Assembly: GCA_963798485.1 (NCBI GenBank)
Contig: CAWCTR010000021.1
Coordinates: forward strand, 1-64,000
Direction: 5' to 3'
DNA from: an uncultured delta proteobacterium
Lineage (GTDB): Bacteria; Desulfobacterota; Desulfomonilia; UBA1062
Length of the DNA: 64,000 bases
A program made the position numbers and the translations under genes. This document shows positions 1 to 64,000 of the stretch, in pieces (within the stretch, counting starts at the first letter, position 1; each line of letters opens with the position of its first letter). The notes under the pieces are model-generated. The model made no database searches. It was not told the origin of the DNA and was given only the letters and a program-made list of their open reading frames with translations.

Positions 1-33
1 CCCTGGGGGTGAGATTCCCCCGGGCTACTCGAC
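1..33 (+). mobile_element. 3' end (domain VI and AC terminus) of a group II intron; the rest lies outside the window
   Basis: CCCTGGGGGTGAGATTCCCCCGGGCTACTCGAC forms a hairpin followed by CTACTCGAC. This matches the typical bacterial group II intron domain VI with bulged A and AY terminus. Domain V and the RT ORF are not in the window. Confidence 0.8.
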
Positions 34-130
34 TTGGCGCTCTGCAAGAGTCTGAAAACTGATGATCTGCTGATGTTATCTGTATAAAGAGCTGTTCTGT
101 TACTGATCACGCATCATGGCACGAAATCTA
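34..130 (+). repeat. Degenerate repeat element, copy A (left end cut by the intron)
   Basis: CTGAAAACTGATGATCTGCTGATG at 52-75 and TGGCACGAAATCTA at 117-130; AAAAC-to-TGGCAC distance is 62 nt. Confidence 0.7.
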
Positions 131-190
131 TTGGCGTCATATGTCCATTTTGGACATACTATTATTACAGAAAAACGCAGACTCAAAATG

Positions 191-892
191 TTAGTAATCT
201 TCTTCAAATTCATTGCCTAACATATGAATTGTTATTTCTATCTTACCATTCTCCAACCTTTTAAAGGTCCGGCCCCAATTTTCAGGTTCAGATCCATCGT
301 AGACATAAATGCATAATTGTTTGTTTTCAATTTTAATTCCATTAGTTATAAGGAGACCACATACCATACCTCTTATATTTTTACGGTCAGAATTGCCATA
401 CGTGTTTTTTATCTCCTGACCGTTAAGAAGAATTTTCCCCATATTCCCAATTAGATACACACGATTAGGTTGAACAGAAAATTGAAGTCTTATGTCCTCT
501 TTTGAGTATTCTTCCACACATGTAATTGTTTCTCTTCCAATGCAGGAGTAATGATAATATGAAAATATCACGGTATGTACCCCTGGCAGAAATTCTATAA
601 ATGCAGGGTCATTACCTGGCAAGTCATCTATTGCTATGCCATCTATTGATGATAATTTGTAATCGCCCTCAGTATATAGAACTGCTATTTTTTCAGGGGA
701 CAATAATGGACCCTTGTATGTCCTTATAGGTTCTCCAGGGGAAAGACGTTGGCCTATCATTAATCCAGTGAGCGTGCCTCTGTCTCCAAATTGCTTTTGA
801 GACCATCTCATCATACCCTGACTACTACACCCTCCCATAGTCAGCCATATAATCAAGAAGATGATGTTCCACTCTACAATTCTAATTTTCAC
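191..892 (-). CDS. Hypothetical lipoprotein
   Basis: 233 aa ORF with GTG start in AT-rich DNA. Hydrophobic N-terminus ends in a lipobox-like LTMGGC. The YxGPLLSPEKIAVL...SIDG...LPGVHT pattern resembles small beta-rich lipoproteins. Confidence 0.7.
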   Translation of the reverse strand: MKIRIVEWNIIFLIIWLTMGGCSSQGMMRWSQKQFGDRGTLTGLMIGQRLSPGEPIRTYKGPLLSPEKIAVLYTEGDYKLSSIDGIAIDDLPGNDPAFIEFLPGVHTVIFSYYHYSCIGRETITCVEEYSKEDIRLQFSVQPNRVYLIGNMGKILLNGQEIKNTYGNSDRKNIRGMVCGLLITNGIKIENKQLCIYVYDGSEPENWGRTFKRLENGKIEITIHMLGNEFEEDY

Positions 893-1070
893 CGTACATA
901 CCTTTTTGAAAGAATATATTTGAGACTAATATTATACTATATTTATTGATTATTTTCAAGGACAACATCATCCCATATTTAAAGCATATTCAGCCTCGGG
1001 TATAGTGCCTCATGATAGGCTGTACCAATAATAAGCGATAAAATAATCGTAGAGATATCAGAATAGATAT

Positions 1071-1188
1071 TGCGATATCTTCTCGGTTTTGAGAAAGCTG
1101 AAAACTAAACATATATTTTCAAATCTATGATATTTAGGCTATAGGCTCAAAGCGCCTATCTTGGTACGAATTCTACACTTTTTATTAA
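1071..1188 (+). repeat. Degenerate repeat element, copy B
   Basis: TGCGATA (1071), GGTTTTG (1085), CTGAAAACT (1098), TGGTACGAATTCTACACTTTTTATTAA (1162-1188); AAAAC-to-TGGTAC distance is 61 nt. Confidence 0.65.
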
Positions 1189-1284
1189 GGGTACGCTTAC
1201 GATATTACAACCACACTATTGACTTCTAAAATAACAGGGGTATTTTATTTCAATGAAATAATATTCTCACATGAAACCTTCTAG

Positions 1285-1968
1285 TTGCAGACTTTGTGGT
1301 CTATACTGCCAGTTGTAGACGGGGAACACATGAGAGGAGAGCTTAAAATCATCTTAGTGTTGAATAATGGACTTTATAATAGCGGTACATATTTGAAATA
1401 TATTTATTCAGTACTTTTGATTAATTCTCTATTTGGAATCGTCCTTGCAACATCGGTTTCAGCAGGTAATTTTTATCTCTATGGAGAATATGGTATTTAT
1501 TTACCACAATCAAAAAATGATAAAGTGGAAATCCAAGATGGATGGAATGCTATATTAGGAGGGGGGTATGCTTTTAAAGATTATGCTGCAGAACTCGACC
1601 TCGGTTTCACTGATAGTAGTAAATTAAAAGGGAGCAAAATACAACCTTCTGCCTGGGGAGCTACTTATCCCGATCTAACTATTTTTTTCATACAACCTTG
1701 TTTAAAATTCCAACCAAGAGGTATCCCGATTTATTTTAAGATTGGACCCAGGTTTTATTATATATATTCGGAACTCATGACATTGCCTGGAGATTATGTG
1801 ACATATTCAGATAATCCCATCGGGGCTTTTGCCAGTGCTGGCCTCAGTTATCATGGCTATGGGATTGAAATAAAATATTTCAAGGTGACAGCTAAACTAA
1901 GACAGGTAGATGTTCCTTGCGATGGATTTACTGCAAGTATGACTTTTCTTTACGATTTTAATAGATAA
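1285..1968 (+). CDS. Putative outer-membrane beta-barrel protein; real start probably TTG at 1393
   Basis: From 1393 there is a signal-peptide-like stretch (KYIYSVLLINSLFGIVLATSVSA). Alternating aromatic/Gly beta-strand patterns follow, and the C-terminus is TFLYDFNR. Confidence 0.6.
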   Translation: MQTLWSILPVVDGEHMRGELKIILVLNNGLYNSGTYLKYIYSVLLINSLFGIVLATSVSAGNFYLYGEYGIYLPQSKNDKVEIQDGWNAILGGGYAFKDYAAELDLGFTDSSKLKGSKIQPSAWGATYPDLTIFFIQPCLKFQPRGIPIYFKIGPRFYYIYSELMTLPGDYVTYSDNPIGAFASAGLSYHGYGIEIKYFKVTAKLRQVDVPCDGFTASMTFLYDFNR

Positions 1969-2183
1969 TGATAAGAATATAATAGATTTATTAGTCAATT
2001 AAATCATATGCTAAGGCTTTTAAAAATTGTTTTTTTAATAAGGTTCTATCATCTGTTGATGTCACTTAAGTAATTTAACTTACGTTATCATTCATTTATC
2101 TTTTATTATTCATAAAATAACAGAACCTTACATATCTTCAATAAATTGCTAACCTCAATCTAAAATTACGAACCATTGATCTC

Positions 2184-2302
2184 TGCGATAAATCGGTGGT
2201 TTTGAACATGCCCCAAAACCGATGATCTCCTGATGAGAGTTATACTTTCTGGAACCAAACTCAGAGTATAACGATTGGCACGCTATCTTGACTTTTTATG
2301 AA
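2184..2302 (+). repeat. Degenerate repeat element, copy C
   Basis: TGCGATA (2184), GGTTTTG (2198), CAAAACCGATGATCTCCTGATG (2214-2235), TGGCACGCTATCTTGACTTTTTATGAA (2276-2302); AAAAC-to-TGGCAC distance is 61 nt. Confidence 0.7.
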
Positions 2303-2373
2303 TATGCAAAAGAGTCCATTGTCAGATCTTGTTTTAGTGTAGGTTCACTATTTGTAAGATTAAATCATAGCTG

Positions 2374-4221
2374 TTATAATTCATAAAACGGCATGGTGAT
2401 CTCATATGCCCCGCTTGACAGGCTTGACTTCACCGGGAGGCCTGATTTTTCGAACACCTTTAACATGGATTTATTCGATGCAAGGACGTCGGCTACGAAT
2501 CCCTGAAGTCCACGCTCCTTGGCAAGGCGTATGAGCATTTCAAACAGAGAAGAGGCAATCCCAAGGCCTTGATACTCTTCATCAACGACAAAGGCGACAT
2601 CACCATAAGGCCGGTTTCTGTCTTTGACGAAGCGCGCCTCTGCAATAATGTGCTCCTGATCCAGAGGGCCTATCAGGGCTACGATAGACAATATGCGGTT
2701 ACAGTCAACATTTACATACTGCTGCATCTTTGCATGGGGCATGGTCTTTATGGGGCTGAAGTAGCGATAATAAACGGTCTGATCGGAAAAACGATAAAAG
2801 AGGCGGCGCATCTCTTCTTCATCAGAAGGTTTGATATGGCGGAATCTTACTTCTATGCCGCCTTTGAATTTATGTCTTGCCGTGATATCAGCTGGGTACA
2901 AGGTCGCACATTGAGGCAGGAAGATCTGATCGGGGTAGAGAATATTTTTTTTCTTCCCTTCCTCAACAAGACGTTCCCTGTCCTCTGGGTGCGCCACATC
3001 AATGAGTGCCTGGGCCCGTTCGCGAACGGTTCTCCCTCTAAGGTTGGCTACTCCGTATTCTGTAATCACCATGTCCACGGATTCTCTAAACCCGAGAAGG
3101 TTGGGGAGTTCTTCAACGGAAAGGAGGATATTGGGATTACCCTTGCGGTTCCTGCTTGGTAGGGCAAAGATAACACAGCCGCCTTTGGAAAGCTCTGCTC
3201 CATTAATGAAATCCATGGCCTCACCCGGGGTGGTTGCAACAGCACCTTTGCCGATATGAAGTGCTATGCGACCGGAAATATCAACTTTACGGGCCGGTAT
3301 TATGGAGATGAAACGCGGGTTGAGGCCTATCTGAACCGGATTGAAGACGAGGTCTATACCCTGGAATTCAACCAGTGGGTTCTTGTCAAGCCAGTGCATA
3401 AGATCCTTGGTGCCGAAGGCATAAGAGACAAGGGATTTCCCCCGGTAGATACCTTTGTTTCTGTTTGTCACTGCACCGCTGTCTATCAGTTCCATAAGTG
3501 CATCCGTAATGAAAGGGGAATGGACTCCCAAGTTTTTTTTGTGCTCAAGATGCTTGCCCAAGGCCTCATAGATAGGGCCTATGGAAAATGAAATGCAGCT
3601 GCCATCTTCAACTACGGATGCAATATTTAAGGCTACCTGATCAAAGATATCATCAACAGGCCACCTGGCAAAATACAGGGGATCGTCCTCTGAGTGTATG
3701 AGGAAATCAAATTCACTGACAGAGATAAATGTATCACCAAAGGTATACGGCACCTTGGTATTGATCTCTCCTACCACCAGTTCCGCCCGCTCAATTGCCT
3801 GCCTTGCCACATCTACTGATACGCCGAGGCTGACATAACCGGCCTCATTAGGTGGTGTCACTTGGATAAAGACTGCATTTATAGGGAGTTGGCCCGACTC
3901 GATAAGCGCCGGAATACGGGTAAACCGGCTTGGAATAAGGTCAACATGCCCTTGCGTAATGGCGCTGCTCGCTGCCCACCCTGAAAAAAAGGTCTTCAGT
4001 CTGAACTTCTGGGTCTGCAATTCCTTCATGGTAATGAGATCACCAAGGCACACGAGTTGAATCAGCTCAAGGTCTTGCAAGTTCGGCAAATCAGAGTTCA
4101 TGAGGTGTTTGACAAGTGTCCTGGGCTCAGCAGCCCCTGTGCCAAGAAAGATCTTCATGCCGGGTTCGATCTTTTCCATGACATCAGATGGGCTGACAAT
4201 TTTCTCTTTCCAGTCACGCAT
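2374..4221 (-). CDS. Acetyl-CoA hydrolase/4-hydroxybutyrate CoA-transferase-family domain fused to a C-terminal Pat-like GNAT acetyltransferase (catalytic Glu absent)
   Basis: Family motifs SLGVSVD, VITEYGVANLRGRTVRERAQALI.VAHP; GNAT motif VVDEEYQGLGIAS. ATG at 4221 is preceded by GAAGGA. HSP occurs in place of HSE. Confidence 0.85.
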   Translation of the reverse strand: MRDWKEKIVSPSDVMEKIEPGMKIFLGTGAAEPRTLVKHLMNSDLPNLQDLELIQLVCLGDLITMKELQTQKFRLKTFFSGWAASSAITQGHVDLIPSRFTRIPALIESGQLPINAVFIQVTPPNEAGYVSLGVSVDVARQAIERAELVVGEINTKVPYTFGDTFISVSEFDFLIHSEDDPLYFARWPVDDIFDQVALNIASVVEDGSCISFSIGPIYEALGKHLEHKKNLGVHSPFITDALMELIDSGAVTNRNKGIYRGKSLVSYAFGTKDLMHWLDKNPLVEFQGIDLVFNPVQIGLNPRFISIIPARKVDISGRIALHIGKGAVATTPGEAMDFINGAELSKGGCVIFALPSRNRKGNPNILLSVEELPNLLGFRESVDMVITEYGVANLRGRTVRERAQALIDVAHPEDRERLVEEGKKKNILYPDQIFLPQCATLYPADITARHKFKGGIEVRFRHIKPSDEEEMRRLFYRFSDQTVYYRYFSPIKTMPHAKMQQYVNVDCNRILSIVALIGPLDQEHIIAEARFVKDRNRPYGDVAFVVDEEYQGLGIASSLFEMLIRLAKERGLQGFVADVLASNKSMLKVFEKSGLPVKSSLSSGAYEITMPFYEL

Positions 4222-4310
4222 AACATTTCCTTCATAGTTTATGTTCATTCAAGACACCTATAATGGCAACAACTTGTTTTGAAAAGGGGGAAATACACAG
4301 AAATTATGGA

Positions 4311-4346
4311 AATAAAACGCCACCCCATCAATCAGACGGGGTGGCG
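4311..4346 (-). terminator. Intrinsic terminator downstream of hppA
   Basis: Stem CGCCACCCC (4318-4326) / GGGGTGGCG (4338-4346), followed on the minus strand by TTTTATT. Confidence 0.75.
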
Positions 4347-4373
4347 CCCAGAGTTTCTTTTATTAGCTTCTAA

Positions 4374-6815
<2,442 letters not shown>

Positions 6816-7025
6816 GTCTCATCTCCTTGTTTATTGGTCACTACATCGAATATGCGCCCATAACAGGCACATTTCTATCCTAGCTCCAAATTTAATATTA
6901 TATCTGTAAATTATCTCTGTCTGATATATGTTGCATAAGCACTGGTTTGTGCTTTGATAGATGCTACCCCTCTCCTACGAACCCACCCAATTCCTTCATG
7001 AGTGAATCATCATTCAGCCCACAAA

Positions 7026-7054
7026 AAGGTACAATAGGTCGTTTTCACTGTCAA
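7026..7054 (-). promoter_or_regulatory. Candidate sigma70 promoter for hppA
   Basis: Minus strand TTGACA-17 nt-TACCTT, about 210 nt upstream of the hppA start. Confidence 0.45.
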
Positions 7055-7153
7055 GACTTTTTTTATAGCTCAGTAGTGGTTGCATAGACTGGCGTATTAG
7101 GTAACTGAACAATATATTGAAGGATTTACGGGCACGCACCTTTAATAAGTATT

Positions 7154-7918
7154 TCAGGGGGCAAAACCCAGTTGAAGAGAGACTTGTTGAGAAGTGAATT
7201 TTACGGCTTCAATGATGTCATCCCGTCGTTTAGCTATATTATCAGGGTTTCCCGTTATGGCAAACGCTGCGATCACCATGCCCATATGGTTGAAGATCGG
7301 TCCGCCGATCCCTGCAAGTCCATTGATGTTCTCCTGGTTGTCAAAACTGACCCCGGTGGCCTTAACGCGTTCTATCTCTTTCAAGAAGACCTGCTTGGAA
7401 GTGATGGTGTTTGATGTCCATTGCTCGAAGTTGTAGTTGGCCAGGAGAAGGTCACGCTTTTCCGTGTCTATGAAGGCCAGGAGCGCTTTACCAATGCATG
7501 TTGAGTGGGCGGGAATGACGGAACCTGCCTGCGGGAAGACCATGTAGCGGTTTTCCGGCTCGGTACGCATGACGATCATGACCTTTTCGCCCACGAGCAT
7601 ACCCGCATTTACCGGTTCCATGAACTGGAAGCAGAGACGTTCCATCCATGACCTTCCAATTGTAACAAGGTCCATGTTGGTGGCGCATTTCATGCCGAGC
7701 TGAAATATGTGCGGACCAAGGCGATATTTATTGGTTAACGGGTCCTTCTCCAAATAACCGATTGCCTCCAAGGTGGAAACTATCGTAGCTATGGTTGACT
7801 TGGGTAGACCGAGGAGTTTTGAAAATTCTGTTATGCCGAGTGTCTTTTTCTCTTGGACGAATAGGGCCAGGATGTCAGAGGCCCGCTTGATGGATTGGAT
7901 CAGACGTCTTTCCTTCAT
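7154..7918 (-). CDS. IclR-family transcriptional regulator
   Basis: N-terminal QSIKRASDIL...LGLPKST HTH; effector-domain motifs PAHSTCIGKALL and T.NTIT. Confidence 0.92.
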   Translation of the reverse strand: MKERRLIQSIKRASDILALFVQEKKTLGITEFSKLLGLPKSTIATIVSTLEAIGYLEKDPLTNKYRLGPHIFQLGMKCATNMDLVTIGRSWMERLCFQFMEPVNAGMLVGEKVMIVMRTEPENRYMVFPQAGSVIPAHSTCIGKALLAFIDTEKRDLLLANYNFEQWTSNTITSKQVFLKEIERVKATGVSFDNQENINGLAGIGGPIFNHMGMVIAAFAITGNPDNIAKRRDDIIEAVKFTSQQVSLQLGFAP

Positions 7919-8014
7919 CTCGTCTATTCCTTTTCTGATTCTATTTTATTGTTTTGGCCGTCTTGCTTTGAATTACGCTGTGTCTTTCTATTTTTCCAGC
8001 ACCACAATTTTGAT

Positions 8015-8043
8015 TTGACACACAAGCTCTCTCCGTCTATAAT
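8015..8043 (+). promoter_or_regulatory. Perfect consensus sigma70 promoter for the dehydratase/reductase operon
   Basis: TTGACA (8015-8020), 17 nt spacer, TATAAT (8038-8043). Confidence 0.85.
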
Positions 8044-8051
8044 CGGTACAT

Positions 8052-8070
8052 TGTTCGACATTGTCGAACA
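8052..8070. promoter_or_regulatory. Putative IclR operator
   Basis: Perfect palindrome TGTTCGACA-T-TGTCGAACA just downstream of the -10 box, beside a divergent IclR gene. The GTTCG...CGAAC core resembles PcaR/PobR-type IclR sites. Confidence 0.75.
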
Positions 8071-8104
8071 TATCTTTTAAGACAACGGGTGTCAACAGGT
8101 ATAA

Positions 8105-8383
8105 GGTGAGATCTGTTAGTCAGGTCCGGCCGTTATGCTTAGATACCTGGACCAGTCAGAAGAGACTGACCGGGCATTGAAGAGGCATGGGGTCGGCCGG
8201 ACATGGCTGCACATCGGCGATATCACCGACATGGATGCGGACGGCTTCTTCTATCTCAAGCTGCGTCAGAAGCGTATGATCAAGTCATCGGGTGTAAATG
8301 TATATCCTGCACAGGTCGAAGATGTATTGCGCCGACATTCAGATAAGGATACATCTAAAATAATGATGAAGGAGTTTACATGA
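8105..8383 (+). pseudogene. Internal fragment of an AMP-dependent acyl-CoA ligase
   Basis: Frame reads GEIC*SGPAVML.Y...WLHIGD...DADGFFY...RQKRMIKSSGVNVYPAQVE. In-frame TAG at 8117-8119; the N-terminal domain and the C-terminal end are missing. Confidence 0.85.
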
Positions 8384-9495
8384 AATTATCTCGGGAATAT
8401 ATCCGGGCATCTTCCGATCCCCACGGTTATGCAAGGGATTTGAAGGCGGCTGGAAAAAAGATCCTCGGGTATTTCTGTTCCTATACCCCCGAAGAGATCA
8501 TCCATGCTGCAGGCATTCATCCTTTGAGGCTCTTCGGCAGCATGGGGGACTCGGGCATCGCGGACAGACACCTTCAGGCCTACTGCTGCTCGCTGGTAAG
8601 AGGGGCGCTGGCGGATGGTCTCTCAGGGACCTTGTCTTACCTTGACGGGGCCGTATTCCCTCATACCTGCGACTCCATCCAGCGGCTCTCGGACATCTGG
8701 AGGTTGAATACATCCTTCCGGTTCTTCGCCGATGTCGTACTCCCGGTCAAGCTCACTACCGACAGCTCCAGGCAATACCTGGAGGATGTCCTGAGAAAGT
8801 TCAAGGCCGACCTGGAAAAGGGATTTTCAATCACCATCACTGATAATGCAATGAGGTCCTCAATACACACCTACAACATCATCCGCTCATCCATGAAGAT
8901 CCTGTATGAGATGCATTCGAAGAACCCTGCGCTCCTTTCCAGCAGCGACCTGAACAGGGTCATGAGGGCATCGGTCATACTCGATCGTGAGCAAGCAGCA
9001 CGGATGCTCAGCAAACTCATCGATCAGCTCAAGGCAATCAATCCAACAACCCAGCGTGACAGGAAGCGCATCATGCTCGTAGGCAGTGTCTGTGACCAGC
9101 CTGACATATATTCGTTGCTCGATCGTTCAGGTGCCGATGTGGTTTGGGATGACCTCTGCACAGGGTCACGCTATTTTGAAGGGGCAATCAGCGCCGATGG
9201 CGACCCCATAACCGCCCTTGCGCAGAGATATTTTGAAAGGATCATCTGCCCTGCAAAGCATTCGTCCATAACCGCACGTGGGGAAAATCTCGTGAGGTAT
9301 GCCCATGAACACGATATCCACGGGGTCATATTCCTCCTCCTGAAATTCTGCGATCCGCATAGCTTTGACTACCCGTACCTTAAGGAATATCTGGACAAGG
9401 AGGGTATGCCGAACATGCTTCTTGAGATCGAGGGCCAGCTTCCGCCCGAGAGTCAGCTCCTCACCCGGTTTGATACCTTCATCCAGATGCTGTAG
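8380..9495 (+). CDS. 2-hydroxyacyl-CoA dehydratase / benzoyl-CoA reductase family subunit (HgdB/BzdN-like)
   Basis: Motifs GYFCSYTPEEIIHAAG, HTCDSIQRL, DDLCTGSR, KFCDPH. Confidence 0.88.
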   Translation: MKLSREYIRASSDPHGYARDLKAAGKKILGYFCSYTPEEIIHAAGIHPLRLFGSMGDSGIADRHLQAYCCSLVRGALADGLSGTLSYLDGAVFPHTCDSIQRLSDIWRLNTSFRFFADVVLPVKLTTDSSRQYLEDVLRKFKADLEKGFSITITDNAMRSSIHTYNIIRSSMKILYEMHSKNPALLSSSDLNRVMRASVILDREQAARMLSKLIDQLKAINPTTQRDRKRIMLVGSVCDQPDIYSLLDRSGADVVWDDLCTGSRYFEGAISADGDPITALAQRYFERIICPAKHSSITARGENLVRYAHEHDIHGVIFLLLKFCDPHSFDYPYLKEYLDKEGMPNMLLEIEGQLPPESQLLTRFDTFIQML

Positions 9496-9499
9496 AATT

Positions 9500-9522
9500 G
9501 TAGGAGCGGCTTTAGCCGCGAA
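9500..9522 (+). repeat. GTAG-family REP element, with a partial repeat TAGCCGCGAA at 9531-9540
   Basis: GTAGGAGCGGCTTTAGCCGCGAA: GTAG tetranucleotide plus GCGGCT/AGCCGC stem, located just after a stop codon. Confidence 0.75.
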
Positions 9523-9563
9523 GGTCGCGATAGCCGCGAAAGCATAAGAGAAAAGGAGATGCC

Positions 9564-10799
9564 ATGAGCACCCCTGATACGGATAAGAAAAAAAGAAAGT
9601 TCAGGTCGGCCACACGAATGCGAGAGATTATGACCGAGTATTATATTGACGCAAAATCAGCCTCGCAAACAGGGAAAAAGGTGGCCTGGATTACCAGCGG
9701 CGGACCTGTTGAACCGCTGATTGTCATGGATGTGATCCCTGTCTACCCGGAGAACTATGGTGCCATGATCGGGGCCTCACATATGGGTGCCGACCTTTGT
9801 GAAAAGGCGGAGGCCCTGGGCTACAGCACGGACCTGTGCTCTTATGCGAGGGCGGATATCGCATGCGCCAGAGAAAACGGCGGGCCCATAGGAGGCTTGC
9901 CGAAACCCGACATGCTCATCTGCTGCAACAATATCTGTGGAACCGTATTAAAATGGTATGAGGTACATGCCCGCTACTTCAATGTGCCTCTCTTCATCTT
10001 CGATACACCTTTTTGCCACACCGAGTTTCCCGATATAGCCAGGACTTACGTGCGCAAGCAGCTTGACGAATACATTGCATTTCTTGAACAGGCATGTGGC
10101 AGGCCCTTTGATATGGAAAAAAGCAAGGAAGTCGGCCGGCTTTCAATAGAAGGCCAGAGATTATGGCAAGAAGTCCTCGATACGGCTGCACACAAGCCTG
10201 CGCCCATGACGGCCTTTGATGCCTTTTTCTTCCTGGCCCTCATCGTCACCCTACGTGGGACAAAGATTGTTGTGGACTTCTACAAGGAACTCCTTGCTGA
10301 GATGAAAGAGCGCATCGGCCAAGAGATCTGGGCATTGCCGAAAGAACGGTACCGCCTCCTGTGGGACAATCTGCCGGTCTGGTACCGCCTCAAGTGGCTC
10401 TCTGATACGTTCGCCTCTCACGATGCATGTCTGGTGGCTGACACCTACACAACCGCCTGGTGCGGATCCATGAAATACATAGATGAGAACAATTTTCTTG
10501 ATTCCATGGCTGAGGCCTATACACGAATATACCTCAACATCGGTATCGATGAGATGATGAAGACCATCTTCGAGATGATAGACAAATACCAGGTGGATGG
10601 TGTGGTGTTGCATTCAAACCGAAGCTGCAAGCCGTACTCATTTGGTCAGTACGACATCGCCACAATGATCCAGGAGCAAAAGGGAATACCATGCATGATG
10701 ATCGAGTCGCACATGGTGGATGAACGGAGTTTCTCTGAGAGCCAGACTGCCACACGGATTGATGCCTTCATGGAGCTCATCAAACAGAAAAAAGGGTAG
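9564..10799 (+). CDS. 2-hydroxyacyl-CoA dehydratase / benzoyl-CoA reductase family subunit (HgdA/BzdO-like)
   Basis: Motifs PENYGA, DLCSY, GGLPKPD, NNICGTVLKWYE, HSNRSCK. Confidence 0.88.
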   Translation: MSTPDTDKKKRKFRSATRMREIMTEYYIDAKSASQTGKKVAWITSGGPVEPLIVMDVIPVYPENYGAMIGASHMGADLCEKAEALGYSTDLCSYARADIACARENGGPIGGLPKPDMLICCNNICGTVLKWYEVHARYFNVPLFIFDTPFCHTEFPDIARTYVRKQLDEYIAFLEQACGRPFDMEKSKEVGRLSIEGQRLWQEVLDTAAHKPAPMTAFDAFFFLALIVTLRGTKIVVDFYKELLAEMKERIGQEIWALPKERYRLLWDNLPVWYRLKWLSDTFASHDACLVADTYTTAWCGSMKYIDENNFLDSMAEAYTRIYLNIGIDEMMKTIFEMIDKYQVDGVVLHSNRSCKPYSFGQYDIATMIQEQKGIPCMMIESHMVDERSFSESQTATRIDAFMELIKQKKG

Positions 10800-10810
10800 G
10801 AGAGCATACG

Positions 10811-11575
10811 ATGGGTGCTATCAGATACGGACTTGAAGACAGGGTTTTCGTGGTCACGGGCGGGAGCAGGGGTATCGGTCTGGAGATTGCCAAGGAACTG
10901 GTCAACCAAGGGGCAAAGGTTGCCATCTGCGGTAGGAAACAGGGGACCCTTGATGCTGCCCTTGCAGTTATCGATGGCGGGGACAGGGTTATAACAGCAA
11001 GCTCCCATATTGCCAAGGAAGAGGACGTGGAGAAGATGTTCAACGCCGTGCTCGCCAAATTCTCACGGGTCGATGCACTTATTAACAACGTGGGCATGAA
11101 CCTTCTCACACCTTCTGTAGCCGATACGGAGCTTGCCATGTGGCAAAAAATCATGGACACAAACCTGAACGGGACGTTCCTCTGTTCGAAGAAGGCATCA
11201 AAAATCATGCAGGGACAGAAAAAGGGCAAGATCGTGAATGTATCGTCAATCGCAGGCAGAAGGGCATCGCCTGCCATGGGAATTTACGGTATAGCCAAGG
11301 CCGGGGTCGAGATGCTTACCAAGGTCCTGGCTGCCGAACTTGCCCAGTTCGGCATCCAGGTGAATGCAGTGGCGCCTTCCATGGTCAGGACAGAATTCAG
11401 CAAGCCCTTCTGGTCAAATGACATGTTGTATGAACAGATCGTGAAAGGCATACCAATGGGCCGTATTGCTGAGCCGATGGATGTGGTACACCCTGTGCTG
11501 TTTCTCGCATCCGATGCCGCTGATTTTATAACAGGCCAGACCCTGCTCGTGGACGGTGGCGCTACTGCAATTTAA
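10811..11575 (+). CDS. Short-chain dehydrogenase/reductase
   Basis: Motifs TGGSRGIG, NNVG, NVSS, catalytic YGIAK, VNAVAP, ITGQ..LVDGG. Confidence 0.93.
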   Translation: MGAIRYGLEDRVFVVTGGSRGIGLEIAKELVNQGAKVAICGRKQGTLDAALAVIDGGDRVITASSHIAKEEDVEKMFNAVLAKFSRVDALINNVGMNLLTPSVADTELAMWQKIMDTNLNGTFLCSKKASKIMQGQKKGKIVNVSSIAGRRASPAMGIYGIAKAGVEMLTKVLAAELAQFGIQVNAVAPSMVRTEFSKPFWSNDMLYEQIVKGIPMGRIAEPMDVVHPVLFLASDAADFITGQTLLVDGGATAI

Positions 11576-11592
11576 AGGGGCATCTAAATATA

Positions 11593-12360
11593 ATGATAAC
11601 AGCTGGGATAGATATCGGATCCATCACCACCAAGGCGGCTGTCATCGATGACGGACACATTATCGGAACAAGGGTGATCTTCACCGGCTACAATGTTGAG
11701 GTCGCTGCAAGAAGGGTGTTTGAAGAGTTACTTTCCGAGTTTCATATCGAAGTTTCTTTCATCCAGAAGATTATCTCCACGGGCTATGGGAGAAACAGCG
11801 TGCCATTTGCAGACAAGGCCATGACCGAGATCATCTGCCATGGGGCAGGTGCGCATTTTCTTCAGGGCACTATCAGGACCGTCATCGATGTCGGTGGCCA
11901 GGACAGTAAGGCCCTTATTGTTGATGCATCAGGCATGGTGAAGGATTTTGTGATGAACGACAAGTGCGCGGCAGGTACCGGACGGTTTCTGGAGGTAATG
12001 GCACGGGCCCTGGAGGTCAACCTGGATGATTTCGGCGCCTTATCGCTCAAGGCATTTACCCCTTCACGCATCAGCAGCATATGCACGGTATTTGCCGAAT
12101 CGGAGGTGATCTCCTTGATTTCAAAAGGAGAAACGAGGAACAACATCATTGCCGGCATACATGAATCGGTGGCTTCACGTGTATTTGCCATGGCGCAGCG
12201 GGTCAAGGCCGAGCCCCCCATCATGATGACCGGTGGAGTAGCCAAGAACATCGGCGTGGTGAAGGCGCTTGAGAAAAAATTTGGTTCGAATATTGAGGTG
12301 AACGACCTTGCACAGGTAAACGGGGCCATAGGGGCGGCGGTGCTGGCGGCAAAAATGTGA
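11593..12360 (+). CDS. ATP-dependent activator of 2-hydroxyacyl-CoA dehydratase (HgdC; BadF/BadG/BcrA/BcrD family)
   Basis: Motifs GIDIGS.TTK, STGYGR, DVGGQDSK, MNDKCAAGTGRFL, SICTVFAESE. Confidence 0.93.
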   Translation: MITAGIDIGSITTKAAVIDDGHIIGTRVIFTGYNVEVAARRVFEELLSEFHIEVSFIQKIISTGYGRNSVPFADKAMTEIICHGAGAHFLQGTIRTVIDVGGQDSKALIVDASGMVKDFVMNDKCAAGTGRFLEVMARALEVNLDDFGALSLKAFTPSRISSICTVFAESEVISLISKGETRNNIIAGIHESVASRVFAMAQRVKAEPPIMMTGGVAKNIGVVKALEKKFGSNIEVNDLAQVNGAIGAAVLAAKM

Positions 12361-12370
12361 TGTATGGGAT

Positions 12371-12393
12371 TTCGCGCCTGAAGGCGCTCCTAC
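12371..12393 (-). repeat. GTAG-family REP element, inverted relative to the copy at 9500
   Basis: Minus strand reads GTAGGAGCGCCTTCAGGCGCGAA. Confidence 0.75.
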
Positions 12394-12396
12394 AAT

Positions 12397-12430
12397 AAAA
12401 AAAGGCGGGGGCATCAAGCCTCCGCCTTTT
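12397..12430. terminator. Bidirectional intrinsic terminator
   Basis: AAAAAAAGGCGGGGG-CATCAAG-CCTCCGCCTTTT between convergent genes. Confidence 0.8.
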
Positions 12431-12451
12431 GTGTCTACCCGTCTATATCCC

Positions 12452-14263
12452 TTATTCCGGGGGATACATTGCCTCGATAGCCTGTCCGTACTTCTGGTTG
12501 ATCACCTTCCTTTTAACCTTCATGGTGGGTGTCATCTCACCGGTATCCTGTGACCATTCAGTCTCCAGCAAGGTGAACTTCCTGATCTGCTCCACACGCG
12601 CATAGTCCTTCATATTCTCAACAAGTTCATCCTCATAGAGCTTCAGGACTTCGGGCTTTGTTATCAGGTCCTTCCTGTCTGTGAACGTGACGTTATTCTC
12701 TTTTACCCAGACCTCCAGTGCTGCATATGATGGGACGATAAGGGCGGAGAGATATTTCCGGTTGTCGCCGATAACCGCCACCTGCTCGATGAATCGCGAG
12801 GTCATGAGCGCATTCTCAATATTCTGAGGGGAAATGTTCTTGCCGCCGGAGGTGACGATCAGATCCTTGATCCGTCCGGTGATCTTGAGGTAGCCATCTT
12901 TGTCGATCTCACCAATATCTCCGGTACGGAAAAAACCGTCTGAGGTAAAGGCCTCTTTGGTGGCAGCCTCGTTTTTGTAGTAACCCTTCATAACCTGCGG
13001 GCCCTTAATAAGCACCTCGCCGTCTTCACTGATCTTGATGATGGTGTCCTTCACCGCTGGGCCGACAGTGCCGGGCTTGATTTTTTTGGGCTTATTCCCG
13101 TTGGTGATAGGGGTTGTCTCAGTAAGCCCGAAGCCCTCAAGGACCTTGATGCCCATGCCAAGGAAAAATTCTGCATCTGACACGGACAGGGGGCCACCGC
13201 CTGAAAGGGCTCCATGGAGTTTATCCATGCCCAATGCCGTTTTGAGCTTACTGAAGATGATCTTATCTGCGAGGTTGTACTTGAATGCGAACCAGCCGGT
13301 CCTGGGTTTGTCGTTGCAGATGTAGGGCAGGTTATCCTTCGCAACCCCCATGGCCCAGCCGAACAGGGCCTTCTTGACCGGCGAGGCACTTGCGACCTTG
13401 GCAGTGATGCCGGAATGCACCTTTTCATAGATACGCGGGACACTCACCAAGAAGGTAGGTCTGATCTCATTGAAGTTCTCAAGCAGCTTTTCCGTGCTCT
13501 CGGCGAAAGCCACCTTGTGGCCAAGGAAAATGGGGGTATAGAAGCCGACTGTCCTTTCAAGCGAATGTGCCAGAGGCAGGAATGACAGGAAGGTATGGTC
13601 ACCTGAAAGAAAATCGGGATCAACGTTATAGGCCTGGTTTACATTAGAGACGAAATTCTTATGCGTAAGCATGACGCCCTTGGGATTGCCCGTTGTGCCG
13701 GAGGTGTAGATAATAGTAGCCACATCCTCAATATTGATGGGTTTGAGCCTCTTATCGAAATCGTCCTTGTTCTTGTATGCCTTACCTTCCTTGTAGGCAT
13801 CCTTCAGGATAATAACACCGGCTGCAGGCTTGTCGAGGTCATCGAAGATGATCACATCACCAAGGTTAGGCAGCTTTCCCTTTGCCTGGAGGATTTTTTC
13901 CATGTGCTCTTTCGTGCCGACAAAACACATTTTGGCGTCAGAGTTATCGATAATGTACCGGCACTCTTCCGGAGAGTTTGTAGAATAGATGGGTACATTT
14001 ACTGCACCTATGGAAATGATGGCAAGGTCTGCAACCCACCACTCATACCTGTTCGGCGAGAAAAGGGCAACCTTGTCGCCGGGCTGTATCCCCCTGTTAA
14101 TAAGGAAAAGACCAAGATCACGAACCAATTCGTTTATCTTGTTCCAAGAGATCTCTTCCCATACGCCCTGTTTGTTCTTATACTTCACCAGGGACTTGTC
14201 ACCGAATTTCTGGACACGGTTCTGAAACACTGCACCCATAGACGTTTCTTTGATTTCTGCCAT
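12452..14263 (-). CDS. Long-chain fatty acid-CoA ligase (AMP-dependent synthetase)
   Basis: Motifs YTSGTTGNPKG, GFGLTET, FRTGDIG, GRIKD, GGKNISPQ.IE. Confidence 0.93.
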   Translation of the reverse strand: MAEIKETSMGAVFQNRVQKFGDKSLVKYKNKQGVWEEISWNKINELVRDLGLFLINRGIQPGDKVALFSPNRYEWWVADLAIISIGAVNVPIYSTNSPEECRYIIDNSDAKMCFVGTKEHMEKILQAKGKLPNLGDVIIFDDLDKPAAGVIILKDAYKEGKAYKNKDDFDKRLKPINIEDVATIIYTSGTTGNPKGVMLTHKNFVSNVNQAYNVDPDFLSGDHTFLSFLPLAHSLERTVGFYTPIFLGHKVAFAESTEKLLENFNEIRPTFLVSVPRIYEKVHSGITAKVASASPVKKALFGWAMGVAKDNLPYICNDKPRTGWFAFKYNLADKIIFSKLKTALGMDKLHGALSGGGPLSVSDAEFFLGMGIKVLEGFGLTETTPITNGNKPKKIKPGTVGPAVKDTIIKISEDGEVLIKGPQVMKGYYKNEAATKEAFTSDGFFRTGDIGEIDKDGYLKITGRIKDLIVTSGGKNISPQNIENALMTSRFIEQVAVIGDNRKYLSALIVPSYAALEVWVKENNVTFTDRKDLITKPEVLKLYEDELVENMKDYARVEQIRKFTLLETEWSQDTGEMTPTMKVKRKVINQKYGQAIEAMYPPE

Positions 14264-14445
14264 AGAAATACCCTCCTCAATAGATTATTGTAGCAAGTAC
14301 GGCTTCCGAATATTTACTCAATATAATAGATGTAATAATTTTTTTCAATATGCTAATCTCCCGGAGGATACAGACTATCAATAATGTTGAGGATATTCGT
14401 CTTTTATTATATACAGTTTACAATTGGATTCTTAAAGGAGGGCAG

Positions 14446-14733
14446 ATGAAGATAACCCAGGCAGATGTGTTTCACGTGGCCCGTCTTGCACGTCTTACGC
14501 TTGGACCTCAAGAACTGGCATCATACCAGAGAGAACTGAGTGATATCCTTTCCTATATGGAAATACTCGATGGAGTCGACACAACCGGGGTGGAGCCGAC
14601 ATTTCATGCCCAATCCATAACGAATGCCCTCAGGGATGATTCTGTGAAGCAATCACAATCCTCTCATGATGCGCAGCGCAATGCTCCGTGTATGAGCGAG
14701 AATACCTTTGTGGTCCCCAAGGTAATCGATTAA
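14446..14733 (+). CDS. gatC: Asp/Glu-tRNA amidotransferase subunit C
   Basis: Motifs HVARLARL, VDTTGVEPT, LRDD, FVVPKVI; AGGAGG precedes the ATG at 14446. Confidence 0.92.
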   Translation: MKITQADVFHVARLARLTLGPQELASYQRELSDILSYMEILDGVDTTGVEPTFHAQSITNALRDDSVKQSQSSHDAQRNAPCMSENTFVVPKVID

Positions 14734-14741
14734 AGTCGGCC

Positions 14742-16163
14742 ATGCTCGATACTGCACGCATCTACCGCAATGATGATGTAACGCCCGTAAGTCACATTCA
14801 AGAACTCATGAGGCGTATAAAAAAGGATCCTCTTAATTCCTTTGTCACCGTGAATGAAGATGGCGCGCTTCAACAAGCAGAGCTTTCCGGCAAGGCAATT
14901 CTGCATGGAGAGGAGGACTTACTGCTGGGCATCCCCATAGCTGTTAAAGACAATATATGCACCAAGGGAATTCGCACGACATGTTCATCTGATATCCTGA
15001 GCAATTATATACCAACCTATGATGCCCACGTAATTGAACAGCTGAAGCAACGCGGGGCTATCATCCTGGGCAAGACCAATCTGGACGAGTTTGCCATGGG
15101 CTCCACAACGGCAACGAGCAATATCGGCCCCACAAAGAACCCCTGGGATTTAAAAAAGACACCTGGAGGCTCCAGTGGCGGATCGGCTGCTGCCGTGGCT
15201 GCAGGGTTATGCGCAGGTGCGCTCGGATCAGACACAGGCGGGTCTGTTCGCCAGCCTGCGAGTTTCTGCGGCATTACCGGGCTTAAGCCAACCTATGGGA
15301 CCGTGTCCCGCTACGGGCTTGTGGCCTTTGCCTCATCCCTGGATCAGATCGGGCCTATGGGACGCAGCGCCCGCGACGTTGCCGTTCTGTTCGATGCCAT
15401 TAAAGGCTATGACGTACGGGATTCCACAAGCGTGCCACGGGAATATGCAGTAACTTCTTTTGATGGAATTGATATGCATGGAATCCGTATAGGTGTCCCT
15501 GATATCTTCTTTTCCCAAGGCCTTGCCCGTGATGTGGAACGCTCTGTGAGGTATGCTATTACCGTTTTTCAGGAACTGGGCGCCAAGATTGTCGCAATTG
15601 ACCTTCCCCGAATCAAGTATGGAATAGCTGTGTATTATATCATAGCCCCGGCAGAGGCCAGCTCCAACCTTGCGCGGTATGACGGGGTACGATACGGCAT
15701 CCGGCATGGTGATGATAAAGATCTCTTCGAGATGTACTGCGAGACAAGGGCAAGAGGATTCAACAGAGAGGTGAAACGACGTATCATGCTCGGCACCTAT
15801 GCGCTTTCTGCAGGTTATTACGATGCATACTTCCGGAAGGCTTCACAGGTTAGAACATTTATTGTCGATGATTTCCGAAAGGCCTTCGAGGTCTGCGACA
15901 TCATTGCAGGCCCAACCGTCCCGGTGACCGCCTTCGGCCTTGATGAAATGATGGACGACCCGTTGAGTATCTATCTCCTTGATATCTACACCATCCCTGC
16001 AAATTTGGCAGGCATCCCGGCATTGAGCATTCCGTGCGGATTCGGCGATAACGGGATGCCCATCGGGCTCCAGCTCATGGCGCCGACCTTTATGGACCAT
16101 ATCCTCCTCGGCGCCGGAATGACCTTCCAGGAGCACACGAAATTCCATGAGGTGAGACCGTGA
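14742..16163 (+). CDS. gatA: Asp/Glu-tRNA amidotransferase subunit A
   Basis: Amidase signature GGSSGGSAAAV, GSDTGGSVRQPA, SSNLARYDG, EVKRRIMLG. Start position is approximate. Confidence 0.95.
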   Translation: MLDTARIYRNDDVTPVSHIQELMRRIKKDPLNSFVTVNEDGALQQAELSGKAILHGEEDLLLGIPIAVKDNICTKGIRTTCSSDILSNYIPTYDAHVIEQLKQRGAIILGKTNLDEFAMGSTTATSNIGPTKNPWDLKKTPGGSSGGSAAAVAAGLCAGALGSDTGGSVRQPASFCGITGLKPTYGTVSRYGLVAFASSLDQIGPMGRSARDVAVLFDAIKGYDVRDSTSVPREYAVTSFDGIDMHGIRIGVPDIFFSQGLARDVERSVRYAITVFQELGAKIVAIDLPRIKYGIAVYYIIAPAEASSNLARYDGVRYGIRHGDDKDLFEMYCETRARGFNREVKRRIMLGTYALSAGYYDAYFRKASQVRTFIVDDFRKAFEVCDIIAGPTVPVTAFGLDEMMDDPLSIYLLDIYTIPANLAGIPALSIPCGFGDNGMPIGLQLMAPTFMDHILLGAGMTFQEHTKFHEVRP

Positions 16164-17590
16164 ATGATTTTGTTGCGGTCATCGGTCTGGAGATCCATGC
16201 ACAACTGAGCACGAATTCCAAGATATTCTGTACATGCTCCGCAAGTTCCGGGCACAGCCCCAATACCAATACATGCCCTGTCTGCCTGGGCATGCCTGGG
16301 GTGCTGCCTGTGTTGAACAGAAAGGTTGTGGACTTCGGGATCAGGCTTGGTCTTGCCCTTGGCTGCACAATAGAAACACACAATGTGTTCGCCAGAAAGA
16401 ATTATTTCTACCCTGACCTGGCAAAGGGCTACCAGATTACCCAATATGAGAACCCGTTATGCAGCAACGGCCACCTTGACATCGAGGCGGGCGGTGTGAA
16501 GAAGAGGATAGGTATCAGACGCGTCCACATGGAGGAAGATGCCGGTAAAAGCATACATGACGAGATAAAACCCGTATCCTATATCGACTTTAACCGTGCC
16601 GGGGTACCCTTGCTGGAAATAGTGACCGAGCCGGACATATCGACTACTCAAGAGGCAGTGGCCTATCTGAGGGAGATGCGGCAGATCCTCATGTACATGG
16701 AAATATGTGATGGAAGCATGGAAGAGGGATCTCTCCGGTGTGACGCAAACGTATCAGTGATGAGAAAGGATTCGGACCGGCTCGGGACCCGCACAGAGCT
16801 CAAAAATATGAACTCGTTCAGGAACGTGCAGAGGGCCTTGGAATACGAGATAGCCAGACAGATAGAACGTATTGAATCAGGATTGGATGTTATGCAGGAA
16901 ACCCTCCTGTGGGATATATCACTGGGTAAGACTCAGCCCATGCGGTCCAAGGAAGAGAGCCATGATTACCGCTATTTCCCCGATCCCGACCTCATCCCTG
17001 TTATCATTGATGATGCATGGATCAAAAGAATAGCCGGCACACTGCCTGAGCTGCCTGCGGCAAAACGCCTGCGGTTCGTGCAACAGTACGGCATTCCTGC
17101 CTATGATGTTCAGCAGCTTACCCAGACCAGCTCTCTGGCGGATTATTTCGAGCAATGTGTTTTCCTGCTGAATTCACCAAAAGAAATTAGCAACTGGATT
17201 ATGTCCGAGGTCATGCGGGTCCTCAATGAGAAAGATATCGAAATAAAGGACCTGATGGTGACGCCTGCCATGCTCACCGGGCTCGTGGGACTCATGAAAA
17301 AGGGTACGGTATCAGGTCTTATGGCCAAAGAGATCTTTACCAAAATGGCGGATACAGGCAGGGGCGCCCTTGAAATAATGAAAGAACTTGGTCTTGAGCA
17401 GGTGAGCGACGAGGATTCACTGAAAAGGATTATCCGGGAGATCTTCGAGGCCAACCCCAAGGAGGTAACCCAGTACCGTGCCGGCAAGCACCAGCTGCTG
17501 GGCTTTTTTGTGGGCGAGGTCATGAAAAAAAGCAAAGGCAAGGCCAACCCCAAGATTGTCGGTGATCTAGTGAAGGAACTGTTATCCTAA
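16160..17590 (+). CDS. gatB: Asp/Glu-tRNA amidotransferase subunit B
   Basis: Motifs IGLEIHAQL, RKNYFYPDL, HMEEDAGK, LRCDANVS, YRYFPDPDL. Confidence 0.97.
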   Translation: MNDFVAVIGLEIHAQLSTNSKIFCTCSASSGHSPNTNTCPVCLGMPGVLPVLNRKVVDFGIRLGLALGCTIETHNVFARKNYFYPDLAKGYQITQYENPLCSNGHLDIEAGGVKKRIGIRRVHMEEDAGKSIHDEIKPVSYIDFNRAGVPLLEIVTEPDISTTQEAVAYLREMRQILMYMEICDGSMEEGSLRCDANVSVMRKDSDRLGTRTELKNMNSFRNVQRALEYEIARQIERIESGLDVMQETLLWDISLGKTQPMRSKEESHDYRYFPDPDLIPVIIDDAWIKRIAGTLPELPAAKRLRFVQQYGIPAYDVQQLTQTSSLADYFEQCVFLLNSPKEISNWIMSEVMRVLNEKDIEIKDLMVTPAMLTGLVGLMKKGTVSGLMAKEIFTKMADTGRGALEIMKELGLEQVSDEDSLKRIIREIFEANPKEVTQYRAGKHQLLGFFVGEVMKKSKGKANPKIVGDLVKELLS

Positions 17591-18559
17591 ATGATCAGGC
17601 CATTCTATTTCAAAGACAAAACCTTTTACATACTCGACCAGAGGCGGCTTCCGTTAGAAGAGACGTGGATTGCCTGCACATCATCTAACGAAGTGGCCCA
17701 GGCGATCAAAACACTGGCTGTAAGAGGTGCACCTGCTATCGGCATTGCCGCTTCATTCGGGCTTGTGCTGGACGCATCAAAGGGAAGGATCCATGTGGAA
17801 AAGGCCGCAGAAGTCCTTATAAATGCAAGGCCTACGGCTGTTAACCTTCCCTGGGCAATTAAACGCTGTCTTGCCTCAATCGGATCTACTGATGAAAGGC
17901 ATCTCATGGAAACGTTGCAGCAAGAGGCCGAGGCCATCTGGCAGGAAGAGATTGAAGCGAACGAGTCAATGGCGCTGCTGGGCGCAAGCCTGTTCGAGCA
18001 GGGCAAAGAATATTCCGTACTGACCCACTGCAATGCCGGTTCCCTTGCCACTGGAGGGATCGGGACCGCCATTGGGGTCATCCGAAAGCTCCATGAGCAG
18101 CTCAAGCTCAAGATGGTGTATGTGGATGAGACAAGGCCTTTGCTCCAGGGTGCAAGGATAACGGTATATGAGCTGAACAACGACTCCATACCATGCACTC
18201 TCATCACCGACAGTATGGCAGGCTGGCTCATGAAACAAGGAAGGGTCGATGCCGTGATCGTCGGGGCCGACAGGATCGCCTGCAACCATGATACCGCCAA
18301 CAAGGTGGGCAGCTACTCACTGGCTGTTCTTGCACGCGCCCATGGCATACCCTTCTACATTGTAGCGCCCGGGTCAACCTTTGACCCTGCAACCCCTACG
18401 GGAGACGATATAACCATTGAGGAGCGTGATGCAGACGAGGTGATCTTTTTCCATGGAACCCAGAGCGCCCCACGCGTGAGGGTATTCAATCCTTCCTTTG
18501 ATGTAGTGCCCCATGAACTGATCACGGCAATCATATCGGAGTCAAAGGTTCATCGGTAA
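17591..18559 (+). CDS. mtnA: S-methyl-5-thioribose-1-phosphate isomerase
   Basis: Motifs LDQR.LP, VRGAPAIG, RPTAVNL, LTHCNAG.LAT, ETRPLLQGAR, GADRI. Confidence 0.93.
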   Translation: MIRPFYFKDKTFYILDQRRLPLEETWIACTSSNEVAQAIKTLAVRGAPAIGIAASFGLVLDASKGRIHVEKAAEVLINARPTAVNLPWAIKRCLASIGSTDERHLMETLQQEAEAIWQEEIEANESMALLGASLFEQGKEYSVLTHCNAGSLATGGIGTAIGVIRKLHEQLKLKMVYVDETRPLLQGARITVYELNNDSIPCTLITDSMAGWLMKQGRVDAVIVGADRIACNHDTANKVGSYSLAVLARAHGIPFYIVAPGSTFDPATPTGDDITIEERDADEVIFFHGTQSAPRVRVFNPSFDVVPHELITAIISESKVHR

Positions 18560-18800
18560 AGGCATAATATGCTGTCATTAACGCATAAAACCTTGTTGAC
18601 GAGGGCAATATAATACCCACCATTCACGTGCTCTTTCAGAAGAGATCCATTGAAAAGAGGGTTAACATTAAACATTAAGGGTCCACCAACTGCTCAATGG
18701 ACCGCTGCATCATTGATCCCATAATCCATGAACCATACTGGTCAATCACCCCTTGAGCACGGTATCCATGAAAAAAGCCTTGATCTTGCGCATGAAACGC

Positions 18801-19703
18801 TCAGGTCTGCGCTTGTGCAGGACATTCATGCGTCATGGTCCGGCCGAACAGGGTATGGATCATGGTCTCTGCCGGATTATGGGTATCGAATATCACGGCA
18901 TGGAGCCGGGTCGGAGATTGGCCAGGATTTATTGCCAGGCAGTTGCCGATTCGGGTCTGATATACCCCTGACATGTAGGGGGATTCGTGGATGTGTCCAT
19001 GCAGACTCACCATGGGCTGGGTCCTTTCGAGAAAATCCCTGATGGCCCTGGAACCGATGGGTCTGTTGTTGTGCAGGGTGTCAAGACCGGAATTATACGG
19101 GGGGCAGTGGAACACGCAGATGGTCTTACCGGGGTTGTCAAAAGAAACCCTCAAGAGGTCTTCCTCGATACTTGGGTTATTTATGGCGTATTCACCGTCC
19201 GGGCTTACGCGAAGCCTGTCCGTATCGCTCACAATGGCGAACTTGCTCGGGACATAGGGATCATCCTTGCGGTCCCTTCGTGCATAATCTTTCACCCAGA
19301 AAGTCGAATCGGTCACACAGGCATAGCCGAAAAAGGCAAGACCATCCAGGTAAACTGTTCTTTTATGGATGCACACGAGCCGGGGAAGAGCGTTGATTAG
19401 TCGCTCTACGGCAGGTTTCCAGCCGTGGTTGCCGGGGATGTAGAGGATTTTAATGCCGGGGTTTGATGATTGGAAGGAAGTCAGGACCGGGGCAAGGTAG
19501 TCTTCGACAAAACGAAGCTGGCCCTTCAGATCATCCTGAAAGTCCGCGTGGCCGTCGATGAGGGCAAGGGGGCTGGGGATCAACGTGGGGAGGATATCGC
19601 CGCCGAGAATAATACATTGTACCCCTTCTTTGAGCGCGAGCTCCATCAGTTCTTCAATAAGAGTGCGCCTGCCATGAAGATCAGCGGTAAAGAGCACCTT
19701 CAT
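18801..19703 (-). CDS. Metallophosphoesterase (Icc-related)
   Basis: Motifs ADLHG, GGD, PGNH, HCPP, LHGHIHE, INPG. Confidence 0.88.
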   Translation of the reverse strand: MKVLFTADLHGRRTLIEELMELALKEGVQCIILGGDILPTLIPSPLALIDGHADFQDDLKGQLRFVEDYLAPVLTSFQSSNPGIKILYIPGNHGWKPAVERLINALPRLVCIHKRTVYLDGLAFFGYACVTDSTFWVKDYARRDRKDDPYVPSKFAIVSDTDRLRVSPDGEYAINNPSIEEDLLRVSFDNPGKTICVFHCPPYNSGLDTLHNNRPIGSRAIRDFLERTQPMVSLHGHIHESPYMSGVYQTRIGNCLAINPGQSPTRLHAVIFDTHNPAETMIHTLFGRTMTHECPAQAQT

Positions 19704-19891
19704 GAGACTATCTGTCTTCCTTTTAGAAAAATAGGGGAGCGTGTTATCATGGATAGTGATGTTATATGGTTAATGAAGGGAATAAATCAACTTACAAACC
19801 CGCTCCTTAAGACTTGTAATAAATATTCATTAACATGCCGATATAATCCAAATGCTTGATTGGTTATCTTTAAATTGGAGGTGGCCTGGTA

Positions 19892-21835
19892 ATGGACGAA
19901 TACCTGGAAAAGAAAAGAACCACAGAAGAGGTCCTGGATATAATCCACCCAGGATCCAGCATGTTTGTAGAGTCAGGGTGCGCTGAGCCGCAATACCTTG
20001 TACGGAAGCTTATCCTCGATAACATCGACTTAAGCGATGTCCAGGTATACACCACTATACCGCTAAGAACCTATTCCGACTTTGGCGGAGAGGCAGGTTC
20101 CCGGTTCCGCATTCATTCCTTCTTTGTATCGCCGGGGATGTCGGGGTCGTTTTCAACCGGGAAGACCGACCATATCCCTTTGTCGTCCGACATGCTGGAC
20201 AGATTGATTCAGGAAGGCTCCTTAAGGATAAACACGGCTGTCATCCACTTGAGCCCCCCTGATGAAAAGGGCTATATGAGCCTTGGTGTGACTGTTGATG
20301 TGGTGAAGTCCATGATCGACCATTCAGACATTGTAATAGCCCAGGTCAATTCTCACATGCCGTTTACCTGCGGAGAGAGCCTCGTGCATATATCCGAAGT
20401 CGACTATATTGTGGAGCACGACGAGCCTTTAATTAGTTCTCAGGCAGAAGAACTTGACTTTGAAACAAGACAGATCGGTGAACATGTAGCAAGCCTCGTG
20501 AAAGACGGTTCCACCATCCAGATAGGTTTCGGCAGGATACCGGACGCCGCGCTGAAGGCAATGAAAAATAAAAAGGACCTGTCCATTCATTCCGAGATCA
20601 TCACGGACACAGTCCTCGACCTTGTCAGTGCAGGCGCAATCCCCCAAGGCAATACCATAACCGGTTCTTTCTGCATCGGAACAGAGGCGCTGTTTGATTT
20701 TGTCAGACATAACAAACAGGTCCAGATGAGGCCGCTTACCTTTGTCAGCGATCCTCAGACGATCCTTAGTAGGGCCCCGTTTGTCGCCATCAACGGCGCC
20801 GTGGAGATCGATATCACCGGACAGTCGTGCATAGCCCTTGGCGAACAGGGTGCCCACTTCGGCGCACTGGGGCAGCCCCATTTCAACAGGATCGCACAGA
20901 TCACCAAAGGCGGCAAAGCCATTATAGCCCTGAGGTCGACTTCAAGGGACGGGAGCATATCGAGGATCGTACCCAGGTTTACCGAATCCAAAATGGGCAT
21001 ATTCACAACCCAGACAGATGTCAGCTATGTAGTAACCGAATTCGGAAGCGTGAACCTTTTCGGCAAATCCATCCGGGAGCGGGTGCTCGAGCTCATTACC
21101 ATAGCCCACCCCAAATACCGAAAATGGCTGTTGGATGAGGCCAAGAGGATGAATTATATCTATCCCGACCAGGTCCTTCCGCCTGAAGATTCCCTCTACC
21201 CCTCCCAGTACGAGCATCAAAAAACCTTTGGAGGGAAAGAGGTCTTTATCAGGCCGGTCAAGATCACGGATGAGCGGGGCATTCAGAACCTGTTTTACTC
21301 TCTGAGCAGCGATGAGAAATTCCACCGGTTCCATATTCACCTGACTTCGCTGCACCATCGCCAGGCCCAGCAGATGGTGACCTGCGATTATAAGAATTCA
21401 CTGGCCCTTGTTGTGGAGGCCGTTCATGACGGGATGACAAGCATTGTCGGCATAACCCATATAATTATGGATGAAGAGGATAACGACCGCAGGATGTGCG
21501 AGTTCGCGGTTATGGTCAATCCGGCATGGCAGAATCTTGGTCTCGGATCCTACCTTCTGAATTCCATGACCAAGATCGCCCTTGATCTTGGGTTTGAGAT
21601 ATTCCGTGCCTATATCTGGGAAGAAAACACCAAGATGCTTCATGCCTTTGAAAAATTGAACCTGCACATGGATGCATCCGTAGAATATAACGTGGTGAAG
21701 CTGGATTATGAACTTGACCCTTTTGCAGCACCCCGGCAGGGGCCTCGAACCCATCCAGGGGGTAATCACGAAGGTGAACAGTTCATTATCCCAGATGAAA
21801 TCAACCTGATTCCTGCAAATAAAAGGATATTCTGA
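19892..21835 (+). CDS. Second acetyl-CoA hydrolase/CoA-transferase-GNAT fusion (catalytic Glu retained)
   Basis: Motifs IQIGFG, SIHSE, VVTEFG.VNL.GKSIRER, IAHP; GNAT motif EFAVMVNPAWQNLGLG. Confidence 0.85.
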   Translation: MDEYLEKKRTTEEVLDIIHPGSSMFVESGCAEPQYLVRKLILDNIDLSDVQVYTTIPLRTYSDFGGEAGSRFRIHSFFVSPGMSGSFSTGKTDHIPLSSDMLDRLIQEGSLRINTAVIHLSPPDEKGYMSLGVTVDVVKSMIDHSDIVIAQVNSHMPFTCGESLVHISEVDYIVEHDEPLISSQAEELDFETRQIGEHVASLVKDGSTIQIGFGRIPDAALKAMKNKKDLSIHSEIITDTVLDLVSAGAIPQGNTITGSFCIGTEALFDFVRHNKQVQMRPLTFVSDPQTILSRAPFVAINGAVEIDITGQSCIALGEQGAHFGALGQPHFNRIAQITKGGKAIIALRSTSRDGSISRIVPRFTESKMGIFTTQTDVSYVVTEFGSVNLFGKSIRERVLELITIAHPKYRKWLLDEAKRMNYIYPDQVLPPEDSLYPSQYEHQKTFGGKEVFIRPVKITDERGIQNLFYSLSSDEKFHRFHIHLTSLHHRQAQQMVTCDYKNSLALVVEAVHDGMTSIVGITHIIMDEEDNDRRMCEFAVMVNPAWQNLGLGSYLLNSMTKIALDLGFEIFRAYIWEENTKMLHAFEKLNLHMDASVEYNVVKLDYELDPFAAPRQGPRTHPGGNHEGEQFIIPDEINLIPANKRIF

Positions 21836-21941
21836 GGGTACTACTCAGGAGTCAGAATTCAGAATAACTTCTGACTCATGTCTTCGCCTTAAACCATGTA
21901 AACCTTGACCGGGGCCTGCTTCGGTACTAAAGAAAAATTCA

Positions 21942-23237
21942 ATGCACAGGCGCGACCGACATGAACCCCTCCTGAAGACCTTTATAATAGCCCTCACGGG
22001 TCCATGTGGTGTGAACAAGGGCGACCCTGTGCTTGTGTGTGTCTCTGGTGGCATGGACTCCATGGTTCTTCTTGAACTCATGCACTCTGCCCGCAAGCAA
22101 CTGGATCTCAAGCTTGGTGTTATCCATGTTGATCATGGCCTGCGCAAAGGCGAGTCTGCGCAGGATGCCCGTTTTGCGCAGGAGAGGTGCCTGGGGCTTT
22201 CTGTGCGATTTCATCTCGTTGAACTGAAGATGATCCCGGGCATGGCCAACGTCGAAGAGGAGGCCAGAACGAGGAGGTATGAAGCTATCCACGCATGCAT
22301 GCAGAACCATGGATATGCCTTTGCCGCAACAGGCCATACCCTTGACGACCAGGCCGAGACCATCCTGTATCGCATAATCAGGGGTACCGGCATCAGGGGT
22401 CTTGCCGGGATGGAATCCATGAGGCCTGATGGCATTATAAGGCCCATGCTCGGCATTCAAAGGGGTTATGTAGCCGAATATGCCCGCTTGCAAGGGATTG
22501 CCTATGTGAATGACAGTACAAACGATGACACACGGCTGGCACGTAACCATATACGCACAGTCATCATCCCATTATTGGAACGAATAAACCCCCAGGCTGT
22601 ACGCTCTATTGCCTCCTTAGCGAATATTGCCGGAGAAGAGGGCTCAGCGTTAGAGAAAATGGCCCTTGACCTTGAGCAGGGATCAATTGTTTTCGATTGG
22701 GTCATGATCAAGGCCTTCAGGGCTGATGACGTAAGGGCTGCACCCGACGCAGTCATCAAGAGATTTCTCATTCATATCATCTCAGGGTTTATCAATGAAC
22801 CCCGCGGCATCGATGCCATCCAGATTGATGCCGCCCTTGAGGTCCTCAAGGGGGCCTTGCGTGCGCATACCATCAAGAGAAAGGTCAAGGTGCTCCTGGA
22901 AGGCGATCTTTTCATCATGCACCTCACCTCCCCAGGTCCCCATTATGTCAGAAAGGTAATAAATCAGGACAGCATTTTCATTCCTGAGATCGACAAGACC
23001 GTGCATACAGGGATAACCATAGGGAAATCTCAGATCTGCCTGCTCAGATCATATATGAGAGGTGACAGGATGATGGGCAAAAAGATTTCAAGCATCCTTG
23101 CCCGCATGAAGATACCATGCGCACTGAGGCCTTTCTGGCCAGTCCTTGAGACGCACAAAGAGATCATCGCAGTGGCCGCTTACGAAAAGACACCTGCTTT
23201 GCATCAAATGGTACTGGAAGAACACCATGGAAAATAG
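21942..23237 (+). CDS. tilS: tRNA(Ile)-lysidine synthetase
   Basis: PP-loop VSGGMDS, HVDHGLR, ARTRRY, TGHTLDDQAET, RPML, RNHIR. Confidence 0.92.
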   Translation: MHRRDRHEPLLKTFIIALTGPCGVNKGDPVLVCVSGGMDSMVLLELMHSARKQLDLKLGVIHVDHGLRKGESAQDARFAQERCLGLSVRFHLVELKMIPGMANVEEEARTRRYEAIHACMQNHGYAFAATGHTLDDQAETILYRIIRGTGIRGLAGMESMRPDGIIRPMLGIQRGYVAEYARLQGIAYVNDSTNDDTRLARNHIRTVIIPLLERINPQAVRSIASLANIAGEEGSALEKMALDLEQGSIVFDWVMIKAFRADDVRAAPDAVIKRFLIHIISGFINEPRGIDAIQIDAALEVLKGALRAHTIKRKVKVLLEGDLFIMHLTSPGPHYVRKVINQDSIFIPEIDKTVHTGITIGKSQICLLRSYMRGDRMMGKKISSILARMKIPCALRPFWPVLETHKEIIAVAAYEKTPALHQMVLEEHHGK

Positions 23238-26200
23238 ATTGCTTCAGAGGCTTTCCTCCCTCAGCTCAGTCGGGTTCTATCCTGCATCGCTCCAAGCGCT
23301 TGTGGCGGCATCCATCTGGCGGCATGACAAGAAACCCGTGCTCTGGATCGTAAAAGACACGGATGAAATGTACAGGGCTGAAGAAAACCTTCTCTGCTTT
23401 CTCAAACCTGAACACGTTAAGATATTCCCGCCCTATGATGTAAGGCCATATCAGGACGACAGCCCCTCAAAGGAGATCATGGCCAAAAGGATCACAGCCC
23501 TGCACGCCTTGCTGACGGGTACTGCTGCAATAGTGATTGCACCGCTGACGGCCATTCTCGGCTTCACCATGGGCAAGGCGGATCTTTCTGAAAGTATTGT
23601 GACTATAAAGGCAGGCGAGGAGATAAACAGACAGGATCTGTCCCTGACGCTCATCCGCATGGGCTACACCAGGGAAGCACTTGTGGATGATGTTTCACAA
23701 TTCAGTATCAGGGGCTCGGTTATGGACATCTTTTCACCGGGTATGAGCGCCCCTGTACGGCTCGATTTATTCGGCGATGAGCTCATTGCACTCAAGAAAT
23801 TCGACGTACAGACCCAGAGGACCCGCGGGACATTATTGTCTGCAGATATACTGCCGGGCAGCGAAGTACTTCTGGACTACTCCCATATGAAGAACGCCAG
23901 GACCCCCATTCGAAGGATGGGAGATGCAAACACCAAGTTCATCATAGAGGATATGGAACAGGGCATCCATACCCCCGGAATAGAGTCATACCTGGTGCAT
24001 TTCTACGAGAAGCCCTCTACCATCTTCGATTACCTCTCCAAGAACGTCGTCATCTTCGGACCTGATCCTGTAGAAACAGGTTTATTGTGGGATGAGACCT
24101 TCAATTCATATGTCCATGGCCATGAGCGTGCACTGACCAGGCAGAGGGTCTATGGCGCCCCTGAAGAAGCAATGATAAGTAAGGCCGACCTTGTTCGGCA
24201 AATCACAGGTTTTGACCGGCAGGTATCAACCTCGCTTGCTGAGGTAGGGGGCGCCTCAGGCCAGCCGCATATCAGCTTCGAGATACTGTCCGGCAAATCT
24301 GTTGATGCAGTCTTTGACCGGATCGTCTCCATGGTGCATGACGGCCTCGATGTATTCATTTTTTCGAGTGCGGACATGCTGGCCGAACGTATCGAATATG
24401 CCTTTGTAAGCCGGGGCTTTAAGATGGAAACCGCTGGCGCAGAGTTCCTTCTGAATTATGGCGGATTCGGCGCCCGGGTACGCATGATCGAGGGGACGCT
24501 CTCTTCAAGCTATATACTTCCAGAGCTTGGGGTGGCGCTGATCTCGGCGGAAGAGATGCTCGGTGCCCGCAGGAAGAGGAGAAAGGCCCCTTCCGGCCCC
24601 CCCATCTATGATCCCTTCACCCAGCTCAATGTGGGCGATGCCGTTGTGCATCGCGATAATGGGATAGGGATTTTTAAAGGTGTTGTCAGGCTGGAAATAG
24701 ACGGCAACCTGAGTGATTATGTGCTGCTTGAGTATCTTGGAGGCGACAGGCTCTATGTGCCTGTTTACCGGCTTTCACTGCTCCAGCGTTATATCGGTGA
24801 CACGGATCATTATACCATTGACAAGCTGGGTGGTACCAGGTGGGCCAGCGCCAAGGCCAAGGCAAGCCATTCTGTGGCGAAACTTGCTGGCGAACTCCTG
24901 CAGCTCTATGCCGAGCGCCAGGCTGCCCAGGGAGTGTCATTTGATACTGCCGGCCCAACGATACAGGAATTCGAAGACTCGTTCCCCTTTGATGAGACCG
25001 ATGACCAGCTCAAGGCCGTGGAAGAGACCTATTCAGACATGGCGTCTCACCGGCCCATGGATAGGCTTATCTGCGGGGATGTGGGATACGGCAAGACCGA
25101 GGTAGCCCTTAGGGCGGCCTTTGCAGCGGTGATGTCCGGCAAACAGGTATCGTTGCTTGTTCCGACAACCTTGCTCGCCAGACAGCACCTCATCACCTTC
25201 CGGGATCGTATGGCCAAATGGCCCATCCGCGTAGAGGCCCTGTCCGGCATGAGCACCTCTGCAGACAGCAAGGAGATACTCTTAGACCTTGAAACCGGTA
25301 AGGTGGATGTCATCATCGGGACCCATGCCTTGCTCTCAGAGAAGATCAAGTTCAAGGACCTGGGCCTTCTTGTGGTGGACGAAGAGCACAGGTTCGGGGT
25401 GCAGCACAAGGAAAAGATCAAGTCTTTCAGGGCAGAGGTTGATGTGCTTACCCTAACGGCAACGCCCATACCCCGCACCTTGAATATGGCCATATCCGGG
25501 TTAAGAGAGCTCTCGGTTATTGAGACGCCCCCTGCAGAACGCAAATCCATTGATACGGTTGTAACAAGGTTTGACGACGAGGCCATTGCTGCGGCCATTA
25601 CCAAAGAGCTCGAACGGGGCGGCCAGGTCTTTTTCGTTCATAACATTGTCGCCACCATCGATTCCATGGCCCGTCATATTCAAGTCTTGTGCCCCCAGGC
25701 GCGGATCGGTGTTGCCCACGGCCAGATGCAAAGGACCAAACTGGACCGGGTCATGGGCAGCTTTATGGACCGCAGCATCACCGTGCTGGTAAGCTCTGCC
25801 ATTATCAGCTCAGGGTTGGATATCTCCAATGCGAATACCATCATCATCAACAGGGCCGACAAGTTCGGCCTGGCAGATCTCTACCAGCTCAGGGGAAGGG
25901 TAGGCAGGTCAAAGATCAAGGGCCATGCCCTGCTTCTTCTTCCTGAGGTCGGTCAGATCACAAAGGATGCCCAGAAAAGGCTCGCAGCCATCAAGGAATA
26001 TGAATCGCTGGGTGCAGGTTTCCATATGGCCATGCGCGATATGGAGATCAGAGGGGTTGGCGATATACTCGGCAAGGCCCAGTGGGGCCATGTCACAGCC
26101 ATAGGTTACGAGCTTTACCAGGAGATGCTCCATGAGGCGGTAGATGCCCTTCAAGGAAAACAGACACTGCCCGCCATCGACCCCGAGATCAGGATAAGCC

Positions 26201-26592
26201 TTGATGCATATATACCCGAAGACTATTGTCCTGATCAGCATCTGAGACTTGGTCTTTATAAGAGGCTTTTCTCTGCATCAACCGATGAACTCACGGCAAT
26301 AAGCGATGAGCTGAAAGATCTTTATGGCTCGCTCCCTGGACCGGTCAAGTCCCTGCTCCTCATATCGGAGGTCCGTGATGTAATGAAGAAGAAGCGTTTT
26401 AAGAAGATCGATATGAGCGAAGATGTGTTGAGGTTGTACCTGAGCCGTGATAGCATCGTGGATCTGGACAAGGTAATTGCCTTTGTTACCCAGAGAGTGG
26501 GTAGGCTCAGGCCGGAAGGGATAATAGAGATACCGCTTGAAGGAAAGGACATACCCAATGAAATCCGTGAGATATTATATGCGATATCGTGA
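23227..26592 (+). CDS. mfd: Transcription-repair coupling factor
   Basis: Motifs CGDVGYGKTEVA, DEEHRFG, TATPIPRTL, QLRGRVGRS; CarD-like and TRCF domains. Confidence 0.97.
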   Translation: MENRLLQRLSSLSSVGFYPASLQALVAASIWRHDKKPVLWIVKDTDEMYRAEENLLCFLKPEHVKIFPPYDVRPYQDDSPSKEIMAKRITALHALLTGTAAIVIAPLTAILGFTMGKADLSESIVTIKAGEEINRQDLSLTLIRMGYTREALVDDVSQFSIRGSVMDIFSPGMSAPVRLDLFGDELIALKKFDVQTQRTRGTLLSADILPGSEVLLDYSHMKNARTPIRRMGDANTKFIIEDMEQGIHTPGIESYLVHFYEKPSTIFDYLSKNVVIFGPDPVETGLLWDETFNSYVHGHERALTRQRVYGAPEEAMISKADLVRQITGFDRQVSTSLAEVGGASGQPHISFEILSGKSVDAVFDRIVSMVHDGLDVFIFSSADMLAERIEYAFVSRGFKMETAGAEFLLNYGGFGARVRMIEGTLSSSYILPELGVALISAEEMLGARRKRRKAPSGPPIYDPFTQLNVGDAVVHRDNGIGIFKGVVRLEIDGNLSDYVLLEYLGGDRLYVPVYRLSLLQRYIGDTDHYTIDKLGGTRWASAKAKASHSVAKLAGELLQLYAERQAAQGVSFDTAGPTIQEFEDSFPFDETDDQLKAVEETYSDMASHRPMDRLICGDVGYGKTEVALRAAFAAVMSGKQVSLLVPTTLLARQHLITFRDRMAKWPIRVEALSGMSTSADSKEILLDLETGKVDVIIGTHALLSEKIKFKDLGLLVVDEEHRFGVQHKEKIKSFRAEVDVLTLTATPIPRTLNMAISGLRELSVIETPPAERKSIDTVVTRFDDEAIAAAITKELERGGQVFFVHNIVATIDSMARHIQVLCPQARIGVAHGQMQRTKLDRVMGSFMDRSITVLVSSAIISSGLDISNANTIIINRADKFGLADLYQLRGRVGRSKIKGHALLLLPEVGQITKDAQKRLAAIKEYESLGAGFHMAMRDMEIRGVGDILGKAQWGHVTAIGYELYQEMLHEAVDALQGKQTLPAIDPEIRISLDAYIPEDYCPDQHLRLGLYKRLFSASTDELTAISDELKDLYGSLPGPVKSLLLISEVRDVMKKKRFKKIDMSEDVLRLYLSRDSIVDLDKVIAFVTQRVGRLRPEGIIEIPLEGKDIPNEIREILYAIS

Positions 26593-26628
26593 TGGCGAAG
26601 TATATTTTGTGCTCAGAGCTTTGAAAAG

Positions 26629-27507
26629 ATGAGTATATTATTAATACGTCTGATAACAACGGGTATACCAAGAGGAGTTAAACTGGTTCTGCCTTGTGCT
26701 GCTGCCGTACTTATAGCTTTATGGTGCAGCCCTGCACGAGGCGAGATGATAGACGGGATCGTGGCCGTTGTAGATGATAAGGTTATCATGCATTCCGACC
26801 TTGTTAAAAAGATGCAAGAACTCGGCGCACAGGAACATGATTCATCAGCCGCCCGCCAGGTCCTTCAGCTCATGGTGGAAGATGTGATTGTAGACAAGGT
26901 TTACCGCGGCATGGGTTTGCCCAAAATTGAGCCCAGTCATGCCGAAGAGGTTGCCAAAGCTATGAACGTCGATATACTAAGCGCTCAGTTCTTGATAAAG
27001 AGGAATTCCCTCATGGAACTGATGGTCAAATCCCGCATTGTTGTTACTGAAAGCATGATTAAAGACTATTATGATTCTCACAAAGCATATGCAGGCTCTG
27101 AATCCCTTCATTTAAAACAAATCCTCATTAAAAATGATCCTGGAAAGGCAACCAAGGCACTTGAAGATATTCATCGAGCGAGCCCCTTCGAAGAGGTTGC
27201 CAAGGCTTATTCAGATCTAACGGCAGGGGATAATCCGGACATTGGGTGGATAGCCATAAAGGACCTTGCGAATGATGCCAGATCCTCTCTAACGGCCGGA
27301 AAGCCAGGCGACATTGTCGGCCCTATTACCTTGGGCGAAAACATACTCATATACCAAATCATTGAGCGTGGCGTTTCCGGCGGCAAGACCATTGATGAAG
27401 CCCGGGACGAGATTGTAGAGACCCTCCAGGAGAAGTTCCGCAAAGAGGCATTCGATCATTGGCTCAAGATGATCATGGGAGATCATTATATCGGGATATA
27501 TTTGTAG
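26629..27507 (+). CDS. SurA/PrsA-like periplasmic peptidyl-prolyl isomerase
   Basis: Signal peptide, IDGIVAVVDD, HLKQILI, FEEVAKAYS, DIGW; typical position after mfd. Confidence 0.8.
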   Translation: MSILLIRLITTGIPRGVKLVLPCAAAVLIALWCSPARGEMIDGIVAVVDDKVIMHSDLVKKMQELGAQEHDSSAARQVLQLMVEDVIVDKVYRGMGLPKIEPSHAEEVAKAMNVDILSAQFLIKRNSLMELMVKSRIVVTESMIKDYYDSHKAYAGSESLHLKQILIKNDPGKATKALEDIHRASPFEEVAKAYSDLTAGDNPDIGWIAIKDLANDARSSLTAGKPGDIVGPITLGENILIYQIIERGVSGGKTIDEARDEIVETLQEKFRKEAFDHWLKMIMGDHYIGIYL

Positions 27508-27513
27508 GGTATA

Positions 27514-30294
27514 GTGAAAGACTATATAGAGATCAAAGGGGCAGGCGAACATAACCTGAAAGACATCAATGTCAGCATCCCCCGTAACCGGTTTGTCGTG
27601 ATCACCGGTGTTTCCGGATCAGGCAAGTCGACGCTCGCCTTTGACACTCTGTTTGCAGAGGGGCAGCGTAGGTATGTCGAATCGCTCAGCGCCTATGCCA
27701 GGCAGTTCCTTGAGCAGATGCCGAAACCCCAGGTGGAATCCATTGAAGGTCTGTCTCCTGCCATTGCCATCGAGCAGAAGACCACCTCCAACAATCCCCG
27801 CTCCACGGTAGGGACCGTCACCGAGATCTACGATTATTTGCGGGTCCTCTTCGCACGGATCGGAACACCACGGTGCTGGATATGCGGCCGGACTATAGAA
27901 TCCATGTCAATACAGCAGATGGCCCAGGCCGTGTTCGAGTGTGGGGTCGGACGCAAGGTGATCCTTTTCGCGCCCTTAATCAGCGGCCGCAAGGGGGAAT
28001 ATACAAAGCTCTTCGAGCGTCTCGCACGTGAAGGATTCGTAAGGGTGCGCGTAAATGGCGAGCTCTATGATATTGAAGAAGTCCCCCGCCTCGACAAGAA
28101 CAAGAAACATACGATCGAAGTGGTGGTGGACAGGATAGTGCTCAAGGACCAGGTGATGACAAGGCTGCTGGACTCAATCGAGACTGCATGCAAACTCTCC
28201 GGCGGGACTATCATGGTGGAGGATGAGAGTGGGGGGTCCTCCATCTACTCCGAGCATTACAGTTGCCCGGTATGTAATACCTCCTTCCCCGAGATCTCGC
28301 CCAGGATGTTCTCCTTCAACAACCCCCATGGCGCATGCGAGACATGCCATGGCCTGGGCGTGCTCATCAAGATCGATCCTGACCTGGTAATCCCGGACAA
28401 GAAGCGCTCTCTGAGCCAGGGGGCCATCGTTTCCTGGGGAGTTCCTCCGGGCAGATTCGCGAGCCGCATGATCCGTTATCTCGCAAGGAATTTGCGATTC
28501 AATGCAGATACCCCGTTTGAGAAGCTCCCTGAAGAGGCCAGGCAGGTAATACTCTACGGCGGTCTCATGAAAGATTCTTATTCCGAGCCCTTCGAAGGCA
28601 TCATCCCCAATCTTACACGCAGGCTCAAGGAGACCGAGACAGGCGAGATCAGCAATGATATTTCGCGCTTCCTCAACAATATCACCTGTCCTTCATGCAA
28701 GGGTGCCCGTTTGAAAAATGAGGTACTCCATATCACCATAGGTGATAAAAATATCTTCGAGCTTACCACCATGAATGTGGATGATCTGATCACATTTTTC
28801 AGGTCATTGAAATTGAGCCCCAAAAATGAAGAGATTGCAGCAAGGCTCATCAAGGAGATCACTGAAAGGCTCGGGTTTCTTACCTCGGTGGGCATCGGAT
28901 ATTTATCACTGAGCAGGTCTGCCGGCACCCTTTCATCCGGCGAATCCCAGCGTATCCGGCTTGCGACCCAAATAGGCTCGGCACTGATGGGAGTCATGTA
29001 TATCCTCGATGAGCCGACCATAGGACTGCATCAGAGGGACAATGAGCGGCTCATTAATACCCTCAAGCACCTGCGGGACCTGGGCAACACACTCATAGTA
29101 GTCGAACACGACGAAGAAACCATCCTCGGTTCCGACTATGTCATCGACATGGGGCCCGGCGCCGGGGAGCAGGGTGGCAGTATCGTGTTCCAGGGTATCC
29201 CTGCAGATCTTGTAAAGGATACATCTTCACTGACAGGGAACTATTTATCAGGCAGAATCAAGATACACGCCCCTGACCACCCCAGGAGGCCCCTCGGTAA
29301 TTACCTTCGTATCAAAGGGGCCCAGGCAAATAATCTTAAAAACATCAACGTGGATATTCCGCTGGGGCTGTTCACCTGTATAACCGGTGTATCGGGTTCG
29401 GGCAAATCGAGTCTTGTCATAGACACCCTCTACCCGTACTTAAGCAGTGCACTCACCGGAAGCCGGATTCACAATCTCCATGTAAAGGGCATTGCCGGCC
29501 TTGAACACCTTGACCGTGTCATTAATGTGGACCAGAGCCCCATCGGCAGGACACCCAGATCGAATCCTGCCACATACACGGGTGTCTTCACCCTTATCAG
29601 GGAGCTCTTCTCCATGCTGCCAGATGCAAAGGTCCGGGGATACAAACCGGGCCGCTTCAGCTTCAATGTAAAAGGTGGAAGGTGCGAGGCCTGCCAGGGC
29701 GATGGTCTCATCAAGATTGAGATGCACTTCCTGCCCGATGTGTACGTCATGTGCGACCAGTGTCAGGGGAGAAGGTTCAATGACGAGACCCTGGAAATTA
29801 AATATAAGGGCAGGTCCATCGCAGATGTGCTTGGAATGACCGTAAGCCAGGCCTTTGAGCTCTTTGACGCTGTGCCTAAGATCAAGCGTAAGCTCAAGAC
29901 CCTTATTGATGTGGGCATGGATTACATCAGGCTCGGCCAGAGCGCCACAACCCTTTCAGGGGGCGAGGCTCAAAGGACAAAACTGGCCAGGGAACTTTCC
30001 AAGCGTTCAACCGGGAGAACGGTATATATACTGGATGAACCCACTACAGGCCTGCACTTCGATGATATCAACAAGCTCCTTATAGTCCTTCACCGCCTGG
30101 TGGATGAGGGAAACACCGTTATCATCATCGAGCATAATATGGATATGATAAGGTCCGCAGACCATATCATCGATCTCGGCCCCGAGGGTGGAGATGAAGG
30201 CGGCAACCTTGTAGCCCAGGGCAGCCCTGAGGCGATTACCCGGGTCACCGGGTCGTATACCGGCCGGTATCTCAAGGGGCATCTTAAAAGATAA
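27514..30294 (+). CDS. uvrA: Excinuclease ABC subunit A
   Basis: Two GVSGSGKS Walker A motifs, EGQRRYVESLS, LSSGE and LSGGE, zinc fingers. Confidence 0.98.
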   Translation: MKDYIEIKGAGEHNLKDINVSIPRNRFVVITGVSGSGKSTLAFDTLFAEGQRRYVESLSAYARQFLEQMPKPQVESIEGLSPAIAIEQKTTSNNPRSTVGTVTEIYDYLRVLFARIGTPRCWICGRTIESMSIQQMAQAVFECGVGRKVILFAPLISGRKGEYTKLFERLAREGFVRVRVNGELYDIEEVPRLDKNKKHTIEVVVDRIVLKDQVMTRLLDSIETACKLSGGTIMVEDESGGSSIYSEHYSCPVCNTSFPEISPRMFSFNNPHGACETCHGLGVLIKIDPDLVIPDKKRSLSQGAIVSWGVPPGRFASRMIRYLARNLRFNADTPFEKLPEEARQVILYGGLMKDSYSEPFEGIIPNLTRRLKETETGEISNDISRFLNNITCPSCKGARLKNEVLHITIGDKNIFELTTMNVDDLITFFRSLKLSPKNEEIAARLIKEITERLGFLTSVGIGYLSLSRSAGTLSSGESQRIRLATQIGSALMGVMYILDEPTIGLHQRDNERLINTLKHLRDLGNTLIVVEHDEETILGSDYVIDMGPGAGEQGGSIVFQGIPADLVKDTSSLTGNYLSGRIKIHAPDHPRRPLGNYLRIKGAQANNLKNINVDIPLGLFTCITGVSGSGKSSLVIDTLYPYLSSALTGSRIHNLHVKGIAGLEHLDRVINVDQSPIGRTPRSNPATYTGVFTLIRELFSMLPDAKVRGYKPGRFSFNVKGGRCEACQGDGLIKIEMHFLPDVYVMCDQCQGRRFNDETLEIKYKGRSIADVLGMTVSQAFELFDAVPKIKRKLKTLIDVGMDYIRLGQSATTLSGGEAQRTKLARELSKRSTGRTVYILDEPTTGLHFDDINKLLIVLHRLVDEGNTVIIIEHNMDMIRSADHIIDLGPEGGDEGGNLVAQGSPEAITRVTGSYTGRYLKGHLKR

Positions 30295-30405
30295 GGTTCT
30301 ATCCGTTGACGCACTATCAGATATGTGTTTAGAGTTTGATTCATTGCAGGGAAGAACAATTTGTTATCCCACGGATGGACATGTCTCTTGGTAGGGAGGA
30401 GAGCA

Positions 30406-31428
30406 ATGAAAAAACCCATTCTTACAATAGGGTGCGTCTTTTTTCTCTTGGCTGGCCTGAGCATGACCTGCCTTGCAGAGGAAAAGAAGATCAAGATCGA
30501 GGTTGTGCAGGTAACGAATATCGAGCCGTATCAGAAGTCATACCAGGGTTTTGTCAGAGAGCTCGCAAGGAATGGCATTGTTCAGGGCAAAAACCTTGAG
30601 ATCAGGCGAAAGATTATCGGGTTCGACATGGAAAAGGCTACCATGTGGAGCAAGATCGGTGTGCTCATGCAGCTCAAGAGCGAGGCGATGAGGATCGCTG
30701 ATATTAAGCCCGACCTTGTCCTGACCATCGGGACTCCTTCTACCAAATATACAAAAGACAAGATCATCGCAGCCGGCGTCCCTCTTGTTTTCACAGCCGT
30801 GGCCATCCCCACTGCAGCGGGATGTAAGTCTATGACCCAGGCAGGGCCGGGTTTCACCGGGGCCACACTCTATATGAGCATGAAGGATGCCCTCAAGATC
30901 GTAAAGCTGGCTTTTCCCAAGCTCAAGACAATAGGCATCGTCACTAGTGATGACGAGAACGGCATCGCACACATGGAAGAGGCAAAGAAGGTTGCTGCGT
31001 CGACCGGCATGACGGTTCTCTCCAAACAGGTCAACAATAAGAACGACAAGATCACCCCGCTGCTTGTCGATCTCCAGAAGCAGGGTGTTGAGGCCTTTGC
31101 CGTGCCGCTGGACACCTATTACGGCATGAGGAACTACGAGGCATGCCATGATATGGGAAAGTTTTCTAAAGAGACCAAGATCCCGGTTTTCAGTTTTGCA
31201 CTCATGAAAGTCCCTGGTGCAATCCTCTATGTCGGGTCTGATTTCGGTGAGATCGGGACGTTATCCGGCCAACAGGCTTCAAAGATCCTCAAGGGTGAAG
31301 CAAGGCCGGAAAACCTGCCCATACTCAAGCAGGAAGACCTCAGGATACTGGTGGATACGAAACAGATGAAGGCCCTGAACTGGCAACTTCCCATGGAGAT
31401 CCTCCAGATCGCACAGGGGGTTGATTGA
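30406..31428 (+). CDS. ABC transporter substrate-binding protein (no permease nearby)
   Basis: Signal peptide, PDLVLTIGT, PLVFTAV, G.QASKILKG...P.NLPI; GGAGG RBS. Confidence 0.8.
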   Translation: MKKPILTIGCVFFLLAGLSMTCLAEEKKIKIEVVQVTNIEPYQKSYQGFVRELARNGIVQGKNLEIRRKIIGFDMEKATMWSKIGVLMQLKSEAMRIADIKPDLVLTIGTPSTKYTKDKIIAAGVPLVFTAVAIPTAAGCKSMTQAGPGFTGATLYMSMKDALKIVKLAFPKLKTIGIVTSDDENGIAHMEEAKKVAASTGMTVLSKQVNNKNDKITPLLVDLQKQGVEAFAVPLDTYYGMRNYEACHDMGKFSKETKIPVFSFALMKVPGAILYVGSDFGEIGTLSGQQASKILKGEARPENLPILKQEDLRILVDTKQMKALNWQLPMEILQIAQGVD

Positions 31429-31631
31429 CCTCTCAAAAGTATCTGAACGAGTGGTTCGTTAAACGAACTTCATGAAGCCTTTTTGCAGCCGAGGCGAAAA
31501 TAGATGTGCAATGGCTTCATCACTACGTAAATGCCTGCAAATGCCCGGGGATAAATGACTTGACATTGTTTCGGCAACTAATATAAGTGTGGCAACCTGG
31601 AAAAGCAAATCATAAGGGGGAATATATACAC

Positions 31632-31877
31632 ATGGCAGTCAGCATCAGATTGACCCGAGGAGGCGCCGCCAAGAAGCCGTTTTTCCGTGTAGTCGTTACC
31701 GACTCGCGCAACAAGCGTGATGGAAGGTTTATTGAAATCGTCGGATATTTCGACCCCAAGTTCAGACCTGAAAGTATCAATCTGAAGATGGACCGGATTA
31801 AGGAATGGGTTAATAACGGCGGACAGGTCTCTCCGGCTGTGAGAAAGCTCATTAAGCAAAAAGGGTATTCACTCTGA
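31632..31877 (+). CDS. rpsP: 30S ribosomal protein S16
   Basis: MAVSIRLTRGG.AKKPFFRVVV.DSR..RDGRFIE.VGY.DP. Confidence 0.96.
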   Translation: MAVSIRLTRGGAAKKPFFRVVVTDSRNKRDGRFIEIVGYFDPKFRPESINLKMDRIKEWVNNGGQVSPAVRKLIKQKGYSL

Positions 31878-31909
31878 TCCGAGACTAAATACGTTGATGT
31901 GAGGGTACC

Positions 31910-32140
31910 GTGAGAGAGCTTATTGAGTACATCGCGAAGGCGTTGGTGGATAATCCGGATGAGGTGAAGGTCTTCGAAGTTGAAGGAGAGGTGACCTCTG
32001 TGATCGAGTTGAGGGTTGCGAAATCGGATTTAGGCAAGGTAATCGGCAAGGAAGGCCGTACGGCACGCGCAATGCGGACACTGCTCACTGCGGCATCTAC
32101 AAAGCTGAAAAAGAGGGCTATGCTGGAAATAATTGAATAA
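31910..32140 (+). CDS. khpA: KH-domain RNA-binding protein
   Basis: Motifs [24 protein letters not shown]; conserved gene context. Confidence 0.93.
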
Positions 32141-32145
32141 GTGCA

Positions 32146-32649
32146 ATGACGGATCTTATCGAGATCGCACGGATCAGCGGTCCTCATGGCCTGAAAGGTA
32201 AAATTAGAATAATCCCTTATGGTGATTCATTTAAGAGGTTTCTCAGATATACCCACCTGATAATAGGCGAAAACGGGTCACCCCTTGAAATCCTCAGCGC
32301 ACAAAACCGGCGAAGCTTTTATATTATCGAACTCGCAGGCTTAACCCACATCTCCCAGGTGGAGCCTCTCAAAGGTGAGACACTTTATATAAAAAGAGAG
32401 CAGCTCGAAGAGCCTGCGGAAGATGAATATTACTGGCGTGACCTTTTTGGCCTCAAGGTCATAGATACGCAAGGGGCAGTTCTTGGAGAAATTGTGGACA
32501 TCTTCTCCACCGGGAGCAACGATGTGTATGTGGTAGACAAGTCAAAACAATATTTCATCCCTGCCACCAAAGACGTCATCAAGGAGATATCACTCGAAAA
32601 GGGCTGCATTACCATTGATGCATCACTCTTGGAAGGTCTCCTTGATTAA
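32146..32649 (+). CDS. rimM: 16S rRNA processing protein
   Basis: Motifs PHGLKG, EDEYYW.DL.G, TGSNDV, IPA. Confidence 0.93.
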   Translation: MTDLIEIARISGPHGLKGKIRIIPYGDSFKRFLRYTHLIIGENGSPLEILSAQNRRSFYIIELAGLTHISQVEPLKGETLYIKREQLEEPAEDEYYWRDLFGLKVIDTQGAVLGEIVDIFSTGSNDVYVVDKSKQYFIPATKDVIKEISLEKGCITIDASLLEGLLD

Positions 32650-32661
32650 AGACCTTAATAT

Positions 32662-33378
32662 ATGAACATCAACATTATCACCCTTTTCCCTGACATGTTT
32701 TCAGGCGTCTTCAATGAAAGCATGATTTCCAGGGCCATAGGAAAAGAACTCATCACAATCCACATAGTTCAATTGAGAGATTACGGCCTTGGTCCTCACC
32801 TGATAGTGGATGATACACCTTATGGCGGTGGTGGGGGCATGATCCTGAAGCCCGAACCCATCACCGCGGCCCTTGAGGGCCTTGAAGAACGAGGGAGGGT
32901 AATCCTTACCACGCCAAGGGGGTGGTTGTTCTCACAGGAAGATGCCTTAAGGCTGAGCAGAGAGCAAACAATAACGATTATCTGTGGTCATTATGAGGGC
33001 GTTGATGAACGGGTATCAGGGCTTTTTGTAGACGAAGAACTCTCCATAGGCGATTATGTCCTCACCGGAGGAGAGATACCCGCCATGGTCATGACGGACG
33101 CCATTGTCAGGCTCATACCCGGTGTTCTCGGCCAGGATACCCTTCATACAGGAGACTCCCACTACCAAGGCATACTGGAGCACCCGCACTATACGAAACC
33201 AAGGGAATTCAGGGGTCTTGAGGTCCCTGATGTGCTTCTTTCCGGGAACCATGAAGAGATCAGGTTATGGCGTGAGAAGAAGGCCCTTGAAAAGACCCGT
33301 GAAGTCAGGCCCGATCTCATGAGAAAAACATCGCCTGCACAGGGCTCCATTCCAGGGAAAACCAAGGGACAGCCTTAA
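32662..33378 (+). CDS. trmD: tRNA (guanine-N1)-methyltransferase
   Basis: Motifs VDDTPYGGGGGM, CGHYEGVDER, SIGDYVLTGGE, VPDVLLSGNH. Confidence 0.97.
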   Translation: MNINIITLFPDMFSGVFNESMISRAIGKELITIHIVQLRDYGLGPHLIVDDTPYGGGGGMILKPEPITAALEGLEERGRVILTTPRGWLFSQEDALRLSREQTITIICGHYEGVDERVSGLFVDEELSIGDYVLTGGEIPAMVMTDAIVRLIPGVLGQDTLHTGDSHYQGILEHPHYTKPREFRGLEVPDVLLSGNHEEIRLWREKKALEKTREVRPDLMRKTSPAQGSIPGKTKGQP

Positions 33379-33390
33379 AGGGCTTTATCT

Positions 33391-33912
33391 ATGCTCAGTA
33401 TCGGATTACTTCACTGGCCGTGCCTTGACAAGAATGGTCAAGAGATAGCTTCGGCAATCACCAATCTTGATTTACACGATTGTGCAAGAGTATGCTTGAC
33501 ATACGGCATCAATACGCTCTATATCGTTCACCCAAACCAGGGCCAACTGGATTTTGCTCAGAAGATCATTGACCACTGGCTTAAAGGTTTTGGTGGGCAG
33601 TATAATCCCTTAAGAAAAAGAGCATTAGGGATTATCCGGCTCGTTCGTGATATAGATGAGATAAAGCGGCAGACAGGTGCGTTTTTGGTAGGTACATCAG
33701 CCGCCTGGATAGAAGGATGCATATCCTGGGATGAGGCCCGAAGGCGTGCCTGTTCACAAGATATGTGCCTGTTGTTTGGTACAGGGTGGGGGATATCACC
33801 GCGTCTATTGAACACATTTGACGCCGTGATCGAACCTATTGCGGGAAGGGGAGACTATAATCATCTTTCCGTACGTTCTGCCGTCTCAATAGCAATAGAC
33901 AGGATCGCGTAG
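33391..33912 (+). CDS. SPOUT-family RNA methyltransferase (trmD-associated)
   Basis: Motifs SAITNLDLHD.AR, FGTGWG, YNHLSVRSA. Confidence 0.88.
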   Translation: MLSIGLLHWPCLDKNGQEIASAITNLDLHDCARVCLTYGINTLYIVHPNQGQLDFAQKIIDHWLKGFGGQYNPLRKRALGIIRLVRDIDEIKRQTGAFLVGTSAAWIEGCISWDEARRRACSQDMCLLFGTGWGISPRLLNTFDAVIEPIAGRGDYNHLSVRSAVSIAIDRIA

Positions 33913-33922
33913 GAGGTAGCAA

Positions 33923-34267
33923 ATGAACATCATAGATGAATTTGAAAAGACACAGATGAAGGAAGAACTTCCCGAGATACGCATAGGAGACAAGGTCCGT
34001 GTATCCATGAAGATCGTGGAAGGAACACGTCAGCGCACACAGTTATTCGAAGGTGTTGTTGTCGCACGTCACAGAGGGAACAATCGGGCATCCATTACCG
34101 TGCGCAAACAGTCCTACTCCGTTGGCGTTGAAAGGGTATTTCCGCTTCATGCACCGAGTGTCGAGAAGATCGAAATAGTAGGGCATTCAAAAGTGAGGCG
34201 TGCGAAACTATACTACATGAGAGAATTAAGAGGGAAGGCGGCACGGCTCAAGGAGATCCGCATCTAG
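33923..34267 (+). CDS. rplS: 50S ribosomal protein L19
   Basis: Motifs GDKVRV, Q.FEGVV, GVERVFP, KVRRAKLYY.R. Confidence 0.97.
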   Translation: MNIIDEFEKTQMKEELPEIRIGDKVRVSMKIVEGTRQRTQLFEGVVVARHRGNNRASITVRKQSYSVGVERVFPLHAPSVEKIEIVGHSKVRRAKLYYMRELRGKAARLKEIRI

Positions 34268-34268
34268 C

Positions 34269-34859
34269 ATGCCCTTGGAAGAAGATCTCATTGCACAGGG
34301 TATATGGCCTTTGTGCGGTGTGGATGAGGCCGGCAGGGGCCCTCTGGCGGGCCCTGTCGTTGCTGCTGCGGTTATCATGGATCCTAAGTCCCCTTTACGG
34401 TCTCTAGTAAGGGATTCAAAACGTCTTTCAGAAACGCAAAGAGAAAAGATCTTTGGGATGCTCATATCCTCAGATAAGGTTTACATCGGCGTTTCCATGA
34501 TAGATGCTGCAACCATTGATGAAATCAATATCCTTAAGTCAACCTTGATGGCCATGGGTGAGGCTGTCAGTAAACTAGCCATCTCTCCTGCATGCGCCCT
34601 GGTGGATGGGAATGTGCCACCGCTCCTTGATTGCAGGTGTATCACCGTGGTCAAGGGTGATGCATCGGAGCCATCAATATCAGCTGCAAGCATCGTGGCA
34701 AAAGTAACCCGGGATAGATACATGGGAAAGCTGGATGAGCTGTATCCGGGCTACGGGTTCTCCGTGCATAAGGGGTATCCTACCAAGGCCCATATGGAGG
34801 CCATCTATAGACTTGGCCCAAGTCAGATCCACAGGAGATCCTTTAGAGGTGTGTCCTAG
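34269..34859 (+). CDS. rnhB: Ribonuclease HII
   Basis: Motifs GVDEAGRGPLAGPV, DSK.L, KGD, AASIVAKVTRD, HKGYPT, HRRSF. Confidence 0.96.
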   Translation: MPLEEDLIAQGIWPLCGVDEAGRGPLAGPVVAAAVIMDPKSPLRSLVRDSKRLSETQREKIFGMLISSDKVYIGVSMIDAATIDEINILKSTLMAMGEAVSKLAISPACALVDGNVPPLLDCRCITVVKGDASEPSISAASIVAKVTRDRYMGKLDELYPGYGFSVHKGYPTKAHMEAIYRLGPSQIHRRSFRGVS

Positions 34860-35226
34860 ATCGTCCCGAGAAAAAGGCGCTATCGGCGAAGAGATAGCCA
34901 GAAGATATTTAAAGCATGAGGGGTTCACAATCCTCAATGCCAACTTTCATGCATGTTCCGGTGAGATCGATATCATTGCAAAAGAAGACAAGATGATCGT
35001 CTTCGTTGAAGTGAAGTCAACAACAAAGGACACTCAGTTCGGAGACCCCCTCCAATGGATCCCGGTATGGAAGCAGCAAAGGATCATAAGGGCCTCCCTT
35101 GCTTATTTGAAGACAAAAGGTATGATAGAATCACCGATGCGTTTTGATGTGATCACTATTGATCAGAACAAGAAGGTATTCCATGTCAGGGATGCATTCA
35201 GGGCCACAAGTCCGTTTTCTGTGTGA
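34849..35226 (+). CDS. yraN: YraN-family protein (PD-(D/E)xK nuclease fold)
   Basis: Motifs G..GE..A, GEIDIIA, VFVEVK, RFDV. Start uncertain; GTG at 34849 chosen. Confidence 0.85.
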   Translation: MCPRSSREKGAIGEEIARRYLKHEGFTILNANFHACSGEIDIIAKEDKMIVFVEVKSTTKDTQFGDPLQWIPVWKQQRIIRASLAYLKTKGMIESPMRFDVITIDQNKKVFHVRDAFRATSPFSV

Positions 35227-35653
35227 TCAGAACCTGGGTAGACTCGCCAAATGGCTAAGGATACTCGGCTTTGATGCAGAATATATGTCCCACTGGGACG
35301 AAGATTTCATGAAGCAGGCTATACAAAGCGGCAGAATCGTACTGACAAGAAGAGGGGCTTTATCAGAGAAAAAAGGCATGATGTTTATCTCACATGACCA
35401 TGTCCAAGACCAGCTTCAGGAACTTATGGACGTTCTAGATCTCAAGGACATGAAAGAACCGTTTACCCGGTGCAGTCTCTGCAATGTAAGCCTGGAAAAT
35501 ACAACTCGCGATGAGGTCAAAGGGCTTATCCCTGATTATGTGTACAATTTGCATGATATCTTCGCCATATGCCCCTCATGCGGCCGGGTATATTGGAAAG
35601 GCACCCATATTCACCGTATGTATGGTATGATCCATTTCACCCGGAAGGATTAG
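35183..35653 (+). CDS. Mut7-C RNase domain protein
   Basis: Motifs RFLCD.NLGRLAKWLR.LGFD, TRC..CN, CP.CGRVYWKGTH. Start approximate. Confidence 0.88.
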   Translation: MSGMHSGPQVRFLCDQNLGRLAKWLRILGFDAEYMSHWDEDFMKQAIQSGRIVLTRRGALSEKKGMMFISHDHVQDQLQELMDVLDLKDMKEPFTRCSLCNVSLENTTRDEVKGLIPDYVYNLHDIFAICPSCGRVYWKGTHIHRMYGMIHFTRKD

Positions 35654-35656
35654 AAC

Positions 35657-36691
35657 ATGACCAGACAAGAGTTGGAAGAAAAACTGCTCATTCTCCTCAA
35701 GGGGAAACGCAAGGTGCTCATTGCCACCCACGAGAACCCCGATCCCGACAGTATTGCCGCTGCCTTCGGACTTAAACACCTTTTTCGGAAGGTCGCAGGC
35801 ATCACAAGCGTCATAGCGTACAGCGGGATTATCGGCAGGGCTGAAAACCGCGCCATGGTGAAGATTTTAGGTATAGACCTGGTTCCCCTGAATACTATCT
35901 CTACAAGGAACTTTTCAGTAATCGCCGTTGTGGACTGCCAGCCTAATACCGGCAACCTCAAGTTGCCTAAAGGGGTATTCCCCGGCATCATCATCGATCA
36001 CCATCCTTTACGAAAGACTTCACTTAAAGCCGATTACCTGGATATCCCTAAGGATGTAGGCAGCACATCCACCATTGTCACCCAGTACCTGCGTTCAAGT
36101 GGCGTCGAGGTGGACAGAAGGGTTGCCACAGCACTCTACTACGGGATCAAATCCGACACACGCGATCTGGGCAGACAATCCACCGATGCGGACATCCGAG
36201 CATCGATCCATCTCTTTCCCCACATACTTCAGAAAAAGCTCTCCCGTATCGAACATCCGGATAAACCTAGACAGTACTTTGAAGAACTCAATTCAGTCCT
36301 GAACAGCGCAAGGATATTCGGGGATGCCATCATAGCCAGGCTCGACGTCATCAGTTGGCCCGAGATGATAGGGGAATTTGCCGACGAACTGATCCAGTTG
36401 GAAGGCATACGATGGTGCATGTGCTACGGCAGGCATAACGGTTCTGTCCTCTTCTCGATCCGGGCCAAGAGGACGAACTATATGGCCGGGGTTCTTGCAC
36501 ACAAAATTGTCCTGGGCATCGGTAAGGGTGGAGGCCATGAGACCTTTTCCGCAGGCAAGATCGATGTCGCGCAAGCCCTCAAGAAAGTGAAGGACCCTGA
36601 AGAAATCCTGGTCAAGCGATTTCTCAAAGAGGTGAATCCCAAAGGGGTCGATGCGTCGCCCCTGGTCAACTCGGAGAGGAAACCTGCGTAG
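35657..36691 (+). CDS. DHH-family phosphoesterase
   Basis: Motifs HENPDPD, VVD, IDHH, GI.SDT, GGGH. Confidence 0.9.
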   Translation: MTRQELEEKLLILLKGKRKVLIATHENPDPDSIAAAFGLKHLFRKVAGITSVIAYSGIIGRAENRAMVKILGIDLVPLNTISTRNFSVIAVVDCQPNTGNLKLPKGVFPGIIIDHHPLRKTSLKADYLDIPKDVGSTSTIVTQYLRSSGVEVDRRVATALYYGIKSDTRDLGRQSTDADIRASIHLFPHILQKKLSRIEHPDKPRQYFEELNSVLNSARIFGDAIIARLDVISWPEMIGEFADELIQLEGIRWCMCYGRHNGSVLFSIRAKRTNYMAGVLAHKIVLGIGKGGGHETFSAGKIDVAQALKKVKDPEEILVKRFLKEVNPKGVDASPLVNSERKPA

Positions 36692-36791
36692 AGAAAGGGC
36701 ATACCCGGGTATAACGATTTCCAGCAGGTTTCTTTTATTTTTTTAGATCCATGTTTCAGCGTGAATGGCAAATGCATGAAAAGGAGGCCCC

Positions 36792-38780
36792 ATGCCCAAA
36801 CGCGGCAGCATCCACCCCATGCTCTCCTCTTTACCGCCGTCCAGGATGAGGAAAGGTAAAATTGTTTCCGCCGAGGAGGCCATCCAGGTCATCCAGGATG
36901 GTGATACCATTGCAACAGGCGGGTTTGTCAGTATCGGGGTGCCTGAGGAGATCCTGCTGAAGATCGAGGAATACTTTCTGGCCACAGGCAGACCCAAAGA
37001 CCTCACTTTAGTGTATGCAGCAGGGCAGGGGGACGGAAAAGACAAAGGGCTCAACCACCTTGCCCATGAAGTGCTTGTAAGAAGGGTCATAGGCGGTCAT
37101 TGGGGGCTCGCCCCCAAACTTGGCAAATTGGCTATTGAAAACAAGATCGATGCCTACAACCTCCCCCAGGGCGTAATCTCTCATATGTTTCGAGACATCG
37201 CGGCCCATAAGCCACGCACCCTTACTAATGTGGGCATGTGGACCTACATCGACCCGCGTTTCGGCGGAGGAAAGATTAATGAGAGGACCACGGATGAGCT
37301 GGTGGAACTCGTGAGTTTTGATGGAAAGGAATACCTGGCCTACAAGACCTTTCCCATAAATGTAGCCATTCTCCGGGGCACCACTGCCGACACGGATGGG
37401 AATATCAGCATGGAGAAAGAGGCACTGACCATCGAGGCATTGGCCATAGCAATGGCTGCCAAGAACTCGGGAGGCTTCGTGATTGTCCAGGTGGAACGCA
37501 TTGCCGAGAGAGGGACGCTCGATGCCCGGCAGGTGAAGATCCCGGGCATTCTAGTGGACTGCGTAGTTGTATCGCGACCTGAAAACCATTTCATGACCTT
37601 TATCGAACGTTACAACCCTTCATACAGTTGCGAACTGAAGATCCCCGTGCAGTCTCTGCCTCCTATGGAGATGGGGGCGAGGAAAATAATAGCCCGAAGA
37701 GCCGCCCTTGAGCTTAAGGGCAACAGCATTATCAATCTCGGCATCGGTATGCCCGAGGGTGTATCAAAGGTTGCCAACGAAGAAAAGATCCTTGAGTATA
37801 TCACATTGACTGCCGAGCCCGGCACTATCGGCGGGATGCCGGCCGGCGGCCTGAGCTTCGGCGCTTCCACGAACCCGGATTGCGTCATTGACCAACCTTA
37901 CCAGTTCGACTTCTATGACGGCGGCGGGCTCGATTGCTGTTTCTTAGGGCTTGCCCAGGCAGACAGGGAAGGGAACACCAATGTGAGCAAGTTCGGCACC
38001 AGACTTGCAGGTTGCGGCGGTTTCATCAACATCAGCCAGAACGCCAGAAAGGTTGTCTTTGTAGGCACCTTCACCGCAGAAGGTCTCAAGGTATCCCTCA
38101 GAGACACAAGACTTATCATTGACCAGGAAGGAATTGAAAGGAAATTTCTGGAAAAGGTGGAACAGGTGACCTTCAGCGGACACTATGCCATCATGAAGGG
38201 ACAGCCTGTCTATTACATCACCGAACGGTGTGTGTTCTCGCTGACAAAAGAGGGCATGGAACTCATCGAGGTGGCACCGGGTATCGATATTGAAAAAGAT
38301 ATCTTTGGCTGCATGAATTTCGAACCCATCATGAAACATAAACCCCGCCTGATGGATGAAAGGATTTTTTCTCCGTTGCCCATGGGTCTGTTGAATGACC
38401 TCACAGAACTCTTACTTGAAGAGCGTCTGACTTATGATGCGGATGAGAACCTTTTCTTCGTCAATTTTGAAGGGCATAAGATCAGAAGCAGCAAAGACAT
38501 CCAGGCTATAGAGGAAATGGTCACCAGGATTTGTTCACCACTTGGGAAAAAGGTGTATACCATCGTCAATTACGACCATTTCGATATTATGCCTGAGCTT
38601 GTAGACGAGTACACCCACATGGTGAAAAGGGTGGTAAAGAAATACTATTCCGGGGTGACACGCTATACAACCAACACATTTTTACGGATGAAGCTAGGGG
38701 ATGCCCTTAAGAAGCGCAAATTGGCCCCTCATATCTATGAAACCAGGGAGGAGGCCAGAAAGGCGCTTGTGAGCGATTAA
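36792..38780 (+). CDS. Acyl-CoA:acetate / propionate CoA-transferase (YdiF/Pct type) with a C-terminal extension
   Basis: Motifs YNLPQG, NLGIGMPEG, AEPG (catalytic Glu), QFDFYDGGG, GGFINISQ, TERCVF. Confidence 0.9.
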   Translation: MPKRGSIHPMLSSLPPSRMRKGKIVSAEEAIQVIQDGDTIATGGFVSIGVPEEILLKIEEYFLATGRPKDLTLVYAAGQGDGKDKGLNHLAHEVLVRRVIGGHWGLAPKLGKLAIENKIDAYNLPQGVISHMFRDIAAHKPRTLTNVGMWTYIDPRFGGGKINERTTDELVELVSFDGKEYLAYKTFPINVAILRGTTADTDGNISMEKEALTIEALAIAMAAKNSGGFVIVQVERIAERGTLDARQVKIPGILVDCVVVSRPENHFMTFIERYNPSYSCELKIPVQSLPPMEMGARKIIARRAALELKGNSIINLGIGMPEGVSKVANEEKILEYITLTAEPGTIGGMPAGGLSFGASTNPDCVIDQPYQFDFYDGGGLDCCFLGLAQADREGNTNVSKFGTRLAGCGGFINISQNARKVVFVGTFTAEGLKVSLRDTRLIIDQEGIERKFLEKVEQVTFSGHYAIMKGQPVYYITERCVFSLTKEGMELIEVAPGIDIEKDIFGCMNFEPIMKHKPRLMDERIFSPLPMGLLNDLTELLLEERLTYDADENLFFVNFEGHKIRSSKDIQAIEEMVTRICSPLGKKVYTIVNYDHFDIMPELVDEYTHMVKRVVKKYYSGVTRYTTNTFLRMKLGDALKKRKLAPHIYETREEARKALVSD

Positions 38781-38805
38781 CGACTAGATGATGAAGGCGG
38801 ACTTA

Positions 38806-39642
38806 TTAAGAAAGCAGTTTCATCTCAATAAGAACATCGCGTATCGGAGCAAAAGAGAAATCTTGTAGCAATGCAGTGAATCTCTGAAAGGAAGAATCTA
38901 TTCCCACATAGGTTCTGAAACGGGAGCGAACATCCATACCCGCTACCCGTGGGGTATCCGGATTCAATTCCCAGGGATGAATGTAAAAAACAAAGCGATT
39001 AGTACTATGCATCAGGACCTTCAGGGCGATTTTCGTAAAAAAGTAGGGGAGCAAACGGAAATAACCACCACCTGATATTGGGATATTTATCGGTCCCAAC
39101 TTGAGTGTGGATAGAGGAAACTCCACAAGGGTGCTCCCTGGCAATCGGTAGGGAAACCGAGGGGCATTAGGCATGCCATAGTTATCATGGTAGATGGGAA
39201 AGATGCTTGAATCATACCTGAAGCCGAGATCTTCCAGGATGGGTAGAGCCCATAAGGTCTTGTGTGTGATGGAATAGGTGGGGGCACGATACCCTATGAC
39301 AGGCTCTCCTATTACATCCTCAAGTATATCCCTGGCCCTTGAGACGTCATCACGGAACACAACCTTATCTTGCTGGTAGATGACCTGGTGGGCAAACCCA
39401 TGACATGCAATCTCATGGCCCTGGCGGTGAATACGTCTTATGAGTCCGCGGTGATGCTCGGCGATCCAACCGAGGCAGAAAAAGGTAGTCTTGATGCGAA
39501 ACTCTTCAAACAGGTCTAGGATCCTCACCGTATTGTCTTCAATTGAAGAAGGGAAGTCAGGCCACATATCAGGTTGAATCAATCCTGACAGCGCGTGAAT
39601 CTGAAAATATTCTTCAAGATCTATGCTCAAGGCATTATTCAT
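38806..39642 (-). CDS. Polysaccharide deacetylase (DUF3473 / PEP-CTERM-associated type)
   Basis: Motifs SIDLEEYF, TFFCLGW, HEIACHG, GYRAP, YDSSIFP, GGGYFRL, YIHPWE. Confidence 0.9.
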   Translation of the reverse strand: MNNALSIDLEEYFQIHALSGLIQPDMWPDFPSSIEDNTVRILDLFEEFRIKTTFFCLGWIAEHHRGLIRRIHRQGHEIACHGFAHQVIYQQDKVVFRDDVSRARDILEDVIGEPVIGYRAPTYSITHKTLWALPILEDLGFRYDSSIFPIYHDNYGMPNAPRFPYRLPGSTLVEFPLSTLKLGPINIPISGGGYFRLLPYFFTKIALKVLMHSTNRFVFYIHPWELNPDTPRVAGMDVRSRFRTYVGIDSSFQRFTALLQDFSFAPIRDVLIEMKLLS

Positions 39643-39803
39643 CGCGGATACTATAGTCAATTTCAAAACCTCTGGCAACCATTCTCCCGGAAGGGATGCT
39701 ATTCAGGTAAATACTAGTTGATCTATGAAGAATAATATATAAACATCGACTCATACATCAAGAGAAGCTTGTGTGCACCTTGAGAAATCCAAAGGAGGAG
39801 ATC

Positions 39804-41603
39804 ATGGGTTATTCTGAAAAAAACGTGGCCGGCATTTTCCACAACAGGGCGGATCGTTATCAGTATGAGACATGCGTGCGGTACAAAAAAGACGGCAGAT
39901 ACACACCCATCAGCTGGAACGAGATGCAGAATATGGTTACCAAGGTTGGGCTGGGCCTCATCTCCCTGGGGGTAAATTCGCAAGATAAGGTCGGTATCTT
40001 TTCTGAAAACTGTTGGCAGTGGATTGTTGCAGACCTTGCAACGCTGTCCATTGGGGCAACTGATGCCCCCATCTATGCTACAAACTCCGGCGCAGAGGCT
40101 GCTTACATTATCAACGATTCAGGTACCAAGGTGATCTTCGTGTCGGACAAAGAGCACCTGGACAGGATACTATCCATTAAAAACCTGATTCCTCATCTTA
40201 AATATATCATTACCTTCGATCCAATTAAAACATCCGATGATGACATCATCAGTCTTGATGGTCTTATGCATCGAGGTGAGGCCGTGAAAGACAAATCAAT
40301 CTTCGAGAAGCGGATGAACGCGATCAATCCGGATAATCTCGCCACCCTCATCTATACATCCGGAACAACCGGCCAACCGAAGGGGGTTATGCTCACCCAC
40401 GGTAACTTTCACGCTAATGTGCTTCAAGCCTATGCATCACATTCTATGATCAACCACCAGGATGAGTCTCTTGCCTTGCTGCCGCTGAGCCATTCCCTTG
40501 GCAGGACTGTTTCACTCTATCTCATGATTCATATAGGTGCGGTCATCAATCTTGCCGAGAGCTTTGCCACTGTGCTCGAGAACATGCACGAAACCAGGCC
40601 AACCTTGATGGTAAGTGTGCCCAGACTCTTCGAGAAACTCTACTCCGGTATAAAGACAAAAACCGACAAGGCAACTCCTCTGAAAAAGAAGCTCTTTGAA
40701 TGGGCAATAACGGTCTCAGAGCGGGCTGTGGATTACCTTGTTCAGCACAAGCCCATGCCTCCCACCATCAAAATACAGTATGACATCGCCGAGGCCGTGG
40801 TCTTTTCAAAATTGCGAGCAACGCTTGGTCTGGACCGTATAAAGGTATTCATAAGCGGTGGAGGTGCCCTTGCTACTGAGATCGACCGATTCTTTAACGG
40901 GATAGGTGTTTCGGTACACAATGGCTATGGACTCACAGAAACGACACCTGTCACCAATGTGAACCGGTTTGATGTCTTTGAATTCGGTTCAGTCGGCCCT
41001 GCATTGCCGGATACACATGTCATGATCGCCCAGGACGGGGAGATCCTTATCAAAGGTCCCCAGGTAATGAAGGGATATTACAACAAACCCGACGATACCA
41101 AGTCGGTCTTTACACAAGACGGTTGGTTCATGACTGGGGATATAGGAAGAATTGATGAGCGAGGTTGTCTTTATATTACCGACCGCAAGAAAGACATCAT
41201 AGTCACGGCAGGCGGAAAAAACATCGCCCCACAGAATATCGAGAACACCCTTGTATCGGACCTTTTTATCGAACAGTCAGTCATAATTGGTGAAGGCAAG
41301 AAGTACCTCAGTGCATTGATCGTTCCGAACTTCAAGGAACTGAGTAACTATGCCAAAAAGCAGGGTATTTCCTTCGACTCGCCTGAAGACCTCGTTAAAA
41401 AGCCTGGGATTGTCTCTTTCTATAATGATAAGCTTAACATGCTGATGAAGGATTATGCCAGGGTGGAACAGATCCGCAGGTTCACTATTCTTCCAAAGGA
41501 ATTCAGCATTGAGACCGGCGAACTCACTCCAACACTCAAGATCAAGCGAAAGGTAGTCTCTCAGAACTTTGCCCATGAGATCGAGGGGATGTACAAGGGA
41601 TAG
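39804..41603 (+). CDS. Long-chain fatty acid-CoA ligase (paralogue of 12452-14263)
   Basis: Motifs YTSGTTGQPKG, GYGLTET, TGDIG, GGKNIAPQ.IE; AGGAGG RBS. Confidence 0.93.
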   Translation: MGYSEKNVAGIFHNRADRYQYETCVRYKKDGRYTPISWNEMQNMVTKVGLGLISLGVNSQDKVGIFSENCWQWIVADLATLSIGATDAPIYATNSGAEAAYIINDSGTKVIFVSDKEHLDRILSIKNLIPHLKYIITFDPIKTSDDDIISLDGLMHRGEAVKDKSIFEKRMNAINPDNLATLIYTSGTTGQPKGVMLTHGNFHANVLQAYASHSMINHQDESLALLPLSHSLGRTVSLYLMIHIGAVINLAESFATVLENMHETRPTLMVSVPRLFEKLYSGIKTKTDKATPLKKKLFEWAITVSERAVDYLVQHKPMPPTIKIQYDIAEAVVFSKLRATLGLDRIKVFISGGGALATEIDRFFNGIGVSVHNGYGLTETTPVTNVNRFDVFEFGSVGPALPDTHVMIAQDGEILIKGPQVMKGYYNKPDDTKSVFTQDGWFMTGDIGRIDERGCLYITDRKKDIIVTAGGKNIAPQNIENTLVSDLFIEQSVIIGEGKKYLSALIVPNFKELSNYAKKQGISFDSPEDLVKKPGIVSFYNDKLNMLMKDYARVEQIRRFTILPKEFSIETGELTPTLKIKRKVVSQNFAHEIEGMYKG

Positions 41604-41636
41604 TGATTAATTTTCCCCTTGCAATTTCATACTAAT

Positions 41637-41683
41637 GTCCTATATATAGTATGCTGTTAATATGATAACACTATATATAGTAT
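41637..41683 (+). promoter_or_regulatory. Tandem NrdR boxes
   Basis: GTCCTATATATAGTAT (41637-41652) and ACACTATATATAGTAT (41668-41683) start 31 nt apart upstream of nrdD, matching the acaCwAtATaTwGtg consensus. Confidence 0.88.
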
Positions 41684-41730
41684 TTGGCGAATAATCAATG
41701 TGAGTTTTACAATCCAAGGGGGAGAATTGT

Positions 41731-43944
41731 ATGTTCACCACCATCAAGAAGAGAAACGGTCGGGTAGTCACCTTTGATGCCTCCAAGATCACAGCAGCAA
41801 TAGCCAAGGCCGGGAGTGCCACCGGAGAGTTTGACGACAGCACGGCACACAAGCTTATGGTCAAGGTCCTGTCCATTGCTGAGCAGACCGTAGCCGACAT
41901 ACCCACAGTTGAGGAGATACAGGACATCGTGGAGGAGGTGCTTCTCCAGTCCATGCTCAAAAAGACTGCCAAGGCATATATAATCTACCGTGACCAGCAC
42001 GCAAAAATTCGCGAGATCAAGGCCGGTATGGGGGTGGATCTTATAGACCAGTATCTCGATAAGCTCGACTGGCAGGTGAACGAAAACAGCAACATGGCCT
42101 TTTCTCTCCAGGGTCTGAACAACTACCTATCCTCTGAGATCAGCAAGATTTACTGGCTTAACAAGATCTATCCTCCTGAAGTAAGAAATGCCCACTCCGG
42201 CGGGGATTTCCATATACACGACCTCAACATCATCAGCGTCTATTGCGTTGGATGGGACCTCTACGATCTCCTCGTCCAGGGTTTCAAGGGCGCAGCAGGC
42301 AAGGTTGAAAGCAAACCGGCCAAGCATTTTCGCACCGCTTTAGGGCAGATCGTAAACTTTTTTTACACCCTCCAGGGAGAGGCGGCAGGGGCCCAGGCCT
42401 TTTCCAACTTCGACACCCTACTGGCGCCCTTTATCCGATTTGACGGACTCGATTATATTCAGGTCAAGCAGGCCCTCCAGGAATTCATCTTTAACATCAA
42501 CGTGCCCACAAGGGTAGGCTTCCAGACCCCGTTCACGAACGTGACATTGGACCTTGATGTCCCGGCGCATTACAAGGACCAGGGTGTGGTAATCGGCGGC
42601 AAGCTCCAGGAAGCAACATACGGGGAATTCCAGACGGAAATGGACATGTTCAACCGTGCCTTTGTTGATGTGATGGCTGCCGGTGATGCCAAGGGCAGGG
42701 TGTTTACGTTCCCTATACCCACCTATAACATTACATCTGATTTCAACTGGGATAATCCGAATCTTGCCGGCCTGTGGGAAATGACTGCAAAATACGGGGT
42801 TCCCTATTTCTCCAATTTCATCAATTCCGATATGGACCCGGGTGATGCAAGGAGTATGTGCTGCAGGCTCAGGATCGACAATCGGGAACTGGTCAAGAGG
42901 GGAGGGGGTCTTTTCGGATCAAACCCGCTCACCGGCTCCATAGGGGTTGTAACTATCAACCTGCCGAGACTCGGATATCTTAGCACAAGCGAGACGGATT
43001 TTATGAGCAGACTCGAGGCACTTATCGATATCGCCAGTACAAGCCTTGAAATAAAACGAAAGGTATTGGAGAGCTTTACCCAGAGTAATCTATACCCGTA
43101 TACAAAACATTATCTTATGGGGATGAAACAGAAATTTGGTGAGTACTGGAAAAACCACTTCTCAACTATCGGCATTCTGGGCATGAACGAGGCCTGTGTG
43201 AATCTTTTCGGAAAAGATATCGGTACCGATCAGGGTCGAACCTTTGCGCTGAGGGTTTCTGATTTTATCAGGCATAAGCTGCTCCTCCTCCAGGAGATGA
43301 CGGGCAACAACTACAACTTTGAGGCCACGCCGGCTGAAGGGACATCATATCGAATGGCCCGGATCGACAAGAAGACCTTCCCTGACATCATCTGTGCCAA
43401 TGAAGATGCATATAGACAGGGCCATGAACCATACTACACGAACTCCTCACAGCTCCCGGTGAATTACACCGACGACATATTCGAGGCCTTGGATCTCCAG
43501 GATGAGATCCAGACCAAGTATACCGGTGGGACAGTCATGCATCTTTTCGCAGGTGAGCGCGTGGATGACCCGGAGGTGATTAAGCTCCTTGTAAAGAAGA
43601 TCTGTCTTGGTTACAAGATTCCCTACTTCACTTTCAGCCCGACCTTCAGCGTATGCCCGGGCCATGGATACCTTACGGGCAATCATGCTCAGTGTCCTGA
43701 CTGTGGTGAGACTACCGAGGTTTATTCACGTGTCGTAGGATATCTGAGGCCTGTGGCCCAGTGGAATAACGGCAAGAAAGAAGAGTTCCTCCAAAGGAAG
43801 TCCTTCAAGGTCGATAGGGCTATCCATGCTGAAGAGTTGGTGGCAAGCCAGGTATATAAGATACAAGCCTCCCAGCCGCATACTACACACGAAGCCTTAA
43901 GACCTTTTCCTGAAAATGAAGTGGATATTTTGAATCATCCTTGA
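41731..43944 (+). CDS. nrdD: Anaerobic (class III) ribonucleoside-triphosphate reductase with ATP cone
   Basis: N-terminal KRNG ATP cone, HIHDL, SMCCRL, EATPAE, Zn-binding CP.HG..CPDCG, glycyl-radical motif SRVVGYLRP. Confidence 0.96.
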   Translation: MFTTIKKRNGRVVTFDASKITAAIAKAGSATGEFDDSTAHKLMVKVLSIAEQTVADIPTVEEIQDIVEEVLLQSMLKKTAKAYIIYRDQHAKIREIKAGMGVDLIDQYLDKLDWQVNENSNMAFSLQGLNNYLSSEISKIYWLNKIYPPEVRNAHSGGDFHIHDLNIISVYCVGWDLYDLLVQGFKGAAGKVESKPAKHFRTALGQIVNFFYTLQGEAAGAQAFSNFDTLLAPFIRFDGLDYIQVKQALQEFIFNINVPTRVGFQTPFTNVTLDLDVPAHYKDQGVVIGGKLQEATYGEFQTEMDMFNRAFVDVMAAGDAKGRVFTFPIPTYNITSDFNWDNPNLAGLWEMTAKYGVPYFSNFINSDMDPGDARSMCCRLRIDNRELVKRGGGLFGSNPLTGSIGVVTINLPRLGYLSTSETDFMSRLEALIDIASTSLEIKRKVLESFTQSNLYPYTKHYLMGMKQKFGEYWKNHFSTIGILGMNEACVNLFGKDIGTDQGRTFALRVSDFIRHKLLLLQEMTGNNYNFEATPAEGTSYRMARIDKKTFPDIICANEDAYRQGHEPYYTNSSQLPVNYTDDIFEALDLQDEIQTKYTGGTVMHLFAGERVDDPEVIKLLVKKICLGYKIPYFTFSPTFSVCPGHGYLTGNHAQCPDCGETTEVYSRVVGYLRPVAQWNNGKKEEFLQRKSFKVDRAIHAEELVASQVYKIQASQPHTTHEALRPFPENEVDILNHP

Positions 43945-44325
43945 TTATTTTAGGGTTTGCGCGATGACTTCGCTGAGTTCTTCCATCTTGAACGGCTTCT
44001 TGATGACACCCTTGAAGCCGTATTCACTACAGTTTGACATAATCGGATCATTAGAATATCCGCTCGACACAATTGCCCTCACCGCTGGGTCAAGTTTAAT
44101 GAAATCCTGGATCACATCTTTGCCCCCCCGGCTTCCTGGTATGGTGAGGTCCATGATTACTGCCCCAAATGGGTTTCCACCCTGTATGGCGGCACTGTAT
44201 TTTTCAAGTGCCTCCTGCCCGGTCCTTGATAGTTCTACCTCGTATCCCAGGTACTCGAGCATGCTGCTCACAACATCAAGAATAAGCTCTTCATCATCCA
44301 TTATTAAAATGCGTGCCTTTGCCAT
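43945..44325 (-). CDS. Stand-alone response regulator receiver domain
   Basis: Motifs ILIMDDE, IMDLTIPG, VSSGYS, KKPF. Confidence 0.9.
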   Translation of the reverse strand: MAKARILIMDDEELILDVVSSMLEYLGYEVELSRTGQEALEKYSAAIQGGNPFGAVIMDLTIPGSRGGKDVIQDFIKLDPAVRAIVSSGYSNDPIMSNCSEYGFKGVIKKPFKMEELSEVIAQTLK

Positions 44326-44376
44326 GATAATAAAATCGTCCTTATGAAAAGATATCTTGAATGATATATGTATAAC

Positions 44377-45066
44377 ATGAAGATCGGTTATGTGCAAAAG
44401 ACATCATTTATCGACTATCCGGGTAAGATCAGTGCTGTCGTCTTCACTCAAGGCTGTAATTTTCAGTGCCCCTACTGCCATAACCCTGAGCTTGTAGACA
44501 CAGGCCGTTACGGTGATATCATCTTCATGGGGGATGTTTACACCTTTCTGGAAAGAAGGCGGGGAAAGCTCGATGCAGTAGTCATATCAGGCGGAGAACC
44601 CGCCTTACAACCAGACCTTATTGCCTTTTTGCAAAAGGTAAAATCAATGGGTTACCTGGTAAAACTTGATACCAATGGCTCAAGACCGAAAGTCATTCAA
44701 GAGGCCCTCAAGGAAAACGTTCTTGATTATATAGCAATGGACATCAAAGCACCTTGGGACAAGTATTCTCTTGTTGCGGGGTCTCTCGTGAATATAACAC
44801 ATATAAAGAAAAGCATTGCTTTGATTATGGCTTCGGGCATTGCTTACGAGTTCCGCACAACCATTGTTAATTCTCTGCTCCGCCCGGGAGATGTAATGAA
44901 CATAGCAAAGATGATCCAAGGTGCGCAATTATATGTACTCCAAAAATTTGTCCCTTCAAAGCATGTGGACCAGACATACATAAAGCAGTCATCTTTTACC
45001 GATAGAGAGATAGAAAATCTAATGTTAGAGCTTAGTCACCAGGTTAGAAGATGCATCTCCCGTTAA
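44377..45066 (+). CDS. nrdG: Anaerobic RNR activating radical SAM enzyme
   Basis: Motifs SFIDYPG, GCNFQCPYCHNP, SGGEP, KLDTNG, AMDIKAP, EFRTT. Confidence 0.92.
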   Translation: MKIGYVQKTSFIDYPGKISAVVFTQGCNFQCPYCHNPELVDTGRYGDIIFMGDVYTFLERRRGKLDAVVISGGEPALQPDLIAFLQKVKSMGYLVKLDTNGSRPKVIQEALKENVLDYIAMDIKAPWDKYSLVAGSLVNITHIKKSIALIMASGIAYEFRTTIVNSLLRPGDVMNIAKMIQGAQLYVLQKFVPSKHVDQTYIKQSSFTDREIENLMLELSHQVRRCISR

Positions 45067-45068
45067 TA

Positions 45069-46607
45069 TCATCCCTGAAATACTGACTTGACCTTATCAA
45101 TGAGGTCCTGTGGCAGGAAAGGCTTTGAGAGAAATACATACCCTTTAAGGTCGTCATCACTGATTACATCGCCTCCGTAACCGGACATGAGCATGATCTT
45201 GATGTGAGGCCAGATGGACCTTATCTTCCGGGAAAGCATTTTTCCATCAATTCTGCGCATGACCATGTCTGTGATGAGGAGGTCGATATGGCCTTCATAC
45301 TGACGTGCAAGTTGGAGTGCATCCCCACCGTTGCGGGCAGTCAAGATTACATGACCTTGCTGTTTGAGGATCTCACACACGAGGTCGCGAACCGTGTCAT
45401 CATCTTCGACAATAAGAATCGTCTTGAATTCTGAAGGGAATACTTCAGGTTTTGTCTGGCTTGTTTGAATATGAACGGCGCTGTCGGCCTCACGGGAAGA
45501 AAAGGGGAACAGTATGGAGAAGGTGGTGCCTGATCCAGGCTCAGTGTCTACTACAATAAACCCTCGTGCTGCACTGACAATGTTATGGGCTGTCCACAAG
45601 CCAATACCCTTGCCACACTCACGGGTCGAGAAGAAGGGGTCGAATATCTGACGTCTGACCTCTTCTGTCATACCTTCTCCTGTGTCCTTGACAGTGAGGC
45701 GCATGTAATCCCCATGGGGAACCTGATGGTATGCATGCTCATTTGCTGAATTGACGGTTATGCAGTCGGTTCCGATGGTAATTTCCCCGCCCTTTGGCAT
45801 AGCCTCCTTGGCATTGACGGTCAGGTTGATGAGCAGGTTGCTGAAAGTGGAAGGCTCTATCGTTACCGGTGCAAGATCTGCAGATATTTCAAAGTTCACT
45901 GTAATATTTTCCCCGATTACATGCCTAATAATGCTCTCTTGGTTTATGATTTCAGTATTGACATCAAGTGGCTTTGCCTCAGCCTTGTTCCTCCTACTGA
46001 AGTCCAGCATCCTGTTGGTAAGGACCGATGCCTGTTTGCCTGCTAAGCATATCTGGCTGACTTTGTGGTATAAAGGATTATGCTCGTCAATGGACATCTT
46101 CATGATCTCAGAATACCCATTTATAACAGTGAGCAGGTTGTTGAAGTCATGGGCGAATCCACCCGCAATCTGGGCAAGGATCTCAACGCTTGCAGAATGC
46201 AGCAAATTCTGCTCCTGGACCTTTTGATCGATCATATTAAGGGCCTGGTAATGGAACATGACAACCTTGCCATCTTTGATAATGGGCCGGCCGCTGATGA
46301 GGAAATACATTACATGACCTTCACTTGAGGTCATGCGAAGCTCATACCTTACTTCCTTTTTTTCCGATATACTCTGCTTCCAGAGTTCTAGTACCTTTAG
46401 CCTGTCATCCTTGTGTATGAATTCCAGGAAGTTTCTCCCAATCACAGAATTTTTATCGTGTGCCTGGCCGAAGAACATCTCGAGTGATCGCTTATTCACT
46501 TTCTTGAGTATACCGTTTTCATCGGTAACAGCCGATATTGCTGTTGAGTTCTCAAAAAGGTCCTCGAAGAAGGTGTCATTAAATTCATTGTTGTATGCCA
46601 TGTTCAT
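45069..46607 (-). CDS. Cytoplasmic hybrid sensor kinase (PAS-HisKA-HATPase-REC)
   Basis: Motifs AHDFNNLL, NAKEAM, DTGEGM, FDPFFST, receiver IVEDD / ITDMVM / SKPF. Confidence 0.92.
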   Translation of the reverse strand: MNMAYNNEFNDTFFEDLFENSTAISAVTDENGILKKVNKRSLEMFFGQAHDKNSVIGRNFLEFIHKDDRLKVLELWKQSISEKKEVRYELRMTSSEGHVMYFLISGRPIIKDGKVVMFHYQALNMIDQKVQEQNLLHSASVEILAQIAGGFAHDFNNLLTVINGYSEIMKMSIDEHNPLYHKVSQICLAGKQASVLTNRMLDFSRRNKAEAKPLDVNTEIINQESIIRHVIGENITVNFEISADLAPVTIEPSTFSNLLINLTVNAKEAMPKGGEITIGTDCITVNSANEHAYHQVPHGDYMRLTVKDTGEGMTEEVRRQIFDPFFSTRECGKGIGLWTAHNIVSAARGFIVVDTEPGSGTTFSILFPFSSREADSAVHIQTSQTKPEVFPSEFKTILIVEDDDTVRDLVCEILKQQGHVILTARNGGDALQLARQYEGHIDLLITDMVMRRIDGKMLSRKIRSIWPHIKIMLMSGYGGDVISDDDLKGYVFLSKPFLPQDLIDKVKSVFQG

Positions 46608-46700
46608 GTGCCCCCGAATTAGTTAATGGAGTTCCGGGCAGATTATTTCATATTTTGACCTAATGATAATATCGGCATGCCTCAGAGGGAAGATAAGATA

Positions 46701-48956
46701 TTATGAAAGGGCTTCCTCGAGGATCTGGGAAAGTTCGTTTAAGTTAAACGGCTTGTTCAATCTTGCTACAATCAAAGGGTTTGAGAAAAAATCTTGTTTT
46801 TCGTGCTCGAATGAGAAGCCCGATGAGATGATGACCCTTGTATCTATCTTGTGCTTCTCCATTTCCACAAGTGTGTGATAACCGTCAAGCCCGGGCATAA
46901 TCATGTCAAGGATGATGAGGTCAAATCCCTTTGTGTCATTTTTGAGGATCTCCATGCATTCGTACCCATTGCATGCAGTCTCAACAGAATGACCTAACAG
47001 ATTAAGCATATCTTTTCCAATGTCCCTGAGCATTTCCTCATCATCAACAATCAGAATCCTCGCTTGTTGTTTGGACATGCCTTGGGAAACCTTATACTCT
47101 GCAGGAAGAGCCTTTTCTTTCTGCTTGGATATCGGCAATAAGACGCTGAAAGTCGATCCCTTGCCCTCAGCAGAGCTCACCTGGATTCCCCCTCCGGAAT
47201 TTTTGATAATATTATAAGCGATAGAAAGACCAAGCCCAGTGCCCTTGTCCGGACCTTTCTGTTTGGTGCTGAAAAACGGATCGAAGATCTTGGATAGGAT
47301 CTCGTGATTCATGCCGATCCCGTTATCTTTAACTTCGATGTGTGCATACTTGCCGATGGAACCCAGGAGAAACTGTCTTTTGGAATCTTTATCTACATGG
47401 ATCTGACTCATAGATATCGCAATCAGACCCTCCTGATTATCACCGATGGCATCCTTGGCATTTACAATCAGATTGAGCAGCACCTGAGTAAGATGTGTAT
47501 GGTCTATAAATACGGCATAATCTTTTCCATTTGTCTTACAATCGATCTTGATGTTCTTGGGGATCGACTTTATTGACATATCAATGACTTCTCGGATAAC
47601 CTGGTTCAGAGAGATATGCTCAGGTTTGCCTTCATGCCTCTTGGTGAAGACAAGCATTTGCTGGGTGAGATCCCGGGCACGCTCGGCAATATTCTCCAGG
47701 GTATTGATGTAATGGCCCCTCTTTTTATCATCAGTAGTGTATTTCAGCATGGAGATATTGCCGGTAATCCCTGTCAGGATGTTGTTGAAGTCATGAGCCA
47801 CACCCCCTGCCAACTCGCCGATAGTCTCCATCTTCTGTGCATGGATGAGCTGAAGCTCCATGTGTTTTTTATCCGTGATATCAACAGCGGTAAATACAAT
47901 CCCACCCAGGGAAGGATTTGTCAGCGGATATATATTTATATCAAACACATCATTTGAATTATCAGAAAGTGTTTTTTCATGAAGAAACTGCGGTGTGCGT
48001 TCCTTCTGAACCTCATGGATAAGCCTCTGAAAGGATGCCATCTGAGGGCTCAGGGATGATAGATTATTACCGATCATGGCTGAGGCCGGCTTATGGAAGA
48101 TCCTCTCAGTAATGGGGTTGGCCATCTGGACCTTTCCCGTACAGTCAAGGCATATGATCATATTCGGGCTTGACTCGAAAATGCTGCTCAAGAGGTTCTT
48201 AAGGTCTTCAATAGTATGTTGTGCACTTTTAAGAGAAGAAATCTCTTGTGCATTATACTGCACCTCTTCGATTTTTCCACCTCTTCGCAACACACTCCCG
48301 CTTGCAAGGAGATATATGGTTATACCATCTTTTGTAAGTGCCCTGAGCTCTAATCTCGGTGTCTGGCCTTCCAGGAGATGTTGCCAGAATTGTATATAGG
48401 TGAGCCGGTCATCAGGGTGTGCAATGACCAGGATGCTTTTGCCGATGAGTTCGGTCCTTGAATAGCCTGAGATCTCTTCAACCTTTTTATTCAGCCTCTT
48501 GATATAACCATAAGCATCCGTGGTCAGGATAAGCTCATTTGCGTTTTCAAAAAGGGCCTCGAACCGCTCCCTGTTCTGGCGGAGCTGTTCTTCAAGCCTT
48601 TTCCTCTTGGTGATGTCGTTCACCAGCCCGCAAAACCCGATAATATTAAGGTCATTGTCACGAAGAAGGCTGATAGTATTTTCAATGACTTTCCTGGTAT
48701 TGTTTCTTAGAATGATCTCGTATTCTACCCTTTGGGGAATACCGGTCTGGTAAACCTTGTTGAAGGTCTTATAGACACGCCTTGAGGTGGCCTTGGTGGT
48801 GTAATCCATATAGTTCATCCCGATGATTTTGTCTTCGGGCAATTCGGCTATCTTGCAGACGATTTTGTTTACAAATTTGAAGGTTCCTGTAAGGTCAATC
48901 TCGTAGTAACCTTCCTCCATGTCTTCAAGGATCTGCCTGTATAGCATATCAGCCAT
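46701..48956 (-). CDS. Cytoplasmic hybrid sensor kinase with three PAS domains
   Basis: Motifs QKMETIGELAGGVAHDFNN, DNGIGM, GTGLGL, receiver IVDDE / ILDMIMP. Confidence 0.92.
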   Translation of the reverse strand: MADMLYRQILEDMEEGYYEIDLTGTFKFVNKIVCKIAELPEDKIIGMNYMDYTTKATSRRVYKTFNKVYQTGIPQRVEYEIILRNNTRKVIENTISLLRDNDLNIIGFCGLVNDITKRKRLEEQLRQNRERFEALFENANELILTTDAYGYIKRLNKKVEEISGYSRTELIGKSILVIAHPDDRLTYIQFWQHLLEGQTPRLELRALTKDGITIYLLASGSVLRRGGKIEEVQYNAQEISSLKSAQHTIEDLKNLLSSIFESSPNMIICLDCTGKVQMANPITERIFHKPASAMIGNNLSSLSPQMASFQRLIHEVQKERTPQFLHEKTLSDNSNDVFDINIYPLTNPSLGGIVFTAVDITDKKHMELQLIHAQKMETIGELAGGVAHDFNNILTGITGNISMLKYTTDDKKRGHYINTLENIAERARDLTQQMLVFTKRHEGKPEHISLNQVIREVIDMSIKSIPKNIKIDCKTNGKDYAVFIDHTHLTQVLLNLIVNAKDAIGDNQEGLIAISMSQIHVDKDSKRQFLLGSIGKYAHIEVKDNGIGMNHEILSKIFDPFFSTKQKGPDKGTGLGLSIAYNIIKNSGGGIQVSSAEGKGSTFSVLLPISKQKEKALPAEYKVSQGMSKQQARILIVDDEEMLRDIGKDMLNLLGHSVETACNGYECMEILKNDTKGFDLIILDMIMPGLDGYHTLVEMEKHKIDTRVIISSGFSFEHEKQDFFSNPLIVARLNKPFNLNELSQILEEALS

Positions 48957-49080
48957 GATGGTACCTTCGTGTTGAGTATCGGAGATTTCTGAATGAAACT
49001 TAACATATCAGATCCTTTATCAATATACCATATTTGATTTTCGATTCATGACCAAATGTGTTACATGCCGATAGAAAGCC

Positions 49081-50016
49081 ATGGGATTATCATTACAGCA
49101 CATGAACAGCAGACCGCTCATCCGAAAGATATTCCAGCACATGCATGGTGTCTTTCTTGGTCAGGACACAGTCTTGACCTGCGTCCTTTGTGCGCTTCTT
49201 TCAAAGGGACATGTGCTTCTGGAAGGTGTGCCGGGGGTTGGCAAGACCCTCATCGCCATTTCATTATCCCAGCTTCTCCATCTGAGCTTTAAACGCATTC
49301 AATTTACCAATGACATGCTCCCATCCGATGTCACGGGGTTCCATATGTTCAGAAACTGCTCAGAGGATCTCGATATGATAAAAGGCCCGATATTTGCCAG
49401 CATTGTCCTTGCTGATGAAATCAACAGGACTTCCCCAAAGACACAATCTGCACTCCTGGAGGCGATGCAGGAATCACAGGTGACCATTGATGGTATAACC
49501 TACACGCTTCCTGATCCGTTCATGGTAATAGCAACACAGAACCCTGCCGAGGTGGTCGGCACGTTCCCTTTGCCGGAAAGCCAGCTGGACAGGTTCCTTA
49601 TCAAGGCAAATGTCGGATATCCGCCCATAGAGTATGAGACAGAGATCCTTAGAAAAGATATTGATCATGCAGATGCATTGAAGTTGAGCCCCATTATGGA
49701 TCAGCAGGAAATACTGGCCATGATTGAAGCTGCTTCTCAAGTAAAGGTCCATGCAGATATCCTTTCCTACATCACGAAGTTGGTACGCGCCACCAGGGTA
49801 CACCCTGATGTGGAACTAGGGGTCTCCCCTCGGGGTGGCCTGGCACTGAAGCGGGCGTCCCAGGCCTGGGCCTTTATCGATGGCAGGGACTATGTGACCC
49901 CAGGTGATATAAGGAGTATTGCCCCCCATGTTCTTCAACACCGGATCGTCTCAAAGAACGGTGCAGCCGGGAACATTATTGAGAACGTACTCGATGAGGT
50001 TAAGATCCCTGTCTAA
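49081..50016 (+). CDS. MoxR-family AAA+ ATPase
   Basis: Motifs GVPGVGKT, RIQFT.D.LPSD, DEINR..PKTQSALLEAM, ATQNP, LPESQLDRF. Confidence 0.95.
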   Translation: MGLSLQHMNSRPLIRKIFQHMHGVFLGQDTVLTCVLCALLSKGHVLLEGVPGVGKTLIAISLSQLLHLSFKRIQFTNDMLPSDVTGFHMFRNCSEDLDMIKGPIFASIVLADEINRTSPKTQSALLEAMQESQVTIDGITYTLPDPFMVIATQNPAEVVGTFPLPESQLDRFLIKANVGYPPIEYETEILRKDIDHADALKLSPIMDQQEILAMIEAASQVKVHADILSYITKLVRATRVHPDVELGVSPRGGLALKRASQAWAFIDGRDYVTPGDIRSIAPHVLQHRIVSKNGAAGNIIENVLDEVKIPV

Positions 50017-50917
50017 ATACCTGAGGCCTCCCCGGGGCTTCAGGCTCACGAAGCCGGGTAAGATCTTTTTCGGCTTTCTTTTCTGCCTTATCGTCATTGC
50101 CATGATAACCGGGAATAACCTCCTATACCTGGTGCTCGCCGGGATGATGGCGTTCATGATCGTCTCGGGTATCGAGTCCGAGATGAATCTTCGCTATCTT
50201 GAAATCAACAGGTCGCTGCCCTCAGAGATCTTTGCCGGTATACCATTTAAAATGGGATACCTGATAAGAAACCCGAGAAATGAGTCGAAGCGTCTTGTAT
50301 TGAAAGATATCTCTCAGGTCAGGGTCGAAAAGCTCCAACGCCGGGAGACACAGATCCTGCATGCGGATGTAACTCTCCACAAGAGGGGAAAGGTCCATCT
50401 GGGTACAATAACCATCTTTACCACATACCCCTATGGTCTCTTTGAAAAATCCATCACGTTCCCAACTGCAAGGGAGATATTCGTCTTCCCTGAGCCCCTG
50501 TTATACAACCCTTCGCTCACAACCGGGGCATACGATTCCGGGGGTGGCAAGTCCAAGGATTCCATCTCGCATGTACGTCCCTATGTGCCTGGTGACCCGC
50601 TCTCAATGGTTTTTTGGAAGAAACAGCACCATGGGCTTATATCACGGGTCTTTGAGGGCGGCGCAGGTATGAGCGGTGTCGTAGTCCTGATGCCCGGACA
50701 CGACCTGGAGCAGAAATTGTCTTGGGCCACCTACCTCATCACTGAACTGCACCGCATGGGCAATCCCTTTGGGATCGTCTTGAATGGATTGTACAGCGGC
50801 CTAGCATCTTCACGTGCCCACAAAATCGATATTTTCATGCATCTCGCCCTTGCACAGGAGATACATCAGCCATCCCCGGAGGTCATACCGAACGATGCCC
50901 GGATCATATACGTCTGA
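49994..50917 (+). CDS. DUF58 domain protein
   Basis: Motifs TGNNLLYL, YPYGLF, RPYVPGD..W; sits between MoxR and transglutaminase genes. Confidence 0.85.
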   Translation: MRLRSLSKYLRPPRGFRLTKPGKIFFGFLFCLIVIAMITGNNLLYLVLAGMMAFMIVSGIESEMNLRYLEINRSLPSEIFAGIPFKMGYLIRNPRNESKRLVLKDISQVRVEKLQRRETQILHADVTLHKRGKVHLGTITIFTTYPYGLFEKSITFPTAREIFVFPEPLLYNPSLTTGAYDSGGGKSKDSISHVRPYVPGDPLSMVFWKKQHHGLISRVFEGGAGMSGVVVLMPGHDLEQKLSWATYLITELHRMGNPFGIVLNGLYSGLASSRAHKIDIFMHLALAQEIHQPSPEVIPNDARIIYV

Positions 50918-52796
50918 GAAGATCAAGCTCCTCACCATTGGAACTTCTGCGGCCGGGATGTTATGCCTGAGCCTTTCCGAGCTTCTGCCGTGGCCTGTTT
51001 TTATTATCCTTGCACTCGTGCATGTCATAATCCTTAGGAGGTATTTCGACCGTGAGCTGATCGGTCCCTGGAGTGCTTTAGCAATCATAACCGGTGTCTT
51101 TGCCTTTGACATATTCCAGATTGCCCTCATGGGAAGATCCGCTGTCGTTTCCACTGTCAGGGATATGATCCTTACGCTTGCCCTTATAAGGCTCCTCATG
51201 AAAAAGACACCGCGAGAGATCTATCAGATCGTCGGGATCTCCTTTGCCCAGTGTCTGCTGGCTACCATCTTCACCATAAGCCCCTTGTTCCTTGTCGGCC
51301 TCGTGCTCATGATATTCCTTATCCCTATGACCCTGTACGCCCTCGATGCCGAGTCTTTTTCCTTCACCCGGGCACTCAAGATCGAAAAGCTTCTGCACTG
51401 GGTCAAGGTCTCTATGGGTATCATCCTTACTTCCTGTCTTTTATTCTATCTCCTGCCAAGGCCGGCATCATCCCTTATCAAGCAAGGCCTGTCACACCGG
51501 GGAAGGATCTCTTTCACGGAAGATGTTGACCTGAAGGAATCCGGACGATCCGGCCAAGACCAGACGGTTGTGCTCAGGGTGGTGTGGTCTTCCGGAACGC
51601 CCCTGAAAAAGTTCTATCTCTCAGGCGCCAGGCTTGAGGGGATCTCCCCTGACGGTTTTTTCAAGCAGGAATCTCATGGATCAGTAGCCCCCATGTCCAG
51701 CAGCTTTACGGACAGGCTGACCATATACACAACATCACTGTACTCGGAAAATGTCTTGTTCCCGTTCTGGATACACGCTGTTCTTCCAAGGTTCTGTATT
51801 TTCAGAGGTACAAACCTATACTGGGCCGGGGAACCCCCTGCTGTGTACGATGTTTGGGTAAACCGTATGTCGGGGCTGGAAAACCCGGGCAGCATTGAAA
51901 TTCCCAATGAGCTCGCACAAGTCCGCGCACTTGCCGTTCGTGTTGCAGGCCAAGGAGATCCGGCTTTACGGGTACATCGAATTGCACGTTTCCTGATGAG
52001 GGCATGTGCGTATACACTCACTAAACAGACAATCCCTCCCGGTAGAAGAGGGATAGAGTGGTTTGTGCTGACCCATAGAAAAGGGAGCTGCGAGCATTTT
52101 GCATCGGCACTGGCTGCCATGATCCGCTCATGCGGCATACCTGCCCGGGTTGTCACGGGTTTTCTCGTGACCGAATACAATGAAAGCGGTGATTATTTCA
52201 TCGTCCGTGCTTGTGATGCCCATGCATGGGTAGAATACTTTGACAAAACCTGGGTCACTGTCGATGCAACCCCTACGGCCCGTCAGGCCCCAGGCATGCA
52301 ATTCCATATTATCGATGAGCTCCGTTTCCGCTGGATAAGATGGGTAATCCAGTACTCCCTTGAGGACCAGATAAACTTCACCGCCGGCATCTTCACCACT
52401 GCACCACGGATAGCTACACAGCTGGAATCCATGACAAAATATGCCCTCTTTGTGTTCTTTGCAGGATTGTGCAGCTGGATCCTGCACCGGATCTTCAGGG
52501 GCAGGAACGTTGTGCCATATGAAAGGATTCTCAGGCTTATGGCCGGGAAAGGGGTTGTTCTCCCAGAGAACAGCACACACCAAGAGCATCTCAAGATTAT
52601 TTCAGAGAACTGGCCTGCCATAGCACCCCACTTCGAGCACTACCTCACCATATATCTGGCATGGAGATTCGGTGATAATGAGATAGACATACAGGAGCAC
52701 ACAAGATTGATGCTCAGGAGAATCAGAAACACACCGGGTCCTTATAAAAGAATCCATCGCTTTCACATTACGAGAAGTGGCGGTCCGTCTGCTTGA
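50895..52796 (+). CDS. Membrane transglutaminase-like protein (TgpA/DUF3488 type)
   Basis: N-terminal TM helices; catalytic-triad motifs GSCEHFAS, GIPARVVTGF, AHAWVE, DATP. Confidence 0.9.
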   Translation: MPGSYTSEKIKLLTIGTSAAGMLCLSLSELLPWPVFIILALVHVIILRRYFDRELIGPWSALAIITGVFAFDIFQIALMGRSAVVSTVRDMILTLALIRLLMKKTPREIYQIVGISFAQCLLATIFTISPLFLVGLVLMIFLIPMTLYALDAESFSFTRALKIEKLLHWVKVSMGIILTSCLLFYLLPRPASSLIKQGLSHRGRISFTEDVDLKESGRSGQDQTVVLRVVWSSGTPLKKFYLSGARLEGISPDGFFKQESHGSVAPMSSSFTDRLTIYTTSLYSENVLFPFWIHAVLPRFCIFRGTNLYWAGEPPAVYDVWVNRMSGLENPGSIEIPNELAQVRALAVRVAGQGDPALRVHRIARFLMRACAYTLTKQTIPPGRRGIEWFVLTHRKGSCEHFASALAAMIRSCGIPARVVTGFLVTEYNESGDYFIVRACDAHAWVEYFDKTWVTVDATPTARQAPGMQFHIIDELRFRWIRWVIQYSLEDQINFTAGIFTTAPRIATQLESMTKYALFVFFAGLCSWILHRIFRGRNVVPYERILRLMAGKGVVLPENSTHQEHLKIISENWPAIAPHFEHYLTIYLAWRFGDNEIDIQEHTRLMLRRIRNTPGPYKRIHRFHITRSGGPSA

Positions 52797-53874
52797 AAGC
52801 CAGAAATTTGCTTCCCAGGAAATTTACCATCAATCCGCCCATTATGCCCATAAAGGCTGATAAAAGGTAATGTGATTTATAAAAGGTTACTTGTTCAAAT
52901 AGATAAACCGATATTGACCAGTTTATTGCAAAACCCAGAATGCATACCCCGAAAAAGGTTGCATACTGTCTGAAGAGATTACCATTCTGGGCATGTGAAA
53001 AGGTAAATCTGCGGTTCAAAAAGAAATTTGAGGTGAGGGCAAATATGAAACTCAGCACACGTGAAATCCGATATGGGATGGATAGGAGGCCGAAAGATAC
53101 AAAGAGACAGAACAGGTCGATAATCATGCCTGAAGCCCCTATGAGCGAGAACCTAATGAATTCAACCAGTGTCGGATATTTGTATTCAAATAACCGTCTA
53201 AGGTGCAGGAGATAGTATACCTGCTCCTTAAGATTGAGCTTGCTCTCTCCGTGGAGTCTCTCTTGGAACTGGATGGGTACTTCAATAATACTTACCGGTG
53301 AGGCCTTCACGATCAATTCCAGGCCTATCTTGAAGCCAAGCGGGTTAAGATGGATATGATCCTTTTGGATCAGGGATCTGGGAAAGGCGAAGAAACCGGC
53401 CATAGGGTCATTGACGCTGGTAAACGGACGTGCCAGCATTCTGGAAATCCAGGCATTGAGCTTTCTGAACCTGTTAAAATGTGGAGCACCTCCGTTTTTT
53501 ACAAATCGGCTACCAATTACAAAATCGGCCTGTCCCAGAACAATGGGGCCTACTAGTTCAGGGAGCTTTTCCGGGGGATGGCTGAGATCTGCATCCATAA
53601 CCACGATGATCTGCCCCTGACTACGGTTAAACCCTGCGATCACCGCCGAAGAGAGTCCTCTCTCCTCTTTCCGCACCAGGATCTTTATATTGTACTGTGT
53701 GCTTAAGTCATGGACGATGTCTTCTATACCATCATTCGAGTTATCATCAATGATGACAATCTCGTAAGCATGGTTTGCCATGGCTTTACCGATACGATCA
53801 ACCAAAGGCCGTATATTTGCTGCTTCCCTATAAGTGGGCACAATTAAAGATATACTATTGTCAGGCATGAACAC
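52768..53874 (-). CDS. GT2 polyprenol-phosphate glycosyltransferase (DPM1-like) fused to a GtrA domain
   Basis: Motifs VPTYRE, DDNS.DG, RGLSSA, MDADLSHPP, GSRF, GESKL; C-terminal four-TM GtrA region with NF.LNR.FTF. Confidence 0.9.
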   Translation of the reverse strand: MFMPDNSISLIVPTYREAANIRPLVDRIGKAMANHAYEIVIIDDNSNDGIEDIVHDLSTQYNIKILVRKEERGLSSAVIAGFNRSQGQIIVVMDADLSHPPEKLPELVGPIVLGQADFVIGSRFVKNGGAPHFNRFRKLNAWISRMLARPFTSVNDPMAGFFAFPRSLIQKDHIHLNPLGFKIGLELIVKASPVSIIEVPIQFQERLHGESKLNLKEQVYYLLHLRRLFEYKYPTLVEFIRFSLIGASGMIIDLFCLFVSFGLLSIPYRISRVLSFIFALTSNFFLNRRFTFSHAQNGNLFRQYATFFGVCILGFAINWSISVYLFEQVTFYKSHYLLSAFMGIMGGLMVNFLGSKFLAFKQTDRHFS

Positions 53875-54009
53875 TCACCATCTGTGATATTTTTAAAGCT
53901 GCTTATTATGGAGCGAAGACAAAATAGAGTATTGGCCACGATAAGTCAATTGATGTGTACGAGGTGTTTTGATCTCCCCTAAAAAATATATCCTGTGCTG
54001 ATTGCAGCA

Positions 54010-55518
54010 TCATTGCGTTTGCCCAAATTTTTTACCGTTATAGCCCTGTCCCAGGAGAAGGTGTACACTCCTATCGCTGATATCGGTATTTCGGAAGGTG
54101 TAACCGTACTTTCCCAGGAGAAAGACCTTATCAAAGTAAGGTCGATATTTACTTAGAGAGTTGTCATTAAATCCGTATTCCAAAATAATGGCATTCTTGT
54201 TTTTCAGGTCTTTAAGATCAGGGAGGAATAAGAAGGATCTGGTGAACTTAACGCCTGGATACCGGGTACCGCTATAAAACACGGCCTCGGTCAGCCTCTG
54301 ATTATGATTCCCCAAGAGAAAATAACCTTGTTTGTGAGGGTTTTCAGAGATATAGGCGCTGATCTTTTCTCCAAGCTTCTGCCAGCCGTGGAATTGCACG
54401 GTGGTATCCTGATCAGGGGATAGCGGTAGTATGGGATGCAGCAGATGAACATGCAAAGCTATGTTCAAAATTATGGCGAGGATCACTGCCGCTGCAATGA
54501 ATACTCCATGGAATTTTTTTAATATATAATGTTCATGGTAGATACCGTACATCAGTATAAGGCCGGCTATATAGGCAGGGGCCGGCCAGTTGGCGGCAGC
54601 AACCTTACCCCTGACGGATGAGACTGCAAAGAAGAAAATAATAGGCCATGATAACATCATCAGATAAAGGTATTGAGATGTTGTTCTTTGATAGTTGAGT
54701 CTGAATGCCTTAATGGAATAGATAACAAAGGCGAGGAAGATAAGAGGTGTGATTACCCCTGCCTGTCCACCAAGATATGCCAGCAGCTTGGTAATGCCAC
54801 TGTGCTTACGGGGGTCGAATCCATGGTGCAGTTGAAATGCAAATGATAGCCAGTCGTGCTGAGCGTTCCAATAAATCACAGGTGAGAAGATTAACAAACC
54901 CAGTAGAAGAGCCAGATAGGGTTCTTTGCGCAGCAACCAGCGACGTTGGTTAGGATCGAGAAGGATAAAGGCGAACTGGCAAGGTACAATCAGGATCATG
55001 GTGTATTTACTTAAAAGACCCAGGCCCAGGGCGGCCCCCCATAGGTACCACCAGCGGGAGGCCGGGCGTTGAATGATCTGGGCGCCACAGTACAGGGCAA
55101 TGCTCCAGAAAAGCATCAGGGGTGTATCCGGCGTTTGGACTATACATGCGGTCGAAAAAAGTAATGTTATATTGGCGATAAAGAGCAGTTCCCAGGCCAT
55201 CTGCCGATGGCTGGGGAAGAGACTCCTGGCGGTCAAGAATATGAATACCTGAGTGATCACCGTGCAAAGCAGTCCCCCCAGACGTACAAAGAATTCGTTG
55301 TTCCCCCCCAGAAGGGTAAAAAAGGACATGATATAGGCAACCATGGGGGGGTGATCAAAATAGCTCCAGTCAAGATATTGGGACCAGTACCAATAATATG
55401 ACTCATCCGGTACCAGTTCCAGTCGACCTATGAAAAACATCCGGATGCAGTAGAAGATAATTAGGGAGAAGAGTATCAACTGGGAGCGCCTATTCATAAT
55501 CTCAGCAAAGTCAGTCAT
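54010..55518 (-). CDS. GT-C glycosyltransferase (ArnT/PMT family)
   Basis: Motifs DESYYW.W, YFDHPPM, TPDTPL, LSKYT, P...WN. Confidence 0.88.
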   Translation of the reverse strand: MTDFAEIMNRRSQLILFSLIIFYCIRMFFIGRLELVPDESYYWYWSQYLDWSYFDHPPMVAYIMSFFTLLGGNNEFFVRLGGLLCTVITQVFIFLTARSLFPSHRQMAWELLFIANITLLFSTACIVQTPDTPLMLFWSIALYCGAQIIQRPASRWWYLWGAALGLGLLSKYTMILIVPCQFAFILLDPNQRRWLLRKEPYLALLLGLLIFSPVIYWNAQHDWLSFAFQLHHGFDPRKHSGITKLLAYLGGQAGVITPLIFLAFVIYSIKAFRLNYQRTTSQYLYLMMLSWPIIFFFAVSSVRGKVAAANWPAPAYIAGLILMYGIYHEHYILKKFHGVFIAAAVILAIILNIALHVHLLHPILPLSPDQDTTVQFHGWQKLGEKISAYISENPHKQGYFLLGNHNQRLTEAVFYSGTRYPGVKFTRSFLFLPDLKDLKNKNAIILEYGFNDNSLSKYRPYFDKVFLLGKYGYTFRNTDISDRSVHLLLGQGYNGKKFGQTQ

Positions 55519-55709
55519 TCGTATGAACCTCGGAGAAATCTTTGGACTCTTCTTTTAGCATGCTGCTAGGACTTTTGACTACCACAAGAAGAAGGAAGAC
55601 AGAGGGGAAGTGGACATATCAATTAATTCTATTGTTTTCTGCCCAATTCACAAGTAGAATTTAGCCGATTATGTCTGAGGCATCTAACGTTAGCTGATTC
55701 AGCAGGAGC

Positions 55710-57098
55710 ATGGGGGACCTAAATTTCATGAAATGGCGCTGGATAGTGCTCTTGCTCGTTATCGCACTCCCGTATCTCCACCTCAATGGGGCACACTTGG
55801 TGGATCTGACCGCTGGATCGCCGCCCGCAGGGGTGGCTCTGGAATACCATTATATCAGGCTTCTCCTTGAGCCCCTTGCCGGAGTTGCTGAGTATTTCTT
55901 CTCACATGAAGATCCCTGGAGGATGGTGAAAGCCTGGGTTTTCTGGATAGCAGTAATACCGGGACTCGTAGCCTTGTGGCGGAGCAGGAGATTGACAAGG
56001 GTACTTGGCGCAATACTGATCTCATGGCTGGCATTAATCACCTTCCTCGCCCTTCTTATAGTCCTGCCCTTGCCTACATTGTATCTCAAAGCCCCAGCGG
56101 ATTGGCTACGGGTTGACTTTCACTCACACACCTGGCACTCTTGGGACGGCATCGCTTCCCCGGAACAAAACCTGCTTTATCACAAGAGGTTGGGTTATGA
56201 TTGTTTTTTCATCACTGAACATGATATTACTGAAAGCTATCCTGAGTTTTCTAAAGAAGAGCGACTTCATATTGCATTTCCGGGTGTCGAGATGGTGAGC
56301 GCAGATGGCGTACGTTTTTTAATTCTCGCTGATCAAAAGTTTTCAATGTCTGAGTTCAACAACAAGAAAGCCAAAGAGATTATCAATAAAGCACATGAAA
56401 AGGGGTTCCTTGTTATTCATACGCATTCTTTTACAGGGCAGGATTGGAATTATCTTGCTAACCTAGGAGTCGATGGCTTTGAGATATACGATTCCGCTGA
56501 CCGTGGAATTACTCACGATGAGCGGATGAAGCTCATCCGTTTTTGCAAAGAGCGAAACCTGCCTATGGTCAGTGCCACGGACTATCATGGATGGTCTACC
56601 TTATCGGATGTCTGGACCCTTGTTAAAATACCGGGGAACATGAAGCCTACCGCTAAAATGCTGCTCGACCTTTTACGCAAGCGGACCGAAATCCGTGTTG
56701 TTGTCAACCAGCCGACAAGGGAGTATTTCGGTGCCGGATCTTTTTTTGAACCTTTTACAGGAACAATCCATTACTTCGGAAGCCTGAGCCACATAAAATC
56801 ATTAAGCTGGGCAGGATGGATTTTAACTTTAATGTTCTTACACAAGATTCTGGGCAAGAGAAGGTTTTTGCAATCCATCGCGATCTCCTTGTGCCTTTGT
56901 TTCCTCTCCTATTCTTTATTCATGGCTTATTGCTGGTATTTTATCCGTCCCGGCAGTGAGATCCTCGGATACCCCCGTGCTATGGCCTTAGCACTCCTTG
57001 CCTGTATGTGGTACATTGTGTGGCTATTTCTGCATACTCCGGCAAAAACATCGATTTTCCAGAGGCTTTTATCCTGGAAGAGACAGACAACCGTTTAA
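55710..57098 (+). CDS. Membrane-anchored PHP-domain metallohydrolase
   Basis: Motifs DFHSHT..S.DG, ITEHD, GVE, GFEI, ATDYHG; flanked by TM helices on both sides. Confidence 0.8.
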   Translation: MGDLNFMKWRWIVLLLVIALPYLHLNGAHLVDLTAGSPPAGVALEYHYIRLLLEPLAGVAEYFFSHEDPWRMVKAWVFWIAVIPGLVALWRSRRLTRVLGAILISWLALITFLALLIVLPLPTLYLKAPADWLRVDFHSHTWHSWDGIASPEQNLLYHKRLGYDCFFITEHDITESYPEFSKEERLHIAFPGVEMVSADGVRFLILADQKFSMSEFNNKKAKEIINKAHEKGFLVIHTHSFTGQDWNYLANLGVDGFEIYDSADRGITHDERMKLIRFCKERNLPMVSATDYHGWSTLSDVWTLVKIPGNMKPTAKMLLDLLRKRTEIRVVVNQPTREYFGAGSFFEPFTGTIHYFGSLSHIKSLSWAGWILTLMFLHKILGKRRFLQSIAISLCLCFLSYSLFMAYCWYFIRPGSEILGYPRAMALALLACMWYIVWLFLHTPAKTSIFQRLLSWKRQTTV

Positions 57099-57103
57099 AT
57101 TAT

Positions 57104-57940
57104 TTATGGAGTAATTACTATCTCCACCCTTCTGTTCATCGCCCTGCCATCCTCTGATGTTGAATCAGCAATGGGCCGTGTATCACCATAGGAAACAGCA
57201 GAAAGCTTTTCTTTCTTGATATCCAGACTCTCTAGCACAAGCAGGACTGAAACAGCCCGAGCATGTGAAAGGTCCCACTGTGTGGGGTAAATCTTTAATA
57301 CCTGCTTCGGGATGGCAGTATTATCCGTGTGGCCGGCAACTTCGACATAGAGGGGTTTGAATTCATCCAGCCCTTTAGCAATCTTCTTAATAATGGATAT
57401 CCCCTTGGGCATCAGCCAAGCGCTGAAGGGAGATGGAAACAGGACCTTCTGAGGAATGATTATCTTTACTGCATCTTCCCCCTTGACAATATAGAGCTGG
57501 TCATTCATGCGCTCTGCTGCAAAAAAACTTGTCAGATAATTATAAGCCTTGTCCAGCCTCCACTGGGCATCCTTCTTTTCCTGGAGCAGGAGCTTGAATC
57601 GTGAGATCTGTTTGAGCAGCGCCTTGTTTTCCTCCATGCAATTGATGTTTTTATCAAGCAGCTCCTGCTTATTGGAATAACTTGACGTGATGTCTGCTGA
57701 TGCCTTTTCGAGATTCCTGCGGGCTTCATCAAGGTCCTTATCCAGACGTTTCTTGTCGGACTGACATGTCTCATACTGCTTCTTATCTGTATCCAGTTCA
57801 GATTGAAGGGCTGTATACTCTTGGGAGGTATGGCGGTGTGTACACCCTCCGACTATAAGAAACAAGGTGATAACGATAAAAAGGCTAAGTATTCTCTTCA
57901 TTTGTGGAAAGACCATACAATTTTCTTCCCATGGTGTCAA
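57104..57940 (-). CDS. OmpA/MotB-family peptidoglycan-binding lipoprotein with coiled coil
   Basis: Lipobox-like IVGGC, coiled coil, VAGHTDN, WDLS.ARA.SV, YGDTRP, NRRVEI. Confidence 0.88.
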   Translation of the reverse strand: MTPWEENCMVFPQMKRILSLFIVITLFLIVGGCTHRHTSQEYTALQSELDTDKKQYETCQSDKKRLDKDLDEARRNLEKASADITSSYSNKQELLDKNINCMEENKALLKQISRFKLLLQEKKDAQWRLDKAYNYLTSFFAAERMNDQLYIVKGEDAVKIIIPQKVLFPSPFSAWLMPKGISIIKKIAKGLDEFKPLYVEVAGHTDNTAIPKQVLKIYPTQWDLSHARAVSVLLVLESLDIKKEKLSAVSYGDTRPIADSTSEDGRAMNRRVEIVITP

Positions 57941-57991
57941 TCATTTGGGCATGATGCAATTACTGTATTAATCTGCTGATGTAGACAACCG

Positions 57992-59080
57992 ATGTCATCC
58001 ATGCGTATAATCTTAAAAAGAGTTATGCGGATTAAACGATACATCTTTCTCTCTCTGGTTGAGGTGTTTAGCGGGACGATCGCTGTCTTGTTCGGCGTGA
58101 TGCTGATCATTCAATGGATCACATTCGGCAAGGCCCTTAGTATCAGGGATATCGACGTACTCCTGCTTGCAATGGTTCCCTTGTCGTCTTTAGTGATTCC
58201 AATGGGGCTTCTCTTCACCATCTTAATTGTCCTTGAAAGGTTATCAGTAGAATCCGAGATCATAGCAATGAAGGCATGCGGTGTGAAGTCACATACAATA
58301 TACTTACCTGTTATCTTCATGTCTTTTTCTGCCATGCTGCTCCATATGCTTATTTCTACAAACCTCGGTCCTATGGCTTTGAAAACAGTACAAACAAGAC
58401 TTTTGCAGGGTGCTTCACAAAAGATATTTTCCTTCCTAAGGGAACGCGAGTTTGATGATTCCTTCAAGGGTCTGATTGTGTATGTGGAGTCAGTGAACCC
58501 GAAAAAGAAGGAATTCAAGAATGTGTTCATCGAGACATCCGGCAACGAGAGATCGGTAATAACTGCAGAAAGAGGCACCATTGAGGTGAACAAGAGCTCC
58601 ATCATCATGAAGCTGAAAAACGGGAGCGTCTTCATGGACACAAAACTTGCCGACCGTTACCTGACGTTTGATGAATACAGGTTTTCTTTGGATGCTGATT
58701 TCAGCAGCCAACTACGGATAAAAACTTACGAATCAGCCACCCAGACCGAGTTCAGGAAGCTCATAAAGGAAAACCCGGACCCCCAAAAGATAAAGGAATA
58801 CTATAATCGGATTTCTTTCCCTATATTGAATCTGATCTTAGGTCTTGTCGGGATCAGTTTTGGCATCGTCAGACCTCGATCACCCAGATTCACCGGTTTC
58901 ATCATAGGGATCAGCACCATTATAGTTTATTACCTTCAGTTTTCCCTTGCTGATAGACTGGTCAGGGCTCAAATTATAGCGCCTCTCCTCGGGGCATGGC
59001 TTCCTGATATTGTTTTCACTTTATTGCTCTGCGTAGTCTTGCTTGCGAGAAAACTGCGGTTAAGCGAGGGGGGCATTTAA
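57992..59080 (+). CDS. lptF: LPS export permease LptF
   Basis: Motifs RYIF, ESEIIAMKACG, ITAE.G, GAWLP; tandem with its paralogue. Confidence 0.85.
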   Translation: MSSMRIILKRVMRIKRYIFLSLVEVFSGTIAVLFGVMLIIQWITFGKALSIRDIDVLLLAMVPLSSLVIPMGLLFTILIVLERLSVESEIIAMKACGVKSHTIYLPVIFMSFSAMLLHMLISTNLGPMALKTVQTRLLQGASQKIFSFLREREFDDSFKGLIVYVESVNPKKKEFKNVFIETSGNERSVITAERGTIEVNKSSIIMKLKNGSVFMDTKLADRYLTFDEYRFSLDADFSSQLRIKTYESATQTEFRKLIKENPDPQKIKEYYNRISFPILNLILGLVGISFGIVRPRSPRFTGFIIGISTIIVYYLQFSLADRLVRAQIIAPLLGAWLPDIVFTLLLCVVLLARKLRLSEGGI

Positions 59081-60162
59081 TTATCAGTACGCTTAATAAA
59101 TATATTCTCATAAAGGCTTCATCCATGTGTTGTGCAGCATGTTTGAGTCTTACTCTTCTTGTTTTTCTCTCAACAATTTTCGGAAATTTAAGCGCCTTTT
59201 CCCAACGCGACACCTCCGGGGTTATAATTGTGCAGTATCTGTTTTTCTCTGTGCCTCAAATGATCTATTATGTACTGCCTTTCTCCATATGCATCGGTAT
59301 TGTTGCTACCCAGGCTCAGTTCTCCAGGCATTTAGAGACCATTGCAATGCAGTCATGCTCTGTCTCATTCCTCCGACTATCACTACCATATATCTTTGTA
59401 GGATTGGCATCGGTGTTCATCATGTCTATCCTTTCTTTCTCAGTATATCCACTATCTCAGCAACAGGCTGATAAGATAGATAATATATATATAAAAAAGC
59501 ATGATATAACAGGGTCTTTTTCGGTAAATGGGGGGAGGTTTAAAGTAGGTAACGATATATATTATGTTGAGCACCTGGACATCTTAAAAGGTATCATGCG
59601 CAATATCTTCTGTTACAGGACTAAGTCCGGCAAGCTCTATGCGATCCTCAGATCCGACCACGCAGCCTGGGATGGCAGGCAATGGAACACGAGTAAGATG
59701 GATACTATTGCGATGTCCACATCAGGGATTTCCTTCTCACAAGCTGCTTCATCGCTGCCACTTAAACAAGAACCTACCGATCTGGTAATGGCCGAACCAA
59801 ACCCTGAGGTTCTCTCTCTTTCCCAGTTGATGGAATACCGGGCACACCTCAGGGAAGACGGGATCAGATCAGTGAGCCTTGAAACCCAATTCCATAGCCG
59901 TATCAGTTTCACCATGGCCCCTCTTATTATGACCATGCTCGTCCTCCCTTTTGGGTTAAGGTTCCCAAGGGCGGGCGGCATTGCACGCGGTATATCCATA
60001 GGCATCATCCTTGGCCTCTTCTACTGGGCCCTTCATTCTGCTATGACAAATGCCGGTATTTCCGGATATGTGAACCCTGCATTAGCCGCCTGGTCTACCG
60101 AAATAGTTATGCTGAGCGCCGGAATACTTTTCATGATCAAGAGGAGGAAGACCTATGGCTGA
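59080..60162 (+). CDS. lptG: LPS export permease LptG; probable ATT start at 59080
   Basis: The frame continues upstream of the ATG at 59125 through the conserved-looking LNKYIL. E.IAM and P.LAAW motifs are present. Confidence 0.8.
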   Translation: MISTLNKYILIKASSMCCAACLSLTLLVFLSTIFGNLSAFSQRDTSGVIIVQYLFFSVPQMIYYVLPFSICIGIVATQAQFSRHLETIAMQSCSVSFLRLSLPYIFVGLASVFIMSILSFSVYPLSQQQADKIDNIYIKKHDITGSFSVNGGRFKVGNDIYYVEHLDILKGIMRNIFCYRTKSGKLYAILRSDHAAWDGRQWNTSKMDTIAMSTSGISFSQAASSLPLKQEPTDLVMAEPNPEVLSLSQLMEYRAHLREDGIRSVSLETQFHSRISFTMAPLIMTMLVLPFGLRFPRAGGIARGISIGIILGLFYWALHSAMTNAGISGYVNPALAAWSTEIVMLSAGILFMIKRRKTYG

Positions 60163-61510
60163 TGTGGTCATTATCGGTGCCGGACCTGCCGGGATATTTG
60201 CAGCACTCGAGCTTATAAGTGCAGATCCCTCTATGAAGATTGTCATCATAGAGCAGGGCAACGATATCCATAAAAGGACAAGAACCGGCAGAGAGATGCT
60301 TATCGGATGGGGAGGGGCAGGGGCATACAGCGATGGGAAGCTCACCATATCCACGGATGTGGGAGGCCAACTCTCAACCATCATCTCGGATGACGAACTG
60401 TTCAAGATGCTTGAGTACGTTGACGCACTGTATACCCGGTATGCACCTTCAAGTGATCTGTTTGCCTTGGAGAGTGATGAGGCAGGAAAGATCTCGGCCC
60501 AGGCCAGGCTTGCAGGCCTGGTATATATCCCCACAAAGATAAGGCACATCGGCACGGAAAACCTCCTGGTCACCCTTGAGAATCTCAGGCTATACCTCGA
60601 TGGCAAAGTCGATATGATATTCAATACGCACGTTGAAGAAATCCTTAATCAAGACCTTAGGGTTACCGGGGTGAGGTTGTCTGACGGAACAGTTATTGAT
60701 TCTCCTCGGGTCATTGCGGCGCCAGGCCGGGTGGGTTCGTCCTGGATGTCGAACCAGGCTAAGCGATTAGGGCTCGAAACACACCCGAACCCTGTAGACC
60801 TGGGGGTACGTGTAGAGCTTCCTGCCGTGATCATGGAGCATCTTACCTGCAGGGCCTATGAGACAAAATTCGTCTACTACTCCCGTACCTTCGACGATAA
60901 GGTAAGGACATTTTGCATGAATCCCTATGGAGAGGTCGTCATCGAGACCCTGGGTGATATCGTGACGGTCAACGGTCATTCTTGGGCCACAAAACGCACG
61001 GAAAACACGAACTTTGCCTTACTTGTGAGCGCTGATTTCACGGAACCATTCGACGACCCTATCGGGTATGGCGAATCAGTGGCCAAGCTCGCCAACATGC
61101 TCGGCAAGGGGGCAATCGTGCAAAGGCTGGGAGACCTCCTCGGCGGCAGGCGGACCACCCCCGAGAGGCTTCGGAAATGCTCCACCAGGCCCACCTTGAG
61201 GCAGGCCACACCAGGCGATCTGAGCTACTGCCTCCCCTATCGAATACTTACGGACATAGCCGAGATGCTCTCGAGCCTTGACCGTGTCGCCCCGGGGGTA
61301 AACTCTGCACACACCCTGCTCTATGGTATCGAGGTCAAGTTCTACTCCAACCGACCCAGGCTTGACGGCAACCTTATGTCCCAAATCGAAGGCCTCTATA
61401 TCATAGGCGATGGCGCGGGCATAACCAGGGGCCTCATCCAGGCGAGCTGCTCCGGGATTATAGCAGCGAGATCCGTGCTCAAGGAAAATCAATCACCTAT
61501 TCAAGAATGA
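60155..61510 (+). CDS. FAD-dependent oxidoreductase of unknown substrate
   Basis: Motifs IGAGPAG, GGAGAYSDGKL, RHIGT, GVRVE, RTFCMNP.G, EVKFYS, GDGAG.TRG. Confidence 0.88.
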   Translation: MADVVIIGAGPAGIFAALELISADPSMKIVIIEQGNDIHKRTRTGREMLIGWGGAGAYSDGKLTISTDVGGQLSTIISDDELFKMLEYVDALYTRYAPSSDLFALESDEAGKISAQARLAGLVYIPTKIRHIGTENLLVTLENLRLYLDGKVDMIFNTHVEEILNQDLRVTGVRLSDGTVIDSPRVIAAPGRVGSSWMSNQAKRLGLETHPNPVDLGVRVELPAVIMEHLTCRAYETKFVYYSRTFDDKVRTFCMNPYGEVVIETLGDIVTVNGHSWATKRTENTNFALLVSADFTEPFDDPIGYGESVAKLANMLGKGAIVQRLGDLLGGRRTTPERLRKCSTRPTLRQATPGDLSYCLPYRILTDIAEMLSSLDRVAPGVNSAHTLLYGIEVKFYSNRPRLDGNLMSQIEGLYIIGDGAGITRGLIQASCSGIIAARSVLKENQSPIQE

Positions 61511-61562
61511 AATCAAAGAATGGGATCATGATCTGCACTCCACCCGAGCCACATCGGATTTA

Positions 61563-63468
61563 TCAGCCGATTATCGTCCTCAATCTTTTTATCACGCCCG
61601 GAAAATGATGCTGGTCGGTGTGCGGCAGGAAGAGCGCAGCCATATACTGATCCATATAACCCGGGAAGGTGCTCAGATCGATATAGGTCATCCGTTTGGT
61701 CAATACCATCTGGGCATCTCTGATTTCCTTGGATAGGAGGCAAAGGCCTGACCCCAACAGAGAGGCATTCCCGAGGTAATGGAACCTCTCAACAGGTATT
61801 TCAGGGAGCAGGCCGATGACTATGGCATTATCGAGGTTAAGGAACCGGCCGAATCCGCCTGCTATATAAAACATGGAAATATCGTGGTAGGTGATGCCGA
61901 CCTGCTTGAGCAGTAAAGAGGCGGCTGAATAGATGGCGGCCTTGGCGCGCATGAGATTATCGATGTCGTTTTCGCTGAGTATTATGGGTCTGCCGCTGCA
62001 TGAGTCCTGGGCCTCTGAGAGTGTATAATAAGCCCGTCTGCCGTTGATGTGTATGAACGGGCTTGGCCTGGTCCGGTCGAATTTCCCTGAAGGATCTATC
62101 CAGCCTGTCAGGAAGAGCCCGGCAATCAGATCTATCATGCCGGACCCACAAATGCCCGACGGATTACCCTTGCCGATGGTAGTGTACCGGGCCCTGCCGG
62201 TATCCGGATCGATACTCACCGAGTCTATGGCGCCAATGGTGGCCCGCATGCCGCAATCGATGCCGCTGCCTTCAAAGGCCGGTCCAGCAGAACAGGCGCA
62301 GGTCATGAGAAAATCCTTGTTGCCCACCACGATTTCACCATTGGTGCCGATATCCATGAAGAGGCAGATATTGTCGGTATTTTTTGCAAGGTCTGTCGTG
62401 AGGAGTCCTGCGGTGATGTCCCCACCCACATAGCTGCCCACACAGCCAGACAGGGTAACAAAGGCTTGCGCGTGGATGTCGAGCCCCAGTTCCGAGGCTT
62501 GTAATGGTGCCGTGTGCAGCATCGTTGGCGTATAGGGCTCCAGCCGCAGGTATTCCGGTTTGAGACCCAGGAACAGATGCGTCATGATGGTATTGCCCGA
62601 TATGCGGCAACAGGTGATTGCTTCCTTTCTGTGGTGGGAATCCGTGGTGGCCTCAACAATAAGACGGTTCACGGAATGCACGGCACGTGCCCGCAGGTCC
62701 TCCAGCCGCTCCTTGGTAGCGGCGTAATTGATCCTGCTTATGACATCGAGCCCGCAGTGGACCTGGTCGTTGTACCCGTTTCTGGTTGATACCACCTTGC
62801 CGCTTTCCAGGTCGATGAGCTGCACGGAGATGGTCGTGGTCCCGAGGTCAACGGCTATCCCAAGGTTCATGGAAGCATTTTCACCGCTTATGATATCAAT
62901 GACACGGGCCTGGTAGTCATTCGCGGCTACGGTCAGTGTCACCAGGCCGTCCTGTTCACGCAAGGCATCTGCGAGTTTCCGTACGACCGGTAAAGGGTAG
63001 GCGATATCCTGATCCGGGAAAAGTGCAATGAGGCTGCCATCAACCCTGTCAAGGTCCGACAGGCCGTCTTCCCGTCCGGGTTTGGGGATGGACAAGCTGA
63101 CTTTTTCCGTGAGGGGGGAAAGGTGGGGCAGGGGAGGAACAGTGTTCACAGATGGGATCGATGCTGTCATCCATACCCGCAGTCGTCGCATGGGCGGACT
63201 GATCAGGGATGTTGATGGTGACATCGGATGTAACTGATGACCGGCAGGCAATGACAAACCCGGATTCCCTCTCTTCATCGCTTGGTGCAATGCCCGATTT
63301 TTCAGCGATGGTTCCCTGGTCCACCCGGACAAGGCATTTCCCGCAGGTGCCTTTTCCCCCGCAGGGAAGGTCGATCATGACCCCTGCTACGAGTGCTGCA
63401 TCGGAAAGCAACGTGCCGGAAGGGACGTCTATGGTTTTCTTGCTGGGAAGAAAGGTTATTTCCGGCAT
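61563..63468 (-). pseudogene. RACo-type ASKHA ATPase (reductive activator of corrinoid proteins, DUF4445) with N-terminal [2Fe-2S] domain, split by a frameshift near 63113-63160
   Basis: The 5' frame has CGGKGTCGKC...AC. The 3' frame has VDLGTTT, DVISRI, VGGDI, DIGTNGE, SAGPAFEG, GICGSG, AGGFG, GNASL. The two frames overlap across a C/G-rich tract. Confidence 0.8.
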
Positions 63469-63490
63469 ATTGATTTCAGTCTTACCTTTA

Positions 63491-63769
63491 TTAATGAACC
63501 CTTTTTAGAATCTGCTGATAGATCTTTTCCCTGTGTATGATGCCAAGAATCAGAATAGTATCACCCTTGATTTTGAATACGATCCTATATTCACCCACTC
63601 TCAGGCGCCAGTATCCCTTCAGCGATCTTTGCAACGGTTTGGCGAATTTTTCAGGTTGTATTGCCAGGCGATCTTCGATTGCCTTCCTGATGATTGCCTT
63701 GTTTCTTTCGTCTATCTCTTTCAGATCACTCTTCTTAACGTCGGCATGGTATACGAAGGTATATGCCAT
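63491..63769 (-). CDS. RelE/ParE-family toxin
   Basis: 92 aa; KPL..SLKGYWRLRVGEYRIVF and HRE.IY. Confidence 0.9.
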   Translation of the reverse strand: MAYTFVYHADVKKSDLKEIDERNKAIIRKAIEDRLAIQPEKFAKPLQRSLKGYWRLRVGEYRIVFKIKGDTILILGIIHREKIYQQILKRVH

Positions 63770-63778
63770 CTGGACAAA

Positions 63779-64000
63779 TCAGGACCATACATCGTCGTGG
63801 GATAGGGGGGGCATATCATCCAGGGTCTTTTCCCTGTTCTCGGCGAGATCTGCAAGGATGAGATCTTCCTCTATTTCCAGCGCCTCTTTGATGAGATCGC
63901 TTGCCTTATTCGATATGGATACACCTTCTTTCTTGGCAAGAAAGCGCACTTTCAGATACACCTGCTCATTTAAAAGGACGTTGATTCTCGGATTCCTTGC
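63779..64000 (-). CDS. Antitoxin (RHH-like N-terminus), start just beyond the window edge
   Basis: Frame stays open to the window end (ARNPRINVLLNEQVY...). C-terminal ED..L...A..R...SHDDVW pattern; directly upstream of the relE-like gene. Confidence 0.85.
   Translation of the reverse strand, partial: ARNPRINVLLNEQVYLKVRFLAKKEGVSISNKASDLIKEALEIEEDLILADLAENREKTLDDMPPLSHDDVWS

Follow-up and report, generated by a model that had tools for sequence, protein, structure and literature searches.

A previously undescribed family of 135-nt intergenic repeats in one lineage of uncultured Desulfomonilia, tentatively read as DNA junctions and landing pads

At the left end of contig CAWCTR010000021.1 from an uncultured delta proteobacterium, two AT-rich genes lie between copies of a repeat in a cassette-like arrangement, raising the question of what kind of element this repeat is. 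An earlier note on the DNA analysed (positions 1 to 64,000 of the contig, hereafter the window) had described three degenerate copies, A, B and C, and both sequence reading and repeat search bear out their places, motifs and spacings. Contig and window open inside a multicopy group II intron lodged in the 5' end of copy A, with the last 33 nt of this ORF-less intron of about 690 nt (positions 1–33, plus strand) representing the end of its domain VI. Copy A (33–145, plus strand) is 5'-truncated by the intron, matches the nhmmer profile at 33–130 (profile positions 7–104, E = 7.3e-11), its end beyond 130 being estimated from the usual family length, and shows the core AAAACTGATGATCT at 55–68 and a TGGCACG box at 117–123. 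The listed ORF1 (191–892, minus strand; 233 aa with lipoprotein-like N-terminus) belongs to no Pfam family, had no match in any of 30 relatives in a six-frame search and is an orphan. Copy B is full length (1053–1200, plus strand; nhmmer match 1073–1176, E = 9.1e-15; match to model R1 at 1065–1188, E = 1.1e-20, to be read in view of B and C both being in the R1 seed alignment), with TGCGATA at 1071, the hairpin GGTTTT/AAAAC at 1085–1105 and a TGGTACG box at 1162–1168. It precedes the listed ORF2 (1330–1968, plus strand; 212 aa from the ATG at 1330), which bears a weak outer-membrane beta-barrel signature (Pfam OMP_b-brl, E = 0.0066, under the curated cut-off). Copy C, also full length (2166–2313, plus strand; nhmmer 2186–2288, E = 1.4e-13; R1 2171–2307, E = 2.2e-18, likewise as a seed member), has TGCGATA at 2184, the hairpin at 2198–2221, the core at 2215–2235 and a TGGCACG box at 2276–2282. 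Copies A and C are identical at 19 of 21 nt (55–75 against 2215–2235), while B and C agree at 75% over 1161–1188 versus 2275–2302 and at 73% over 1071–1092 versus 2184–2205. A manual count puts 14 nt between the starts of TGCGATA and GGTTTTG in copies B and C, and 62, 61 and 61 nt from AAAAC to TGGYACG in A, B and C, respectively. All ORFs considered here stem from a longest-ORF heuristic, and no tRNA was found in the window.

The three copies belong to an AT-rich island, the end of which had been placed about 70 nt past copy C, and on this point GC profile and homology to relatives agree. GC content is 0.27–0.41 up to base 2400 and mostly 0.43–0.58 beyond; homology to all 14 congeners compared begins between positions 2379 and 2428, in 10 of them at 2379–2381. 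The island boundary is position 2379, where homology to relatives begins. Up to this edge, a tail extends 3' of copy C (2303–2378, plus strand), and it is also repeated in congeners, with positions 1–63 to 1–81 of the query window:2303–3400 matching unlinked sites in four of them (G002, G003, G004 and G013). On the other side, the conserved flank (2379–4248, minus strand; ORF 2374–4248) consists, according to Pfam, of an acetyl-CoA hydrolase/transferase plus GNAT gene. In two congeners, G007 and G011, the conserved gene end corresponding to window 2379 is joined directly to DNA equal to contig C14 of the genome holding the window (G000) from position 6587 onward, and hence the window island is an insertion.

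Judged by their sequence, A, B and C are members of a lineage-specific family of intergenic DNA repeats of about 135 nt. This repeat is previously undescribed; a literature search by listings and abstracts yielded no description of it. The unit, first drawn too short, begins about 20 nt ahead of TGCGAT, reaches about 25 nt past TGGCACG and is discrete with consistent ends. It is characterized by the near-invariant core AAAACYGATGATCTTGGnTTGAAAC and a TGGCACG-nnATCT box about 60 nt 3' of the core, and visual inspection shows GATCT-type motifs at three places, close to the 5' end, within the core and within the 3' box. Two types of copies can be distinguished, type-1 with a local hairpin, where a dyad CGGTTTT...AAAACYG is found about 75 nt upstream of the TGGCACG box, and type-2 without hairpin. 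The similarity is above chance, as copy B alone used as nhmmer query retrieves 10 other genomic loci at E ≤ 1.3e-6, and the iterated profile converges on 64 matches in the 4.3-Mb genome, A, B and C included. Only these three reside on the 271-kb contig holding the window; the copies are strictly intergenic, dispersed over at least 20 contigs and in many cases solitary. The repeats do not form an isolated array of three copies next to a recombinase outside the window but are members of a dispersed family with 64 or more copies, and among the 410 ORFs within 2.5 kb of copies no recurrent recombinase, whether of the tyrosine or the serine type, is tied to them. Copy orientation is independent of GC skew, the four combinations counting 17, 17, 15 and 15.

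Among the genomes compared, the family is lineage-specific. R1 matches number at least 51 each in G000, G002, G003 and G011, 50 in G007, 21 in G004 and 1–11 in eight further congeners, while G005 has none, i.e., 13 of the 14 congeners possess a match. The same holds for 9 of 22 genomes from other genera of the family and for none of 24 sister-family genomes. In metagenomes, 138 R1 matches were obtained in 80 loci, and the host lineage, one of uncultured Desulfomonilia, is common in metagenomes from sediment, peat and soil. The repeat is absent from the viral contigs (pattern scan), plasmids and phages searched.

The cassette-like look of the window island holds generally, with copies being co-oriented and modally one ORF apart, and ORFs on either strand. 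Neighbours within 10 kb of each other lie on the same versus the opposite strand at 20:6 in G000 and at 36:6 in 89 non-redundant loci from other assemblies; pooled at E < 1e-6, the ratio is 42:10. Among 42 co-oriented intervals, ORFs of at least 90 aa are lacking in 7, single in 23 and paired in 6, whereas 2 intervals hold four and 4 hold five or more. The interval ORFs show no strand preference relative to the repeats (35 same, 36 opposite), and nor do the ORFs downstream (28 same, 36 opposite, for 64 copies) and upstream (31 same, 32 opposite). The fixed spacing of about 1.05–1.1 kb noticed in the window is not a property of the family, as distances elsewhere range from 206 to 7573 nt (median 1432, quartiles 881 and 2090). 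Copies sit in AT-rich, foreign-looking variable islands, often at synteny breaks. At six of eight loci compared with relatives, all picked for adjoining long ORFs, the homology block ends 44–90 nt from a copy, and at the other two 165 nt or more than 1.1 kb away. At one locus, the copy is kept in G002 and the DNA beyond it is different, and the array on contig C9 is a mosaic of gene-sized segments having their best matches on different contigs of relatives. Since many copies are found near contig ends, and the window itself begins in an intron lodged in one, the repeat probably contributes to assembly breaks.

Within the unit, the two halves reassort. Left-half and right-half identities correlate at only r = 0.29 in 105 distinct copies. 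Right halves are at least 85% identical in 33 pairs, and just 6 of these pairs reach that level in the left half as well. A breakpoint histogram is biased by the way the halves were defined and was excluded as evidence. Half copies cluster at profile positions 42–49, but reading this cluster as a crossover point was given up, since insertions of introns and the MITE account for at least part of it. Some half copies are simply split by such an insertion, which weakens the case for a crossover point. Also rejected as a mobile cassette was a 2.35-kb segment 93% identical to G002, starting at GAAATCT directly after TGGCAC: its junction in G002 resembles an IS end and its other end is without repeat. 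The undescribed cassette system suggested in the earlier note is partly supported, by the array layout; none of the loci compared shows a cassette moving with both breakpoints inside a repeat.

The repeat is also a target of other elements: one IS of the IS110 family, two group II introns and one MITE insert at fixed points within copies. An end of the IS, which is 1.57 kb long, follows TGGCAC at 7 of 8 sites, and 6 of the 7 IS110-type transposase genes adjoin a copy. The first group II intron inserts after TGCGATAAA and its 3' end is found at 5 genomic places; the four copies with visible 5' end share about 690 nt, are all preceded by ATAACT(G/T)CGATAAA, and one of them is matched by Rfam RF01999 and RF00029 above gathering score. 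Insertion of the second group II intron occurs after GATCTTGGTTTG, in the core, where also the MITE is found in two G003 copies. High copy number and conservation might have led site-specific mobile elements to adopt the repeat as a safe landing pad. In this respect, the convergence of four different site-specific elements on one repeat as safe harbour is a natural case worth attention, and the family offers a ready-made set of natural IS110-family targets. REP units have a length of about 35 nt, and REP/BIME elements are short (about 20–40 nt) imperfect palindromes with an associated RAYT/Y1 transposase. In contrast, the present unit of about 135 nt is devoid of a family-wide palindrome, concentrated in variable islands, locally co-oriented and without link to the number of Y1/RAYT-type genes. 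The likeness to REP/BIME elements consists in being high-copy intergenic repeats and IS110-family targets, REP elements being natural targets of IS110-family elements according to two reports (PMC11208160; 10.64898/2026.03.19.712850).

The reading preferred here, with a probability of roughly 0.4, is that of a recombinogenic junction and landing-pad repeat acting as DNA, for which we infer the following mechanism. The 135-nt unit would be a protein-bound recombination or insertion junction, and gene-sized pieces of foreign DNA would be joined in beside a resident copy, every joining event leaving one copy in the same orientation. Arrays produced in this way would consist of co-oriented copies separated by about one gene each, with the cargo facing either direction; copies would also lie where variable islands end, and hybrid halves would be seen. 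The enzyme would be encoded elsewhere in the genome. Co-orientation, reassorted halves and the position at island edges speak, indirectly, for an att-type site. A narrower proposal, rather unlikely, is that bacteria of the Desulfomonilia class accrete genes by a system independent of integrons, with the repeats as its recombination sites. Its site would be defined by sequence over about 135 nt, and crossover would take place within or close to the GATGATCTTGG core; a recombinase encoded elsewhere might add and shuffle single genes with their own promoters, in either orientation, into arrays growing beside classical integrons. If the copies are recombination junctions, an uncultured lineage would have a second route to gene-cassette arrays apart from integrons, following a site logic of its own. 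On the side of the arrays themselves, 7 of 42 intervals are without ORF and many copies are solitary, observations running against the junction model.

The spread of copy numbers across congeners, which goes from 0 to over 50, also fits a transposing element. A non-autonomous MITE-like element moved in trans by a transposase, with arrays built up as the element hops to nearby intergenic spacers within AT-rich islands, has an appreciable minority chance of being the correct explanation, and MITE-like ends as well as a repeated module, both named as alternatives in the earlier note, are still candidates. Size, discrete and consistent ends, strictly intergenic position and strong copy-number differences between close species are features shared with MITEs and ERIC/Correia-type repeats. 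Moreover, weak terminal inverted similarity can be seen in some copies, the best 12-mer reaching at least 9/12 in 17 of 55 (5 of 55 in the shuffled control), and partial inverted copies overlap the 3' end at some metagenome loci. However, the inverted signal barely exceeds that of the direct-orientation control (9 of 55), and scanning 55 copies at all end offsets with k = 3–9 did not reveal a target-site duplication, the top matches being conserved TTT runs. Co-oriented neighbours at 36:6 and 20:6 and reassorted halves, both at variance with MITEs and ERIC/Correia-type repeats, are not predicted by transposition. In addition, a parent element sharing these ends was not found, and counts of Y1 transposase genes are without relation to repeat counts (Y1_Tnp: 1 in G011, 2 in G007, 3 each in G009 and G014).

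Less probable than a MITE-like origin, and on the whole improbable, is a regulatory module spread with imported genes, i.e., a sigma-54-type promoter with upstream activator site, or a multi-site platform to which a DNA-binding protein would attach, for example one that silences foreign DNA. The heptamer TGGCACG is identical to the -24 element of sigma-54 promoters, and rpoN is present in the genome. The dyad upstream of the box in type-1 copies, the recurring GATCT-type motifs and a same-strand ORF downstream of 28 of 64 copies would also suit such a module. Against this, the 23 canonical sites of the genome have the form TGGCAC-N5-TTGC, whereas the family reads TGGCACGnnATCTAYR and thus has no GC at -12. 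The downstream ORF is opposite in 36 of 64 cases, upstream ORFs are split at 31 same versus 32 opposite, and A and C face the 3' ends of convergent genes. The sigma-54 promoter as a candidate was consequently dropped, with its -24 element present, ATCTAY in the -12 region in place of TTGC and no orientation bias towards genes.

That the repeats are highly divergent attC sites recombined by the genome's own integron integrases, with a CALIN-like set of arrays, is very improbable. Three intI genes in the genome score above the curated TIGR02249 cut-off, and copies within an array share their orientation and are separated by about one gene. The attC sites of chromosomal integrons form sequence-conserved arrays, e.g., the Vibrio cholerae repeats, and, as far as a comparison by description goes, resemble the present family as co-oriented, lineage-conserved repeats of about 120–135 nt which bracket mostly single ORFs in variable DNA. 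A further likeness is invasion by IS110/IS1111-type IS and group II introns, attC sites being known targets of IS1111-type IS and group IIC introns as stated in two reports (PMC3001079; PMC11187229). Nevertheless, the earlier assessment that the repeats are not attC sites is sustained. Neither GTTRRRY nor RYYYAAC cores occur at the ends of the consensus or of individual copies, and an end-to-end hairpin is missing on either strand, with DNA folds of B and C being small local hairpins (z from -0.64 to -2.07); what is conserved is the sequence and not a structure. Around six intI genes (G000 C5, C19 and C12; G007 C12; G008 C11; G012 C51), no R1 copy at E ≤ 1 was found within the about 6–19 kb searched on each side where the contig allows, and the copies nearest to the partial intI of G003 C43 are about 15 kb away. 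The array beside the C5 intI of G000 is made of other repeats with GTTRRRY ends, four of which served as positive control and end with GTTAGAC, GTTGGAT, GTTGGGC and GTTAGAC. Classical attC-like arrays hence exist separately in the same genome, and, unlike attC sites, the present copies are scattered over at least 20 contigs with cargo on either strand (35 to 36).

A structured non-coding or cis-regulatory RNA family, for which about 100 nt of conserved sequence and the local hairpin of type-1 copies (z below -1.5 in 16 of 64 copies) might speak, is hardly credible, as RNAalifold run on 41 copies gave no consensus structure for either strand, the hairpin is missing from type-2 copies, orientation is random relative to genes and no Rfam family, an alternative raised earlier, matches the repeat above gathering score: in window 1–3000 at E ≤ 10, just five weak matches far under gathering score were obtained, none overlapping A or B and one, Histone3 (2173–2225, minus strand; 15.7 bits versus a gathering score of 34), overlapping C. 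The element is neither an RNA, nor an attC site, nor a sigma-54 promoter.

Contigs assembled from four sequencing runs on window 1–7000 cover the conserved genes and repeat ends and not 235–936 or 1171–2106, gaps that have no bearing on expression or absence; sampled-word content was 0.24 in the best run and 0.07 in one RNA run, and no circular junction was found. Even if merely selfish, the repeat indicates where accessory DNA begins and ends in these genomes. Recurrent clusters among the 410 ORFs near copies comprise sensor-kinase-like proteins, IS110 transposases, a large membrane protein, secreted proteins and intron reverse transcriptase.

The three repeat copies that the earlier note had described, A, B and C (33–145, 1053–1200 and 2166–2313), were borne out by a repeat search of the window as well as by the sequence itself and are confirmed as real. 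In this search, 55–75 and 2215–2235 are identical at 19/21 positions, while 1161–1188 and 2275–2302 are 75% and 1071–1092 and 2184–2205 are 73% identical; the motif spacings also proved correct when checked on the sequence. According to the ORF list, each pair of copies encloses one ORF, located on opposite strands (191–892, minus strand, between A and B; 1285/1330–1968, plus strand, between B and C). The AT-rich island does end shortly after copy C, with a GC content of 0.27–0.41 until approximately base 2400 and of 0.43–0.58 over most of the following sequence. Scanning the source genome (G000; assembly of 4.3 Mb in 32 contigs, the 64-kb window being the start of contig C21) with an nhmmer model, as had been proposed, yielded 64 hits. 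Copy B alone as query found 10 other loci at E ≤ 1.3e-6, copy C alone found more, and the iterated profile converged with 11, 34, 59, 64 and 64 hits, A, B and C showing E values of 7e-11, 9e-15 and 1e-13, respectively, against the converged profile. Among these genome-wide hits, no copy apart from A, B and C lies on the window's 271-kb contig.

In pairwise BLAST of extended copies, the repeat has discrete ends at about −7 to −14 (5′) and +100 to +106 (3′) of the profile, and additional conservation reaches as far as about 20–30 nt upstream, resulting in a repeat unit of about 135 nt. Four parts make up the consensus, namely TGCGAT, a left module that varies (a CGGTTTT...AAAACYG hairpin in type 1, TTGGCGCTTTCGAAA in type 2), the near-invariant core AAAACYGATGATCTTGGnTTGAAAC, and CAGAGCGT-N6-TGGCACGnnATCTAY. 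Visual inspection suggests that GATCT/AATCT motifs are repeated near −10, within the core and within the 3′ box. A comparison of left-half (profile 1–45) with right-half (56–102) identity across 105 distinct near-full copies gave a correlation of only r = 0.29. Right halves are at least 85% identical in 33 pairs, just 6 of which also reach this value in the left half, and 39 of the 112 pairs with similar left halves have right halves of at most 60% identity. Hence, the two halves have separate histories.

By our own ORF heuristic, every copy is intergenic. Neighbors within 10 kb have the same rather than the opposite orientation at a ratio of 20 to 6 in G000, 36 to 6 at 89 non-redundant other loci and 42 to 10 when pooled at a stricter threshold, and orientation does not track GC skew. 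Of 42 co-oriented intervals, 23 contain a single ORF of ≥90 aa, 7 are free of such ORFs, 6 have two and another 6 at least four, with ORF strands being mixed (35 to 36). Consequently, the single genes between co-oriented repeats seen in the window typify the local arrangement of the family; the spacing, previously taken as fixed, is variable (median 1432 nt).

The gene flanking the island at window position 2379 is 92 and 90% identical in the congeners G007 and G011, respectively, where its end abuts DNA found at C14:6587 in G000. Therefore, window 1–2378 and C14:1–6586 form one insertion of at least 9 kb, divided by the contig break. The C-terminus encoded by the conserved GNAT-fusion gene (window 2374–2392), …PFYEL* in G000 and …PFNE* in G007, diverges precisely at the edge of the island; the insertion therefore replaced the last codons of the gene. 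The C14 part bears a further copy, which has the same relative orientation, and a secreted-looking 197-aa ORF; a 1634-aa STAND-type protein of defence-like look (C14:1253–6157, weak STAND NTPase matches, long internal repeats) is encoded in the same strain-specific insertion. ORF 191–892 has no match among 30 relatives. In six of eight loci compared with relatives, a proportion not unbiased as the loci were picked for adjoining long ORFs, the homology block ends 44–90 nt from a copy, in the other two at 165 nt and >1.1 kb. At the C30 locus, the copy and a conserved gene are common to G002 and the DNA past the copy differs. A mosaic structure is seen in the nine-copy C9 array, where successive gene-sized segments best match different contigs of G002, G003, G007 and G011 in changed order. 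One three-ORF segment, beginning directly downstream of a repeat's TGGCAC box (C9:80624–82975), is 93% identical to G002 C16:44278–46629, which suggests recent exchange between both species, as their conserved genes are only about 78–88% identical.

Besides, the repeat is the homing site for four other elements. The first is a 1.57-kb IS (C9:83791–85355 and four other full copies; L060:491–2056) whose transposase (341 aa) has matches to DEDD_Tnp_IS110 and Transposase_20. The end of the IS lies after TGGCAC at 7/8 sites, at the far end the repeat resumes with CACG..ATCT in all five full-length copies, and six of the seven IS110-type genes of the genome adjoin a copy. REP-type repeats are known targets of IS110-family elements (PMC11208160). 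The last ~65 nt of the IS, on the transposase-proximal side, are collinear in alignment with the repeat's 5′ half; insertion thus rebuilds a shortened repeat. The second, an ORF-less group II intron of ~690 nt (RF01999 and RF00029), has at least five copies in G000 (window 1–33, C2:~13.5–14.2 kb, C7:~625.3–626.1 kb, C14:~505.6–506.4 kb and C17:~79.2–80.0 kb). Its homing site is ATAACTGCGATAAA|T, and the sequence before the intron is invariably ATAACT(G/T)CGATAAA, the 5′ end of the repeat. Window 1–33 represents its final 33 nt, contig and window starting inside it, and copy A is therefore the 3′ exon; this intron/repeat junction is also present in G007. Another group II intron (RF01999) follows GATCTTGGTTTG at C9:74200 in the repeat core, with a truncated 5′ part at C9:74201–74561 (L091:10201–10561) and copies of 92–93% identity in G002 and G003. 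Finally, two repeats of G003 have their core interrupted by a MITE of ~150 nt (L201 from contig C43, 2961–3105 and 4180–4324), the 18-nt inverted ends of which are perfect (first copy: GAGGCTGTCGAAAAACTC) and which apparently duplicated 3 nt upon insertion. In G000, ends resembling these border several copies at their 5′ edge.

For assessing distribution, a sequence-only covariance model (R1, with B and C among its seeds) was run over 61 genomes, giving at least 51 matches each in G000, G002, G003 and G011, 50 in G007, 21 in G004, 11 in G001, 10 in G008, 8 in G010, 6 in G013, 5 in G006, one each in G009, G012 and G014, and none in G005. Low counts were obtained in 9/22 genomes from other genera of the same family, and no match in 24 genomes of the sister family. 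Scanning 185,579 species genomes for an exact pattern produced 32 stretches, 17 of which bear convincing copies according to nhmmer; the records behind all 17 carry the titles Desulfomonilia, delta proteobacterium or Deltaproteobacteria MAGs, and the other stretches look like chance matches. Viral contigs, plasmids and phages gave no matches. In metagenomes, 94 stretches carry the pattern, with at least 138 R1 matches from 80 of these loci. Neither Rfam nor the literature searched provided a description of the family.

Taken together, the repeat is a conserved, co-oriented DNA unit, spaced about one gene apart, that edges variable DNA and whose halves reassort. We infer that it might act as a recombination or insertion junction, where gene-sized DNA would be joined beside an existing copy, the enzyme responsible being encoded at another place in the genome. 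Against such a mechanism count that no recombinase recurs among 410 ORFs neighboring the copies and that no cassette with both breakpoints in repeats was found. The main rival, a MITE-like transposing element, accounts for the swings in copy number but neither for co-orientation nor for the mosaic halves, and target duplications are missing. The family is classed with interspersed junction or landing-pad repeats. The interpretation as a gene-cassette system in the earlier note is partly supported, by co-orientation and about one gene per interval, and is weakened by the lack of a recurrent recombinase; a genuinely new cassette-accretion system is unlikely, with a probability of roughly one in five.

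Other readings were rejected. Although rpoN is present in G000, the family reads TGGCACGnnATCTAYR and not TGGCAC-N5-TTGC as do the 23 sigma-54 promoter sites of the genome, and a same-strand downstream ORF, found at only 28/64 copies, likewise counts against a promoter. A known or structured RNA is dismissed, with only five weak Rfam matches, all far under the gathering score, no RNAalifold consensus structure on either strand (41 copies), and a hairpin restricted to type-1 copies. In agreement with the earlier note, the repeats are not attC sites, as attC cores and an end-to-end hairpin are absent. No R1 copy was found in the stretches analyzed around six intI genes from four genomes, and the copies closest to the partial intI on G003 C43 are ~15 kb off. 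Three intI genes of G000 exceed the curated TIGR02249 cut-off (C5:12795–13733, C19:228–1175 and C12:6524–7471), and the attC-like array beside the first (C5:1648–8974) is made up of different repeats, ending in GTTRRRY. TIGR02249 hits above the cut-off are found in 7/14 congeners as well.
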